This document shows positions 1-64,000 of a DNA stretch of 64,000 nt, one piece after another. This DNA comes from Phyllosticta citribraziliensis (Eukaryota). The position numbers and the translations under genes were made by a program. The stretch covers positions 1,116,001 through 1,180,000 of the forward strand of contig NW_027117348.1 of the NCBI RefSeq assembly GCF_038025025.1. Direction: 5' to 3'. Numbering within the stretch: the first letter of the stretch is position 1; every line of letters starts with the position of its first letter. The notes under the pieces were generated by a model. That model saw nothing but the letters and a program-made list of their open reading frames with translations. It did no database searches and was not told the DNA's origin.

Positions 1-571
1 GCTGCGCCGCCTGCTGCGCAGCCTCCGGCTGTTGACAAGCCGCCTCGCAGGCAATACACCGCCCAGGAGCGTCGTGAGTATCCCATGTCTCGGCCTTTGC
101 TGAAGTACTGTCTAACACGCTCGGTTTATAGAAACCGCGATCAACGGTGTGAATCGTTTCGCGAGGCGTATGGGATGGGACTTGCCCATCCTTCCCACCT
201 TGTTTCCACCCGAGGATCCGGTCCTGCGCGCTGAGTGGAACGAGATACGCGATGAAAGGGCTCGCATTGTCAAGCTCCTGAAGGCGCAGAAAGAGCGCGA
301 GGCCGCGCAGTCGACGAACCAGAAGCCGGCGCCGCTCACGACGATGGCCCCCAAGGCCCCATCCGCCACCCGCGATGCGGCCTCTGGCACCTCGAGCCAG
401 GTGATGCGTCTGGCATCATCGAGCACCATCGGCAAGCAGGAAGCTGATGCCCAGACGATGGCCGAGGGCGGAGAACTGCCGGAGGAACCGGACATGCAGA
501 AGGAGAAGAGGAAGCGTGAGGACGAGAAGGACGGCGTTTCTGGCACGGTGTCGAAGAAGGCGAAGGAATGA
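1..571 (+). CDS. 5'-truncated lineage-specific protein with C-terminal basic NLS-like motif (paralog A)
   Basis: Frame-1 exon 1-73 (..DKPPRRQYTAQER), intron 74-131 (GTGAGT..CTAAC..TAG), then an exon joining ORF 149-571 and ending EKRKREDEKDGVSGTVSKKAKE. Aligns without gaps to the gene at 1197-1916. Confidence 0.7.
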
Positions 572-1196
572 TGGGGGGCTACTGTCCAGGACATTTGCGT
601 GACTTCACGCCCAGAACCACGTAGCTCAATGAACCTTTGAGCTCAAACATCTGCTCCCCATGATTTCATTGTGATTCTGATGTACCAGTCTGCGGTCCCG
701 GACGATGTTTGCGACCAAGCCGTTTGCCGCGGAGTTTGCAAAGCGTCTGCTTGTCGTCGACTGTTGAAATAGCTTCAGCAGTAGCAGCTGGCGCTTCTGC
801 TCCCGACCTCTTTTCATACTGCCATAGGAAAGATCGAAGCCCTGAGTGATGGGACTTTTGCCGTCTTCGACGCTGGCGGTGGGACACTATACCAAGCGGT
901 ATATGACTTGGGCCGCGGACCCTCGATGCTTGAGTGCATGGTGTTTTTTTCTGACCAAGGGAGCATGAATGCTCCCTGTCGTCTCCCATTCTCTCAGATT
1001 AACACAAATGCGGAGTCTGTGTTATTTTTTCCTGGTCGGCAGCGGAAGAAGAGGGTGCGCCAACGGCGAGCGGGTATAGAAGCGCCGCGCACCCAGCGCC
1101 CTCCAACTCCAAACACCAACATACAGGCACAGCCTTTTCGCGAACACCACGAAGTTGCGACCTCGGCGCCGTGGTCTTGCGATTTCGACTTCGCAA

Positions 1197-1916
1197 ATGG
1201 CTCCGCCCTCTCCTCCGCCAAAGGATTGCTCGCCTGCCGGTAAGATGTCGCTCGAAACGCGTCGTATTGAGCTCCACTGACAGATTTGCAGACAATGATA
1301 GCTCTGGAAAGCTTGAAGGTCAGCATAAGTCAGCTCCAAAGGCCGCAGAATTCACTGACTCTTTCTTCAGAGCAAATCCCCGCCGCGAAACCTGCCAGCT
1401 CCGAGCGCCCCAAGTCCTACCAATACACGGACGACCAAATTCGTAAGAGAAGCGCCCTCTCATGATACCAGCCACCATCTGCTGACGATTTCGACAATAC
1501 AGGACAGTCTCGCGATGCTCTTGAAGATCTGGCGAAGGCTTTGGGATTCGGGATGCCCGGGCTTGTCAACCTGCACCCGCCTCCCGGCTACTGCGGATGG
1601 TACACCCAGACAAAGAGCGTCATCGAGCGGGAGCGTGCATATTCGATGGCCAAGATCGAGGCTTGGTGTGAAGAGCAGCGTGCGTGTCAGATGGCCAAGG
1701 TCGAGGCCTGGTATCGAGGAGCTCAGAAACATCGCGGCTGCAGAGGCCGCCGGCCAGACCAACGCTGATGGCAGGGCTACGGGCCAAGGCAGGGCTCCAC
1801 CATTGTTACCGACGTTGGCGAACGGAAAGAGGAAGCATATGGAGGAGGTCGACAGTGTTGATGGCTCCGTTGCGGGTCCAAAGACAAAGGCCACCAAGAT
1901 CGAGGCAAAGAAGTGA
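1197..1916 (+). pseudogene. Paralog B of the 1-571 gene, 3 introns, with an apparent +1 frameshift near 1715
   Basis: ATG 1197; introns 1240-1291, 1319-1370 and 1443-1502 keep the frame. A 45-bp internal duplication (MAKIEAWCEEQR / MAKVEAWY+EELR) shows one extra base at about 1715. The C-terminal KRKHMEEVDSVDGSVAGPKTKATK lies in the shifted frame. Confidence 0.65.
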
Positions 1917-2353
1917 TTGCGGAGGCTGCCGACGAGAAAGTTGCTGCGTTTGGATGCCCAAAATTACCAGGTAGCCCAATGAACCTTATTTGAGCGCCAC
2001 CATCTGCTCTTCGTGATAATGTCGTGCTGTTGATGTGCCAGACGGTGAGGTGGTTGACCATAAAAGCTCCCTGGATGCAGTCGTGTCGGGAAACGAATGC
2101 TCCATATGCCCAGCGGTGTAGATGCAAGACAGCCCCCCAAATGTAGTCAGTCGTGTTGAGAGACAAATGCTGCGTGTGCCCAGCTTTGGTCCGTCAGGGC
2201 GTGCCGCGAGTGGCCATCGCATTCGAAATCCGTCTTGCAGCCAGACCACCGTGAAGCGTAAAAGAGGTACCAATCTGCAGGCATGATGGCCTGGAGCCCA
2301 CACCGACAAAACAAACCCCCTTCCTCCTCTTCATGCCAAAGTCCAAAAAGAGA

Positions 2354-2509
2354 TTCCATCGCCGAGAATCGAACTCGGGCCTCCGGACATGCTGCAGATA
2401 CTAAGACCAACCATAAGCGCCCAAAGCTTCCAATGGGGCTCCCTCCCGCCACACCTCAGCCGGTCAGAGCAGTATGCGGTCCGGCGGGCTACCACTGCAC
2501 CACGACGGA
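2354..2509 (-). ncRNA. tRNA-shaped Pol III-type RNA, copy A, with a 92-nt structured insert in place of the anticodon loop
   Basis: Acceptor stem TCCGTCG/CGATGGA, A-box TGGTGCAGTGG, stem CCGGA/TCCGG, T-arm CCGAG-TTCGATT-CTCGG, a T5 run just downstream and TTTATA about 40 nt upstream. No U33 and no purine at 37. Confidence 0.75.
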
Positions 2510-2697
2510 TTGTTTTTGATGCTGAGTGGGGTGGGTTTTGCGATGTATAAAGTAGGCTGCGGGCGCGGTTGCCCTTGTTTGTGGGGATTGGGAGTTTGGT
2601 GACTGCAGTTTGCTTGTTGTCGGCGGCATGCGTCTTCGTCGCCGCCGCCTGTTGTCCGCGAACCTCACTGCTGGGCGCTCCTTATACCCGTAAACTT

Positions 2698-2856
2698 GGG
2701 CATGCTCAACCGGCCGGTATTAACTGTGGAATGCTTCTTCGTCGCCATCACCTCTTGTACGTAAGCCCCACTGCTGGATGCTCCCCGTGCGAGTACGCTC
2801 AGGTGTGCGGCGTGCGTACCATTTGGCCAGGCGGGCTACCATTGCACCACGATGGA
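2698..2856 (-). ncRNA. Degenerate copy C of the tRNA-shaped element (5' half and flank kept, T-arm/B-box lost)
   Basis: Starts TCCATCGTGGTGCAATGGTAGCCCGCC, keeps the landmarks GCCGCACAC, GGGGAGC, GCTTA and AGCATG plus a similar upstream flank. No GTTCGA T-loop. Confidence 0.55.
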
Positions 2857-3293
2857 CATTTGATTCTGAATAGAGTGGCTGACTGACAATATGAAGCAGC
2901 ATGTAGGTGGATGCAGCAGAAGCGCAGAAACTTCGACGCAGCAATGGCGTCCTGCTTCTCAAACCTGGAGTTTTGCGATGGTTGGACGGAAGCGGAGTAG
3001 ACTGCTGGGAAGAAGTGAAGTAACAGCGTCCAAATTCGGTGTTCATGTACTATTGCAACGTGCCGGATAGAGTTGGGAGTTTTTGAGCGTGTGCGTGCCC
3101 TCTACACTTCTCGCGATGACGTCGTGATGTTAACGCGCAAGACCGCAACCTCGCTCGGCACCAGACCCGGGAATCGACGAGACAAAACAGAGCACCTGCC
3201 CCTGCCTGCCGTCCATCTGCCACTCGGCCCTTTCTCCCCCCTCACTCGACGAGCCGAGCCGGCGGTCGAAAAAGATAGGCGAGCAAAAAGATA

Positions 3294-3449
3294 TTCCATC
3301 GCCGAGAATCGAACTCGGGCCTCCAGACATGCTGCAGATACTAAGACCGACCTTAAGCCTATGCGCATCTCAAGCATAGGCTCCCTCCCACCCCCTCAGC
3401 CGGTCAGAGTAGTGTGCGGCCTGGCGGGCTACCACTGCACCACGACGGA
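3294..3449 (-). ncRNA. tRNA-shaped Pol III-type RNA, copy B
   Basis: Same 156-nt length as copy A, 940 bp away. Identical acceptor, D and T arms; stem CCAGG/TCTGG; inner 9-bp hairpin AGCCTATGC/GCATAGGCT; T5 terminator; upstream TTTATA. Confidence 0.75.
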
Positions 3450-4261
3450 TTTTTGGTGCTGAATAGGGCGGCGTTTGCGGAATATAAAGCCAACCGTGAG
3501 CGCCCGCCGCCACGGCCGCAGGCGCATGGCGCCGCAGCAAGATCCAGAAGACTGGCTGAGCGGCTGCTCAGTCTCGAGGGTCCGGTAAATAGTAATCCGC
3601 ATCGCCTCGCCATTCTCTTGGGCTTCACTGCCCAGCGCCAACATATCCACCGGATGCGTCGACGTTATCGCCATTGAGGCTGCCGACACCTTCGCCAAAG
3701 GAAAGCAGCTGACTGAACAGCAGCTGACTGAACAACACTTGCTGAGTCTGTCCGCTGCCTGACGGGCTGACCGGCCACGCACTCGTCCTTTACCGCGCAC
3801 GATGGCAGCCCGCATCGCCTCGACACCCATGCTCTTGAACTCCACTGTCCAACGTCAATCCGCCAGTGCGCATGGATGCTCCCACCATCGAGGCTGTCGA
3901 CAGAGTCCATCAATATCGAAACAAACCCAGGCGCACGGATTCTTCTGGCCGTCTGTCGTTCGAGTTCTGCTCGGCTCGTCCGCCCGACGCACCCTTGTCG
4001 TCCGCCACCACCGACATCCCAGCTCCTGTGCAGAATAAGCTCAAGCTTAAAAATAAGCTTACTTGCGTCCGCGCGCCGAACACGAGGACAGAGAAAAAAC
4101 GGAACGACGAGCAGACGCGTCAGCCAAGAAAGAGTCGCGCCTCGCAGGTGAAGATGGGCTGACAGTGCTAGCCGTGGCGCAAGAGGGCAGGGGGGAGACG
4201 AGGAAAAGATCATGAAAGATGGATGGGCGAGGATAGGTGGGTAGGTGCTGTGCCGTGTATC

Positions 4262-4296
4262 AACATACATACATACAAACATACATACATACATAC
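4262..4296. repeat. (ACAT)n microsatellite, imperfect
   Basis: aacatacatacatacaaacatacatacatacatac. Confidence 0.85.
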
Positions 4297-4714
4297 ACAC
4301 AAGAGATGCTTCAAGTGATCAAGATGCCGGCTGAATATGCCATGAGATCCATGTTATGCAAAGCAAAGCAACGCAATGCAAAGCCAAAAAAAGGGTCGCG
4401 TCAGACGACAGCCATCACCGCGCGACCAGCGGGGATTAAGAATACAAAGAGCGCGCGCGCTCGCTCAGCAACGACGACAACGAAGAAGGAAAGGGTTTTT
4501 GCAAAAAGATCCAGTCGAGTGTTTGTACCGCCGACTCTTCGAGCGTCAGAAGAGATGTGGATGGTTTTTGTACAGAAAAGAGGGGACCGTCCGACAGGCG
4601 GGGCCCAAGAAGTGAAGAAGAACAAAGCAAAGACAAAAAAGACCAGTATCCACTCCACCAGCTACCCTTGGGCGTCATAACAGGCGTCTGCGTTCAATAT
4701 TCAACAGGAAAGAT

Positions 4715-5842
4715 TCAAAGCTTCCTCGCGCCGAAGCCGCTGGGGGCGGCGACACCCTTTTGCAGGGTGCGGAAGCCGGCGCTGGGGAAGGGGGCGGAGG
4801 CGCCCTCGCTGGACGGGACGGGGTAGTAGGGGCTGAAGTCGGCCTGGATGGGGGTGTGGGTGGCCGAGACCTCGGCGGCGGAGACGGGGCAGACGGTCGT
4901 GTAGACGTCAATGGTGGCCGTGACGACCTTTTCGGTGCCCGACTCGGTGATGGTCGACAGGGCCGTCTTGTAGACGGTGCTAGTCGTCATGATGGTGGTT
5001 GGGGCGGCCGAGCTGACGTCGGCGACCTGGACGGACGAGCCAGAGGGGACGACAGTCTGAATGCGTTAGAAGGGAATGCTCAACATGGAAAAGAAACGTA
5101 CCACAGTGACAGTCTCGGCCGGGGCAGTGACGGTGACAGTCTTGCCAACGCAGCTCGAGCCAGAGGTGACAGCCTCGGCGGCAACGGCGCCACTGGACGC
5201 GACGGAGCCAGGGGTCGTGGTCGGGCGGACGGTAATGTACTTGGTAATGGTGGAAGTCGACGAAATGGTCGTGGTAGGGCTGGAGGCGGCGCCGGCAGGG
5301 CTAGAAACCTCGGCGGCAACGATGCTGGCCGGCTTGGAGGCGTACACAGTCTCGACAATGGTTTCGACGCTGGTGGTCTGGATCGTGGTGGTAACGACAG
5401 TCTTGGAAGCCGTGCCGAGAGTGTACGTCAAGGTCCTGTCAATCGTCTTGGTAACGAGGGTCGTGCCGGGGGCTACGGGGCTGGCATCCGGGGCGCTGGG
5501 GCTCGGGGATGAGCCAGTGCCGAGAGGGACCGATGGGGCCTCGAGAGCAGCGACATCGCTGGCGGTAGAGGCAGGAGTTGCAGAAGCAGAGGCCTCGGCG
5601 GCGGTGACGGGGCAGACGGTGGTGTAAATGTCGACAGTGGCCGTGACGACCTTCTCAGTGCCAGATTCGGTGATTGTCGAGAGGAGCGTGCTGTAGACGG
5701 TCGAAGTGGTGTACGAGGTGACATCCAGAGCGGCAACGCTCGAGTTGGAGTACTGGCGAGGCAGGACCTTGAAGTGCCTGGGCTCAGAGGCGGCGGCGAG
5801 GACGGCCAGCGAGGCGGCGGAGAAGAGGGTTGAAAAGTGCAT
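4715..5842 (-). CDS. Secreted Ser/Thr/Ala-rich cell-wall or adhesin-like protein
   Basis: Signal peptide MHFSTLFSAASLAVLAAA; intron 5057-5101 joins the two ORFs; duplicated motif TTSTVY..STITESGTEKVVTAT.D.YTTVCPV. Confidence 0.8.
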
Positions 5843-8256
5843 TTTGCAAATCAAGACGTGGGCGAATCCTCAAAGAGCGACAGACGCAAGAAGGGCAAAA
5901 ACGAGTGTGGTGACCTGAGTCCAGAGAGCGAGGAAAGCAGCGAGCGAAAAACAGAGGGCGAGGGAGTGACGGGGTAGATATTGGCAAAGGATGGGGACCA
6001 AGCGCCGCGGCGGTGATGATGGAGGGCCCAGCATCAGGAACAGGTTAGCCGCCGGGCAGCGCAGGGTCCCGGTGGATGGATATGACAGGCCCCTGAGTGC
6101 GACATGGCTAGTGACCGCAAGCTGTGCGACGAGGCAGTCGATGGCATCGAAATCGAGTGTTTCTACACCAGGCGGTCAGCTTGATCAACGACATATCTGG
6201 CGGGGGCTCTCAGACCGTCGTCGGACCACCGAATGGCCACCCTCTCTGCTCATCTCGGCAATGGCAGGACATCATCGACGCGTGCCGGCAAATCGCTCGC
6301 ATCGCACATGGGGATCAACAGGTACGGTACCGCCAGGTGCACCATCGGGCTGCAACAACGGGAGCAGGAAAACGGCGAGGCGCTGCCGTGGTGGACGGCT
6401 GCGTCGCGATGCTGCGAGATGGTGTTGTGGGAGGAGACGATTGGCTTGTTGGGCAGACCCTGTCGCAGCGGGCGGCCCGAATTGCAGGGGGCAGGTGTTT
6501 CAGTGGCTGCCAAATCTCCGACCTCTAGACACCACCTCCCTCTCTCGATGCAGTTTGGCTTGTTCCGTTCGCTCAACAACAAATTCTTTGACCGCTCCCG
6601 ACCTGCCTGCAATCCTTCCGGCCCGGTGCATCTCTCGCTGGCCGCTCATCCGTGCTGGTGCTCTGGCTGACCCCTGGCCCATGCATCCTCCAGCGGGAGG
6701 AACACGACCCTAGGCCTTCCTTTGAGCCTCTTCCGTGCCTGAGGCGTCCAAGTCTCTCAGCCGCAGGCCATAGACGGCTCGAGCGATATTCAATTCTCGG
6801 CAGCGCCATCATTGAGCGCCAAAGGATTCGCAGACTCGGCATTCGTGAGCGACGACAGTCCATTCGCCGTCCTCAAACCGCAAATCTCAGCCTGAAATTT
6901 GGTGCCCCGCAACAGCCAACCATCTGACGACGACGGCCAAGCGATAGCGCTCCTCGCGGTTGGTCCATAAGGCTGCCTCCCTTGCTCCCCAGATCACCGT
7001 GGCACAGCGTTTGCTCCGTGGCAGCCAAAGCATGGCGACGAGGCATGTGCGTCCACTCGTGGCAGCAGAAACTTCTAGACGCTCATTTCGTCGAGTCCTG
7101 TCTCATTCTCGCTGATGAGCGCAGCTGAGGGCGAATCCCGATGAAACGGCCTCATTTCTTTCAACATCATTCTTGCTCGGGCACAAAAGACATTTGCCAG
7201 CGCCTGTCTTCGCCGTCCAACCCGTACGGAATACGAAGTGCAGACGACCAAGTCATCGCCCCCAACGCCATCCCCCACTTTCGCGAGCTTTACAACACTG
7301 CCAGCACGGACGTTGGATCGTGGCGTGCGGGTTCTGGACTGGCTAGCCCATCTTGGCAGTTCTGGAGCGGTACTTGTCCGTATTCACGACGCTTCTCTTC
7401 CGAGGTCGACCATCTGTCTGCACCACTGAAATACAGAATGCATGCTCGACGGGGAGAGGGGGCAGCGTCTCGTCCAGTTTCAACAGTTTTGAAAGGGAAA
7501 GAAGAGCAACGTTGTCTCCCTGCACTTCAGCCGCTAAACAAACAACAAGTACCACAAAGCGTGGCAGGAAGAAATAAATCAAGCCACAGTGGGCGGTGGG
7601 CAACAAAACAATACTCCCTAGGCGCAGCTGCGGCATCGAATGACAAGTGCAGACACGGTTCCAAGAGCCGTCATTTCCTCGGACACCACTAGCTGTGAAC
7701 CTGACGCAGGTAGGCAGACGGATGAACAGATACTGCCAAACCCGCAGAATCCAAACCAAGCACTCAGTGACTCTCCCGATGCATAGACGACGAGGAGACC
7801 AGCAATAAATTCAGCCCATCCCTCATCTACCTTCGCTCCCGTCCGCTCTTTGGCACGCAGCACAAAACACGCGCAGTCTCCCCGTTCATCCATCACGATC
7901 GCTCCACGAGTCCCTCTCTCCTCTCGCGCAGCCAGCAAAGAAGTGGCTAGCAGCGCTGTCTCCATGACCACGCACTCAATACGCAGCCAGTCGGCACATC
8001 ACAGCGCGCAGAACCAAAAGAAGGGGCACTTCCCCGCGAGCAGTCATGACTTACAGCACCAAGGTATTTCCAAGGAGGCCGTTTTTCCACCACACGTGCA
8101 GCTCAGACAATGAAGGCCGCTTCGGCCGGCTCGACCAGCTCGTCTCGTCTCGTCTCGCCATGCCCGTCGTCGGTTGGTCGATCAAGGTAAGGCAAGGTAG
8201 GTGATCGGCCGCACAGAAAAACATCAGGACAGCATCCGTCCGGTGCTTTTGACAAG

Positions 8257-8283
8257 CAGACAGACAGACAAACAGACAGACAG
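8257..8283. repeat. (CAGA)n microsatellite, imperfect
   Basis: cagacagacagacaaacagacagacag. Confidence 0.75.
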
Positions 8284-9157
8284 CCATCCAGGCAAGCAGG
8301 AGAAAAGGTATGTCTTATTGACCAGTAAGCTCCAGGTACGTACTTCAACTCGCCCGTATCAATTCACGCCATCCCTCTAACCCCCTACTCCTCCCATCTA
8401 CATCGACCCACATCTACATACCCTCCGCACGCGCACCAGAAAAGAAGAAGTCGGGAAAAAAGCATTACAACAGCAACAACACTAACCCACCATTAAAATT
8501 ATACACCGGAACCCAATAAACCACGCCCCGCCACGCTGCGCCAGCCCACCTCCCAAGCCCTCTAGCGCGCAGAATGCCGCAAACAAACAAGACTTCTATG
8601 TAAGAAACCCTCAAGCAATGAATACCAAAGTCGCAAACCCAATCCCGATTCTGATGCCGATCTCATGCTCTCATGCTCTCCAAGGTCTGCCTCCACCTCG
8701 ACAAACGAGACGGGCGAAGGAAGGGAGGGAGGTGTGCAGGAAGGTGGAAAGGTGGGTACATGCAACGTTCCAAGTCATAGCAGCCGTCTCTCAATTCACA
8801 ATACTCCAAAGCCCGTGCCGTTCATGCGTGCTCAAGTCGTATCGTATCCGTCGTGCGTAGCTCGTCGTCGTGGTGCTGCTTCTGCCGCCGCTGCAGGTGG
8901 CAGTCCAGCGTATCCACATCCACAGCCTACCAACGCATGGCCTCGTCCGCGAACCCTCCGATGAATATAAAATATGTACAGCTCCGGGCCAACGAGCCAG
9001 CCCGGAGCAGCCGACCAGGACCAAAAGGCGGAACAAGGCCGCCGCGCGTCGAGCTCCGTGGGTATATGAGAGGGTGAAGAGGGGTGGGAAAAGGGAGTGG
9101 GAAAGATTACAAAGCGAAGATGATGCGGACGATTCGATTCGATTCGCGTCGCTGCAT

Positions 9158-10889
9158 CTACCCGCTATTATCGGCGCAAGAAAAGGCGCTTCCCTGCGCG
9201 CCCTCGGCCAACGCCTCACCACTGGCATACAAGCCGAGGCCGCAAATGACGGCGCCCTGGATGACGACGTAGACGTTGAGCGCGGTGAGCAGCATCTTCT
9301 TCCAGCTCTCGGCCCAGCGGCCGCGGTTCATGTAGAGCCAGAGGAAGCCCGAGAAGCCGAAGCTGAACCACGAGCAGAAGAGGGCCGAGATGAGCGAGAT
9401 GAGCAGCGAGAACGACGGGATCGCCTCGGCGATGATCCACGCTATCACCCAGAGCACCGTGCAGATGGCTATCCACGAGATGAGCGACGCGCCGTACTTT
9501 TGGTGCAGGCGGGCCGGCTGGTTGCGCCACATGCGCACCCAAATGTACTTGCACGCCACGTGGCCATTAACGACGCCCGCGATGACAATCGTCGGCAGGG
9601 CCAGGCCAAAGGCGATTTTGGAGACGAGCGGCGACGCCGAGCCCAGCGCCGGCGACAGCACGTCCGGGCCGGCGTAAATGTAAATGACGACGCCGACAAT
9701 GACGTAGAAGATGGTGGCCATGCCCTCCATGAAGACGACCGACTTGGTGAAGTCGCGCGGGTCGCGCAGCTCGGCGCAAAAGGTGAAGAAGGCGTGGTGA
9801 CCGGAGAATGCAAGGATGATTTGCAACGTCGCAAGCATGCCGTTCTGCAGCGACACGTGTTGTTGAGCCGCGACGGCCTGGCCGTACTCGGGACGGATGA
9901 TGGCAATGTCGATCATGGCGACCAAGACGCAGACGACGACGGAAAGGCAGGATGCAATGGAGAGGTACGAGACCTTTTCCAGCTGGCGCTTGAGGGCCAA
10001 GGCGAGACAGACGGCAAAGCCGACGAATCCAAAGACAATCGTGCAGGTGCCGTGGCCCGTCAGGACGTTGAGGGCAATGCTGAAGCTGAGCACGTGCGCG
10101 CCCATGATGAAGATGATGATGAGGACCTGCGCGACGCCCATGATTTCGCGCGCAATGGGCCCGCCCATCAAGTAGGCGGCATCGGCAAAGGTATGCGTCG
10201 AGGGGTACTTGTTGAAGAATTGGCCGACCACGTAGCCGCAGTACATGGCCATGAGACCGAAAAAGATGGTAAGAATGATGCCCCTGCACAAGTTAGACGG
10301 CCCAGATAGAGACAGTATGCAGCACAGATAGACAAAATGCACTTACGGCACCAGGCCAATGGTCGCGACGGCGTTGGGGAGCGAGAGAACACCCAGCGAA
10401 ATGTTCTCGGCTACCATTACTGTGGGGCGTCAGTCCTGGGTATAGCAATTTTTCGGTTGACTCACATAAGCCGACTTGCCTGCCAAATGTTAGCTGCATC
10501 CAAAGATCAAGGAGTGAATACGTACCACCACGACATTGTCTGATACTTCATCTCTGCATTCTCGTCCTCGTGGCCAAAGGGATTGACCTCGCCCACCTAA
10601 GATTGTCAGCCCACGTCGAATGGTCTTGCCGAGTCCATACCTCAGTGGGAGTGTAGGGCGGAGCGCTCTGCTTGCCCTTCTCCGCATCTCCCAGCTCCTC
10701 GGACGACGACGTCTCGCTCACGTCGAGAACCTCGCCAACGGCTCGGCTGTTGTTTGAGGTGCTGGAGCGGGTCTCGTGTGTAGGGGCGGCGTCATTCGTC
10801 TTGCCCTCTTCGGCGGCGATCGGAGCAGCGGTGCGGATGGCAAGGTCAGAATTGCCATTGCCGGCACCCTGTTGGTCAGTGGGACCCAT
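9158..10889 (-). CDS. Amino-acid/auxin permease family transporter (Mtr-like neutral amino acid permease)
   Basis: Spliced N-terminal motif KYQTMSWWQVGLLMVAENISLGVLSLP includes a 14-nt micro-exon (10466-10479). Multi-TM exon with AFSGHHAFF..ELRDPRDF, SPALGSA and AEAIPSF. Confidence 0.88.
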
Positions 10890-12122
10890 GCTCGGACGGG
10901 ATCTCGTCACAGGGCGTAGGAATATGGGGGATTGGTGTGGAGGAGGGTCTCGTCGTCGTTGTCCCGATGGTAGCCGCGCAGTGTCGGGAGCAGATCGTGG
11001 GAGGGGAAGATGAATCGAGGGGAGGCCGCGGGTTATGGACGGTGGACTGGTGGGAAAAAAAGCGGCGCGAGGGCGCCCGGCAAATGTAGTAAGAGCGGAC
11101 CCGCCTCACGGGCTACGTTGGCCCCGTGGTTGGGCGTTGGTTGCCAGTCGGCCATGATTAAGCAACTCTGGTAAGGAAAAATGCCATCGCGCCGTTGTTC
11201 GTCGACACATCACCTTGCCACCATGGAAAATTTAGACGAAAGCCCAGGCCAGGTGGTGGTTTCATGTTACGTATTTTCGCCGTCAAGGCGCCAAAGGTCA
11301 GGGTCTCCGCTGCTGGGCGGGCAGACGTCTGCTCTGCGGCCGACGATGCGTGTCATTTTGCAAGTCGAGAATTGGCCGTGGTGTCTCGAAAAAGCCATCG
11401 GTTCGTGCCGAGCCTGTAGCGGGCCCCAAAGCCATCAAAAGCGTTGCGTCTGATTGGCGGGGAACCAAGGTACAATGGCCGTCGGCGAGGTTGCGATATC
11501 AACACTCGACATTCGCATGTGAAGCCGTCGACGCAGGTGCCATTTGGATTTGTGAGTCTGGTGAGCGGCGGCGTGATGTCTCCCGTCGAGGTGGCGGCGC
11601 GTCTGGCCCGGCTTCGGCGATTCCAAGCTCTTTCTGGGGGACGGCGAGCGAAAGTCGGCGGAAAGCGAGCAGGTGGCAGCGGGCGGTGATATATACTCGT
11701 CGACCGGGTGGCCAGACTCGAGGCCTATCTGCGGTGGTCGAGCAATTGTCGCGATAAGATGGGAATGACGGGAGTTCAGCGTCTAAGACTCGACGCGTCC
11801 AATCAGATGCTGCCGTAGTGCCGCGTCTCAGAGCTCTGGGAGCTGGCTGGAGCTTGGGCAACAACCAGTACGCCCTTCTCCACTCTGGCCAGCTACCCTA
11901 CCTTACCAGCTCCAGCTCGACCTCAGCTCTTTGCTCTCCTCCATCTCCACTCCATCCACTCCATCCACGCTGCCTCTCCATCTCGCTCGCTGTCTTGTGC
12001 GACCGGCCTGCCGTCCCCGCCGCCCCATTTATCCCCAAAAGCTTGTCTTGGTGTCCAAGAATAACCTCCCACAACACCATCCTCATCCGTCGGCCCCGCA
12101 ATCCACCTCTTCACAATCCACC

Positions 12123-13009
12123 ATGGTCGAGCTTCGCAAGCGCAAGACACCTCCTCCGGCCCCCGAGAAACCCAACAAGAAGAAGCCTGGTCCCAAGACG
12201 GCCGCAAAAGGTAGCAAAGCCAAGCCGGCCGCCGCACCAGAGCCCGTCGACAACACGCCAGCTCCCAAGGTCGAGCCGGCCAAGGAGAGCAACGCGACGG
12301 CCACCAATGGGGCCAAGAGCAGCGGAAAGCCCGAGGTGGGCAAGACGATTGAGCTCGAGGGGTTTGGCGGCGAAATCGAGACCAACGACGGCGACAAGAC
12401 GACGCTGAAGCAGCTGGCCGACGACTCCAAGGCCGGCGTCGTCCTCTTCACCTACCCCAAGGCCTCGACGCCCGGCTGTGAGTTGCCCTCCATCGCGTCA
12501 TCGCACATGCGCGAGACGCAGTGTCACCAGCGTCCAGCGCCCCACATCCTCCGCCCCCATCCGAGCTCCATTCACTCCCCACCACTCCATCAACTAACAT
12601 GGCCACAGGCACCAAGCAAGCGTGTCTCTTCCGCGACGCGTACGCGCCCCTGACCGCAACCGGCCTCGCCATCTACGGCCTCAGCGCCGACTCGCCCAAA
12701 TCCAACACCACCTTCAAAACCAAGCAAAACCTGCCGTACCCGCTGCTCTGCGACCCGTCCTTCTCGCTGATCAAGGCCATCGGCCTCGCCAAGCCCGGCA
12801 ACGCCAAGGGCACCGTGCGCGGCGTCTTCGTCGTCGACAAGGCCGGCAAGGTGCTGGCCGCTGAGGCGGGCGGGCCCGACGCGACGGTCGAGGTTGTGCG
12901 CAAGATTGTCGGCGCGGGCGACGCTGCTGGCGACGCCGACGGCGACGACAAGGCGGCCGAGAAGGAGGGCAACGGGGAGGACGTCAAGGCCGATGGCGAG
13001 GCCAAGTAA
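12123..13009 (+). CDS. DOT5: Nuclear BCP/PrxQ-type peroxiredoxin
   Basis: Lys-rich N-terminus MVELRKRK; active site FTYPKASTPGC|TKQACLFRD split by intron 12478-12608; YGLSADS and LLCDP motifs. Confidence 0.9.
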
Positions 13010-13538
13010 CGTCCGTCTTTTAATCTTTCCTTCCGTCCTTTCCTACCTTCAGTCATTATCTTGGATTTCAGTCTCCTTATTGGATCAAGCTACGCTACGC
13101 CGGGAAGAAAAAAAGGCCGCGACGACGTCGTTGATGACGAGTACAGTTCAGGGCTGCTATGGTTGTCTATGGGTATCCTTTTTGTGAGCGTGCGCCGGCC
13201 GCAACAAGTGGGCAGACAGATAGGGAGGGCCACGAAAAATGTTGGAGCAGCCAGCCAATACGATGCGCTTCGAATGAATTATTGCCCTTTCTCATCCTGA
13301 CTCGTCACGTCCAACGGTGCCTCACGATAGACTCGTCGGCAGGGCATCCTTGTCTGTCATTCGTTGCTATTTTAAAAACACATTTCGCCAACCATCAACA
13401 TGCCACCACAAATGGAAAACAAATCGTCAGTCATCATGTCATAACTCGTACAAAGGCAAAAGATCAAAGAAAAGATGCAGACGTGAATCAATTAATCAGC
13501 CCCCCAACTCATCCCATTAGCATTAAACCGCACGAAGA

Positions 13539-16183
13539 CTACTTCCGCCCCGCGCCCGTACTCCTACTCCTCTCGCGCCCCACGTCGACCAACTGCTTCG
13601 CCGTCCCCGTCCGTTCCTCATACAGCTTCCGCAAATCGTCGACGCTCTTCTTCTTCAGATCGAGCTTGCGCACCGGGTCCGCGGGGATGGGCGGCGGCGT
13701 CTGGAAGCTCGGCATGCGGCGGAGCAGGCCCTCGCTGACGCGGAGGGGCTTGGCAATCGCATCGTTGGAGGCGTTGGCCGGCAGCGGGCGAGCGGGCGGC
13801 GCGCCGGGGGGCTGGGCGGATGGGTGCGCCGTTTGGTAGACGGGACGCGCGAGCGACGAGATGTTGGGCCCGCGGGAGCGCGAGCGCGTCCGTTGCGCGC
13901 TGCTGTTGGAGGCGCGTGCGTCGTCGAAAAGTGATTCGTGGGATAGCGAGGCAGAGGTGGTGGGAGAGGTGGAAAGGTCGAGACGGCGGAAATCGACGTC
14001 GGGGGATAGGGAATGGCTGTCGGTCGTGAGGGGGGTGTTGAGACCGGAGGTGGCGAGAAGAGATCCGCTCGAACCGGATCCCGATCGCAAAGGTTTTCTA
14101 TTAATGCCGTCGCCAGGGCCAGCGGCGATGATGTCGGCCAGCCCGGGGGGGCCTCTGACCTTGCCGTCAAATTGTTTTACAGCAGCCTCTTGTTGCTTGC
14201 GCAGACTCGGAAAGGCTTGGATGACGGGCTCAGGTTTCAGGCTACTCTGTTCCAGTGTCAGGGATGGATGATTGGGAACAATGGGAGGTAAAAGACCTTT
14301 GACACCCCGTCCCTCCAGATCTTTGTCGTCCGCAAAGGGATTCCGAGGCGCGAATCCATCCGTAGTAGCGGCGTGAGTCACGGGAGACGTAGCTGGTGCG
14401 CCTCCCGCTTCTTGTGCGAGAATGCTCGAGTATCGTGGAGGAACTTGAACGGATGGAGCTGGTTTCCTCTTGAAATGCGAATCATCGCTACCAACTGGAC
14501 TGATTGGCGTTTGGGAAGTCGAGGTGGAAGGACGGGGAGGCAGCGCAGGAGGATCATTGTCTTGGAGAATGATGCCCGAACATTGCCTTTCCGAATCGGC
14601 AAATCCAGCATCCTCTTCCGATGGCGATTCAACCGTAAAGTCCTCAGACTGGGGACGTGGCTTTCTAGTCACCTCGAGCGGATCTTCATACTCCTCGGGG
14701 TTGGACGGTGCTCGCAATTCCAGCCAAAAGGTACCGCTGGCAACGCCACAGGCCTCGCGAAGGCCATTCTCCCACATCTCAATGGCCTCTTGAAGCACGC
14801 GCCTGACAATGGTTGACATTTTCGCATCCTCAATCTGATCCGGCCCACAAACGAGCGTCGGCGCAAAGCACACGGCCAAGTTTTCGGCATTCATCTTGTT
14901 TTCCTTTTGATGCTCCGTCACCGTGCTCAGCATGGGCAACAAGTGTCGCACGAGTATGGCGCGTGACACTGCGGGAATCGCCGACCATTCCGACTTGGGG
15001 GATATGAGCTCGATAAGCTGGTCCAACGAGGGGACATCGTCTGGGCTGCCAAACAGCTTTCGCAACTCTCGATACGAGGTTTGCGGGAAGATTGGCGTGC
15101 GCAATTCAGCATACCAAGTCTTGATCAGACCCGCGGCCATGTAGACTCCATATGCATCCTTGACGTCAACCTCGTTGATTACGGCCTCGGGATTATCGGC
15201 ATGGTCGTAGTGCGGAACCGGCAGAGTAACGCCGTTATCTTTCCAAATGATGAATTTCTGGCCGCGGTCGTATGCCTCCTTGAGCACATCCTTCAGACGC
15301 GAATGCGGCGGTATCCGAAACAGCCCTTCAGTCTTGATATTTTGGTCCATGAGCAAGAAGAGGCTAGTCTCCCTCAGAACCCGGGGGAGACGCGTCTCTC
15401 CCTTGGCATTCATGGGAAACGGCTGGGCCACGGAAAATGCCCGCCTGCCGCTGGCGTAGGGGACGTAAATGTCTGGCGAAAGGCGCCGATCGTGGAGATA
15501 GGCAGAGGGGGGTATCATGAGGTTCTCGACGGGGATGTGAAGAGCAAGCTGGGTCAACGTGGAGACTGCAAGGTCAGCATCTCTCACTAGCCGCGATCGA
15601 CGGACTCACCATGGACAATCTTTCTCCGAAACTTGGGGCTCACAATGGACGAAAACATCTCGACCAGTATCCTCACCCAGCTTCTCTCGTGAACAATGTA
15701 GAGCTTTTGCAGCCTCTTGCGCATGGCCCGACTAAGGACATGGTAGGCCTGTATGAACCATCCCCAGCCAGGGCGATTCTTCTTTGACCCCGCAGACCTC
15801 TCTGCATCCCCACCAGCAAAGAAGATGACTTCGTACTCGGTTCCGCTCAAGAGTTCTTCTTCTCCGGGCAGCCGTGCCAGGACATAGGGCAACAGGGCGT
15901 CAAAGTCGACTTCGTCGGTGTCGGGGAGGGCGGCAGCGTTGAGGATGTAGACGGCGAGGCCTGACTGCGAAGGAATCGGCGAGCGATAGAGGATGCTGGC
16001 GGCATGCTTGGCCAGTTCTGGGTCGTAATCGACCGAGTTTCGCGGCGGAGGGACGGCGGAGAGCGACGAACTGCGCAAGCGCGTAGCTCGCTGGGCGAGT
16101 TGGGCCCTCATGGCCTTGCCTTGGATCGTCAGCTTGCGACGCACGCCCATGGCGGAGGACGAGTGGTCGTCGGAGGGCTTCAT
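13539..16183 (-). CDS. ECM25: CRAL-TRIO (BNIP-2/Cdc42GAP-like) plus RhoGAP protein, Ecm25-like; start codon uncertain (16183, 16150 or 16111)
   Basis: RKRLQKLYIVH..SPKFRRKIVH (CRAL-TRIO-like); EGLFRIPP arginine finger and NKMNAENLAVCFAPTL (RhoGAP); intron near 15565-15610; long Pro/Ser-rich tail. Confidence 0.82.
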
Positions 16184-16592
16184 GGTGGATGTAGAGGAGA
16201 GGCGGAGTCAAGGGCGGGTGGTCGGGACACAACACTCACTGCTTGGCCGCTGGTGCGAGATACGTCAACAGAGGTTGGAGGCTTGGGTATCCCTGCTTGA
16301 TGGCGTAGGGGAGGCGTATTGAAAGACGCAACAAAGGCCGGCCTGCCGCAGAGGGGATGGAAAGAGACGGAACGCAGATCAGAGCAGCGCTGCGTCCAGA
16401 GTCTGATTATGTTCCATCAAGGTCACGGTGGTGTCGAGTTGTCTCGTCGGGGTGCTGTTGGAATGCGAATGCAGCCCTCTGCCCTACGATCCGCGCCGAG
16501 AAACTTTAGCCGACTGTCAGGGTCCCATCACCCTACAGCCTCCACATTCCTTTGCTCCACCACTCTACTTATGTACACGATGCAGCTCAGCC

Positions 16593-18674
16593 TCACCTCC
16601 CGGCATCCTCGTCACGGACGCCCTCGTGCCCGCCCTCCTCGTGCCCGCCCTCGTCACGGACGCCCTCATCCCCTTCCAACTGTAGCTCTGCTTCCGCTTG
16701 CTCAACTTCGCCCAATGCCTCCAAAGCACCCTGAAGATTTTCAAACCTCTGCGCTCTCGCCCAGATTTCTTGAAACGAAAGACCAGTTTCCCGCATGCGA
16801 TCAACTACTTCTTGGTTTTGCAAGTCTGGCTCCAGCCGTCCCTGTTCTCCCTGTTCGGGTGCCCGGAACCACGGCACCAAGCTTTCAAAGAATGCGCGCA
16901 AGTTGCCATGCTCCTCTCTCAGCTCGGCTTCCAACTGCTGAGGCTCATACACGGGGATTCGCCTGCCAATTGTCGGAGTTGCGTCGTAAGACGGCAGATT
17001 GTCTTCTGGAGGTAGTGGATCAGACGTCGACTGCACCTGTGCCGAGAGTGTTCGAGGAACTGCACTAATGAGAGCTGGGTTTTCGGTAAGGATGGTGTGA
17101 CGTGCCACGTCGCGCGTAATGGGTAGGTCGGCAGATTCCTTTGGTGGAGAAGTGTATACAGCTGATGCCACCTCAACGAGCAGGGACTTGGCTTCCGCCG
17201 TGTTCCAAAGATCCTTGGCCCGTATGACGTAAAGCTCAGTCAAGAGGTGCTCATACGGAGAGCGAGGCTGTTTGCCCCAAATGCCCGGCGGGGTATCATT
17301 CATCTCCAACTCTTGAAACAAACGGGCCGCTAGCCAAGGATAACGGCCGACTGCTGTGAAGAGTGCTTGTCGTCCTTGGCCCATTTGGGAAGTTTGGACA
17401 AAAGCTAAACTGCTCGTCATGTCTATATTTGGGAGACCATTCCATCGTGTCTTGAAAAAGTCACTTTGAGCCAAGGTCAAAAAGTCTTGTTGTTGTCGTC
17501 CACGAATGGCGAATTGATCAATGACCAGTCGGACACAGTAGGGATCGTTTTCGGGGTCGAGGCTGAGCAGTAATTTGGCCCACTCATACACTGTCCGCCA
17601 TGTTGAACGCATTCCCAAGTTTGCAATGTAGCGCCACGCCGCCAGCCAAAACTCGCGATTTTCCGGTCTCCGAAAATCCATCCGAGCTTTTCCTTGGGAG
17701 ATGTTTGTTGCGAATGTCGAATGTACCGATCTGCCAAAGGAGAATAGTGCGCGTTCGAGGAGTTCGCCAGATGTCGCGTGGTCCCGCTCTTGCTTGGCAA
17801 TTTCTGATACTTGGAGAAGCGTGGAAATATGGTAGGCTGGACATGTTAGAAATGCATTTAAACAATCGATAGACTTACGATTGAATTGCAACAGCTGGAC
17901 GAGGCGCTGAGGATCCATGGATGCCACGCAAGTCTCGAACTGTCTTTGAACATCCTGATATGCCCTGCTGTGAGCATATCGATACTCCACAGAACCATCG
18001 GCGCGCTTTTCCACAACCTCCATGCTCAGTCCACCGCTTGTTGCTCGCGGCCACTCTTCGTTGCCCTGGACAAAAATGTTTCGCCGCAGTCCCAACGAAG
18101 CGAGTCCACCACGGGCATTGCGCCCAGCGACAGCATTTGCCAACCCCATCTGAGGACCTCTGCCGCGTTGACGCCCAGCAGGTTCTTCCGTATCCCTCTC
18201 CAGCGCCGCGCGGCCAAATAGCTTGCGCATTTCATTTTGTGCATGAAGACTCTGCGAATCGATCGAGAGAAGGCGGAAAAGCTCTTGAGATGCCGGGTCT
18301 TGCTGTGGTTCATCTGATGTCTGCTTCGGTTCGGTAACGGAGAGCGATTGGAGAGCGCGGTCAATCTCGTCCATGGTCGAAGGAGTCTCGTCGGCAGTCT
18401 TGCCACCTTTGGCTTTCTTCTTCTTCTTTTTCTTCTTCGAGGTAGATGCTTTGGGCTTTGGAGTCTCCTCTTCGCTTTCTTTCTGGGGGTCCTCGCCTTC
18501 TTTCTTGGGATCCTCCTCCTCCTCCTCATCCTCATCCTCCCCACCTAGCATGGCAAACATGCTGGCCTTGGGTTGTACGACTTCCTCTTCGGATTCATCG
18601 TCTGCAGCGAGGTCCTCGAGACGTTTCTTTTCTTCGAGCTCGCGTTGAGCTTTTCGTAGCGCGCGTGTCGACAT
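16593..18674 (-). CDS. RQC1: Ribosome quality control subunit Rqc1 (TCF25/Nulp1 family)
   Basis: MSTRALRK start, poly-K tract, PYHISTLLQVSE, LLERALF, RPENREFW and EWAKLLLSLDP; 42-nt intron 17837-17878. Confidence 0.9.
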   Translation of the reverse strand: MSTRALRKAQRELEEKKRLEDLAADDESEEEVVQPKASMFAMLGGEDEDEEEEEDPKKEGEDPQKESEEETPKPKASTSKKKKKKKKAKGGKTADETPSTMDEIDRALQSLSVTEPKQTSDEPQQDPASQELFRLLSIDSQSLHAQNEMRKLFGRAALERDTEEPAGRQRGRGPQMGLANAVAGRNARGGLASLGLRRNIFVQGNEEWPRATSGGLSMEVVEKRADGSVEYRYAHSRAYQDVQRQFETCVASMDPQRLVQLLQFNRKSIDCLNAFLTCPAYHISTLLQVSEIAKQERDHATSGELLERALFSFGRSVHSTFATNISQGKARMDFRRPENREFWLAAWRYIANLGMRSTWRTVYEWAKLLLSLDPENDPYCVRLVIDQFAIRGRQQQDFLTLAQSDFFKTRWNGLPNIDMTSSLAFVQTSQMGQGRQALFTAVGRYPWLAARLFQELEMNDTPPGIWGKQPRSPYEHLLTELYVIRAKDLWNTAEAKSLLVEVASAVYTSPPKESADLPITRDVARHTILTENPALISAVPRTLSAQVQSTSDPLPPEDNLPSYDATPTIGRRIPVYEPQQLEAELREEHGNLRAFFESLVPWFRAPEQGEQGRLEPDLQNQEVVDRMRETGLSFQEIWARAQRFENLQGALEALGEVEQAEAELQLEGDEGVRDEGGHEEGGHEGVRDEDAGR

Positions 18675-18878
18675 GGTGGTTGTAAAAGTTTCCCGACCAG
18701 AGTGGCAGAAACAATGACGCGGGGCATTGCTACGGCCCGACCAAGTGGGCGCCGATAAGCGACAGGCCTGGCTCAGATCACATCGGGGCGGGCCTCAACA
18801 CCAAACGCATCGCTAACCTCGGGCCTCTCCTCCACACCGGCAGCCTCCTGACCTCCACTCCACGCACCGGGCTTCCAA

Positions 18879-20780
18879 ATGCGTCGAGCAGCCCTTCAAG
18901 CGTGCCGCTCTGTGCGTCGCCCGGTGTTTCGCAAATCCATCCGTCCTCCCATCAGCCATGCGTTAGGACCCCGGTCAAGGAACCAACGGACCACCCATCA
19001 GGTATTGCACTCTTCAATGCAATTACGGACTTTTACATATGCACTGGTCTCCACGGCTGTGGCCACGGGTGCTTACTTCGCCTACCGCGGTGATTCACAG
19101 AGTCCTCTCGAAAACACTCCAGTATCATCCGTGTCTGCGGGACACAGCCCAGGATATACCCCATCGAATGTCTATTCCTCGGCAGCGGCCAGACCAACGA
19201 CTCAACCCGAAGTAGAAGACGCCGGCTCCAAGGTCCTCGTCATTGCTCAAGGAGAAGTCTTTACTGGCACACTCCCTTCCAACGCCCCTCTCTCCAAGGC
19301 CACGGACGATCAAGGTCGCAAGGTCGTCGAAATGTTGACTCCGGAGCAAGCAACCCAAAAGTTGAGGAGGAATGAAGAATCTTGGCTGGTCGGTAGGGGC
19401 AAGGGAGTCGTCCGCTACGATGTCGTACAAATCCCCAGCAACGATCCGATTGAGGACGACCACGCCGAAAAGATTATCGAGGTCCCACAAAGCGTGGCCT
19501 TGACCGAAGATGGCGCAAACAGCAGCGATTGGATGTTTTGGGGTGTTTTTGACGGACACAGGTAGGATCCTCAACCTTGCTGATGTCTGGTACTGACGGT
19601 CAAAGTGGATGGATTACCTCTGCAAAGCTCCGCAACTCCCTCATCTCCTTCGTTGCCCGCGAACTCAACACCACCTACAAGTCTGCCTCGGCCGATCCCT
19701 CGCTCAAACTCCCCTCGTCCGACTCCATCGACAAGGCCATCAAGACTGGATTTCTGCGCCTGGACAATGAGATTGTGAACGAGTCTGTTCAAAAGGTTCT
19801 CAAGGCTCAGTCTAAGCGTGTGGCGGCAGAGTTGTTGGCTCCTGCTCTCGCCGGCTCTTGTGGTCTTTTGTCGTTTTACGACAGTAACTCCAAACTTCTC
19901 AGGGTTGCCTGTACGGGCGACTCGCGGGCTGTGCTTGGAAGAAGAGGCGCCAATGGCAAGTGGACTGCCACGGCCCTGTCCGAGGACCAAACGGGTGGCA
20001 ATGAGAACGAAGCAGCTCGTCTTCGGAAAGAGCATCATGGTGAGCCAGACGTCACTAGAAACGGACGCATCCTCGGCGGCTTGGAACCATCCAGAGCTTT
20101 TGGCGATGCCATCTACAAGTGGAGCGTCGAGACGCAAAAGAAGATTCGAGAGGTCTACTTCGGACGGTCCCCTCCGCCGCTCCTCAGGACCCCGCCATAT
20201 GTGACTGCTGAGCCCGTCGTTACCACCACCAAGGTCGAGCCACAAAAGGGAGATTTTGTCGTCATGGCCACCGACGGTCTCTGGGAAATGCTTACGAATG
20301 AGGAAGTCGTTGGCTTGGTCGGTCAATGGTTGGAAGCGCAGGCAGAAAACAAAAACGGCCAAAGCACCGCCAACTCGTGGCTCAAGAGCTGGTTCAGCCA
20401 GCAAAAGGGACTTCCTGTTGACAAGAACGGCGCCGACACTGACAAGACTGGCCAGAGAGCACCAATCCGACAAAGACAGTGGGGCGTCAAGGGTTCGGAG
20501 GACGAGAGGTTCGTCGTTGAAGACAAGAACGCAGCAACCCATCTCGTGCGCAACGCTCTCGGCGGAAAGAATCAAGACCAGCTTTGCGCGCTCCTCACTC
20601 TTCCAAGCCCATTCTCTCGTCGTTACAGGCAAGTCACCTCCTTCACCGCCTGACCTTGCTAACTTGTTCAGGGATGATCTCACCGTCGAAGTCATCTTCT
20701 TTGGCGAGGGTGAAAACTCGGGCAGCGTCAAATTGAACCGCGACGCGTCGGCATCGCACGAAGTCAAGGCCAAGCTTTGA
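18879..20780 (+). CDS. PTC5: Mitochondrial PP2C (pyruvate dehydrogenase phosphatase)
   Basis: Arg-rich presequence; SNDPIEDD, WGVFDGHSGW, TGDSRAVLG, LEPSRAFGD, TPPYVTAEP, ATDGLWE and SRRYRDDLTV; two introns. Confidence 0.92.
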
Positions 20781-20962
20781 TTCACTTGTCGTATTAATTG
20801 TGTTATACCCAGCATGTAAAAGGAAGGAAGCGGCGTCAGTCCTCTGCATCTTGCACTGGAGTTGATCAAGGTCACGAAGAAATGACGGCCGAATGTAGCC
20901 ATAGACCGATGCGCATCTGCGATTCATGAATTGTGTAATTGATAGATTCCTTGAAGCTTGTG

Positions 20963-21595
20963 TCAAATGCTAGTGACGCCAGGAGCCCACGCCTCTCCAA
21001 TCCTCTTGACTTCATTGATGAACCACCGACTGGTGATTTGCGTCGACCCAACATTTTGCTCCGCATTGGCCGTTAGCGGAGAGTGTTGATCAGGGTCGTA
21101 AAAGGGGTTTCTCAAAAGACCAATGTAGGCCGACTGTAGAGCCTTGAAAGCCTATCACAGGTCAGCAGCCGTCAGATTTGTATTGTCAAAACTTACAGGC
21201 TTCAAATCGGCATCCCGCAAACCGACGATGGAAGTCTTGGGGTCGTTGGTCGTAGCCAGGCGGCCTTCCATGTCGACGACAATGACAAACTTGACGCCCG
21301 TGTTGGTCATCCAACCATACATGGCGAGGCGCTCGTCGACGGCTTGCAACAAGCCAAAGTCCTGTTCAGCCGTCTTGTGCGGCAGGCGTGCCTCAAAGAC
21401 ATCCAGAGATGACGAGAGCAGGAATGAAAACTCGAGCGCATCGCGAGCATCTGGTGGGAAGAGAGATATGTGGAGCGGATTGTTCTGGAGGACATGAGCA
21501 AGAAGCGAGGCTAGGCCTAGATGCGCGGATTGCTCTCGACGTACGTGTTTGCCAATGATGCCGACGCATGCTACTGCTGGCACTCGGGCGGCCAT
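20963..21595 (-). CDS. TCA17: TRAPP subunit, sedlin-like TRAPPC2L
   Basis: ACVGIIGK|NNPLHI, SSLDVFE, GLLQAVDERLAMYGWMTNTGVKFVIV and LLRNPFYDP; two introns. Confidence 0.85.
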
Positions 21596-21910
21596 GTCAA
21601 AGACCTGTTTACATGCGCTCGTGAAAGGTGAAGGGACGAGCGCTATCGAAGTGTTGGCATTTGTTAGACGCTGAATGTTCAGATGGTCAAGGATGGTGGT
21701 GGTCCAGGAGGTCAGTTGTTGAACGTCGGGGCTGACTCGGCGATGGCTCACCCTATCAGATCAGCTCAATATCGTCAATGTCATGACAGCCTACTCCACG
21801 TCCGTCCGCCACCCGTCTATCACCCGCACGTACATCCTCTCCGTAAACTCCCCCACAATCCATCATCTTTCGTCGTCCTCGTCGTCAACAACCCCATCAG
21901 GCCGACAGCA

Positions 21911-22901
21911 ATGTTGCCCTCGGCGAGAACAGCGGCTTCAATGGCGCTGCGCGGTACGCATCACTCCACTTCCCCGGAAGCTATATCCACCTCCTGCTTC
22001 CGCCACTCAACCCAATCATGTCACGCCCACTGACAATGGACATTAGCCAAGCCGACCTCTGCTCTCCTTCCATTCCGTCCTGCAGCCGCCGCCTGGATAT
22101 CGAGCTCGCGCAAGACCAAGGCTGCCTCGCAGACGCCGGGCATCGTCGCTGGTGGTCCGGGCACGCCCCCCGCAATGAAGAAGGCCAGAGTTGAAGTGCC
22201 GCTCCCCAGCCAAGAGGGCAACAAGGGACTCGTTCAATACGCGCTGTACGTCCAAGCCCAACACCAACGAAAGAGCAGCGAAGGATGCTACATTGAGACA
22301 ACATTGAGGCTACGCTGAGGCAACATTTGACCTATGTGACCTCCATTCGGCCAATAATTCGGCGGCAACATGTCCAGTGCGCCAGCTAACACGTCGCGCC
22401 ACAGTACGACGCTCGACCAAATCGCCAATTGGGGCCGTCAGTCGTCCCTCTGGCCCATGACGTTCGGCCTGGCCTGCTGCGCCATCGAAATGATGCACCT
22501 GTCGACTCCGCGCTACGACCAAGACCGGCTGGGAATCATTTTCCGCGCGTCGCCGCGCCAGTCGGACGTCATGATTGTGGCCGGCACCCTCACCAACAAG
22601 ATGGCGCCCGCCCTGCGCCAGGTCTACGACCAGATGCCCGACCCGCGCTGGGTCATTTCCATGGGCAGCTGCGCAAACGGCGGCGGCTACTACCACTACT
22701 CGTACAGCGTCACGAGGGGCTGCGACCGCATCGTTCCGGTCGACATTTACGTGCCCGGTTGCCCGCCGACTAGCGAGGCGCTCATGTACGGCATCTTCCA
22801 GCTGCAGAAGAAGATGAGGCACACCAAGGTACGTCCACAAATCCTCAATCCGCGACTTGCACTGACATGGGCAGATTACCCGCATGTGGTACAGGAAATA
22901 G
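21911..22901 (+). CDS. NDUFS7: Complex I 20-kDa/PSST Fe-S subunit
   Basis: [33 protein letters not shown] and [11 protein letters not shown]; final exon ITRMWYRK*; presequence exon from 21911. Confidence 0.96.
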
Positions 22902-23140
22902 ACGACACGATGGATTTGCGAGCGAGCGACCTTTTTTTCTTTCCGGCGGGAGTTTGGTGGCGTAGATTTCTTTTCCCTGGCTTCGCTGTATAAATTGGGG
23001 AGGGCCGCGACCATTCCCTCCCCGACTTTTCTTTTCCTCTTGACAACGTCCTCGATCTGGTCGTCCTTGTGAAACAATAGAGCAACGGACCATCTGCCTA
23101 GAATTTACAAATTGTTTTCTCGTCTTGTGTGTCTGCCATC

Positions 23141-24103
23141 CTAGTCCCGCCTCGTTGCCCTCCGCGGCATCACCCTGCGCTCTGTTGATGCTGGCTCTCC
23201 TGCCTTGACTGACGGTGCTCGCGCCGCGGCGGTTTGTTTCGATCTTGAGCCTTTAGCAGGCAAGGGAGGCGATACTGAAGATGGAGCAGCTCGTTTGCGC
23301 TTCTTACTCTGCGTCGACGCGCTCTCCTCTCGCTCACCCACCACGACACCAGCACCACCCTCACTCCCCAACACCCCCAAAACCCTCGCCACCATCTCGA
23401 CCTCACTCGCCTTAACAACACCCTCCCCCTCGCCCCGCAACCGCCTCAACCCCTCCCCCATCGCCGTCACCAGCTCCTCATACTCCTTGGCGCTATACCT
23501 AACCTTGACGCCCGCCTTCTTCGGCACGAGCAGCAGCAGAGGCGTGTCAAGATGGAACCCCCGCCGCGCCCACACAAACAGCTCATCCGCGAAAAAAGGC
23601 ACCGTGGCGCCGCCGTCGGCGATGGAGAGGAGCAGCGATGCGGTGGCGGGCCCGATCCCGCGGAGACGGGTTAGGCGGGTGAGGGCCGCCATGATGGTGG
23701 GGGTGCGCTCTTTGTTATCAGACTTGGAAGTACGAGGGGAGGCAGAAGCAAGAATCGCAAAGGCCTCGCCCGTCACCCTCCGTACCGTATCTTCATCATT
23801 CGACGCGGCCAGCTTCGGCAGCGCCGCGAAATACGAGCCGTGGTGGATTTTCCACTGCACGAGGCGCACGAGCTCGGGGTGTGTGAGGTAGCCGTGACTG
23901 CTGCCGGCTTCTCCTCCTCCTTCTTCGTCTCTTGCTTCGTCTCCTGGCGGACCTCCTGGCGGAGAGTGCCGGCGCGCGGCTATAAGCCCTGGCGCCGTCG
24001 TGAAGCGGAATTCGCAGTCGCAGTCGCTGGTGCCTGGGCGCGGGCGGTGTTGGTGCGTGGAGGGGTATTTGGCGAGGAGGGCGGCGAAGGAGGGTGTGGT
24101 CAT
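23141..24103 (-). CDS. Uncharacterised protein with a helix-hairpin-helix DNA-glycosylase-like motif
   Basis: LVQWK..G, LTRLRGIGPATASLLLS and VPFFADE; basic KKRKR in the C-terminal tail; intronless 320 aa. Confidence 0.65.
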   Translation of the reverse strand: MTTPSFAALLAKYPSTHQHRPRPGTSDCDCEFRFTTAPGLIAARRHSPPGGPPGDEARDEEGGGEAGSSHGYLTHPELVRLVQWKIHHGSYFAALPKLAASNDEDTVRRVTGEAFAILASASPRTSKSDNKERTPTIMAALTRLTRLRGIGPATASLLLSIADGGATVPFFADELFVWARRGFHLDTPLLLLVPKKAGVKVRYSAKEYEELVTAMGEGLRRLRGEGEGVVKASEVEMVARVLGVLGSEGGAGVVVGEREESASTQSKKRKRAAPSSVSPPLPAKGSRSKQTAAARAPSVKAGEPASTERRVMPRRATRRD

Positions 24104-24777
24104 GATTTTGCTGTGTTGGTGTTTTGATTTTGCGGATGAGGGCGTCTGGCGCGGAATGAATTAAGGAGGGTTTGTTTGGAGTGGTATAGTCGACTTTGGC
24201 TAGAAAGTTTGAGGGGGTGGGGTGGACGGTACATGGGATTGTTGGAGGGAGTTTGGGGATCCTTTTCCTGTGTGAGATCGCAGTCTTGGTGTCGAAGACA
24301 GGGCAAGAAACAAGTTGGACGTGTGCAGGAGATGAAATAAAATACCTTGAGCGTGCAGAGAGCCGAGTGCGTGACAAAACGTAGAAAAGGAAGATGGAGA
24401 ACGAAACCGAGCCTGAATCAAACAAATAGGACGGACCAACCTTCCAGGAAGCAGATGGATCTGCCAAATCGCGTCTCGTGTTTACAAGGTGAAGTGAGGT
24501 TGAAAGTAAAACGACGCGACGACGCATCGAGGTCGCGTCCGGCATCACGTGTCGCAAACCATGCCAGCCTGTCCAGTTTTTCGGTAGTAATAATACTGCC
24601 AACATTATCGAACAATGAAGAGCCTCACCAGTAGCCGCCGCCTCCACGCAAAAATGCAAAAGATCAATCAGACCAAACTCCCGACCAGTCCCAGGGTATC
24701 ATATCACGTGATGGCCGTAGACGTCGTCCGTCCCATAAAGCCAGCCGTTACTCCATGATGCACGCCTCTTGTTCGCC

Positions 24778-26216
24778 CTAAGACTTTTCCTTGATTCGCC
24801 CATTCTTGACCACGCCGACGCTGACTCCTGCCTCTCCTACCATCCATCCCGGCATCCTCTCTCCCTCGACGACGCCGTGTTCGACCAATTGCCTGACTCC
24901 TGCGTGAATGTGCGAGCCTCGTAGCGTGATTGTCATGTCTGGCGTCCACGGCTCTCCCTCGACTTGTCCAGCCGCCTGCGGAAACGGGTCTTCCATTCTA
25001 ACTTGCAGGCTTTCGAGCCCTTTGCCATCGTCGTGACCAGAGGGACCAAAGCGTGCTTCTGCAATCTTTTTTCTGCGCTTTGTCGAGTCGTCCTCTTTGG
25101 CGCCTTGGCCCCGTTTGTTATTGCTGCCCGAGGCGCCGCAATGGCGTCTGCTTTGCTCTGCGCCGGCGGTGGCGTTTCCCGCGAACAAGGACTCGCTGTG
25201 CCTGGGCGCGTCGTAGTCGAAAGAGGCATGACCAAATGAATTCTCGGCGAATATCGACCATCCTGCTGGTGCGGCATTGCTGCGACCAGGTCCACGAAGA
25301 GACAAAAGTGTCGAGAGGTTGCGAGATGAAAGAGATGTGGTGGTGAGGGTGAAGCGATGATGGGGTTTGGAGAGGGCTTTTGGGACGGCCTAGAAGGTCA
25401 GCAGGAACTTTCACAAGGACCACACAGGACTTGACTCACATCGACAACCACCTTTCGTAGACTACGACCTTCGGCACCTACCTTTTGACCCAGATTTGTG
25501 GCTATCGACACGTACACATACGGCGATCCATCTGGGAATACCATGAACAGAGACTTGGAGCCTTCTGGAGAGTTCGAAGTGGGCAGGGGATGGTCGTACG
25601 GCGAGTCTTGAATGTAGACGCGCAGCAGACATATTCCAAACGCCTTGACCCGCGTAATGTAGTAATGAGCCTTGATTACGGGCGCTACTTCTCGTTGTAG
25701 GTTGAGCACAAAAGACGTGGCATGGAATCGGGGCAGGCTTGTCGCAGAACCCTCGTCAATGACCATGACATCATCGTCAGCATTGGCCTTGGCTTTGACT
25801 TTGGATAGTTGAAGCGCATTCCATTGCTGAGAGTTGGGATGGTCCAACAGGTAGCGCGTCTCTGCCATGGCAAGCTGGTAGAGGGTGATTCCGTGTCTCC
25901 AGTCGCCTTCTAGCATGCGGTCAACCACCTCCTTCTTGCCGCCTTTGCGGCCCTTGAGATCCCGATAAATGTCGACAACCTCTTCTATCGAGGCGGCACT
26001 GGTGTAGGGGGCATCTTCGTCATCCTCGTCTTGACGCGCCAGGTGAGGGAGGCAGTAGGAGCGGTTCTTGGAGTTGAGCCATTCTAGGGCCAGCTCGAGC
26101 AGCGATTCGCGGTTGAGGCGGGACAGGGTTTTGGCGACGGATGGGTTCCTGGCAGGTAGGCGCTGGGTGTGCGACAGGGCAGCATTTGTGGGTACGGACA
26201 AGGCCTTGGGCGACAT
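24778..26216 (-). CDS. CHL4: Inner kinetochore protein Chl4/CENP-N
   Basis: LSRLNRESLLELALEWL, DRMLEGDWRHGITLYQLAM, FPDGSPYVY, LRGPGRSNAA.AGWSIFA and GSHIHAGVRQLVE..MPGWMVGE; intron about 25390-25440. Confidence 0.88.
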
Positions 26217-26919
26217 GGCTGGTGTTGATGTTTGGGCGGGGAGACGCGCCTGGGGGAGAGGCCGGCCGTGCGTCGCGAAGTCGAGCGCGCAGATCCAGAA
26301 CGGGCAAGGCGTCGGGGTTAGGGGTTACGGGCATTACGGGGGTGTAACGAGGATTACCAAGCACGTGGGATACAATCGAGGTCCCTCAACTGCCGATGGT
26401 GCCGCTTCCGGTCCCGGTGGAGGGGAGAGAGAGGAGAGACGCCGCCAAAGGTGGGCTGCAGATTCAAAGCCTTCATCGGCCACTCGCTGTGCCACCACAA
26501 GCCCTCTGCATGATCTTTGCTTTGACCCTCGCCTTTGTCGCCGTGGAGATCTCGACAATATCAAACTCGTCTTTCACGCGGTGGGCCACGATTGACGGCT
26601 TCACCCTAAAACGTTAGAACACTGCACGCTCCACTCGCCGCCGCGCCCACTTCAGGTTCCCGCTACCGGCACACCACCCGACTCTCTCCTCAACGACGAC
26701 ATTGCCTCCAAAATCCTCCGGACCACCATCCACCTCTGATGCTGTGACGCCGACCCGTCGACGCCCCGCGCCGCCCTTTGCAACTCTGCCGATTACTCAG
26801 CGCCGCCCTCGACGTCCAAAAGGGCCTCTCCCGCTTGGACGTCGACTCGCTCTCCACCAGACGACACCCCATCACCACTGCGCCCGCACTGGACTTTGAA
26901 TCGACCTCGACCCATCGCC

Positions 26920-28203
26920 ATGTCTGGCTACGGCGATCGCAAGACCCCCGGCGCCTCGGTCCTGCAGGGTCTCAACACGTTTCCATCGCCCAAGGACATG
27001 GCCGCCGAGAACAACAACCTCAACTTTGACGAGGACCTGTCCCTCTTCACCAACACGGAATTCTTCGACTTTGACCTTGGCACCGAAATCACGTCGGTCG
27101 CACAGCAGCCCCAGCCGCCCGTCGACGCCGTGCCCGACAACCGCGGTGCGCGCCGCCAGAGCACCATGTCTTTCCAGCCGCCCGCCGTCCAGCCGAAACC
27201 AGTCGACTTCAACTTCAATGGTGAGTTTTCTTTTCCTTGCCCCTCGCCGACAAGCCCCGCGACGGGCCCATGGGCAGGCCCGTCGAAATTTCCCTGCAGC
27301 CGACCCTGCGCGGCTTTAACTGCGGCGTTGGAGCGATTGGCATGGTTGATCGTTCTCCGCACGAAGCCGCCATTCTCGCATCGCATTGCACCATCGTCCA
27401 TTTCCGCGTCGGTGGTTCCGCTGCCAGCTTAGGGTTAAGCTCGCCGTGCAACGCACCTATTAGGGCGCCGTTTGTGGGTGGGATGCGAGATCCCGGTCCA
27501 TGTCTTTGCTGAGCTGCCTCTGCCGAAGCACGCCATCACTCGTGATCCATCCCGGTAGCTCGAGCCAGCCGTCGACCATCACAACCATATTTCATGACGT
27601 TCTCAAGTCTTTTGTTTGCGGAATATCATTCTAATGGGTTACTATCAAGGCGACTTCCAATCCCTCGACTTTTCGAGCTTCCCCGTCGGCGGCCTGCCCG
27701 ACCCCAACTTTGCTCACCAGCCAAACCCGTACCCGATCCAGCAGCACAATGGCACCGCGAGCTCGTCCCCGCTGTCCGCGCCCTCTCCCGTCAACGCCAA
27801 AGTAGGCGACAAGCGCAAGATTGACTCCATTCACACGCCGACCGCCGGTCACAACTCCAACTCGATCGAAGAGCTGTCCCGCATGGCTGCCGAGGAGGAC
27901 AAGCGCCGCCGCAATACCGCCGCGTCGGCCCGCTTCCGCATCAAGAAGAAGCAGCGCGAGCAACAACTCGAAAAGACGGCCAAGGAAATGACCGACAAGG
28001 TCTCGTCCCTCGAATCTCGCATTGCGCAGCTCGAAATGGAAAACAAGTGGCTCAAGGGCCTCATCACCGAAAAGAATGACGGCAAAAACGCATCCGACCT
28101 GACCGAACTCTACCGCAAGGTCTTTGTCAACAAGGACAACAAGGACGACCGGAGTAAGGGCGACAACAAAGACGGTGTGGGCACCACCGCCGGCAAGGAC
28201 TAA
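26920..28203 (+). CDS. metR: bZIP sulfur-metabolism regulator MetR/CYS-3
   Basis: DLSLFTNTEFFDFD N-terminal motif; bZIP AAEEDKRRRNTAASARFRIKKKQREQ..LEMENKWLKGLITEK; single 429-nt intron 27221-27649. Confidence 0.92.
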
Positions 28204-29644
28204 ATGGAATCGACAACTTGTTTGGTTTCTTTGGCCTGGAGTTGCTGCTTTTCTTCACTTTGCTTTTGCTTTGCGAATCTTTCCGGGGTGGATACATGTC
28301 GATTTACAGCCTCATGGGACGCGGGAGGGAGACAAGACAAAGACGACTTTTACGACACCAACAGGGAGAGTGAGAGCCTGGCCGCACCTGTTTGGTCTCC
28401 ACAGTGGCAAACCCCACACCCCATTACCTACCCCTTTTATTCTTCTACATAGACGACACATACGTTTGCAGACTGGTGTGCTTTCTGGCTGGCTGGGCCA
28501 TTTCTTCGCGTCGTCCTCTTCGTCTCTGAACAAAGATCAAGTGGTGAGGAACCTGCGTTCCACTCACTGCCGAGAGATCTAGAATCGAGACGGAGCCAGT
28601 GGTCCGCCCCCAGAAGGATTGGGTAAATTTTTTCTCTTCCTCTCCCATCCTTCCAGCCAGCAATAAGCCGCCGCACAAAGCCCGATTCGGGATGCTGCAA
28701 GCGAAATGGGGGTGGGAGCGAGTGGACACGGAGGGCCAGCACGCATTGTACGGCGCGTGGGGCGCCGGGCTTCTCTAGATCTACCTACACGAAAACGACA
28801 CACGACCGTATACCCAACCAATTCAGTAGTTTTGATTTCTAATCCGCAATGTCGTGTCTCACGCCCTGCGGCGGTGTCTTTTGCGCATGTCAAGACGACG
28901 ACGAGCGCGAGTGATGCTTTCGATCTTGCCTACACGTTCGATCTGGATGGCGCCGAATGGAGACACTGACGGCTGCTGCGGTGCTGCATGAGGCGTGTGC
29001 GGCGCGAAGGACGGAGATGAAGAAAGCTTGCTTGCTTGCTTGCGCTGCTCGCTGGCGGGTAGCGGCGGCCATCGTGTGTGTTGATGCTGGTGGGTGGTGG
29101 GTGCATGTGCCCGGCCTGCCTGGGTGGAGGTGCCTCGATCACGTCATTTACGGTATGACGCCAGGACGCCGAGGCGCTCGGGAAGACAGGGAAGGTGGGC
29201 GGCTGCGGGGGATTGATTCTTTGATGCATACCCGGATACAGATCTTTCTGCGTGCGTGCCAGGCGCGAGAAGTCAGTGATGCTGTGTCAGAAGAGATGAT
29301 GGTGTTGCTGGATACGGCAGGTAGACAGGTACACAGTTCAGAGCGTGCAGAGAGAAAACGATAGATGGAGAGAGCGGTAGTAGAGTCATCGTCGCAACTG
29401 TCTGAATGCCACAAGTCATTTGAAGTGGATAGTCGGCGCGAAGGAGAGGCCGTTGGTGGTGTACTGCATAGTTACTCAAGGCAGCCAGATGCAGCACACA
29501 CATATTGCTGATCAGGCAGCTCAAGACACCACTATCTCTCATTTACTAGTCAGTATGTGTCGACCTGACTTTCTCTGGCAACTCCTCACTTTCCCTCCCT
29601 CTCTCTACCCACTCCCCCCTTACCTCGAAACCACCCCTCTCCTG

Positions 29645-29679
29645 CTCTCCTCTCCTCTCCTCTCCTCTCCCTCTCCCTC
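29645..29679. repeat. Pyrimidine-rich (CTCTC)n simple repeat
   Basis: ctctcctctcctctcctctcctctccctctccctc. Confidence 0.7.
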
Positions 29680-31639
29680 ACCTTCTTCCTCCATCTGCCA
29701 GCCCAGCCCAGCACACCTCAGCCCCAGACAACACCCAAAAAGCAATACCACGCGCCGCAGCCGCCGCCAATCAGCACGCCACTCACCGCCCGTCCCCAGC
29801 CATGGTCGCGTGCCCAACTCCGAGTCAGCTCAACGAGGTAAAAAAGCAGAAAAAGAAAAGAGCGATTAAAACACCACGCAGGGAAGCACGAAGCCAGACA
29901 CGGAGGCCAGTCGTCTGACAGCGTGACCGCGAGGAATGTATGTATGTAGGTGTGTACGCGGCTGGCGAGGGCAGAGCAGCGCGGAAGGTAAGGCGAGGCA
30001 GGCGAGCGCCGCTGCGCGTGCAGCCGGGTGGTGCCGGAATGCCGATATTGTCGGTTTGGCCCTTGTTGTTGCTGTCGCTTTTCTTGCTTCAGTTGCATAG
30101 ACGTTAGGTAATGGGATGTCTGTTCGCTCGGTTGGTGGTGAACAGGCGGGCAGATGGGGCAGTGGGTGGGCGTGTGGCGTTGAGCTGCATTGTAGGTAGA
30201 GTGGTGCAGCTGTGGGAATGTGCTGGAGGCGGCGCTGAGAAGGGCTTCTCCTCGGGCTTGGTCTGGTCACATACTGTGGTGGTACTCTAGGAATGGTACG
30301 TCTCGATGCCGTTGGTTGATTGGTTACGCATTGCAGTACTCCTCGATGCCCCCTGGGTTGTCGTCGGCATGGTCGTCGGAAGTGATAGAAAAAACGCATG
30401 GCGGAAAGGCAAAGGCGGCAGCGCTGCTCGTTCGCCTTCCTGCATGCTCCCCATACTTTCCCTCTCTAGTCCCTTGTCTGCCATAGAAAGCGGCCTCGCA
30501 TGTTCCATAAGCCTAAAGTGCCCCATTGAACGAGTCACCAGTCCCCAAGCTCCACGATCCGCAGCGAGCACAGCAGCAAAGCCAGAAAGTAAAAAGACCA
30601 GACCAAACCAGACTTGACTTGACAATACCAGCGCCGCCAGAGACGCGGGAGTTTCCAGTGGCGGTGGCAATGGCGTGGCACAAAGAGGGAGAAAGACATT
30701 ACGACGCGGAGTCGGAAAGGGCGTTTCTAGAATGGCAAGTTGACTGCTGATGGGATCGAAGAGAAGGGGCTTTGTTTGGCTAGGTTTCTTTCACCGGCGC
30801 CACGATGAGCTGTGGCGCCGCGCCCACGTGGGGTTGGCGTGCTACAGAGACGCCAGACGGACGGTGGTGTTGGGACGAGAATCGACGCATGGAAATATCG
30901 GACAAGGCGTAAAGTTCTGGCGGGGAGTGTGTGAGTGTCTTGTGGAGGCAAAGTATCTCTTGTGGTTTTTGTTTCGAGAACCTGTCACGCTACGCATCAG
31001 TAAGTCACACAGGCAAGTCGTTCTTTAATCTGTATGATTCGAAGCGGGTTTTGGAGAGACTTCTGTCATGTGTATCGAAATGATCTTTGCAAAGCTCCAC
31101 CCCTCGACGCAATCAATGTCCTGTCTCCTGGTATTTCTCGGACACAGTTTGTTCCTACGCAGTGCCTGGCCGCAGCTTCAGCTGATAATACGTCGGCGAG
31201 AGCACAAGGTCTAGGCGAGGCGTCCTGCCTTCCTGTTTCAATGGAACTTCCTCCACCAAAAACCAAGTCTTTGATCGGGCTCGGCTAGACCTTGGAACCG
31301 GCGCGAAGTACAGCTCGGATTGTACCTTGAGATTGCAAGACGCATCGAGATGAATCAAATAGACTCTGGCCTGGTCTCGACCGTAGGCAGTGTAAGGCAA
31401 AATGCCGTTGTCCACTACCATTGATTCTGCAAGAATTGGATCAGAGCGTTCCGGGTCCTTTCCGTATGACAGTCTCTCCAAATCCTAGGCATGCAATGTC
31501 CGGTCGATCAAATCAGCGTCGATGTTTAATACAGCCGTATGGATGTAGTCGGGCGAACACTTTGGGCTTGGAATGTCCCGACGCCTGTCGAGCGCTCCTG
31601 GTGGTTTGGCAGGTCTTTGCGATGGCTTCGAGAGTCTCT

Positions 31640-32105
31640 TCATTCTCCAGTGTTGCTCGAGCTTGTTTGTTGCAAGATAGAACCGGCCTGCTGGGTGGGG
31701 ATGCGGACGAGTGTTTGTGGGAGCGGCACGTCTTCCTGCTCGTCTTGTTCCTCTTCTTTCGGCTGGGGTATTTTGGCTACAAGTGTCAGCTTGACCAGGA
31801 AGCCGTTCATCTCAAATCTCACCTGAAGCCATGCTTATCGCGCGCAAAACGTTGTGCCAATTCGAAAGCACCGCGGCGACTGCTTCGGTGCCGTCCGACA
31901 AAGTTGCCAGCTTTTGTTCCAGCTGCTCCATCTGATCTGCCAGACCTGCACTCAGAGCCTTGAGGTCTTTCAGGTTTGCGAGCTCCCGTTTCTTTTCTTC
32001 GATGCGCGCAAGGAGGACGGGTGATGCGCTTTGAGCGGGTGCGCCTATCGATTTGTTGCGGAGATGTGACGCGAGCGGACCGGAAAGAGTCTGGCGTTTG
32101 TCCAT
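31640..32105 (-). CDS. DAD2: DASH/Dam1 complex subunit Dad2
   Basis: RIEEKKRELANL..LSDGTEAVAAVLSNWHNVLRAISMAS, then an intron and PLPQTLVRIP. Confidence 0.92.
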
Positions 32106-32393
32106 GATGAAGGATCGGAACGGTATCGAGGCGACGGATGGAGACTTGTGGTGGTTTCGCTAATGTATGCTAAGGCGTCGGGGTGATGGTGGGGGAGGTC
32201 GAGTTTTGGGGTAAAGCCCGCACGCGGCAAGGAACGTGCTTTCGTTTGTTTACTTTCCTCAACTTTTGGAGCTCCAACCACTTGCTCTCCATCCCTCCGA
32301 TCCGGCAACCACAACCATTGCATCGCGGGCCTCCGAGCTCTTCTCCATCGCTTTATTTCTGCATCAGATTTCGCAGCATCTCATATACACCGC

Positions 32394-34697
32394 ATGGCAC
32401 GGCTCAACGAAGCCCCACCGCCCGCGGAGTCGGTTGAGTCTTGTATGTTTACACAGCATCCGCCCGTCCGACAACCTCTGACAATGACTCCAGTAAAGCG
32501 CCGCTTCATCAGACAAAATCGCGAGCTCGCCAAGTACTTGCCCCGTTGAACGTTCCTCATCGCGAGACTTATCCGTTTGTAGGACCAATTCCAACCAGTC
32601 CGTCCGCATACGATCCCTGGAGAATGAACAGGCCAGGATCCTCCACGAGAACTTTCTGCTGCACGAAGAGGTCATACGGTTGCAATCAGAGCTGGAAAGG
32701 ACGCGTGGTGACAATGCATTGAGACACGTCAATGTCGTCAAGGACAAGCTGGACGCAAAGGTGCTGGAAATCAGCGGATTGATTGCCGAGTTGAACGCCA
32801 TCAAAAATCCCGCGAGGCCATCGAATTCGGAGCCGAGCCAAGCGACGACGGACATTTTCGAATGGAAGCGTGCAATGCGGACACAGGCCAAGGAGGAACA
32901 GGTGGAGGATCTCCCAACAATCCAGGAAGACAAGCACTATCCGCGACGGACGCTCAAGTGCGTACTCCACGTGAAGCGATGAGAACGTGCTGATATTGGT
33001 ACAGTGCGGAGGAAATCCAGGCCGTAATCGCAGGCGCAGCAGAAGATTCACCAGACCTGGGTCCACCGCCAGTGGCGCACTTCCAGGAAGAAGACCCAAT
33101 CAAGTTTGACCCGCTACCTGTGACGGAGGAGTCGGAACCACAAAAGGCCGAAGAGACTGAGCTCCCCATCACTTCGACCGTCAATCTCGAAAAAAGGAGA
33201 CGGCGCAGGGATTCCGCAAAGCTGGACTTGCGCAAAATCTCCGTCTTCCAGGTACCCGAGGAAGAGGCAGAAAATGCCAAAAAGAGCGAGGATGAGGATC
33301 AGGCTATGCGCACAGGTACCAAACGCAAGCTGAGCCTTACCACTGAAGATTTGCAGTCTGAAGATGCAAATATTGACGTGCGTGAAGATTTCCGTGTGAG
33401 TCGACGTGGAGCTTCTGGTCGGAACGCAGAGAAGAGCAGCAGTCTTCAGCCACTTGATGTCAAGCAAAACAGCAAGCTCGACATGCTGGTTGCGGCGGAA
33501 CGGAAAGCTTTGGGTGACAGTATGATTCACTTCATCACTACTATTCTGTTGCTAACACCTTTAGAAACGAACACCTCGCCCAAGAAGGTCATGAGATCTT
33601 CGGTTGAGGACAAGCCCGAAGGCAAAAAGCCCTCCGCAGTGGGCAAAGATTCAAGCCGCAGCCGCGTCAGAGACCGTCGCACCAAATCCTCGCAAATCGT
33701 CCACATTGCTCCATCCGAGCCGGAAGAGGTGGTTGAAACGAAAGATGTCGTGATATTAGAGGACGCGCATCCTGTGGAACATCACCCAAAGACGCCGGCA
33801 GGACTCGACCTCTTTTCGCCAATCTCCAACGAGCCGTCTGAGAAGAGGGAAACCAAAGACACACCGCCTCCTACTGACCTTCTTTCCGGTGGTCTCGAAT
33901 CCCAGACCAGTCGTCCATCCCGTCGCGCTCGTCCTCAGATCAATTACGCAGAGCCCAACTTGATCAGTAAAATGCGTCGTTCTGACAAGAAGCTGGCAGA
34001 TGCTGTAGTCGACGGCCGGCGTTCCTCCAGCGCATCCAAAGAGGAGGACAAGTCGGCACCCAGCTCATCGACTGCAATGAGGACAGTCGTCGTCAAAAAG
34101 GAGAGGGAAAGTGGAGGGTCTGGGTTCAAGTCTCATTCTGCTGAGAATCAGCCTGAACCTGCAAGTCCGTTGGGAGACAAGATGGCAGCTTATGAGATCC
34201 AAGCTCAAAACAACGCGGCGCCCGCTCCGGAGCCGGTAAAGAGTGTCCATTTTGACGACAGAGTATCGTCTGCTCGAGAATCTGGATCCGCCTCGACAAG
34301 CACGACTCGCAAACGTACAGCCAAGCACCAAGCTCCTCTTGACCTGGAGAAAGACTCTGGTAAAGATCTTCAGCAAGAGTTGGCCGTCTTTGACATTACT
34401 CAGTCTTCGCCGAACGATCAAGGACAGAGCAGCGAGGAAATCATGAAGAGCAGTAGAGAGCTTGCCAAAAAGACCAGCCGTCGCCACTCTACCATGACCG
34501 ACATGCCGACTAGGACGAGGGACAAGGAAGAGAATGCCCCAAAACCCAAGGGTGACCAGGCTGGCGAAGAAGGCAAGAAGAAGGTGATTCGAGAGCTCAA
34601 ACAGGGTAGGGCGAGCACGAGGACCAGCGAAGCACCGGCTGGAGAGACTTCGAGGACGAGCAAGGACTCCTCTCGACGACGAAGTATGATGGTATGA
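32394..34697 (+). CDS. SGO1: Shugoshin
   Basis: N-terminal MARLNE..|KRRFIRQNRELAK|NSNQSVRIRSLENE coiled coil; C-terminal SGO motif RPSRRARPQINYAEPNLISKMRR; four short introns. Confidence 0.9.
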
Positions 34698-35186
34698 TTG
34701 GGATTCAGTGAGGCGTTGCGAGAGGGCTTGGACGATGCGTGGGTGGCCAAAGTACATGGTACTTTACTTGGGCCTTTGACAAATTGGCCAAAGGAGACGA
34801 ATTTCTCATTACTTGTTCAGATAGTCAAAATCCATGGCTGAGTTAGGTCACGGCTTGGGATTCCGCCTGCCAAATGAAGTTTGAGATGCTGCGTATCGTG
34901 ATCGGAAAATGATTCTTTGAAGTGCACACTGCTTGTCGATTGGTCAATGCCTTGTGCGCTCTGATGGCCAGATATCTATTTCCTAAAACGGTTAGCGTCA
35001 CGGCCGTCACAAAATCTCCAGATCTGAACGACATGGATCAACATCCTCAGCCCAATCCCAATGCTCCACCGTCGAGCCCTGAGTCATCTGAGCAGGTCGA
35101 TAATCCAGCCCCGGATTCTCTCCACGCAACCACAGTCTCCCATTCTCTCCAAATTTTCCTACTCCGTCTTCAGTCGCAGCAACCTC

Positions 35187-36351
35187 ATGTCAGACTCCAC
35201 CCCACCGAGCGCCGCGGCTGCGCAGGGACAAGCTGCTCCAGAAGCCATCACGGAAGCTCCAAATGGCACAACGACAAAAAAGCTGCGCTACGTCGATGTC
35301 TGTTCAGTTCTCACCACGTTACGGCAACCATGCTGACAGACACCAGATCGGCATCAACCTGGGCGACCCCATCTTCCGAGGCGTCTACCACGGCAAGCAA
35401 GCGCACGAAGACGACTTTGAAGGCGTTGTGCAGCGCGCCATCGACGCGGGCTGCGCCAAAATGATGGTGACGGGCTCCGACCTGCGCGAATCGCAGCACG
35501 CGGTGCAAATCGCGCGCGAGCACCCGGGGCTCTGCTACGCGACGGTGGGCGTGCACCCATGCTCGGCCAAGCAGTTCGACGAGCACGCCGGCGGCCCGGA
35601 CGCGTTGCTGGCGGAGCTGCGCGCGCTGGCGACGGCGGCGAGGGACGAGGGCGTGGCCGTGGCGTTTGGCGAGATCGGGCTCGACTACGACCGGCTGTTC
35701 CTCACGGCCAAGGAGCCGCAGCTGCGCTACTTTGAGAGGCAGTTGGATTTGGCCGTGGAGCTGGGGTTGCCGCTGTTTTTGCATTCGCGGGCTGCGGCGG
35801 AGGATTTTGAGCGCTTGTTGCAGCCCAGGCTGGAGAAGCTGCCGCGGAGGGGCCTGGTGCATTCTTTTACGGGGACCGTGGAAGAGATGCGCCGGCTTGT
35901 TGCGTTGGGCTTGGATGTGGGCGTGAACGGGTGCAGCTTGAAGACGGAGGAGAATGTGCAGGTCGTCAAGGAGATTCCGCTCGAGCGGCTGCAGATTGAG
36001 ACGGACGGGCCATGGGTAAGCATCATTCAGATATTTGATGCCGCTGCTGACCCTATCCAGTGTGAGATGCGCCCTTCGCATGCTTCGGCACAGTTCTTGA
36101 AAGATGCTCCGCCCGTGCCCAAGGCAGTCAAGAAGGAGAGATGGGCGCCGGGCTGCATGGTCAAGGGACGAAATGAGCCCGCGACTATACCTCTCGTCGC
36201 TCACGTCATTGCGCGCATCAAGGAGATTCCAGTAGAGGAAGTTTGTGAAGCGTAAGTGAAAGCCATGTTTAGCGCCGAAATCTTGCTGACAACATCTAGG
36301 GCATGGAACAACTCGATCAAAATGTTTGGTTTGGGAGAGAAGCTGGATTGA
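35187..36351 (+). CDS. tatD: TatD-family nuclease
   Basis: YVD|IGINLGD, TVGVHP, FGEIGLDYDR, LPLFLHSR, VHSFTG, ETDGPW and KGRNEP; three introns. Confidence 0.93.
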
Positions 36352-36488
36352 TTGCTTTCAAAGACTACAGAGCTTTAAGATCCGTAGAACAGAACAGGTA
36401 CTGGGTAAGAACAGTTGCATTGGGCTGACATCCCTCGCTACCGCTCAAAACCAACGGCAGCAAAAAGAAAGGGCAAAAGCACTCCGGT

Positions 36489-36571
36489 CAGATTGGCCAG
36501 GACTTGAACCTGGGACTTGCCGTGGATGCGATGTTTAACCACGACATGCGTTACCACTACGCCACCAATCC
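36489..36571 (-). tRNA. Atypical tRNA or tRNA-like gene (nominal GTT/Asn if a 12-nt intron is removed, but G33)
   Basis: GGATTGG/CCAATCT acceptor, GCGT-AGTGGTA-ACGC D-arm, TGTCG/CGGCA stem with a 19-nt loop, CCAGG-TTCAAGT-CCTGG T-arm, G73, downstream T4 and T5 runs. Confidence 0.7.
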
Positions 36572-36994
36572 ATAAACGTTTGTGTGGTGCGCTGGATAGG
36601 GGGATAGCAGTTTCGACACATTATGTACCAAAAATTGGCTCCACCCTCCACATGCAACTTAAAAAAACAAACTTCCACCTTGGAAAGATTTCAAGTTGCG
36701 GAACGGAGAACCTTCATGGAAAAGGCGATTTTGGTTGCAGAGTAGTCTTTCAGACAATCAAATCCACATCATGGCTCAGACTAGATGCGTCAGAGGCATC
36801 AATGACCGTGCTGCACAGTGGGCACGGGAAGAATGAACCACTGCGCCTTGCCGGGAACGTTCTTCACTATCATAGTTGCGCCCAGGGAGCATTTCTTGAC
36901 ATCGACCGTGCCCTAGGCATATTGTACATGAGTACGAGTCCTGCAGATTGCGTGTCATTCCAGCTCTTGGTATTCCACTCGACTCCGTGACTGC

Positions 36995-37795
36995 TCATCG
37001 AGCCGAAGCAAAAGCTGGGGCTGCTTCTGTTTCCAACGGAGCCGTTTCTCCTGCCTCAATCATCGGAGCCGCCTTGCCATCGGCTTCGACGGCAGAAGCT
37101 TCACCACCACCATAAGCCGCTGCTGTTTGCTGTTCGACCAACAAAATCTCCTTTTCTGCCCACTCCTTCCAGTCGTCGTATGCCTTGTCCTCAAGCTCCA
37201 TGCCGTACTCGACGGGCGACTTGCCAAAGTATGCACCCACGGCGAGGGCCTCTTCCTTGGCGATGCGACGTTCAATGTCTTCGTCTGTTCGTTTCTCGTA
37301 AAACTCTTTGCGAGCCTGGTCGTAGGCTTCTTCCTTTGATGCGCCCCGTCTCATCAGGTACATTTGGCGCTGGATGACACTGGAGCAAATTAGTCTCCGC
37401 GCAACGTGGAGTTTCTCCCCAGCCTACCTCTCTCCGTCCAACGGCTTGTTGCTCTGTTCAATATTTTCCCAGTTCCAATGCTTGCTGTCGTTTCCGCTGT
37501 CCTCGAGAATGACCCTCGGCCGCGCCAATTCCCACGGGTGGTCGGAAAAGAACTCTCTTCGCAAGTAGTCCTCCTTGTACGCCAGGCGCATCGGCTGAAA
37601 CATTTTACTCGGCTTCTTGACATTCTTCTTTGTCCGAGCCTGGCCGACGCGCTGGAGCGGCCGTACCAGGGTCTGGGCCGGGGGGTAGTCTGCCACAATG
37701 TCGTACCATGGCGGAGGAGCTAGCAGGCGTTTTGCTGCGAGGAGTTCTGTCGCGGCGCGGTGGACGCGGGAGGCTGTAAAGTCGAAGCGACCCAT
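36995..37795 (-). CDS. RSM25: Mitochondrial ribosomal protein mS23
   Basis: PPPWYDIV..PP, LRREFFSDHPWELARPRVILE, LDGE|SVIQRQMYL and AYDQARKEFY; one intron. Confidence 0.9.
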
Positions 37796-38069
37796 GGCCA
37801 GAAGATTGGCAATTGGTCTCTCGGGGGTGTGGGGCGAGCGGGCGTGGGTGACGCGATGGACGGGCAATGGTGTTGAAAAGCGCGGCGGCGGAAAAGCATT
37901 GGTAAGCAGCGCCAACACCGAAAAAAAGCGCCGAGGGCGGAACCGGAAGCTCTGACAACGACCAAGCTTCCACTCTTCCCCAGTGTCACGCACCAACCAC
38001 AAGGTGTCTATATCGCATGATCTTGCGGGGTACCTCCAGTTCACCACGCCTTGGACAGCTGTCCACTCC

Positions 38070-39977
38070 ATGCTGCGCAATCCCCATGGCTCGTTCTTTC
38101 TCTGCTTGAAACAATGTTTGGTTCTCATGGTCTTTTGCACACGCCCCCCTCCGGCAGTCGTCCGCGCGACAGCATCTCGGCCTCTCTTCGCGTCCCTTTA
38201 CGCTGCCCGTCGCCAGCCCGAGTACCTCCGCCAGTCACAGCTCCGAGGATATCACCACACGTCGTACGCGCCGTACAATTGCCCGCGGTCCGCGCGAACA
38301 ATGGGTGACTTGGGGAGTCGCCTTTTGGCAATGCGAAACCTCTGCCAGAGACATTCTCAGCACACTTGGGCGGGGAGAGACTACACAGAAAGATCAATAT
38401 ACCACAGAGCGCATCGGAAGGGGCCATTGGCCGCAGTGGAGTCTTGGAGAGAGGTCAGTGACGACGCGACAAGTCGAGGCGCACCAGAGCCCCCACCACC
38501 ATGGTATCGCAACCCTCCCACCTTGGATGAGCTCAAGAGGCTCGTGGACATGTACAATATGGATGGATACGGGGAGGAAAATCAGGAGGAAGAAAAGGAC
38601 ATTGAAGCCGAGAGTGACACCAACACGAGCGAAGACGACCCGCAAGAATGGCTCACCTCACCAAACGAGTGGGATTCCGACACAAACTACACTCTTGGAA
38701 AACTGGCCAAGCTGTTGCGTCAGGCGAGGCCGGATTCCCACGTTGCATTTGAGCTGTACAAATCGCTTCCATACCCAAGAGTGGCATATCTGGACTACAA
38801 ATCAATACGCAAGTTTTTGAACTGCCTGGCATGGATGGAGCGCAAAAATGAAGCCAGTATGATGCGCTATCTTTCCGTCATTGACGACATGAAAGCTTGC
38901 AACATGCCCATTGCGCTAGCCGATTGGAGCACCGCGATCCACTTTGCCGGCCGATGCTTCAGAAAGGTGGACGACAGCGAGGTCGAATCTGCTCTCTACG
39001 TATGGCGCGAAATGGAATACGAAGCAGACGTCCGGGGCAATCGAGTCACCTTTAGCATTTTGTTCGACATTGCGGCCAAGGCGGGGAAACACAGGCTTGC
39101 GGATATGATTTTGAAAGAGATGGAATCGCGGAAGCTCAAATTCGACCGGCACTTTCACGTCAGCTTCATCCACTACCAAGGGTTGCGAGGGGACGGAGAT
39201 GCGGTGCGAAAGGCATATGTCAATCTTGTCGACTCTGGGGGGATTGTGGACACTGCAGTTCTAAACTGCGTCATTACGGCCCTCATCGCTGCCGGCGAGC
39301 TACCTGCAGCAGAACAAGTCTTTGCCGGCATGAAGGACTTGCACAATCGCGGGGAAGCAAAAACGGTACCGAGCCAATGGTCGAAACGACGCGAAATCGG
39401 CAAGTTGCTCACTCGCGTCTCATTGCTGGTGAAGGACCCGGAGCAACGAGCCCTCTTTCAAAAAGCCACGCCTGTTGGTCCAGACCACGCCACGTTCAAG
39501 ATTCTCATCAGATACCACACCATCACCTCGGGCAACATTGACCGCACTTCGGAGCTGCTCCACGAGATGGGCAACGACTACCAAATATCTCCCAACGGAG
39601 ATCTCTACTATACCCTCTTTCACGGCTTCCATAACCACGGAGGCATACCCTATTCATCGTGGACGCTTGTCAAGCTCGAAGAACTGTGGGCGGCATACAG
39701 AAATGCCATTTACAACGAGGTTCCCGAGTTCAAGGTGGACAAGGCGATCGCAAAGGCCATCATACTGGCTTTTGAGAAGGTTGTGGGCGGCGACCGGACA
39801 TGGGAGGTTTGGGAGGAATTAAAAAGCATGTGGAAGTCGCCTAATGCGGCCGATTTGGAGGAGGTGAATGACCGCTTGATGTGGTTGTTGCAAAGGCGCC
39901 GTGGGACAGATGGCGTAGCGATAAGGATAACTCCTGGCTGGGATGGATGGCGTGGTAGAGATCACAGATCTCGTTGA
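38070..39977 (+). CDS. Pentatricopeptide-repeat protein, probably mitochondrial (start 38070 or 38127)
   Basis: PPR-like repeats VTFSILFDIAAKAGKHRLADMILKEM, AVLNCVITALIAAGELPAAEQVFAGM and ATFKILIRYH; Arg/Ser-rich N-terminus. Confidence 0.82.
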   Translation: MLRNPHGSFFLCLKQCLVLMVFCTRPPPAVVRATASRPLFASLYAARRQPEYLRQSQLRGYHHTSYAPYNCPRSARTMGDLGSRLLAMRNLCQRHSQHTWAGRDYTERSIYHRAHRKGPLAAVESWREVSDDATSRGAPEPPPPWYRNPPTLDELKRLVDMYNMDGYGEENQEEEKDIEAESDTNTSEDDPQEWLTSPNEWDSDTNYTLGKLAKLLRQARPDSHVAFELYKSLPYPRVAYLDYKSIRKFLNCLAWMERKNEASMMRYLSVIDDMKACNMPIALADWSTAIHFAGRCFRKVDDSEVESALYVWREMEYEADVRGNRVTFSILFDIAAKAGKHRLADMILKEMESRKLKFDRHFHVSFIHYQGLRGDGDAVRKAYVNLVDSGGIVDTAVLNCVITALIAAGELPAAEQVFAGMKDLHNRGEAKTVPSQWSKRREIGKLLTRVSLLVKDPEQRALFQKATPVGPDHATFKILIRYHTITSGNIDRTSELLHEMGNDYQISPNGDLYYTLFHGFHNHGGIPYSSWTLVKLEELWAAYRNAIYNEVPEFKVDKAIAKAIILAFEKVVGGDRTWEVWEELKSMWKSPNAADLEEVNDRLMWLLQRRRGTDGVAIRITPGWDGWRGRDHRSR

Positions 39978-40315
39978 AATGGGAGCAAATGTACAAAAGT
40001 CACGAGTAGCGTGTAGAATAGAAGGATTGCCCATTGAGGCTAGCGTCGGCGGTGACACGCGTCGGGCGACCTACGCGTTTCTTCAACCTTCAAAACTTTC
40101 AGTCCAATGCGATCACCGCCGTGATTTCAACTCTTTCTCTCGCTGTTTACGACATGAGCTCGTCGCTATGCTGGCCATGATTTGCACGTCTGTCGCTGAC
40201 TTCCGGTTGCGCCTTCCGCGTCGGGCCCTTTCCTGTCCGCACCTCGAGTGCCTCCACCGACACCAAACCCTCCACATCTCGAGACCTTGACAACTTGAGT
40301 ATTCGTTTGATGGAG

Positions 40316-41952
40316 ATGCCGACAGTCAAGAGACAGAAGCGTGGCCACCTGGATATCGAGTTTTCTCTCAGGCGCATATTTGGCAAACAGACCTTCAGGT
40401 CCGCTGCCACCCACCTCGCCCGCCTCGCTCTCACTGACCCTTCATCCAGACCATTACAGCGCGAGGTCATTACCACTGCTCTCGAAGGAGAAGATGTCTT
40501 TTTACAGGCAGCCACCTCTTTCGGCAAGAGCCTCTGCTTCCAGCTCCCAGCAGTCGTTGACCACGGGCGTGCGTAGCCAGACCGAGTGCAAGACAAGCGC
40601 TAACAAGTCTAGTCACCATTGTCATTTCCCCGCTGCTAGCTTTGATGGTAAGCTGCCGAGTCCACGCTTTGAGCAATGCTTACACTCCACAGAACAACCA
40701 AGTTGCGGCTCTTCGGGCAGCCAATATCAAAGTTGCTACCATCAACAGCACGACTCCCAAGGCGGAAAAGGATGCTGTCATGGAAGACTTGCAATGTGGC
40801 CATCCCCTGACGAGGCTGCTGTACATTACTCCGGAGTACTGTCAGCTTGACCATTTCAAGCGCATACTACGAATAATCCACTCCCACCGCGAGCTGGCCC
40901 GAATTGCCGTCGACGAGGCCCATTGTATCAGCGAGTGGGGACACGACTTTCGGCCGGCCTTTAAACGTCTTTCATTCTTCAAGCAGGAATTCCCCGATGT
41001 CCCCGTCATGTGCTTGACGGCAACGGCGACAGCCAAGGTCCGCAACGACATCATCAGCACGCTTGCTCTGGATCCGAAGAAGCTGAAGCTCTTCACCATG
41101 ACGACGAGCCGCCCGAACTTGCATTACGAAATTCGCTTCAAGTCGGATGAGGAAGACCCCTACGACAACTTTGTCGGCTGGCTGCGTGCCGCACAGGACC
41201 GCAGATCGGGTGACGCTGAGCGAGTTGCTGCTCTCAAGGCGGCAGGGAAGCGTCCAGATGCCATTTCTGGTATCATATACACCCTCTACCGGCGAGACTG
41301 CGAAGCTCTGGCTGCCCGGCTTCGCGCTTCCAATCTCGGTGCCCGCGCCTACCACGCCGGACTGGCCAACACGGAAAAAGACGAGGTGCTGGCAAACTGG
41401 GTGGCCAACGTCCCCGGATACGAAATTGTCGTGGCCACTACAGCCTTCGGGATGGGGATCGATAAAGAAGATGTCCGCTTCGTTGTGCACTGGCAACTGC
41501 CCAAAAGCTTTGAAGGATTTTATCAGGAAGCGGGACGCGCTGGACGCGACGGCAAGGCTGCCGTGCACATCATGTACTACTCACGTGAAGACCGTGACCG
41601 CGCTCTGAATCACATGGCGCGAGACATTGCTCGAGAATCGAACGGCGCAGGGTACCCGGTTGAAGCGTATGGCGGTGGAACTCGCGCATCAGAGGAAAAG
41701 ATGCAAACGCACAAGAACCGCGTCGACAGTCTTCAGAGACTGGTCGAGTACTGCGAAAACGTAACGACGTGCCGGCACAAGCTGATTGCGAACTACTTTG
41801 GCGAGGAGGCCGAGGTGCCCTGCGAATGGGCGTGCGACTGGCACAAGGATCCGGCCAAGCTTAAGAGGGCTAAGGAGTTGGGTTTGGCGAGCGAGGAGTG
41901 GTGTTCGACGCAGCGGGAGGCGGGTCATTTCGACATCGATCCGTATGAATGA
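40316..41952 (+). CDS. recQ: Short RecQ-family DNA helicase
   Basis: FRPLQRE, AATSFGKSLCFQLP, VDEAHCISEWGHDFRP, LTATA, ATTAFGMGIDKEDVR, YQEAGRAGRDG and a CRH..YFGE zinc region; three 5' introns. Confidence 0.93.
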
Positions 41953-42229
41953 TGTACTGCATGGTAGGGAGACGACGAGAGTGCAAGTGGTTGCTGAAAT
42001 ATACCATTAAATCGTCTATAGTCTAGTCCGTGAGAAGTGAAGCGTTGGTCCCCTGGCAGCGTGCTTCTGCTGCCACCACCTGAAGACAAAGGGTATCATC
42101 GTGTCGCCATCCATGTCCAGCACGTTGACCGCCGCTCGTGCCAGACGTCCGTCCGTCTCTTTTTTCCTCCTGGCCCCCACGCCCTCCCTCTCTCCCACCT
42201 CTCAACCACCAATCAATCCCTCGCCTCAG

Positions 42230-42658
42230 CTACTTGCCACCACCAGCAGCGCCGCCCTTGTTATTGCTCACCCTCTCCCACGCCTCGCCAACCCACGTCT
42301 CGGCGCCCTCCCTGACGCGCCGCCAGTCGGTGCCCTGCACGCCGCGGACGGCGCGCTCCACCCCGCCGTTCCACCTGTCCTTGGCGACGTCGCCGATGCC
42401 GCCCAGCCGCAGCCGCGCCGACGGCGGTACGTAGCTCGGCTCCGGATCGTACACGCTGCGTAGCAGAGAGGATGAGTCGCGCAGCGCGAGCGACTGCTGC
42501 AGCCGCGTCGACGCGTGGATGCGCACGCTGAGGTAGAGGACCGAGGATGTGAGGGTCAGGCCGCTGAGCTGTGGGTGCTGGGTTAGCTTTGCGTGATGTG
42601 GGAGGGGAGGAGGGGAGGAGGGGGAGGCGGGGCGTACGAAGCCGGTTATGAAGCCCAT
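42230..42658 (-). CDS. MIC12: MICOS subunit Mic12 (Aim5)
   Basis: MGFITGF|LSGLTLTSSVLYLS N-terminal TM; KDRWNGGVERAVR..TDWRRVRE; 69-nt intron. Confidence 0.75.
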   Translation of the reverse strand: MGFITGFVRPASPSSPPPLPHHAKLTQHPQLSGLTLTSSVLYLSVRIHASTRLQQSLALRDSSSLLRSVYDPEPSYVPPSARLRLGGIGDVAKDRWNGGVERAVRGVQGTDWRRVREGAETWVGEAWERVSNNKGGAAGGGK

Positions 42659-43611
42659 GATGCTGCTGGGTTTGCTTGTGCGGTGCGTTGTTGTTGTGCT
42701 CGACGGCAGCGAACAGAGTCCAAAGAGTGCGGCGCGAGGTGTTTGTATAGACGTGTATAGGAAGGTAGGTAGTCTAGTTGGTTGGCAAAGGGTCGGCGCA
42801 ATATGGTCTGCCAACAGCGCAATCGGTGATCGAGCAGTCGACGAATCAAGTAGAAAAGTGGACGGCAGCGGCGGCGGCGACGGCGGTGTGGCAGGGGATA
42901 AGGAGGAAGGATGAAGCTAAAGCCTTTTATTTTTTACTGTGGATCCCCTCTTTTTTTTTCTTCGCCGCGCGCGCTGTCTTCAAGAGGCAAGTCGTGTTGA
43001 TCTCGATGTTCTAGTCTTGCGGCTGCGCCGTTTTTCTCTGCTGTCTCGCTGTCTCTGTTTTACTGTGCTGGAGCTGAGAGGCGGGCGGACCGCGCGGTGC
43101 TGCGATGGTGATGCTCCCGGGGTCTGTGTTGTGAAAGTCGTCCAAGGGACGCTCAGACTGCGACACCAAGGTAGTTGCTGGTAAGGTACCGTACGGACCG
43201 TCGGTGGCGGTGGGTGGCGGGCGCGGAGGTTGAAGGGCTGAGGCTGATTATCTGATGGCCATCAATCCATATCTCCTCCGTGCTCGGCGATGTTCCGGCG
43301 ATGATTTGTGTCTGGCGCGAATTTGTCCGATCACCACCGGCACCACCGTCGCTCCAGCTTCACGTCCTCTGGTTGGCTATACGAATCGATATCGAACCTC
43401 ACAAACACCAATTGCAGCCCGTGGAGCTGTAGACGACACCTGGTTGTCCCGAAACGCATTTGCCTAGACCAACGCGCCGTGAACACTTTTTGCTACACCA
43501 TCCGAACATTTCCCTCGACCGCCGCCGCTCCACCACCGCCGCGCACGTCGGCAGCAGTAGCAAAACGTCCACCACCTCCTCGCCGTCCACCACTCCCTCT
43601 CCTCCATCATC

Positions 43612-44345
43612 ATGGTCGGCGCACGAGACACCCACCGGCACTTGTCGCGGTCCAGCGCACATCGACAGGCGCTGCTGCGCAACCTGGTGACGTCGCTGTT
43701 CGAGCACGAGACGATTACCACGACATGGCACAAGGCCAAGGAGGCGCAGGCGCTGGCCGACAAGCTGGTCACCATGGCCAAGAAGAACACCATTGCCAGC
43801 CGCTCGCGCGCGCAGTCAATATTCTATGTACGTTGTTTACACGGCGCCGCCGTCTGCATATGAGCCGGCGCTCCCAACGCTGGCTGGCTATCAGACGAAA
43901 CGAAGAAGACGGAGCTCTAACACACTCCCAGAAACCCGACCTCCTCACCAAACTCTTCGGCCCCATCCGCGAGCGCTACCTCGAACGGCCCGGCGGCTAC
44001 ACGCGCGTCCTCCGCATCGAACCCGAAAAAGAAGACCAAGCGGAATCGGCCATCCTCGAGCTAGTCGACTCGCCCAAGGACATTCGGTTCGCCATGACGG
44101 CCAAGGTTGTCGCGCGCCAGCGCGCCGAGGGCCTCCCCGAGACGCCGCTCACGCGCCAGAACCTGGCCAAGGTCATGCGGTACCGCGGCGACGAGGGCAA
44201 GCAGGACTTCGAGGACATGGTCGGGCGGTTTAAGAAGTTGACGGCGGGCGGCAAGGAGGTCAAGGAGGTGGTCAAGAAGAAGGTGTATCCTGATCCGTTG
44301 GAGCCGAGGAAGGGGAAGAAGGGGCCCAAGTGGCGGTTGGGTTGA
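43612..44345 (+). CDS. MRPL8: Mitochondrial ribosomal protein bL17m
   Basis: [67 protein letters not shown]; one intron. Confidence 0.93.
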
Positions 44346-44602
44346 TCATGTTGTTTGTTTTTGGGTGGAGGTTGTATCATATGTCAAGCAAAATGGGAAA
44401 AAGGTCAAAGTTCAACTCGAGTTTCGATATGTGTGCTGATCAGCGCTTGCTCGACATGCTAATTACTATATCTTGGTAACTTGTACAAAGAAACAATCAT
44501 CTCGCCAGGATCCACGCCGTCAACATTCTTCCCTGGGCTTCCACCACCAAATTAGCAATATCAGACACTCGACCAGCCAAAGCACCTCAGCTCTCACGAT
44601 TC

Positions 44603-45632
44603 TCACAGCAGACCCGGGATGATAGCCTTCCTCCCCTCGAGCTTGTCGTCGCCAAACTTCTCCGCATACCACCTGCGCCCGGCCAACGCCCTGGGCAGCA
44701 TGGTCGCAATCTCATTGAGCAGAAACGCCCTCGCAGGAGCGCAGCTCCAGCCGCCAACCCACCAAAAAGCGGCCCACTCGACCCACTCACACAGATAGTG
44801 AGCATACAGGACCCAACCAAAGAGGCCATTCTTCGGAATCATATACACCTTATCGACGCTGCTGTTGGCGCACTCGCGGTCGACGGCGGCATCGTCGGTG
44901 GGCTTGCCGTCAGCGCGCAGGCGGTCGACGACGGCCTTGCGGGCGCGGCGAGCGGCGGCGCGGCGGATCTCGCGCAGGTCGTCGTCGTGGTACATGTTTG
45001 CGAGCAGGGCCCAGATCCAGAGGACGAGGGCGAGCTCGGCGTTGTATAGGTGGCCCTGCCAGTCGTAGGGCGTGGTGGGGCCGTGGCCGCCCAGCCAGCC
45101 GCCGATCGAGATGGCGTTGGTGAGTTGGAAGGCGATGGCGCTGGCCCAGACGATGGGGTGGATGGGCGACATGCTGGGGTTGAGGACTAGCGGGGCGAGG
45201 ATCGCGCGGTAGATGTAGTGGACCGTCTGGCGGCGTTAGTGTCACATAACTTCTTGGAGACTGTGCGTGGGGATCCTTACAAACATGCCCGCCATGGTCC
45301 AGTTCCCCCATGGTAGGGGCTCTTCCAGCCCCAGCTCCTTGGGCAGACTCCACATGATGTAGAGCAGTGTGATGAAGCCCGGGATCTCCATCGTGAACCA
45401 CGCCCACTTGCCTGGCATGTTCCACCGCGAGTCGATCGACGTCTTGCCCTGCGGGTACCAGTCTGTGACCCATTGGATCGCCGTGACCTATTCGCTCTGC
45501 GTCAGCACTAAATATCCCATCTTCTCCCGCCAGGACAGCAGCATGACGTACCACGGGGAAAAGCTGCCACGCCCAAACCACCCACTCCCAATTCTCGCGC
45601 GACGGCGGCAGCCAATTCTGCACAATGGCCAT
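44603..45632 (-). CDS. 3-oxo-5-alpha-steroid 4-dehydrogenase (steroid 5-alpha-reductase) family protein
   Basis: GKWAWFTMEIPG, HYIYRA, YMIPKNGLF.WVLYAHYLCEWVEW, MLPRA..GRRWY and RKAIIPGLL; two introns. Confidence 0.88.
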
Positions 45633-46752
45633 TTTCCTCGTGCTTTTCTTTCGTTCTTCTTTCTCCTCGTTATATGCACTTCGCAAACGCAGTCTGTCCG
45701 TCGGTCCGTCAATCAGTCCGTATGTCCGTCCGTGTGCTCCGTGGACCGGCTACGCCCGTCTTTCCGTCCGCTCGCTCTCCCGTGTCGACGATTGAAAAAC
45801 GCGTTCTCCCTCGACGCTGGCGTCACACTGTCCACTACCGCTGCTTTGGTGTCCTTGCTCTTGCAATCCACCGCCCAATGAATTCTCCCGCCGCCGCGTG
45901 CTACCCAGGCGCGAGCGACCGCGTGAAAAGATTCAGCAGTGCGACGCGGTGTGTCTGCTGCCTGAGTCGTGATGGCACTGTCGTGTCGCGTTGCCCGAGT
46001 CGTAAGCAGCAATAAGCGCACGTACAAAGTAAATAGACGCCCGTATTGCGCGTCTATCGCGTTGGCGCCTCCGAAAGATCCAGAAAAGTCCGAGCGGCAA
46101 GTCTGGACAATGATTCTTCTCTTCTTGTGCCTCCGCGAAGCAGGCGCCGTCGAATTGAGTCGCAAGGTGTGTGGTGAGATGGTTAGCGGACGAGGTTAGG
46201 TCGATGCGGGCGGTCTGGCGGGTAGGTGGACCATCCATGTCGTCATGGCGTCGTTCGGATCTTTCCGATCGCCCTAGTCGACCCCTGCACGATCTGATCC
46301 CCACCAACTGTACGCTTCGCCCGACTTGTCATTGCTGTTGCTCCTTTCCTCTGGTTAGGTAAGGTAGATTCGCCGTCCGGAATAAACACAAAACCTGGTC
46401 AAAATCACTAGAAATGAATTGCGCAGACTTATTATTCCTCCGTAGCTATCCTAAGCAAGACTCCTCAGCCTGCCTTCCCAATCCAAATCATGGTATACGC
46501 TACGCCGTGTCGAAAATCCTGTAAACATGAGTCCAAACACCAACCTTCTCATCCGTCGCCAGCTTCTGCAAATACGCTCATGTCGCCCATTACCCCGAAT
46601 CCATCTCTTGACTCCCACCCAATCGATGCTCAATCATGCTCATGCCTTCGTGCTTCTGATGGCAAAGGAAAGTTTTGTTAGACAACCGTTCAGCGCCCAA
46701 AGAAAAAGAAAAGCTTGAGAAACAAGCACGGGTATATAGTGTCGTGGGCCAC

Positions 46753-48263
46753 CTACATCAAGCCGCCCAGCACAACCTTTCCCACGCCAGCAATTTCGCT
46801 CTTGGCCCCAGCACGACTGGCGTCTTCAAACTCTCGCACCACGCCCGCGACGATTATCTTGCGTATCCGGGCATCAGCCTTGGCAAAGAGCTCGCCCACA
46901 CCAAGGCCGCAAGCTTCGGGTCCGTTGACGAGGCTCATTATTTTGGTATAACAGTCGATTAGGACGTCGCACAGCGTCGAAAAGGTCTCGAAAAAGTCGG
47001 GGTCGAACGGCAAGCTGGGCGTCAGCAGATGCGAGTATTCTTCGCCGGGACTGAGATGATCTCCGTGGTCAGTGCTAGGGAAGGATAGTTGCGATGCATT
47101 GGAAGAGGTCTCTCCCAAGCCTTCGGGCAGCATGAGTTCCGTGGCCGAACTTTGGCGTCGGCCCTTGGCTGCACCTGACGCCGCGTGCATGCCCCTCTTG
47201 AACATTCCCGCGACACGGCCGCGGCTCAGACTACTAGGCGCGTTTCCATCTGGCGGGTGTAGCGTTTGATATGCCTCAAACTCCATCAGGAGTGCATTCA
47301 ATGCACGCAGGTATTCGGCAGCGCTTTGGGAGTTGAGGTCGAGAATGGTGGGGAGGGAGAATCCGAGGAGGAGGTAGTTTGTTGCCCGGCGAGCGAGGTT
47401 CCGCGGCGAAAAGTATGGCAGCTTGTTCAAGTCCGACTTGTTGAAGAGGAGCGTATTGAACCAATACACACGTCCGTCATGTCTGCGATTGTCAGTAATT
47501 GGCAACGCGGCCTCAGACCGGCTTACGCTTTTCTCAGATAGTCCAAAGTCGATATACGCTTGGAAGACAGGTCGTGAATGTGTTGGTACAGAGCATGAGG
47601 ATTGTGACCGCCGCTCGAGGGGACTTGGGAGAGACTGGCTGAGCCGCCCAGGCTGCCGCTCTTGCCCCCAAACGTGGCGTTGGACTGCGAGGTGCCCGGA
47701 GGACGATCCCACTGCGATGCCGGAGTGCCCGAGGCCATGGTCTTCAAGTCGTCTCCTAGGCTGGAGTCGTGAGATTTCTGGCGGCCGCGTCTGAAATGGT
47801 GAATTGAGAGCTTGGACGAAGAGGCATTGGAGGCCTTTTCGGATGACAGGGAGGCGGCAAGGTTTGGTCGCGACGGGTGGTGGTCCTTGGTGTCTGCGCT
47901 GGTGATGGAGTTGGACGAGGAGCGAATGGAAGCGGAGCGGCGGATGCTGGAGCCAAGATCAGAGACGGACGAGGCGAAGCTGTGGCGATTCTTCTTGGAG
48001 GGCGAAACGGGGTGGGGGGCGGCGTCCGACTCGTCGATGGTGGGCGGCAGCGGCGTGGTGGATCTGTGGGGGATGGGCGTCTGGCTGCGCGACGAAGGCT
48101 CGCTACTGGCGGCGGCCTTGCGCGACGAGCGGTCGCGGTCGCGGTCGCGCCGGAGGATGGAGGGTTTGCGCGGGAGGAAGCTGTGAGAGTGGTGAGAGGA
48201 CTTGTGCTGCGAGGTCGATGAGGAGGGCATGATGCCATCCTTTGGCACCGTCACAGGGAGCAT
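46753..48263 (-). CDS. Probable conserved fungal hypothetical protein (start 48263 or 48230)
   Basis: Ser-rich N-terminus; KRISTLDYLRKA|HDGRVYWFNT joined across a short intron at about 47482-47527; YSHLLTPSLPFDPDFFETFSTLCDVLIDCY and LFAKADARIRK. Confidence 0.8.
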
Positions 48264-48568
48264 GCGGCAGGCCGTCAGACGCGGCTGGGCTGGGGTAGGA
48301 TAGCCGCAGGCAGGGCGGGCAGCGCAGGGCAGCGCAGCGCAGGGCGAAATCCAGGGGTCGGCGTCGACAACAAGCGATGGAGAGACGACTTTTTTGACGC
48401 GCAGCCCTTTTGACTGTTGCTATAATTGCGAGCCAATTTGCACGCCGACCAAAGCAGCTGCTGGGCCTGGCGATCACGAGTGAGTGCGGTGCGACGCTCC
48501 CGTCCAGTCCCGCCCCGGCCCTCTCGAGCCCCTCTTCTCCGCCCTCCACCCAACCGCTAAACACCACC

Positions 48569-50132
48569 ATGGTATGTACAAGACCCTCAGCTCTCGCCGC
48601 GCTAACCCGCCCAGTCCACCCCGGAATACGTCCCCCAGCCCGGCCAGTGGCCTGTCGATCCACAGCACGACGTCCCCATTGACGACGACCGCGTCTGGAT
48701 TGACGGCTGCTTCGACTTTAGCCACCATGGTCCGTCCGACCCCAACATGCGCAACCCAAGCTGACCTCTGCCAGGCCATGCCGGCGCAATGCTGCAAGCC
48801 CGCCAGCTCGGCAGGGAGCTGCTGGTTGGCGTGCACTCGGACGAGGCCATTCTCGAAAACAAGGGTCCCACCGTAATGACCCTCAAGGAACGGTAGGTGA
48901 CCAGCATACACCACCCACCTCAGCTCTGACCATCTTAGCATTGCCGCCGTCGACGCCTGTCGCTGGGCCACCAAGTCCATTCCCCACGCTCCCTACGTCA
49001 CCTCATTGCCATGGATCTCCCACTACGGCTGCAAGTACGTTGTTCACGGCGACGACATCACCTCCGACGCCTCGGGCGAGGACTGCTACCGCTTCGTCAA
49101 GGCGGCCGGTCGCTTCAAGATTGTCAAGAGGACGCCCGGCATTTCGACGACTGATTTGGTGGGGCGCATGCTGCTATGCACCAAGACACACTTTATAAAG
49201 AGTCTGGACAAGGCTCTGGCCGGCGAAGAGGGAAGCGGCAGCGATCAGGAGCGGAAACAAGCTGGCGAACAAATGACGGAGAGAATAAAGGCGTATGCGT
49301 CCAACGAGACCGGTCTCGAGCCAGGCTCCGAAGTCTGGGTGTGGCATCAAGCTGTCGAGAGCAAGACGGCCGAGCCCAGTGGAACCAATGACGATGGAAA
49401 GTGCAGCAAGATGGTCGACGGTGTAGCACCGAAAAAGGGACAGCGTGTGGTATACGTAGACGGCGGATTCGACCTCTTTTCGTCAGGTCACATCGAGTTT
49501 CTTCGGAGTGTCGTCGAGAAAGAGGAGAAAGAAGGTCGGGAACGGGGTTGGTACACCCAAGAAGCGACGCAGCAACGCATAGCAGAATCGGGATCCGACT
49601 ACAGCCCGGCCTATGTTGTTGCAGGCGTTCATGACGACCAGGTCATCAACCATTGGAAGGGCGTCAACTATCCCATCATGAACATTTTCGAGCGCGGTCT
49701 CTGCGTTCTGCAGTGCAAGGTTTGTGGATCCTACCTCGTCATTTCCAATGCTCACAAGCGCAGTACATATCTGCTGTCGTCTTTTCCGCGCCCTTCACTC
49801 CGTCGTCCTCCTTCTTGAAGTCTCTGCCCTACGGCCTTCCGAACGTCATCTACCATGGTCCCACTTCGTTTATGCCATCGGTCGAAGATCCATACGTGGA
49901 CGCGAAGAAGCTAGGAATTTTCCAGGAGATTCATTCTCACGACTTTGCCCACGTCAATGCTGGAGAGATTGTCGGTCGCATCATGCGCAGTCGAGCTCAA
50001 TACGAGGAGCGCCAACGCGTCAAGGGCGTCAAGGGCATTGGAGAAGAAGCAGTACGTCGACGGGAAGAGATGGAAAGGGAAGAGAGCGCGAAAGCTGCGG
50101 AGAGAGAGGCGTTGAGACAGAGCAAGGCTTGA
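48569..50132 (+). CDS. ECT1: Ethanolamine-phosphate cytidylyltransferase
   Basis: ATG-only first coding exon; WIDGCFDFSHH|GHAGAMLQA, VGVHSDE..NKG, VVHGDD, KRTPGISTTDLVGRML and second domain YVDGGFDLFSSGHI. Confidence 0.93.
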
Positions 50133-50679
50133 TCTGATATTTGGAACTGATCTTTCCGACGGCATTGGAGAGGGGTTTCAACAACTAAAGCATTGGAGAG
50201 CATTGAATTTTGGAGCTTAGATACCATCAACTGTTGGATTTCGGACGACAGAATAATTCAGCGGCAATTGAACTTGAGTTCATTCAATCACCGACAGCGG
50301 CGGCATTACGACTTTAGGGAACCCGTTTCCGACCAATGGCCAGTCCGATCTCGGGCGGTCTTCATCCCGAGCGGCCGCCAGCGTTCCCCGGTCCCCGCAA
50401 CATCGTCGACGTCAAAAGCTCGAGCTTGGGCCCACGCTTCCCCAGACTTTCCAACATCTCAGGGACGTGTTTGACAGGATATCACGACCAGACTTTGCTC
50501 GACACTTGCGGGAACAGTTTCCCGTCCTCGTTGAATGACTGACACTTTTAAGAGCTGGATCCCTTTTTGTCATCTACAATTCTAGACTGTTTGAATTGTG
50601 TTTTATATCGTCATCTTTCCGTCTACATTCTGTTTTTGCTTCCTTGTGCTCTAGATTCACCTCAAAGACTACAATCACA

Positions 50680-52085
50680 ATGGCAGACCCGAAAGACCTC
50701 CCCTACCGGATAACGGACCTCGAAGCCAGCTTCAACACCAACGCCACGCCCTCCAACAACGCATCCAGTTCCTCGGACGAACTCCTCAAACCACCACCAA
50801 CCGCCGCACCTCCCGCCACCAAACCGCCACTCTCCTCCCTCCTCTCCTCGTACGACTTTGAAACCGTCGCCTCGCGCACGCTGGCACCCAAAACATGGGC
50901 CTTTTACGCATCGGCAGCCACCGACCAACTCACACGCGACGCCAACCGCGCCAGCTTCGACCGCATCTGGTGGCGGCCGCGGGTACTGCGCAACGTCTCG
51001 CGCGTGTCGACAGGCGCACGCATGCTGGGGCGCGACGTGTCGGTGCCGCTCTTCGTCAGCCCAGCAGCCATGGCGCGCCTCGTGCATCCCGACGGCGAGC
51101 GCGCGCTGGCAGCGGCGTGTGCCAGCCGCGGCGTCGGCCAGTGCATCAGCACAAATGCGAGCTACCCTCTGCCCGAGATCCTCGACGCCTGTGGAGGCAG
51201 CGCGACAAAGGCCCCGCCGCACCCCGTCTTCTTCCAGCTGTACGTCTCGCGGGATCGCGCGGCGACGGCGTCGCTGGTCCGCTCGCTGCCGCGCCCGGCC
51301 ATTGCTGCCCTCTTCCTGACCGTCGACGCCCCCGTCCCCGGGAAGCGCGAGGCCGACGAGCGCGTTGCGGCGCCCGACGACCTCGCGGCGCCCATGAGCG
51401 GCGCGCGCGCCACGAACGACGCGAAAGGCGGCGGGCTCGGGCGCGTCATGGGGGCCTACATCGACGCAAGCCTCACATGGGACGACGTGGCGTGGCTGCG
51501 GTCGCTGCGGCCCGACCTGCCCATCGTGCTCAAGGGGATACAAGGGGCAGCGGACGCGATGCGCGCGGTGGAGGCGGGCGTGCAGGGCATCGTCGTCAGC
51601 AACCACGGCGGGCGCAGCCTCGACACCAGTCCGCCGGCCGTGCTGGTGCTGCTGGAGCTGCAGCGCTGCTGCCCGTGGGTGTTTGAGCGGCTGGAGGTGT
51701 ACGTGGATGGCGGCGTGCGCAGGGGCACTGACGTCGTGAAGTGTCTCTGCTTGGGCGCGACGGCTGTCGGTATGGGGAGGCATTTCTTGTATGCGTTGAA
51801 CTATGGCCGCGAGGGCGTTGAGAAGTTGGTTGACAGTGAGTTCCCCTCTCTCTTGCTCCGGAATCCAAACCAGAACAACCGTCTAACATCGCCGCAGTCA
51901 TGAAAGACGAAATCGAAGTCTCCATGGCCAACCTCGGCGTCAAGCACCTCGACGAACTGCACCCCGGTCTGGTCAACACGCTAGACGTCGACCACCTCGT
52001 CCCCACGACCATGGACCACCCGTACGCCAAGTGGTCGCCGCGGAGCCGGCTGGTCAAGGACGCTGCATCAAAGGCCAAGCTATAG
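50680..52085 (+). CDS. FMN-dependent alpha-hydroxy acid dehydrogenase (flavocytochrome b2-like, no heme domain)
   Basis: RPRVLRNV, FVSPAAMARL.HPDGE, FFQLY, LTVDAPVPGKRE.DER, VLKGI, SNHGGR.LD and DGGVRRGTDVVK; one 3' intron. Confidence 0.9.
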
Positions 52086-52790
52086 TCGGAGACAATGGAT
52101 GACTGGGGGAAGGGAAGGTAGAGGGCTGGGGCGTGCGGTGGATGGGGCAAACCCTTGGATATCTTTCTTGAGCATCTCTCCGCTTTTTGGGTTGGGAAAT
52201 GTTGGGATTCTTTTAGAGATTTTAGACTCTATCACAGCTGTAGATAATATACTTTACATATCTTCCGCGTTGTGGTCTTGAATTCACGTAACCTGAAGGA
52301 GGTTGTGCAGGGCTGGTTGGGCTGTGCCTAATGCGGCCTAGCTCAAACGGTGCCAACTTCAAACGTCTAGAGACTGCGGCAGGAACGAATGCTCCGTTGG
52401 TGTGGCCGCAGTGCCAGGATCTTGTTCATCGAGCAGATCCATCCAACTCCCGAGGTCCAGGATAGCAAGCTTCTCCACAACCAAGATGCCCCCACACCAA
52501 CAGCTAATGCAGTTTACTGATTGCGACATCACAAGCCTCCATACCAAAGAAAGCGTCTTCTCAGTTAATCTCACAAAAGGGGGTTATCTTCAAACCGAAT
52601 TGCAAAAGACTCCCGTCGACGATTGTCAGCGTCTGCAACCGTGCTCCAATCCCACCCCGCCTGTCCAGAGGGCCTGCTCCGCCTCTCGATGCAATTCCCA
52701 ACCAAGCCCTACATGTACAGAGCAACTTTTGCCTGCTTGCACAACCTCTCGACACACCCTGTCCCAAGGCATTCTTGACAAATAGGAATT

Positions 52791-55298
<2,508 letters not shown>

Positions 55299-56256
55299 GT
55301 TGGGAGCTGCCAACGAATGCGGGCAAGCTGCTGGGTTGCGGGCGGGCGAGGGGCGCACGGGTGCGGGTGGCGATGCGGAGAGAGACGAGTGAAGCCGCGA
55401 GGTGGACTGCCGGGCCACAGGTCGACAAGAGGGCGCCGAGGTCGAGAGAGTTGGAGATGGAGAAAAGGGCGACAGCTAGCACGGGAATAGATGAACGTCA
55501 GGTAGAAGCGGCCACATTGACCTGCTCAGGGCGGTGAGGTGTTCGGGCATAGCGCGGGTCGGCGCTTTCGGCAAGGTAGATCCCGAAGGCAGCACATCAA
55601 AACTCTGCGCGGACTCCATCCAACCTCTCTTCTTTACAGTACCGCCGGCAAAAAACACATTACTATCGACACGTCTGACTCTTCTTGTGGACGCTGTTTT
55701 CGCGCCGAGCGAAGACCAATTCACCCATGGCTGGGCGCCCGACTTCGATGAGTCGTCTAGACTTGCACGAGATGTTGGGAATCAGCAGAGGTTACATGCC
55801 ACCTTGTCCTTGAAGGATTGGGGCCGCGGTCGAATTACGAGCGTCAAAACCTCGACTGCTGGGTTGGCCGTCGTTTTGATCGTCGAAATCGCTGGAAAAC
55901 AGGCTCATCGCCTCCGTAACATACAAGCCAAGACATGTCGCTTCAATTTCATTCATTGTTCTGCAAATTCCCTATCTCCATGTGTTTTGAGTGTCCTTTT
56001 CAACCGCCGTAGATCCTCACCGTCTTTTGAGATCTGAGACTTTCCCGCTCAAGATGTAACCCCGTCAAAGCAACCACGCAACTGTCCTGGTACCCGCAAT
56101 TTTCCAAAGCAAAGAACTTTTGTCCCTCTCAAGCTCCTGATTCGAAATCCAATCCACTCAAGCTCATCCACCCTTGGTTTCCTGTGAGAATTCTGTCTGG
56201 CTTCAGCCTCTGCTTTGCCATCTCGCAGCTCTTGGACCAGGAATACCTCGATCAGC

Positions 56257-57891
56257 TTAGGCGACCTCTTCGACCGATTCCTTCGCGTCGGTGTCGCTGA
56301 CGGACTGGCAGACAGGCTTCTCGCTCGTGCAGGTGGACGGGTCGACCTCCATTGCGTCCTTATCACTTCCGCCCTTCTCGCCCTCATCCTTGTTGGCTTG
56401 CTCCTGGTCATGAACCTCCGTGTCGCTGACCTCCAGACGGACACGCTTGCTCTGCTGTTCATCCTCTTGCTCCTCAAGCTGCCTCTTGACGCCGGTGCAA
56501 GTGGTGGGGCCAGCCTCGCTCTGATCCTGGCTCTTTCCACCCTTCTCGTTCTCATCCTTGTTGGCGGCGGCGTTGCCTTCCTCCTGGCCATGGACTTCTG
56601 TGTCGCCGACGGACAGATGCTCACCCTTCTCAACCTCCTGCGCATCCTCTTGCTCAGACTGCTTGACGCTCGTGTGGGTGAGCTCAGCCTCTTCCATGTT
56701 GTTTTCGCGCGTATCATCCTCGTCCTCGGCATTGGTGCTTGGCTCCTTGTCTTGAACTTCGGCGTTGCCAGCGTCGGCGTCGTCGACAGATGGAGAGTCA
56801 CCCTTCTCACTCTCCTGCGCATCTTCCTGCTCAGACTGCTTCTTGACGCTTGTGTCGGTAAGTTCAGCCTTGTTCTGGTCCTGGCTCTTTTCACCTTCGC
56901 CCTCAACCTTGTTGGCGGCGTTGTTGCTTTGCTCCTTGGCTTGAACTTCGGCGTCGACGGCGGACAGGCAGTCACCCTTCTCGCTCTCCTGCTCAGACTG
57001 CGTCTTGACGTTCGCATGGGTGGGTCCAGCCTCGCTCTGGTCCTGGCCCTTTTCACCTTTGCCTCCATCCTCGGTGATCTCTTTCTGCTCCTGGGCAACG
57101 CCTCCACCATTCTTGTCCTCACTCTTTTCCTTCTTGCTGGCAATGCCGTTCTCTCCATCATACTTGTCAAAGTCGCACTCTTCGTCGCTCTCGTCTTCCT
57201 CGATCGGCTTGAGAAGACCAGAGTTCTTGCTGACTCGCAGCCTGTGCTTGGCAAGGAGGTCCGCGGAGAGCACGGGGACGGGCTCGTTGTCCAGAATCTT
57301 CGCTTTGGCATTCTTTGCGTCGCCGGGGGTAATGGCGTGTCCAGAGGAAACTTTGCCCTTGGCTCCGTTGGCCTTCCTTTCCTTGCGCGCCAGCACTTCA
57401 GCGTTGAGATAAGCGACAGCAACGGCATGCTCAACCTCTTCGGCAACGGCCGCCAAGTGAGTGAGAACCGAAGAAGGAAGACTCATCAAGCGATTGGTGA
57501 CCCGGATGCCCCAGAACTCCTCAATTTCGAGGAGACGTCTTTCGGTGACCGAGTCATCAGGACGGAGTCTCCTCAAGGTCATGTCGAACTTGTTCAAGAC
57601 CTTGCGCCAGTGAGCTTTGCTCTGAGACGGGTGAGCTGCCTTGTCGGCCCGAGTCTTTGCGGCGACCCGGCCCACGACCTCACACATGATCGCTTTGTCG
57701 GTCTCGGTGAATTCGATGACAGCCTTGATGGCGTCGGCCCGGGTGTCGGCGGGCAAGCTGTAGATTCTTTCGCCGAGCTGGTCGAGGGCGTCTTTGCCCA
57801 GCTTGGAAAGGCTGGTGGTCTTCAAGGCCTCAATGAAGCTGTTCGCGCCATCGGTCGTGGTGAGGTCGCTGGAGAGGATTTCAGGCTTCAT
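56257..57891 (-). CDS. Lineage-specific acidic repeat protein (array gene 1); C-terminal module cut off by a frameshift
   Basis: Intronless 544-aa ORF. N-terminal domain is homologous to 59000-60289, followed by about 5 acidic repeats and KR..KRVRL. KLIEVFLVQELRD follows the stop in a shifted frame. Confidence 0.75.
   Translation of the reverse strand: MKPEILSSDLTTTDGANSFIEALKTTSLSKLGKDALDQLGERIYSLPADTRADAIKAVIEFTETDKAIMCEVVGRVAAKTRADKAAHPSQSKAHWRKVLNKFDMTLRRLRPDDSVTERRLLEIEEFWGIRVTNRLMSLPSSVLTHLAAVAEEVEHAVAVAYLNAEVLARKERKANGAKGKVSSGHAITPGDAKNAKAKILDNEPVPVLSADLLAKHRLRVSKNSGLLKPIEEDESDEECDFDKYDGENGIASKKEKSEDKNGGGVAQEQKEITEDGGKGEKGQDQSEAGPTHANVKTQSEQESEKGDCLSAVDAEVQAKEQSNNAANKVEGEGEKSQDQNKAELTDTSVKKQSEQEDAQESEKGDSPSVDDADAGNAEVQDKEPSTNAEDEDDTRENNMEEAELTHTSVKQSEQEDAQEVEKGEHLSVGDTEVHGQEEGNAAANKDENEKGGKSQDQSEAGPTTCTGVKRQLEEQEDEQQSKRVRLEVSDTEVHDQEQANKDEGEKGGSDKDAMEVDPSTCTSEKPVCQSVSDTDAKESVEEVA
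56290..57065 (-). repeat. Degenerate intragenic tandem repeats, about 55-60 codons, about 5 units
   Basis: Recurring G.K.QDQSEAGPT / EAELT.TSVK.QSEQE..EKG..LSV.D.EV..E.ANK.E.E. Confidence 0.8.
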
Positions 57892-58160
57892 CTTGCGTGA
57901 TCTGAACGTTGATGATGATTTTGTCGGTTTGTTGTTGGTTCAGAGATGTTGCAGTGAAGTCTGCACTGGTTGGACCGTGTAGTGGGAAGCTGAGGTTCTG
58001 CGCGGCAGTGGTCAGCTTGGTTGGTTGAATGAAGGATGAACAATGACTTACCTCACTTGGGGTGATGGACTGAGAGCAGCCAAGAGACAATGGATGCGAT
58101 GGTCTTTCAAGACGATGACGGTGAGGAGCGGAAGAGAGGACGGAGGGCTTAAAGGTAAGG

Positions 58161-58301
58161 TGAGAGCGGCGTTCAAGAGGCAGTGGATGCGGATGATGGG
58201 CCCTCAAGAAGACGGCGGTGATGGATGGCGGATGAGATGAAGGGCGTGAAGAAGCAATGAGAGCGGTGGTCAAGAGGCAGTGGATGCGGATGATGGACCC
58301 T
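58161..58301. repeat. Direct repeat of about 40 bp, offset 97 bp, upstream of array gene 1
   Basis: tgagagcgg...tcaagaggcagtggatgcggatgatgg at 58161 and 58258. Confidence 0.8.
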
Positions 58302-58999
58302 GAGGTCGAAGTGGCTGTGGTGGAGTTCGGGTGGGAGAGATGGTGTGAGGATAAGTTGAAAGGGAAGAGGGTCAGGCGGGGAGTGGAAAAAGGTTGATGG
58401 GAAGTGGAGTAGGCGAGCCGTCGTGAAGTGAACGGGGTGGTGAGTAAGAGAAGCGCCGATGGCCAAAAGTCGAAGCGTAGAGTTGAGTGGTAGCAGAGGC
58501 AGATGGCGAGGATCGAAGGGAATGGAGCGAAAGAGGAGCACTTGTCCACTGCTTCAGATGGAGCTTTGGAGCTGGCGTTCGCTGCCACTGTTGCGTCTGG
58601 TAAGCAGCGTTCGGTCACCACTTCAGAAGGTGCTGGGGAACTGTGGTTTGCTACCGCAGTTGCGATTTCGGTAAGTCTCTGCAAGTTCTTTTCAAAGTCA
58701 ACATACGGGCTGTATTACCTCTCGTCTCCACACTGCTTCCGCCAACTCACGACCCTCTCACGCAGAATTCCCGCCCCGACTACGCAATCCACTCTTTAGC
58801 CTCAATCCCCTGGCCTCGAAATCCCGCGCGCAGGTGTACAAAAAGACGGCCATCCTTGGACACGGACGTGCTGGTGGACGACTGCTCCTCAAGCGCAACC
58901 CCGTTTCCGAATCGGACGAATGGTCCATGGACCCAGCCCTGTTTCGGTCAACGAATGCTCCCAGTCGCTTCCGAGTGCTTCGACAACATACCAGCCACT

Positions 59000-60289
59000 T
59001 CAGGAAGAAGCTGTGATGATCCATCCCAAGCTGCCCCAGAGAAACTTGACCACGGTCCTGGCGACGGTCTCGTCCCCCAGGTCTTGGACCAACCACGCCT
59101 CCAGGCGAATCCAAAATCCTGGAGTTTCCAAGGCCTCCCTGCCAGTAATCCTCTGGGCTTCCTGGCCTTGGTTTCCGAGCTCATGCGTGTGCTCGGCTTC
59201 ACCCTGGTGCTCGTCGATCCCGCTCTCGTCGACGTTCTCGTCCTCACCCTTGCGTTCGTCGTCGGTCATGTTCTCAGCGAGGACCTGAGCGAGGATCTCG
59301 TCGAGGACCTCGTCGACGTTGAAGTCCTTGTCGATGGACATCTTCTGGTTGACCGCATTCTCGCTGGCCACGTTCTCGTCGACCGTGGTCTCGTTGACCT
59401 CGTTCTCGCTGGCCACGTTCTCGTCGACCGTGGTCTCGTTGACCTCGTTCTCGTTGGCCTCGTTCTTGTCGACCTCGTTCTCGTTCTCGTTCTCGTCCTC
59501 GTCGACCGTGGTCTCGTCGATCACGTTCTCGTTGGCGATCTCGTTCTCGTCGACGTCTTCATCACTCTCGGGTTCAGTCTTCGGCTTCAGCAGTCCAGTG
59601 GTGCTGCTGATCCGCAAGCCGTGCTTCTCAAGCAGACTTGGGTCGAGGACCGGAAGCGGTACCGCATCCTTTGGGCCCAGCATCTTCAAGACGTTGACAA
59701 CTTTCTCTTTGGCCGCCTTGGCATCACTACCAGTGATGTTAGTCCTGTCAGGGCCTCTCAGCGACCTCCTCTCAATGCGGCCAAGAGTCTCGGCATTGAG
59801 ATACGCCACGGCCACGAATTCTTTCGTTTTACTGCTGGACATGGTGGCAATGTGCTGCGATGCCGACTGAGAGAGACCCTTCCCCATGGCACGATACCGG
59901 CTGGCACTCTTTTTGCCCCAATGATTCTCGATCCGGTCCAGATTTTCGACGTGTTTCTCGGGCTGCGAGAGAGTAATTCTCTGCTTTGCGTGACTTATTG
60001 GATAAAAACTGCGCACAATGGCCGGGCCAGCAGCTTTTTGCGCCGTCTCGTCATCTTCCTTCAATTTGCACAGCTGAACGATACGTCGGTCCAGGCCCTC
60101 CGAAGCAACTTTGAGGGAATCGATGAATTTGTTTGCGGCTTGACGTTGGTGCTCAGCTGGCAGAATTGCAATGTCGCGCATGATTTGCTCCTGGGTTGCG
60201 TTGGTCAAGATTTCATCGGTGTTGTAGGCTTTCAGGGACTCGAGGAAGGTTTCGATGCCGGCCGCCTTCGAGGAGCTGGAGGATTCCAT
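59000..60289 (-). CDS. Lineage-specific acidic protein (array gene 2), paralog of gene 1, C-terminal module intact
   Basis: 429-aa ORF with VAVAYLNAE, ITGSDAK and PLPVLDPSLLEKHGLRIS..GLLKP; ENEVNETTVDENVAS repeats; FWIRLEAWLVQDLGD. Confidence 0.78.
   Translation of the reverse strand: MESSSSSKAAGIETFLESLKAYNTDEILTNATQEQIMRDIAILPAEHQRQAANKFIDSLKVASEGLDRRIVQLCKLKEDDETAQKAAGPAIVRSFYPISHAKQRITLSQPEKHVENLDRIENHWGKKSASRYRAMGKGLSQSASQHIATMSSSKTKEFVAVAYLNAETLGRIERRSLRGPDRTNITGSDAKAAKEKVVNVLKMLGPKDAVPLPVLDPSLLEKHGLRISSTTGLLKPKTEPESDEDVDENEIANENVIDETTVDEDENENENEVDKNEANENEVNETTVDENVASENEVNETTVDENVASENAVNQKMSIDKDFNVDEVLDEILAQVLAENMTDDERKGEDENVDESGIDEHQGEAEHTHELGNQGQEAQRITGREALETPGFWIRLEAWLVQDLGDETVARTVVKFLWGSLGWIITASS
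59355..59560 (-). repeat. 45-bp (15-codon) intragenic tandem repeat
   Basis: ENEVNETTVDENVAS twice plus degenerate copies and an (EN)n run. Confidence 0.85.
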
Positions 60290-60686
60290 TGTGGGCTTGC
60301 TTCTGGTGCGGTGTCTTGAGGGGAATTATGGATGCTACTTATACGTCAGTGGCCACTCCAACAGAAACCAGAGCGGAAAACTCACGTCGTGGCTTTGCAA
60401 GCGAGTGGTCTTGCGGGGCGGAGCTGGACACCTGGGGAGAGAAAGCACCGCGCTGGGGGTTGAGCGAGAATGGATGCTACGTGCGCGTCAGTGTGGTCAA
60501 TTCAGGGGGATTTAGAGCAAGAAAACTCACGTCGTGGTCTTGCAGGAGGGTGGTCTTGTTGAGCAGAGGTGGAAAGCTGGGTTGAAGAAGGACTGCGGTG
60601 GGGTTGAGCGAGAAGAAGACCAGATCATGACAGGTCGGCGGGACGACAGGTGGACGGGCAGGAGAGCTAGATCAAACGGCGGGAGA

Positions 60687-60746
60687 CGCCGAGAAGCTGT
60701 TCAACTCCCGCCGAGAAGCTGTTCAACTCCCGCCGAGAAGTTGTTC
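60687..60746. repeat. 22-bp tandem repeat, about 2.7 copies
   Basis: cgccgagaagctgttcaactcc twice, then cgccgagaagttgttc. Confidence 0.9.
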
Positions 60747-61078
60747 GATCCCACACGCCGACCAAAAGGAGTGACAGATGTGCACTCAAAATATGGATAG
60801 TCACTTGAAGAGCATGGAGCGTACATGATGCCACATGCTGAATCGTTACAGCCCAAATGTCTTGAAAATATTGGGCCATTTTTTCAGGGGTAGTTGTTTG
60901 ACATGGTAAGTTCTCCCCTCGCCGCCCGGCAGAACTCGCGCTCATGGTGTCGCACTCCAATCCAGCAGTACCCCAATTTGCAGCGTACCTACTTCCAGTA
61001 AACAAATAGGTGAGTATCGAACATCGAAACCTTTTCAATGCAACCAGACACATCAAACTGAAAAGATTCTGAACGAAT

Positions 61079-61764
61079 TCAATCACCTTGGCAGGCTGTA
61101 TCAATCGAAGTCGACAACCACTTCTTCCTCGCATACCAGGCCTCCCCAAAATCTCCCGCCGCCTCTTTCGCCAACCACTTGTCTCCAAGCTCTTGCGCCA
61201 TATATTTCTCAAGATCGTCTCAAAAGTCCTCCGTCGCCATTTTTTCCACGCCACTAAGCAAACATGCCTGCTTTTTGTTTGGAAGCAGTTATGGAGAAGT
61301 TTCAGTTGTTCCCGTAGGGCTCGAATCGGCTTTGTGGTCGTCCTCATTATTCGATGAGAGGAGTTGCATCTCGCTGCTTTTTGTCGTGTCCTGGCGAATT
61401 CCGGGTGTCGCTTTCCTACCGAAGTCACAAAAGGGTTTCCGCCGTGACTCGGATACGCTGTCCGAAAGCGCTTCCCGGACTGCCAGTATTTCCCTCGTCT
61501 CCTTTTCTTCGTCCTGCTCAGTTTTGGAATGAGGCATCGCCGCTTGTTGTTTTGCGTCGCGTCCTGGAAGACTTCCAGCGGTGTCTCCGCGTCCGAGCTA
61601 ACGGTAGAGCTCAGATCGGCATCCAAAGAAGGACATGGTGCTATCTTTCGCCTCTTTGGAGTATTCGAGCACTCCTTTGCTGCTCGAGCCGACAGTGCAG
61701 CTAGCATCGGTACCCTTTGAGATGCACGGCCGTTTAGTGCTTCTAGCGTTCTCTCTTTTTGCAT
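61079..61764 (-). pseudogene. Decayed array gene 3 carrying the shared C-terminal module (5' end uncertain)
   Basis: The frame of ORF 61289-61537 continues past TAA (61289) as KKQACLLSGVEKMATEDF*DDLEKYMAQELGDKWLAKEAAGDFGEAW, with TGA (61220-61222) at the conserved Trp. A frameshift near 61540 is needed to join ATG 61764. Confidence 0.68.
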
Positions 61765-62048
61765 TTCCTTTGAGTCAAACCCACAGATTTATTGACTACA
61801 TTCCCGAGACATAACGAGCACAACGCTAACCAGCCGGACATCTACAATTTCTTCGCCTCTCCTACTCAGCTCTCTCCATTCTGTTCAATCTCATTGCTCT
61901 TTTTAGTGAAGCGTTGCGCTACAACGCGCTGTACTAAGTCGCCTCCAAACGCCAAACAAGACGCCGCCCAACAGAAGGAGATCGTCCATCAGTGCCACAA
62001 TTTCACCATATTCCAAACTTTCCAACCCACAGACTTGCTGCATGGTCC

Positions 62049-63692
62049 TCACGCGGCGCCAGCATTGTTCTTCTTCTCTTGCCGCCAACCACCGAGACGG
62101 CCAATTGCCTCCTTTGCCAATTCGTCGTCTCCCAGCTCTTGCGTCAGATGAGCCTCCAGGTCAGCCCAAAAAGCGTCACTGCCTAGCTTCTCTTGGCCGG
62201 AGAGACGCGGTTGTTTTGCGCTTGGAGCAACATCTTCAGAATCGCTCGACTCCCTCTTAATTCCGCCGGAGAAGGACAGGTTGGAAGCCTGTTGGTCACT
62301 CGACCTCGTGTTGTCGTCTTGGGCTTTGAGCTTGCCCTTGCCTTTGTTACCGACTTGCTCATTTTCAGGCCCGTTGTCTCTATTCCCGCCAGTTGAGATG
62401 CCGGCACTGGCGTTGTTTTGATAGTTTTCGGTTCCGTTTTCGACCCCCTTTGCGGCATCGTCACGAGCTCGCCGTAGGTGCTTTTCAACTTCCTCTTTTC
62501 CGTTGTATTCGTCGTCCTCGGTGAACAGCCCTGGGTATAGCGCGCGCAATTTTTCCAGGCGTCGAGCTTTGCCCGTTCCCGTCTCCTGGCCTCCGCGCTC
62601 TCGCTTATTTCCTCCTTGGTTGGAGTGGGGCCGATCGCTTTGCTGGGGCGCAAATTCACTGTCGTCGGAGTCTCCGTAGACGCCCTCGGAGTCATCCCCA
62701 GAAAATTCGGGGGTATTTGGGAAGAGTTCTTCGCCATCCTCAGGGGTATTAAGGGAGAAATCTTCTCCTTCATCAGGGGAACTGGGGGGAAAGCCTTTTC
62801 CATCATTCCCGGTCTCGTAATCTCTCTCTTCCTCTGCCAAAATCTCCGGTAGCTCATCCCATGGCACATCCCTTTCGAAAACCACGATCGGATCTTCGCG
62901 CTTGCGCAAGTCTTCCCTGAATGGAGACCAGAGAACCCGATGCCCTTTATCCTCCAGCAATTCTTGAGTCTCATGATTGACCAAACGCTCGCGTGCGCGG
63001 ACCTCTGCTTTTTCCCACAATTTCCGAGCTGCTCGATAGTGTACGGTTCTGATCTTGTGGAGTCGAATCCAGTAAATGAGGTTCAACTCATCATCCTTGA
63101 TCAAATGCTTGTATGCCAAGAGTGAACGCTGTACTGACCACGGCACTGCGCGCATCTGTCTCCCCCAGGCTCGAAGAAAGAAACCTCTGGCGAGCACTAT
63201 GTTGTCTCGTGACTCGACACATTCGATCCATCCGGCTTCTCGGATCGCCGATGGTTCGCATCCAGCCCAGAGACTTTTGCACTTCTGTCGCGTTTGCATC
63301 CAGATTGGACTAAGTGCTTCGTCGATGGCATCCTGGATCTTTTGCCGAAAGTAACGGGGAACATTCCAGAACTTCAACTCGTTGGGAAATCCTGAGGGTA
63401 GTTGCGACCACGCCTCTATCTCCTGGCGGAGCTGCAATCGTCTATGAATAAGGTGTGAAAAGCCATCAGAATCATCTTCGAAGACTTGTTGAGGAGGCGT
63501 GTCAGATGCTGCAACAAGTTCGCGAAAGAAACGCCGCGTACTCCAATTCCTAACCTCCTTCAATTCGAGCAGTAAGTCTCGTAGTCGTTCTTTGAGAATT
63601 TCTCCGGAGTCCCCGTAGTTGTCCACTTGGCTAAACGGAGGACGGTCTAATACCCGCGACTCAGAAGCCCGTCGTTTGCTGCGCAGAGGCAT
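62049..63692 (-). CDS. Lineage-specific protein (array gene 4): Trp/Arg-rich N-terminal domain, acidic linker, NLS-like motif, shared C-terminal module
   Basis: Intronless 547-aa ORF ending IKRESSDSEDVAPSAKQPRLSGQEKLGSDAFWADLEAHLTQELGDDELAKEAIGRLGGW. Confidence 0.75.
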   Translation of the reverse strand: MPLRSKRRASESRVLDRPPFSQVDNYGDSGEILKERLRDLLLELKEVRNWSTRRFFRELVAASDTPPQQVFEDDSDGFSHLIHRRLQLRQEIEAWSQLPSGFPNELKFWNVPRYFRQKIQDAIDEALSPIWMQTRQKCKSLWAGCEPSAIREAGWIECVESRDNIVLARGFFLRAWGRQMRAVPWSVQRSLLAYKHLIKDDELNLIYWIRLHKIRTVHYRAARKLWEKAEVRARERLVNHETQELLEDKGHRVLWSPFREDLRKREDPIVVFERDVPWDELPEILAEEERDYETGNDGKGFPPSSPDEGEDFSLNTPEDGEELFPNTPEFSGDDSEGVYGDSDDSEFAPQQSDRPHSNQGGNKRERGGQETGTGKARRLEKLRALYPGLFTEDDEYNGKEEVEKHLRRARDDAAKGVENGTENYQNNASAGISTGGNRDNGPENEQVGNKGKGKLKAQDDNTRSSDQQASNLSFSGGIKRESSDSEDVAPSAKQPRLSGQEKLGSDAFWADLEAHLTQELGDDELAKEAIGRLGGWRQEKKNNAGAA

Positions 63693-64000
63693 CGAAAGAG
63701 GACGAACGATTTAGCGCAAGGTAGATAAGGATGCGATGCGCCTCTGAAGGAAAATTGGTGATTTGTAAGATCTGGCAACAAATCTAGACAAATCAAGGAG
63801 CACAGTAGCCACAAAATTGAATGACCATTAAGGACTTGAGAGTGACGCTCGATCTCGCGCTGTTATGGAGGTGAAGTAAGAGTTGATTTTTGAAGGTCGC
63901 AGGCTTCGCAAAGCAATGGTCTTGTTACGTGGGGTTTTCGAAAGGGCGACGGGTTTGACGATAGGAGTGAAGGTTTGCGAGCGAGCGAGGTGGGTGGGAG

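Follow-up and report, generated by a model that had tools for sequence, protein, structure and literature searches.

The four loci at 56199..63692 of the window (the whole 64,000-nucleotide stretch of Phyllosticta citribraziliensis DNA analysed here; Table) form a real cluster, yet they are not four intact genes bearing a novel tag. Sequence comparison identifies a Phyllosticta tandem cluster that arose by domain shuffling, in which the 3' end of a Get5/Mdy2 gene was copied into the locus and now terminates both gene 2, whose head carries a domain that we call domain X, and gene 4, whose head is unrelated; gene 3 and a relic behind gene 1 are recognisable as dead module copies. Domain X is common to two of the cluster genes and to two proteins of silencing families, suggesting that the cluster may tune chromatin silencing.

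The initial annotation described four co-oriented minus-strand genes sharing an unrecognised C-terminal module on differing N-terminal domains. The co-orientation and positions of the loci were borne out, as were the acidic linkers (23-37% D+E), the bipartite NLS-like motifs of genes 1 and 4 (a pattern search found none in gene 2) and the common N-terminal domain of genes 1 and 2 (31% identity over 237 aa, E 1e-18). As had been noted, the coding regions appear free of introns, but a strict splice pattern picks out three candidate introns further 5', one in the leader of gene 1 and two in that of gene 2. Those of gene 2 lie within a duplicated ~143-bp unit (self-BLAST) and are unspliced in the sole covering RNA-run contig, which crosses both gap-free. 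Homology between the two leaders was rejected, their similarity being no higher than in the control. RNA-run contigs give partial cover of gene 2, and at gene 4 one contig of run X1, in which a neighbouring gene's introns are spliced, spans 61782-64000 gap-free. Because this contig continues without a joint, it gives no support to the 41-residue intron in P0004, the public model of gene 4, and that intron was rejected. In the sequencing runs, genes 1 and 3 have little or no contig cover, which was given no evidential weight. The block was also scanned for RIP and low-GC signatures; neither was found, and a RIP or transposon island was rejected.

Table. Features of the cluster, in window coordinates (Get5_C, PF17183, gathering cut-off 22.9 bits).
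Feature	Position	Strand	Description or basis
Out-of-frame module relic beyond gene 1 stop codon	56199..56258	-	DNA similarity to gene 2 module and 3' UTR
Gene 1, 544 aa	56257..57891	-	Helical N-terminus, domain X, repetitive acidic linker, bipartite NLS-like motif
Gene 1 bipartite NLS-like motif (putative)	56437-56487	-	Pattern match
Gene 1 domain X	57199-57600	-	Homology to gene 2 N-terminus
Gene 1 candidate 5'-leader intron	57998..58051	-	Splice-signal pattern alone
Gene 2, 429 aa	59000..60289	-	Helical N-terminus, domain X, acidic linker, diverged Get5_C
Gene 2 Get5_C module	59015..59152	-	17.8 and 21.2 bits (below cut-off); 0/1000 shuffles vs host Get5
Domain X core, gene 2 aa 105-238	59576..59977	-	AlphaFold2 pLDDT 93.8, pTM 0.87
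Gene 2, two candidate 5'-leader introns	60335..60530 (60477-60530, 60335-60385)	-	Splice-signal pattern
Gene 3, apparent pseudogene copied from the 3' part of gene 4	61079..61393	-	Module 61130-61261; two in-frame stops
Gene 4, 547 aa	62049..63692	-	N-terminal domain without family, acidic linker, bipartite NLS-like motif, Get5_C module
Gene 4 Get5_C module	62079..62207	-	PF17183 23.4 and 26.4 bits (above cut-off); 34/39 identical in P0005
Gene 4 bipartite NLS-like motif (putative)	62205..62258	-	Pattern match; 18/22 residues identical in P0005
Gene 4 head, about aa 25-250	62943..63620	-	Fast-diverging, of no assigned family, not related to domain X

Far from being unrecognised, the module is assignable by sequence to the Get5/Mdy2 C-terminal dimerisation domain (Pfam Get5_C), and such a match to an established Pfam family is among the outcomes that the initial annotation itself named as refuting it. 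Its gathering cut-off is exceeded in gene 4 and gene 3 (29.1 bits), missed by gene 2 and missed narrowly by P0005, a gene 4 relative from a second species (22.8 bits against 22.9); none of 14 control genomes gave a match above it. Similarity among genes 2, 3 and 4 is far above chance (0/1000 shuffles for each pair), and all three modules likewise match the C-terminus of the genome's own Get5 (0/1000 shuffles). This true Get5, on contig C9 (Get5_N 72.8 bits, Get5_C 64.9 bits), matches the block only through exon-2 residues 154-202, its last ~50 residues (tblastn E 5e-7 to 1e-4). The modules are 34-41% identical to host Get5_C and retain its hydrophobic pattern, ten alignment columns are invariant among host Get5 and four intact modules, and the gene 3 and gene 4 modules lie nearer to each other than to Get5. 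The best natural PDB sequence match of the module is 2lo0 (E 0.0058, a designed repeat protein nearly tied), which we take to be Get5-C of A. fumigatus. Derivation of the module from Get5 is thus, in our judgement, nearly certain. Get5_C is the sole Pfam match above cut-off in the cluster proteins; since Get5_N and the ubiquitin-like domain, sought by Pfam scan in genes 1, 2 and 4, are missing and only Get5 154-202 is matched, the cluster genes are not Get5. Their modules have the family's sequence signature, C-terminal place and scores at or near its cut-off, but the lineage-specific heads to which they are attached, again with acidic linkers, are of two unrelated kinds, and the modules occur as several tandem copies, two of them dead. 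The initial proposal of a helical oligomerisation tag is strengthened insofar as Get5_C is described as a homodimerisation domain (in the available part of bioRxiv 10.1101/154351) and is found on two unrelated heads, although there are just two intact carriers; dimerisation of the cluster modules is probable, as a prediction from family membership. A literature search found no paper on reuse of the Get5 dimerisation domain outside the GET pathway.

The similarity claimed for the module does not extend to gene 1, for which the earlier alignment runs past the stop codon into a different frame. The gene 1 protein lacks the module, its in-frame end being beaten by 99-777 of 1000 shuffles when compared with five real modules, while the translation of another frame is weakly similar to them (14-32/1000 shuffles). 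At the DNA level the relic matches the gene 2 module and 3' UTR (0/200 shuffles; in a narrower test, 2/500 shuffles and 0/500 real windows), and the gene 1 relatives P0007 and P0009 terminate at the equivalent position. Gene 3 had been put forward as a further N-terminal type. Its frame is broken by two stops (TAA 61289-61291, TGA 61220-61222) and it aligns solely with gene 4 residues 460-541, so there is no third N-terminal domain, and gene 3 is better described as a partial 3' copy of gene 4.

Domain X, the N-terminal part of genes 1 and 2, is a basic domain of ~120 residues with a well folded predicted structure, its core being net basic in 16 of 17 alignment rows. Pfam and fold searches gave no assignment, and Foldseek returned nothing at E <= 0.001. 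An AAA+ lid-like or a histone-fold-like identity was considered: the best structural match, the CbbX lid (Z 5.5, rmsd 3.3, 77 aligned), is tied with designed helical proteins, and no histone-fold structures were among the fold-search matches listed; such absence of a fold match is no proof of a new fold. A sequence match to intimin (E 0.009) was taken as chance. Every named relative found is from Phyllosticta. Within this genome domain X also occurs in a Raf1/DIM-9-like WD40 protein (contig C4), an SRA protein (C16) and an orphan ORF of 185 aa (C3). A profile built from genes 1 and 2 only gives the Raf1-like protein 26.6 bits, where the highest of 500 shuffles reached 5.6, and the profile minus the three host rows gives 56.1 bits for the Raf1-like protein, 40.6 for the SRA protein and 22.5 for the C3 ORF (0/500 local shuffles each). 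We are therefore highly confident that domain X is homologous between genes 1 and 2 and the Raf1-like and SRA proteins. Three other own-genome matches (C4:618433, C3:232201 and C4:128141; E 0.04-0.09), of which only C4:128141 was profile-scored, were not accepted as domain X. The tree has long branches and 4 of 13 forks starred, so the direction of transfer is not derivable from it.

Both multi-domain hosts belong to families that act in H3K9 and DNA methylation. The C4 protein joins domain X and a Raf1/DIM-9-like WD40 propeller in one open frame; its best PDB relative is Rik1-associated factor 1 (4o9d; E 3.5e-25, 91 bits, aa 817-1249; next 37.6), a relation that rests on a one-way search. NCU01656, variously DCAF26, DIM-9 or the Raf1 homologue, is required for H3K9me3-directed DNA methylation according to the portions available of PMC2944796, PMC2973830 and PMC11763709. 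The cluster genes themselves differ from Raf1/Dos1/Clr8 and DIM-9/DCAF26 of the CLRC/DCDC H3K9-methyltransferase complexes in lacking WD40 repeats and are not DCAFs, and no named protein from beyond Phyllosticta was found to carry domain X. The C16 protein carries, in the same frame as domain X, a full SRA domain (SAD_SRA, PF02182; 87.5 bits against a cut-off of 30.7), as do fungal SRA/YDG proteins related to the UHRF1/SUVH-type methyl-cytosine readers; the cluster genes have none. SRA loci were the host genes compared outside the lineage: over its C-terminal ~350 aa the C16 protein is ~35-47% identical to them, similarity begins no earlier than residue 696, and domain X (residues 574-695), directly upstream in C16 alone, is absent at all 25 outside loci (19 with at least 1 kb upstream). 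By analogy with UHRF1 the C16 protein may be a methyl-DNA reader, a role borrowed in this way because a literature search did not find one in print for ascomycete SRA-only proteins.

Rapid turnover, as originally suggested, applies to the head of gene 4 and not to those of genes 1 and 2. Between two species the gene 4 NLS is 82% and its module 87% identical, against 30% for the head (49/165 aligned residues with P0005), whereas the gene 1 and 2 heads keep 81-88% identity; in gene 2 the module is the least conserved segment (67%). The gene 4 head is single-copy within the genome and unrelated to domain X (hhalign probability 0.3%). Run X5, from organism B, aligns to the tail of gene 4 with loose ends and leaves 62484-63635 uncovered at 85% likeness, and the regions of genes 1 and 3 do have cover. 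Genes 1 and 2 are apparent tandem neighbours in a second species complex too. The gene 2 module recurs in relative P0018, and since in P. capitalensis and P. citriasiana the models of gene-2-like proteins show no Get5_C, domain X would also work untagged. Wider searches returned little: word-index searches gave 2 relatives of gene 4 among 8000 candidates and none of gene 2 among 7999, the ESM Atlas gave no match at >=0.9 to the gene 1 head and no usable match to the gene 4 head, and a metagenome scan for gene 1 relatives gave 598 pattern matches with 0 confirmed. A module-profile search of longer proteins recovered the same 2 relatives as the gene 4 search among 8000, and is weak as evidence because ordinary Get5 proteins were not recovered.

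The explanation that we favour, tentatively and at somewhat under even chances, is that these are lineage-specific nuclear proteins that dimerise via Get5_C and modulate silencing via domain X. Nuclear location of the cluster proteins is likely given the NLS-like motifs; a role in silencing control is possible. The Get5_C domain would remain functional as a small dimerisation tag, by which gene 2 may enter the nucleus through pairing with the NLS-bearing gene 4, and gene 1, its tag lost, would rely on its own NLS. The correlation between NLS and module draws on very few genes and on a simple motif pattern. Domain X would be a basic docking domain for chromatin or a partner, giving both silencing-family proteins a lineage-specific targeting surface; genes 1 and 2, as free domain-X proteins with long acidic tails, could share sites or partners with them and, as competitors or adaptors, tune the placement of H3K9 and DNA methylation. 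The silencing link is an after-the-fact pattern of two cases, the third domain-X host (C3) being an orphan, and since gene 4 is without domain X the cluster need not form one system.

Ordinary birth-and-death of orphan genes, with local shuffling and a tag serving self-dimerisation only, would require no common system or silencing role. It fits the death of two of four module copies, the gene models without module in other species, the unrelated gene 4 head and the orphan ORF on C3, but leaves unexplained the selective conservation of the gene 4 NLS and module, the apparent retention of the gene 1/gene 2 pair in two species complexes and the membership of both multi-domain hosts in silencing families; we hold it to be rather unlikely. 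The divergence of the gene 4 head relative to its neighbours, and the X5 gap over it, recall instead a genetic-conflict locus (allorecognition, drive or an anti-silencing arms race), with a constant tag and NLS, a rapidly replaced head and domain X as partner or antidote. Fungal het and spore-killer loci likewise consist of lineage-restricted genes in tandem, in which one region is highly divergent. Here, however, Pfam scans show no HET, NLR, gasdermin or other such domain, only Get5_C; the head is single-copy; the block lacks a RIP or low-GC signature; and the contrast is between species only, the two available P. citrichinensis models being nearly alike and so giving no within-species allele classes in this tiny sample. 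Conflict is accordingly improbable. Least probable of all is that the modules pair with real Get5, linking the cluster proteins to, or disturbing, the Get4/Get5 tail-anchored-protein and quality-control pathway. Their identity to host Get5_C with its hydrophobic pattern would allow it, as would the stress-linked nuclear role reported for yeast Get5 (bioRxiv 10.1101/154351, available part), but the Get4-binding and ubiquitin-like parts were not copied, the gene 3 and 4 modules are closer mutually than to Get5, and the heads suggest chromatin rather than membrane targeting.

Target choice by the H3K9 and DNA methylation machinery of fungi is not yet understood, and a new domain, confidently folded in prediction, that was added within one lineage to two silencing-family proteins and also exists in free proteins would offer a handle on it. 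The cluster also clearly illustrates reuse of the Get5 dimerisation domain beyond the GET pathway; should the silencing link fail, a modest but real case of domain shuffling in orphan genes remains. In its most elaborate form, which we consider unlikely, the silencing reading would have Phyllosticta place a new docking domain on both its H3K9-methyltransferase adaptor (DIM-9/Raf1) and an SRA methyl-DNA reader as a lineage-specific layer of targeting, with the clustered free copies acting as decoys or adaptors, the Get5-derived dimer tag serving assembly and import and the fast-changing gene 4 head setting specificity. If true, this would amount to a modular regulator, encoded by the host, that acts on heterochromatin targeting in fungi and is of a kind not described before.

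The genome examined comprises 31.35 Mb in 22 contigs, and the block occupies part of C11 (window G000:C11:1116001-1180000) beside a downstream neighbour presumed to be SEC23, a name carried over from the initial annotation. Its closest named relatives are Phyllosticta proteins, one P. citribraziliensis model (P0004) being identical to gene 4 except for 41 absent residues; GC content is ordinary and no RIP signature was found in the block. Gene 3 is a broken 3' copy of gene 4, because it contains two in-frame stops and resembles only residues 460-541 of that gene. The stop codon of gene 1 precedes the segment originally assigned to it, which runs on in a different frame, and the gene 1 relatives P0007 and P0009 terminate at the equivalent position. 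Since the DNA beyond this stop aligns to the gene 2 module and 3' UTR (0/200 shuffles reach it; in a narrower test, 2/500 shuffles and 0/500 real windows), it is a module relic.

Features of the block and of related loci in the same genome (window positions unless a contig or stretch is named)
Feature	Position	Strand	Description
gene 4	62049-63692	-	547 aa, uninterrupted frame
gene 4 linker motif	62523-62558	-	12 residues, in acidic linker
gene 2	59000-60289	-	429 aa, uninterrupted frame
gene 1	56257-57891	-	544 aa, uninterrupted frame
gene 1 acidic linker	56288-57071		degenerate internal repeats, 67-71% DNA identity
gene 1 leader	58071-58301		~140-bp duplication
gene-1-like contigs (run X5, organism B)	56987-58337		two contigs
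842-aa frame (L016)	G000:C11:1206388-1208916	-	lies 27 kb upstream of gene 4; ~26-residue tandem repeats, Q/E/K-rich stretch
Raf1/DIM-9-like frame	L017:2299-7539	-	open over 1746 aa; weak Myb-like match at aa 453-495
185-aa orphan	L028:5152-5709 (G000:C3:1195152-1195709)	-	hardly beyond domain X core

The initial annotation had four genes sharing an unrecognised C-terminal module. The sharing stood up to comparison with shuffled sequences for genes 2, 3 and 4, whose modules are significantly alike (0/1000 shuffles for each pair), but with gene 3 broken and the gene 1 relic out of frame the intact carriers number two (genes 2 and 4). Nor is the module unrecognised: judged by its sequence it is Pfam Get5_C, for which a protein scan gave 23.4 bits in gene 4 (cut-off 22.9) and 17.8 bits in gene 2. 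All four candidates in a genome-wide family search match, namely a gene on C9 (67.6 bits), gene 3 (29.1), gene 4 (26.4) and gene 2 (21.2). The C9 gene, scoring 72.8 bits for Get5_N and 64.9 for Get5_C, is the true Get5 gene of this genome, and its match to the block is limited to exon-2 residues 154-202. In a PDB search with a profile of the cluster modules alone, 2lo0, which we take to be A. fumigatus Get5-C, came first, though weakly (E 0.0058) and with a designed protein scoring almost as well. Yeast Get5 is described as having a C-terminal homodimerisation domain (bioRxiv 10.1101/154351).

Three consecutive P. citrichinensis locus tags (256022, 256023 and 256024) are the counterparts of genes 4, 2 and 1, and the first two bear the module. 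Gene 4 and P0005 share 49/165 residues in the head (30%), 41% of the linker, 18/22 residues of the NLS-like motif and 34/39 of the module; identity is 81, 81, 91 and 67% across four parts of gene 2 and P0018, and 88, 88 and 82% between gene 1 and P0007. The gene 4 head is not related to domain X and occurs once in this genome. The linker motif (Table) is nearly identical in P0005 despite differing flanks and is a possible short interaction motif. Consecutive accession numbers, from which adjacency is inferred, suggest that the gene 1/gene 2 pair also exists in P. citriasiana and P. capitalensis, the latter a member of another species complex (PMC12559956). A scan of 11 proteins found Get5_C in none of them (0/11); the P. 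citriasiana gene-2-like model stops directly after the head and may be truncated.

The RNA nature of runs X1 and X3 is a guess, though two introns of the neighbouring gene are spliced in both; their contigs show neither strand nor level. A single X1 contig spans 61782-64000 unbroken, with zero differences and zero joints, which supports transcription of gene 4 without its annotated intron, and X1 pieces overlie portions of gene 2 and a short portion of gene 1. The two X5 contigs differ from the window at 28 of ~1150 and 186 of ~1350 bases, reflecting either a paralogue pair or a mixed sample.

Domain X, the ~120-residue domain that gene 1 and gene 2 share in their heads, weakly matches (E 0.005) a 1746-aa frame on C4. 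Among solved structures, the closest relative of the WD40 region in this frame is S. pombe Rik1-associated factor 1 (E 3.5e-25). Public model P0008 excises the Myb-like part of this frame. Published work identifies the Neurospora Raf1 homologue as DCAF26/DIM-9 (NCU01656), a DCDC complex member needed for H3K9me3-directed DNA methylation (PMC2944796, PMC2973830, PMC11763709). A profile built from genes 1 and 2 only gave the C4 protein 26.6 bits (top of 500 shuffles, 5.6). A wider profile revealed two further hosts of domain X, namely a C16 frame, whose SRA domain scores 87.5 bits, and the C3 orphan. With the three host rows removed, the Raf1-like, SRA and C3 proteins scored 56.1, 40.6 and 22.5 bits (0/500 local shuffles each), the first score being partly circular because that protein had a part both in gathering the rows and in aligning them; tests with the two-gene profile are free of circularity, and by hhalign this profile matches the SRA protein at 66% probability (E 5.7e-5). 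The nearest copy to the C3 orphan is that of the SRA protein (E 5e-8).

A three-row profile recovered 11 proteins at E <= 0.001 from 1.84 billion representatives; 10/11 clusters include named proteins, every one Phyllosticta, and 1/11 is without names. Domain X was in none of 25 SRA loci among the matches listed from a metagenome scan (19 with at least 1 kb upstream), which gave at least 25 such loci from unnamed organisms, near-duplicates and fragments included. Likeness to the host protein in the loci listed never begins before residue 696, and domain X spans residues 574-695; the pattern is consistent with insertion of the domain in the Phyllosticta lineage or its close ancestors. The place of origin of the domain does not emerge from its tree. 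Its core has a confident predicted fold (pLDDT 93.8, pTM 0.87) and is net basic in 16/17 rows; a Pfam scan gave no match above cut-off and a structure search no clear relative (best Z 5.5). Two P. capitalensis domain-X proteins have further features: P0015 carries an NLS-like motif, and its C-terminal part has a weak match at C4:128141, and P0027, a possibly fused model, has an upstream cysteine cluster, presumably Zn2Cys6-like.

This anatomy is consistent with a small nuclear module set: gene 1 combines domain X, an acidic tail and its own putative NLS, having lost the tag; gene 2, like P0018, domain X, an acidic tail and the tag without an NLS-like motif; and gene 4 a variable head, putative NLS and tag. 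The P. capitalensis gene-2-like protein, which has a short basic cluster at its end and no tag, would agree with piggy-back import, an idea with very few genes behind it. Because the two multi-domain proteins that host domain X in the genome are members of silencing families, we tentatively favour the view that the domain offers a surface for docking to chromatin or to a partner, its free copies acting as competitors or adaptors. That these are orphan genes shuffled without connection is rather doubtful; a conflict locus is improbable, and cross-talk with Get5 through the shared domain more improbable still.

A reduced UHRF1 homologue is mentioned for Cryptococcus in one paper, which leaves open the matter of such adaptors in other fungi (PMC13297926). 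Searches with subscription journals mostly outside their scope returned no papers on Get5 duplication, on Phyllosticta and Get5, or on SRA/YDG in Ascomycota, and the titles and abstract openings listed by the other searches named nothing on this locus; the genes could appear in the orthogroup tables of papers on Phyllosticta genomes. Within the reach of these searches, what is new is the reuse of a known dimer domain by orphan genes, together with an unclassified domain that they have in common with two silencing-family proteins, and both the Get5_C reuse and the sharing of domain X are open to direct testing.
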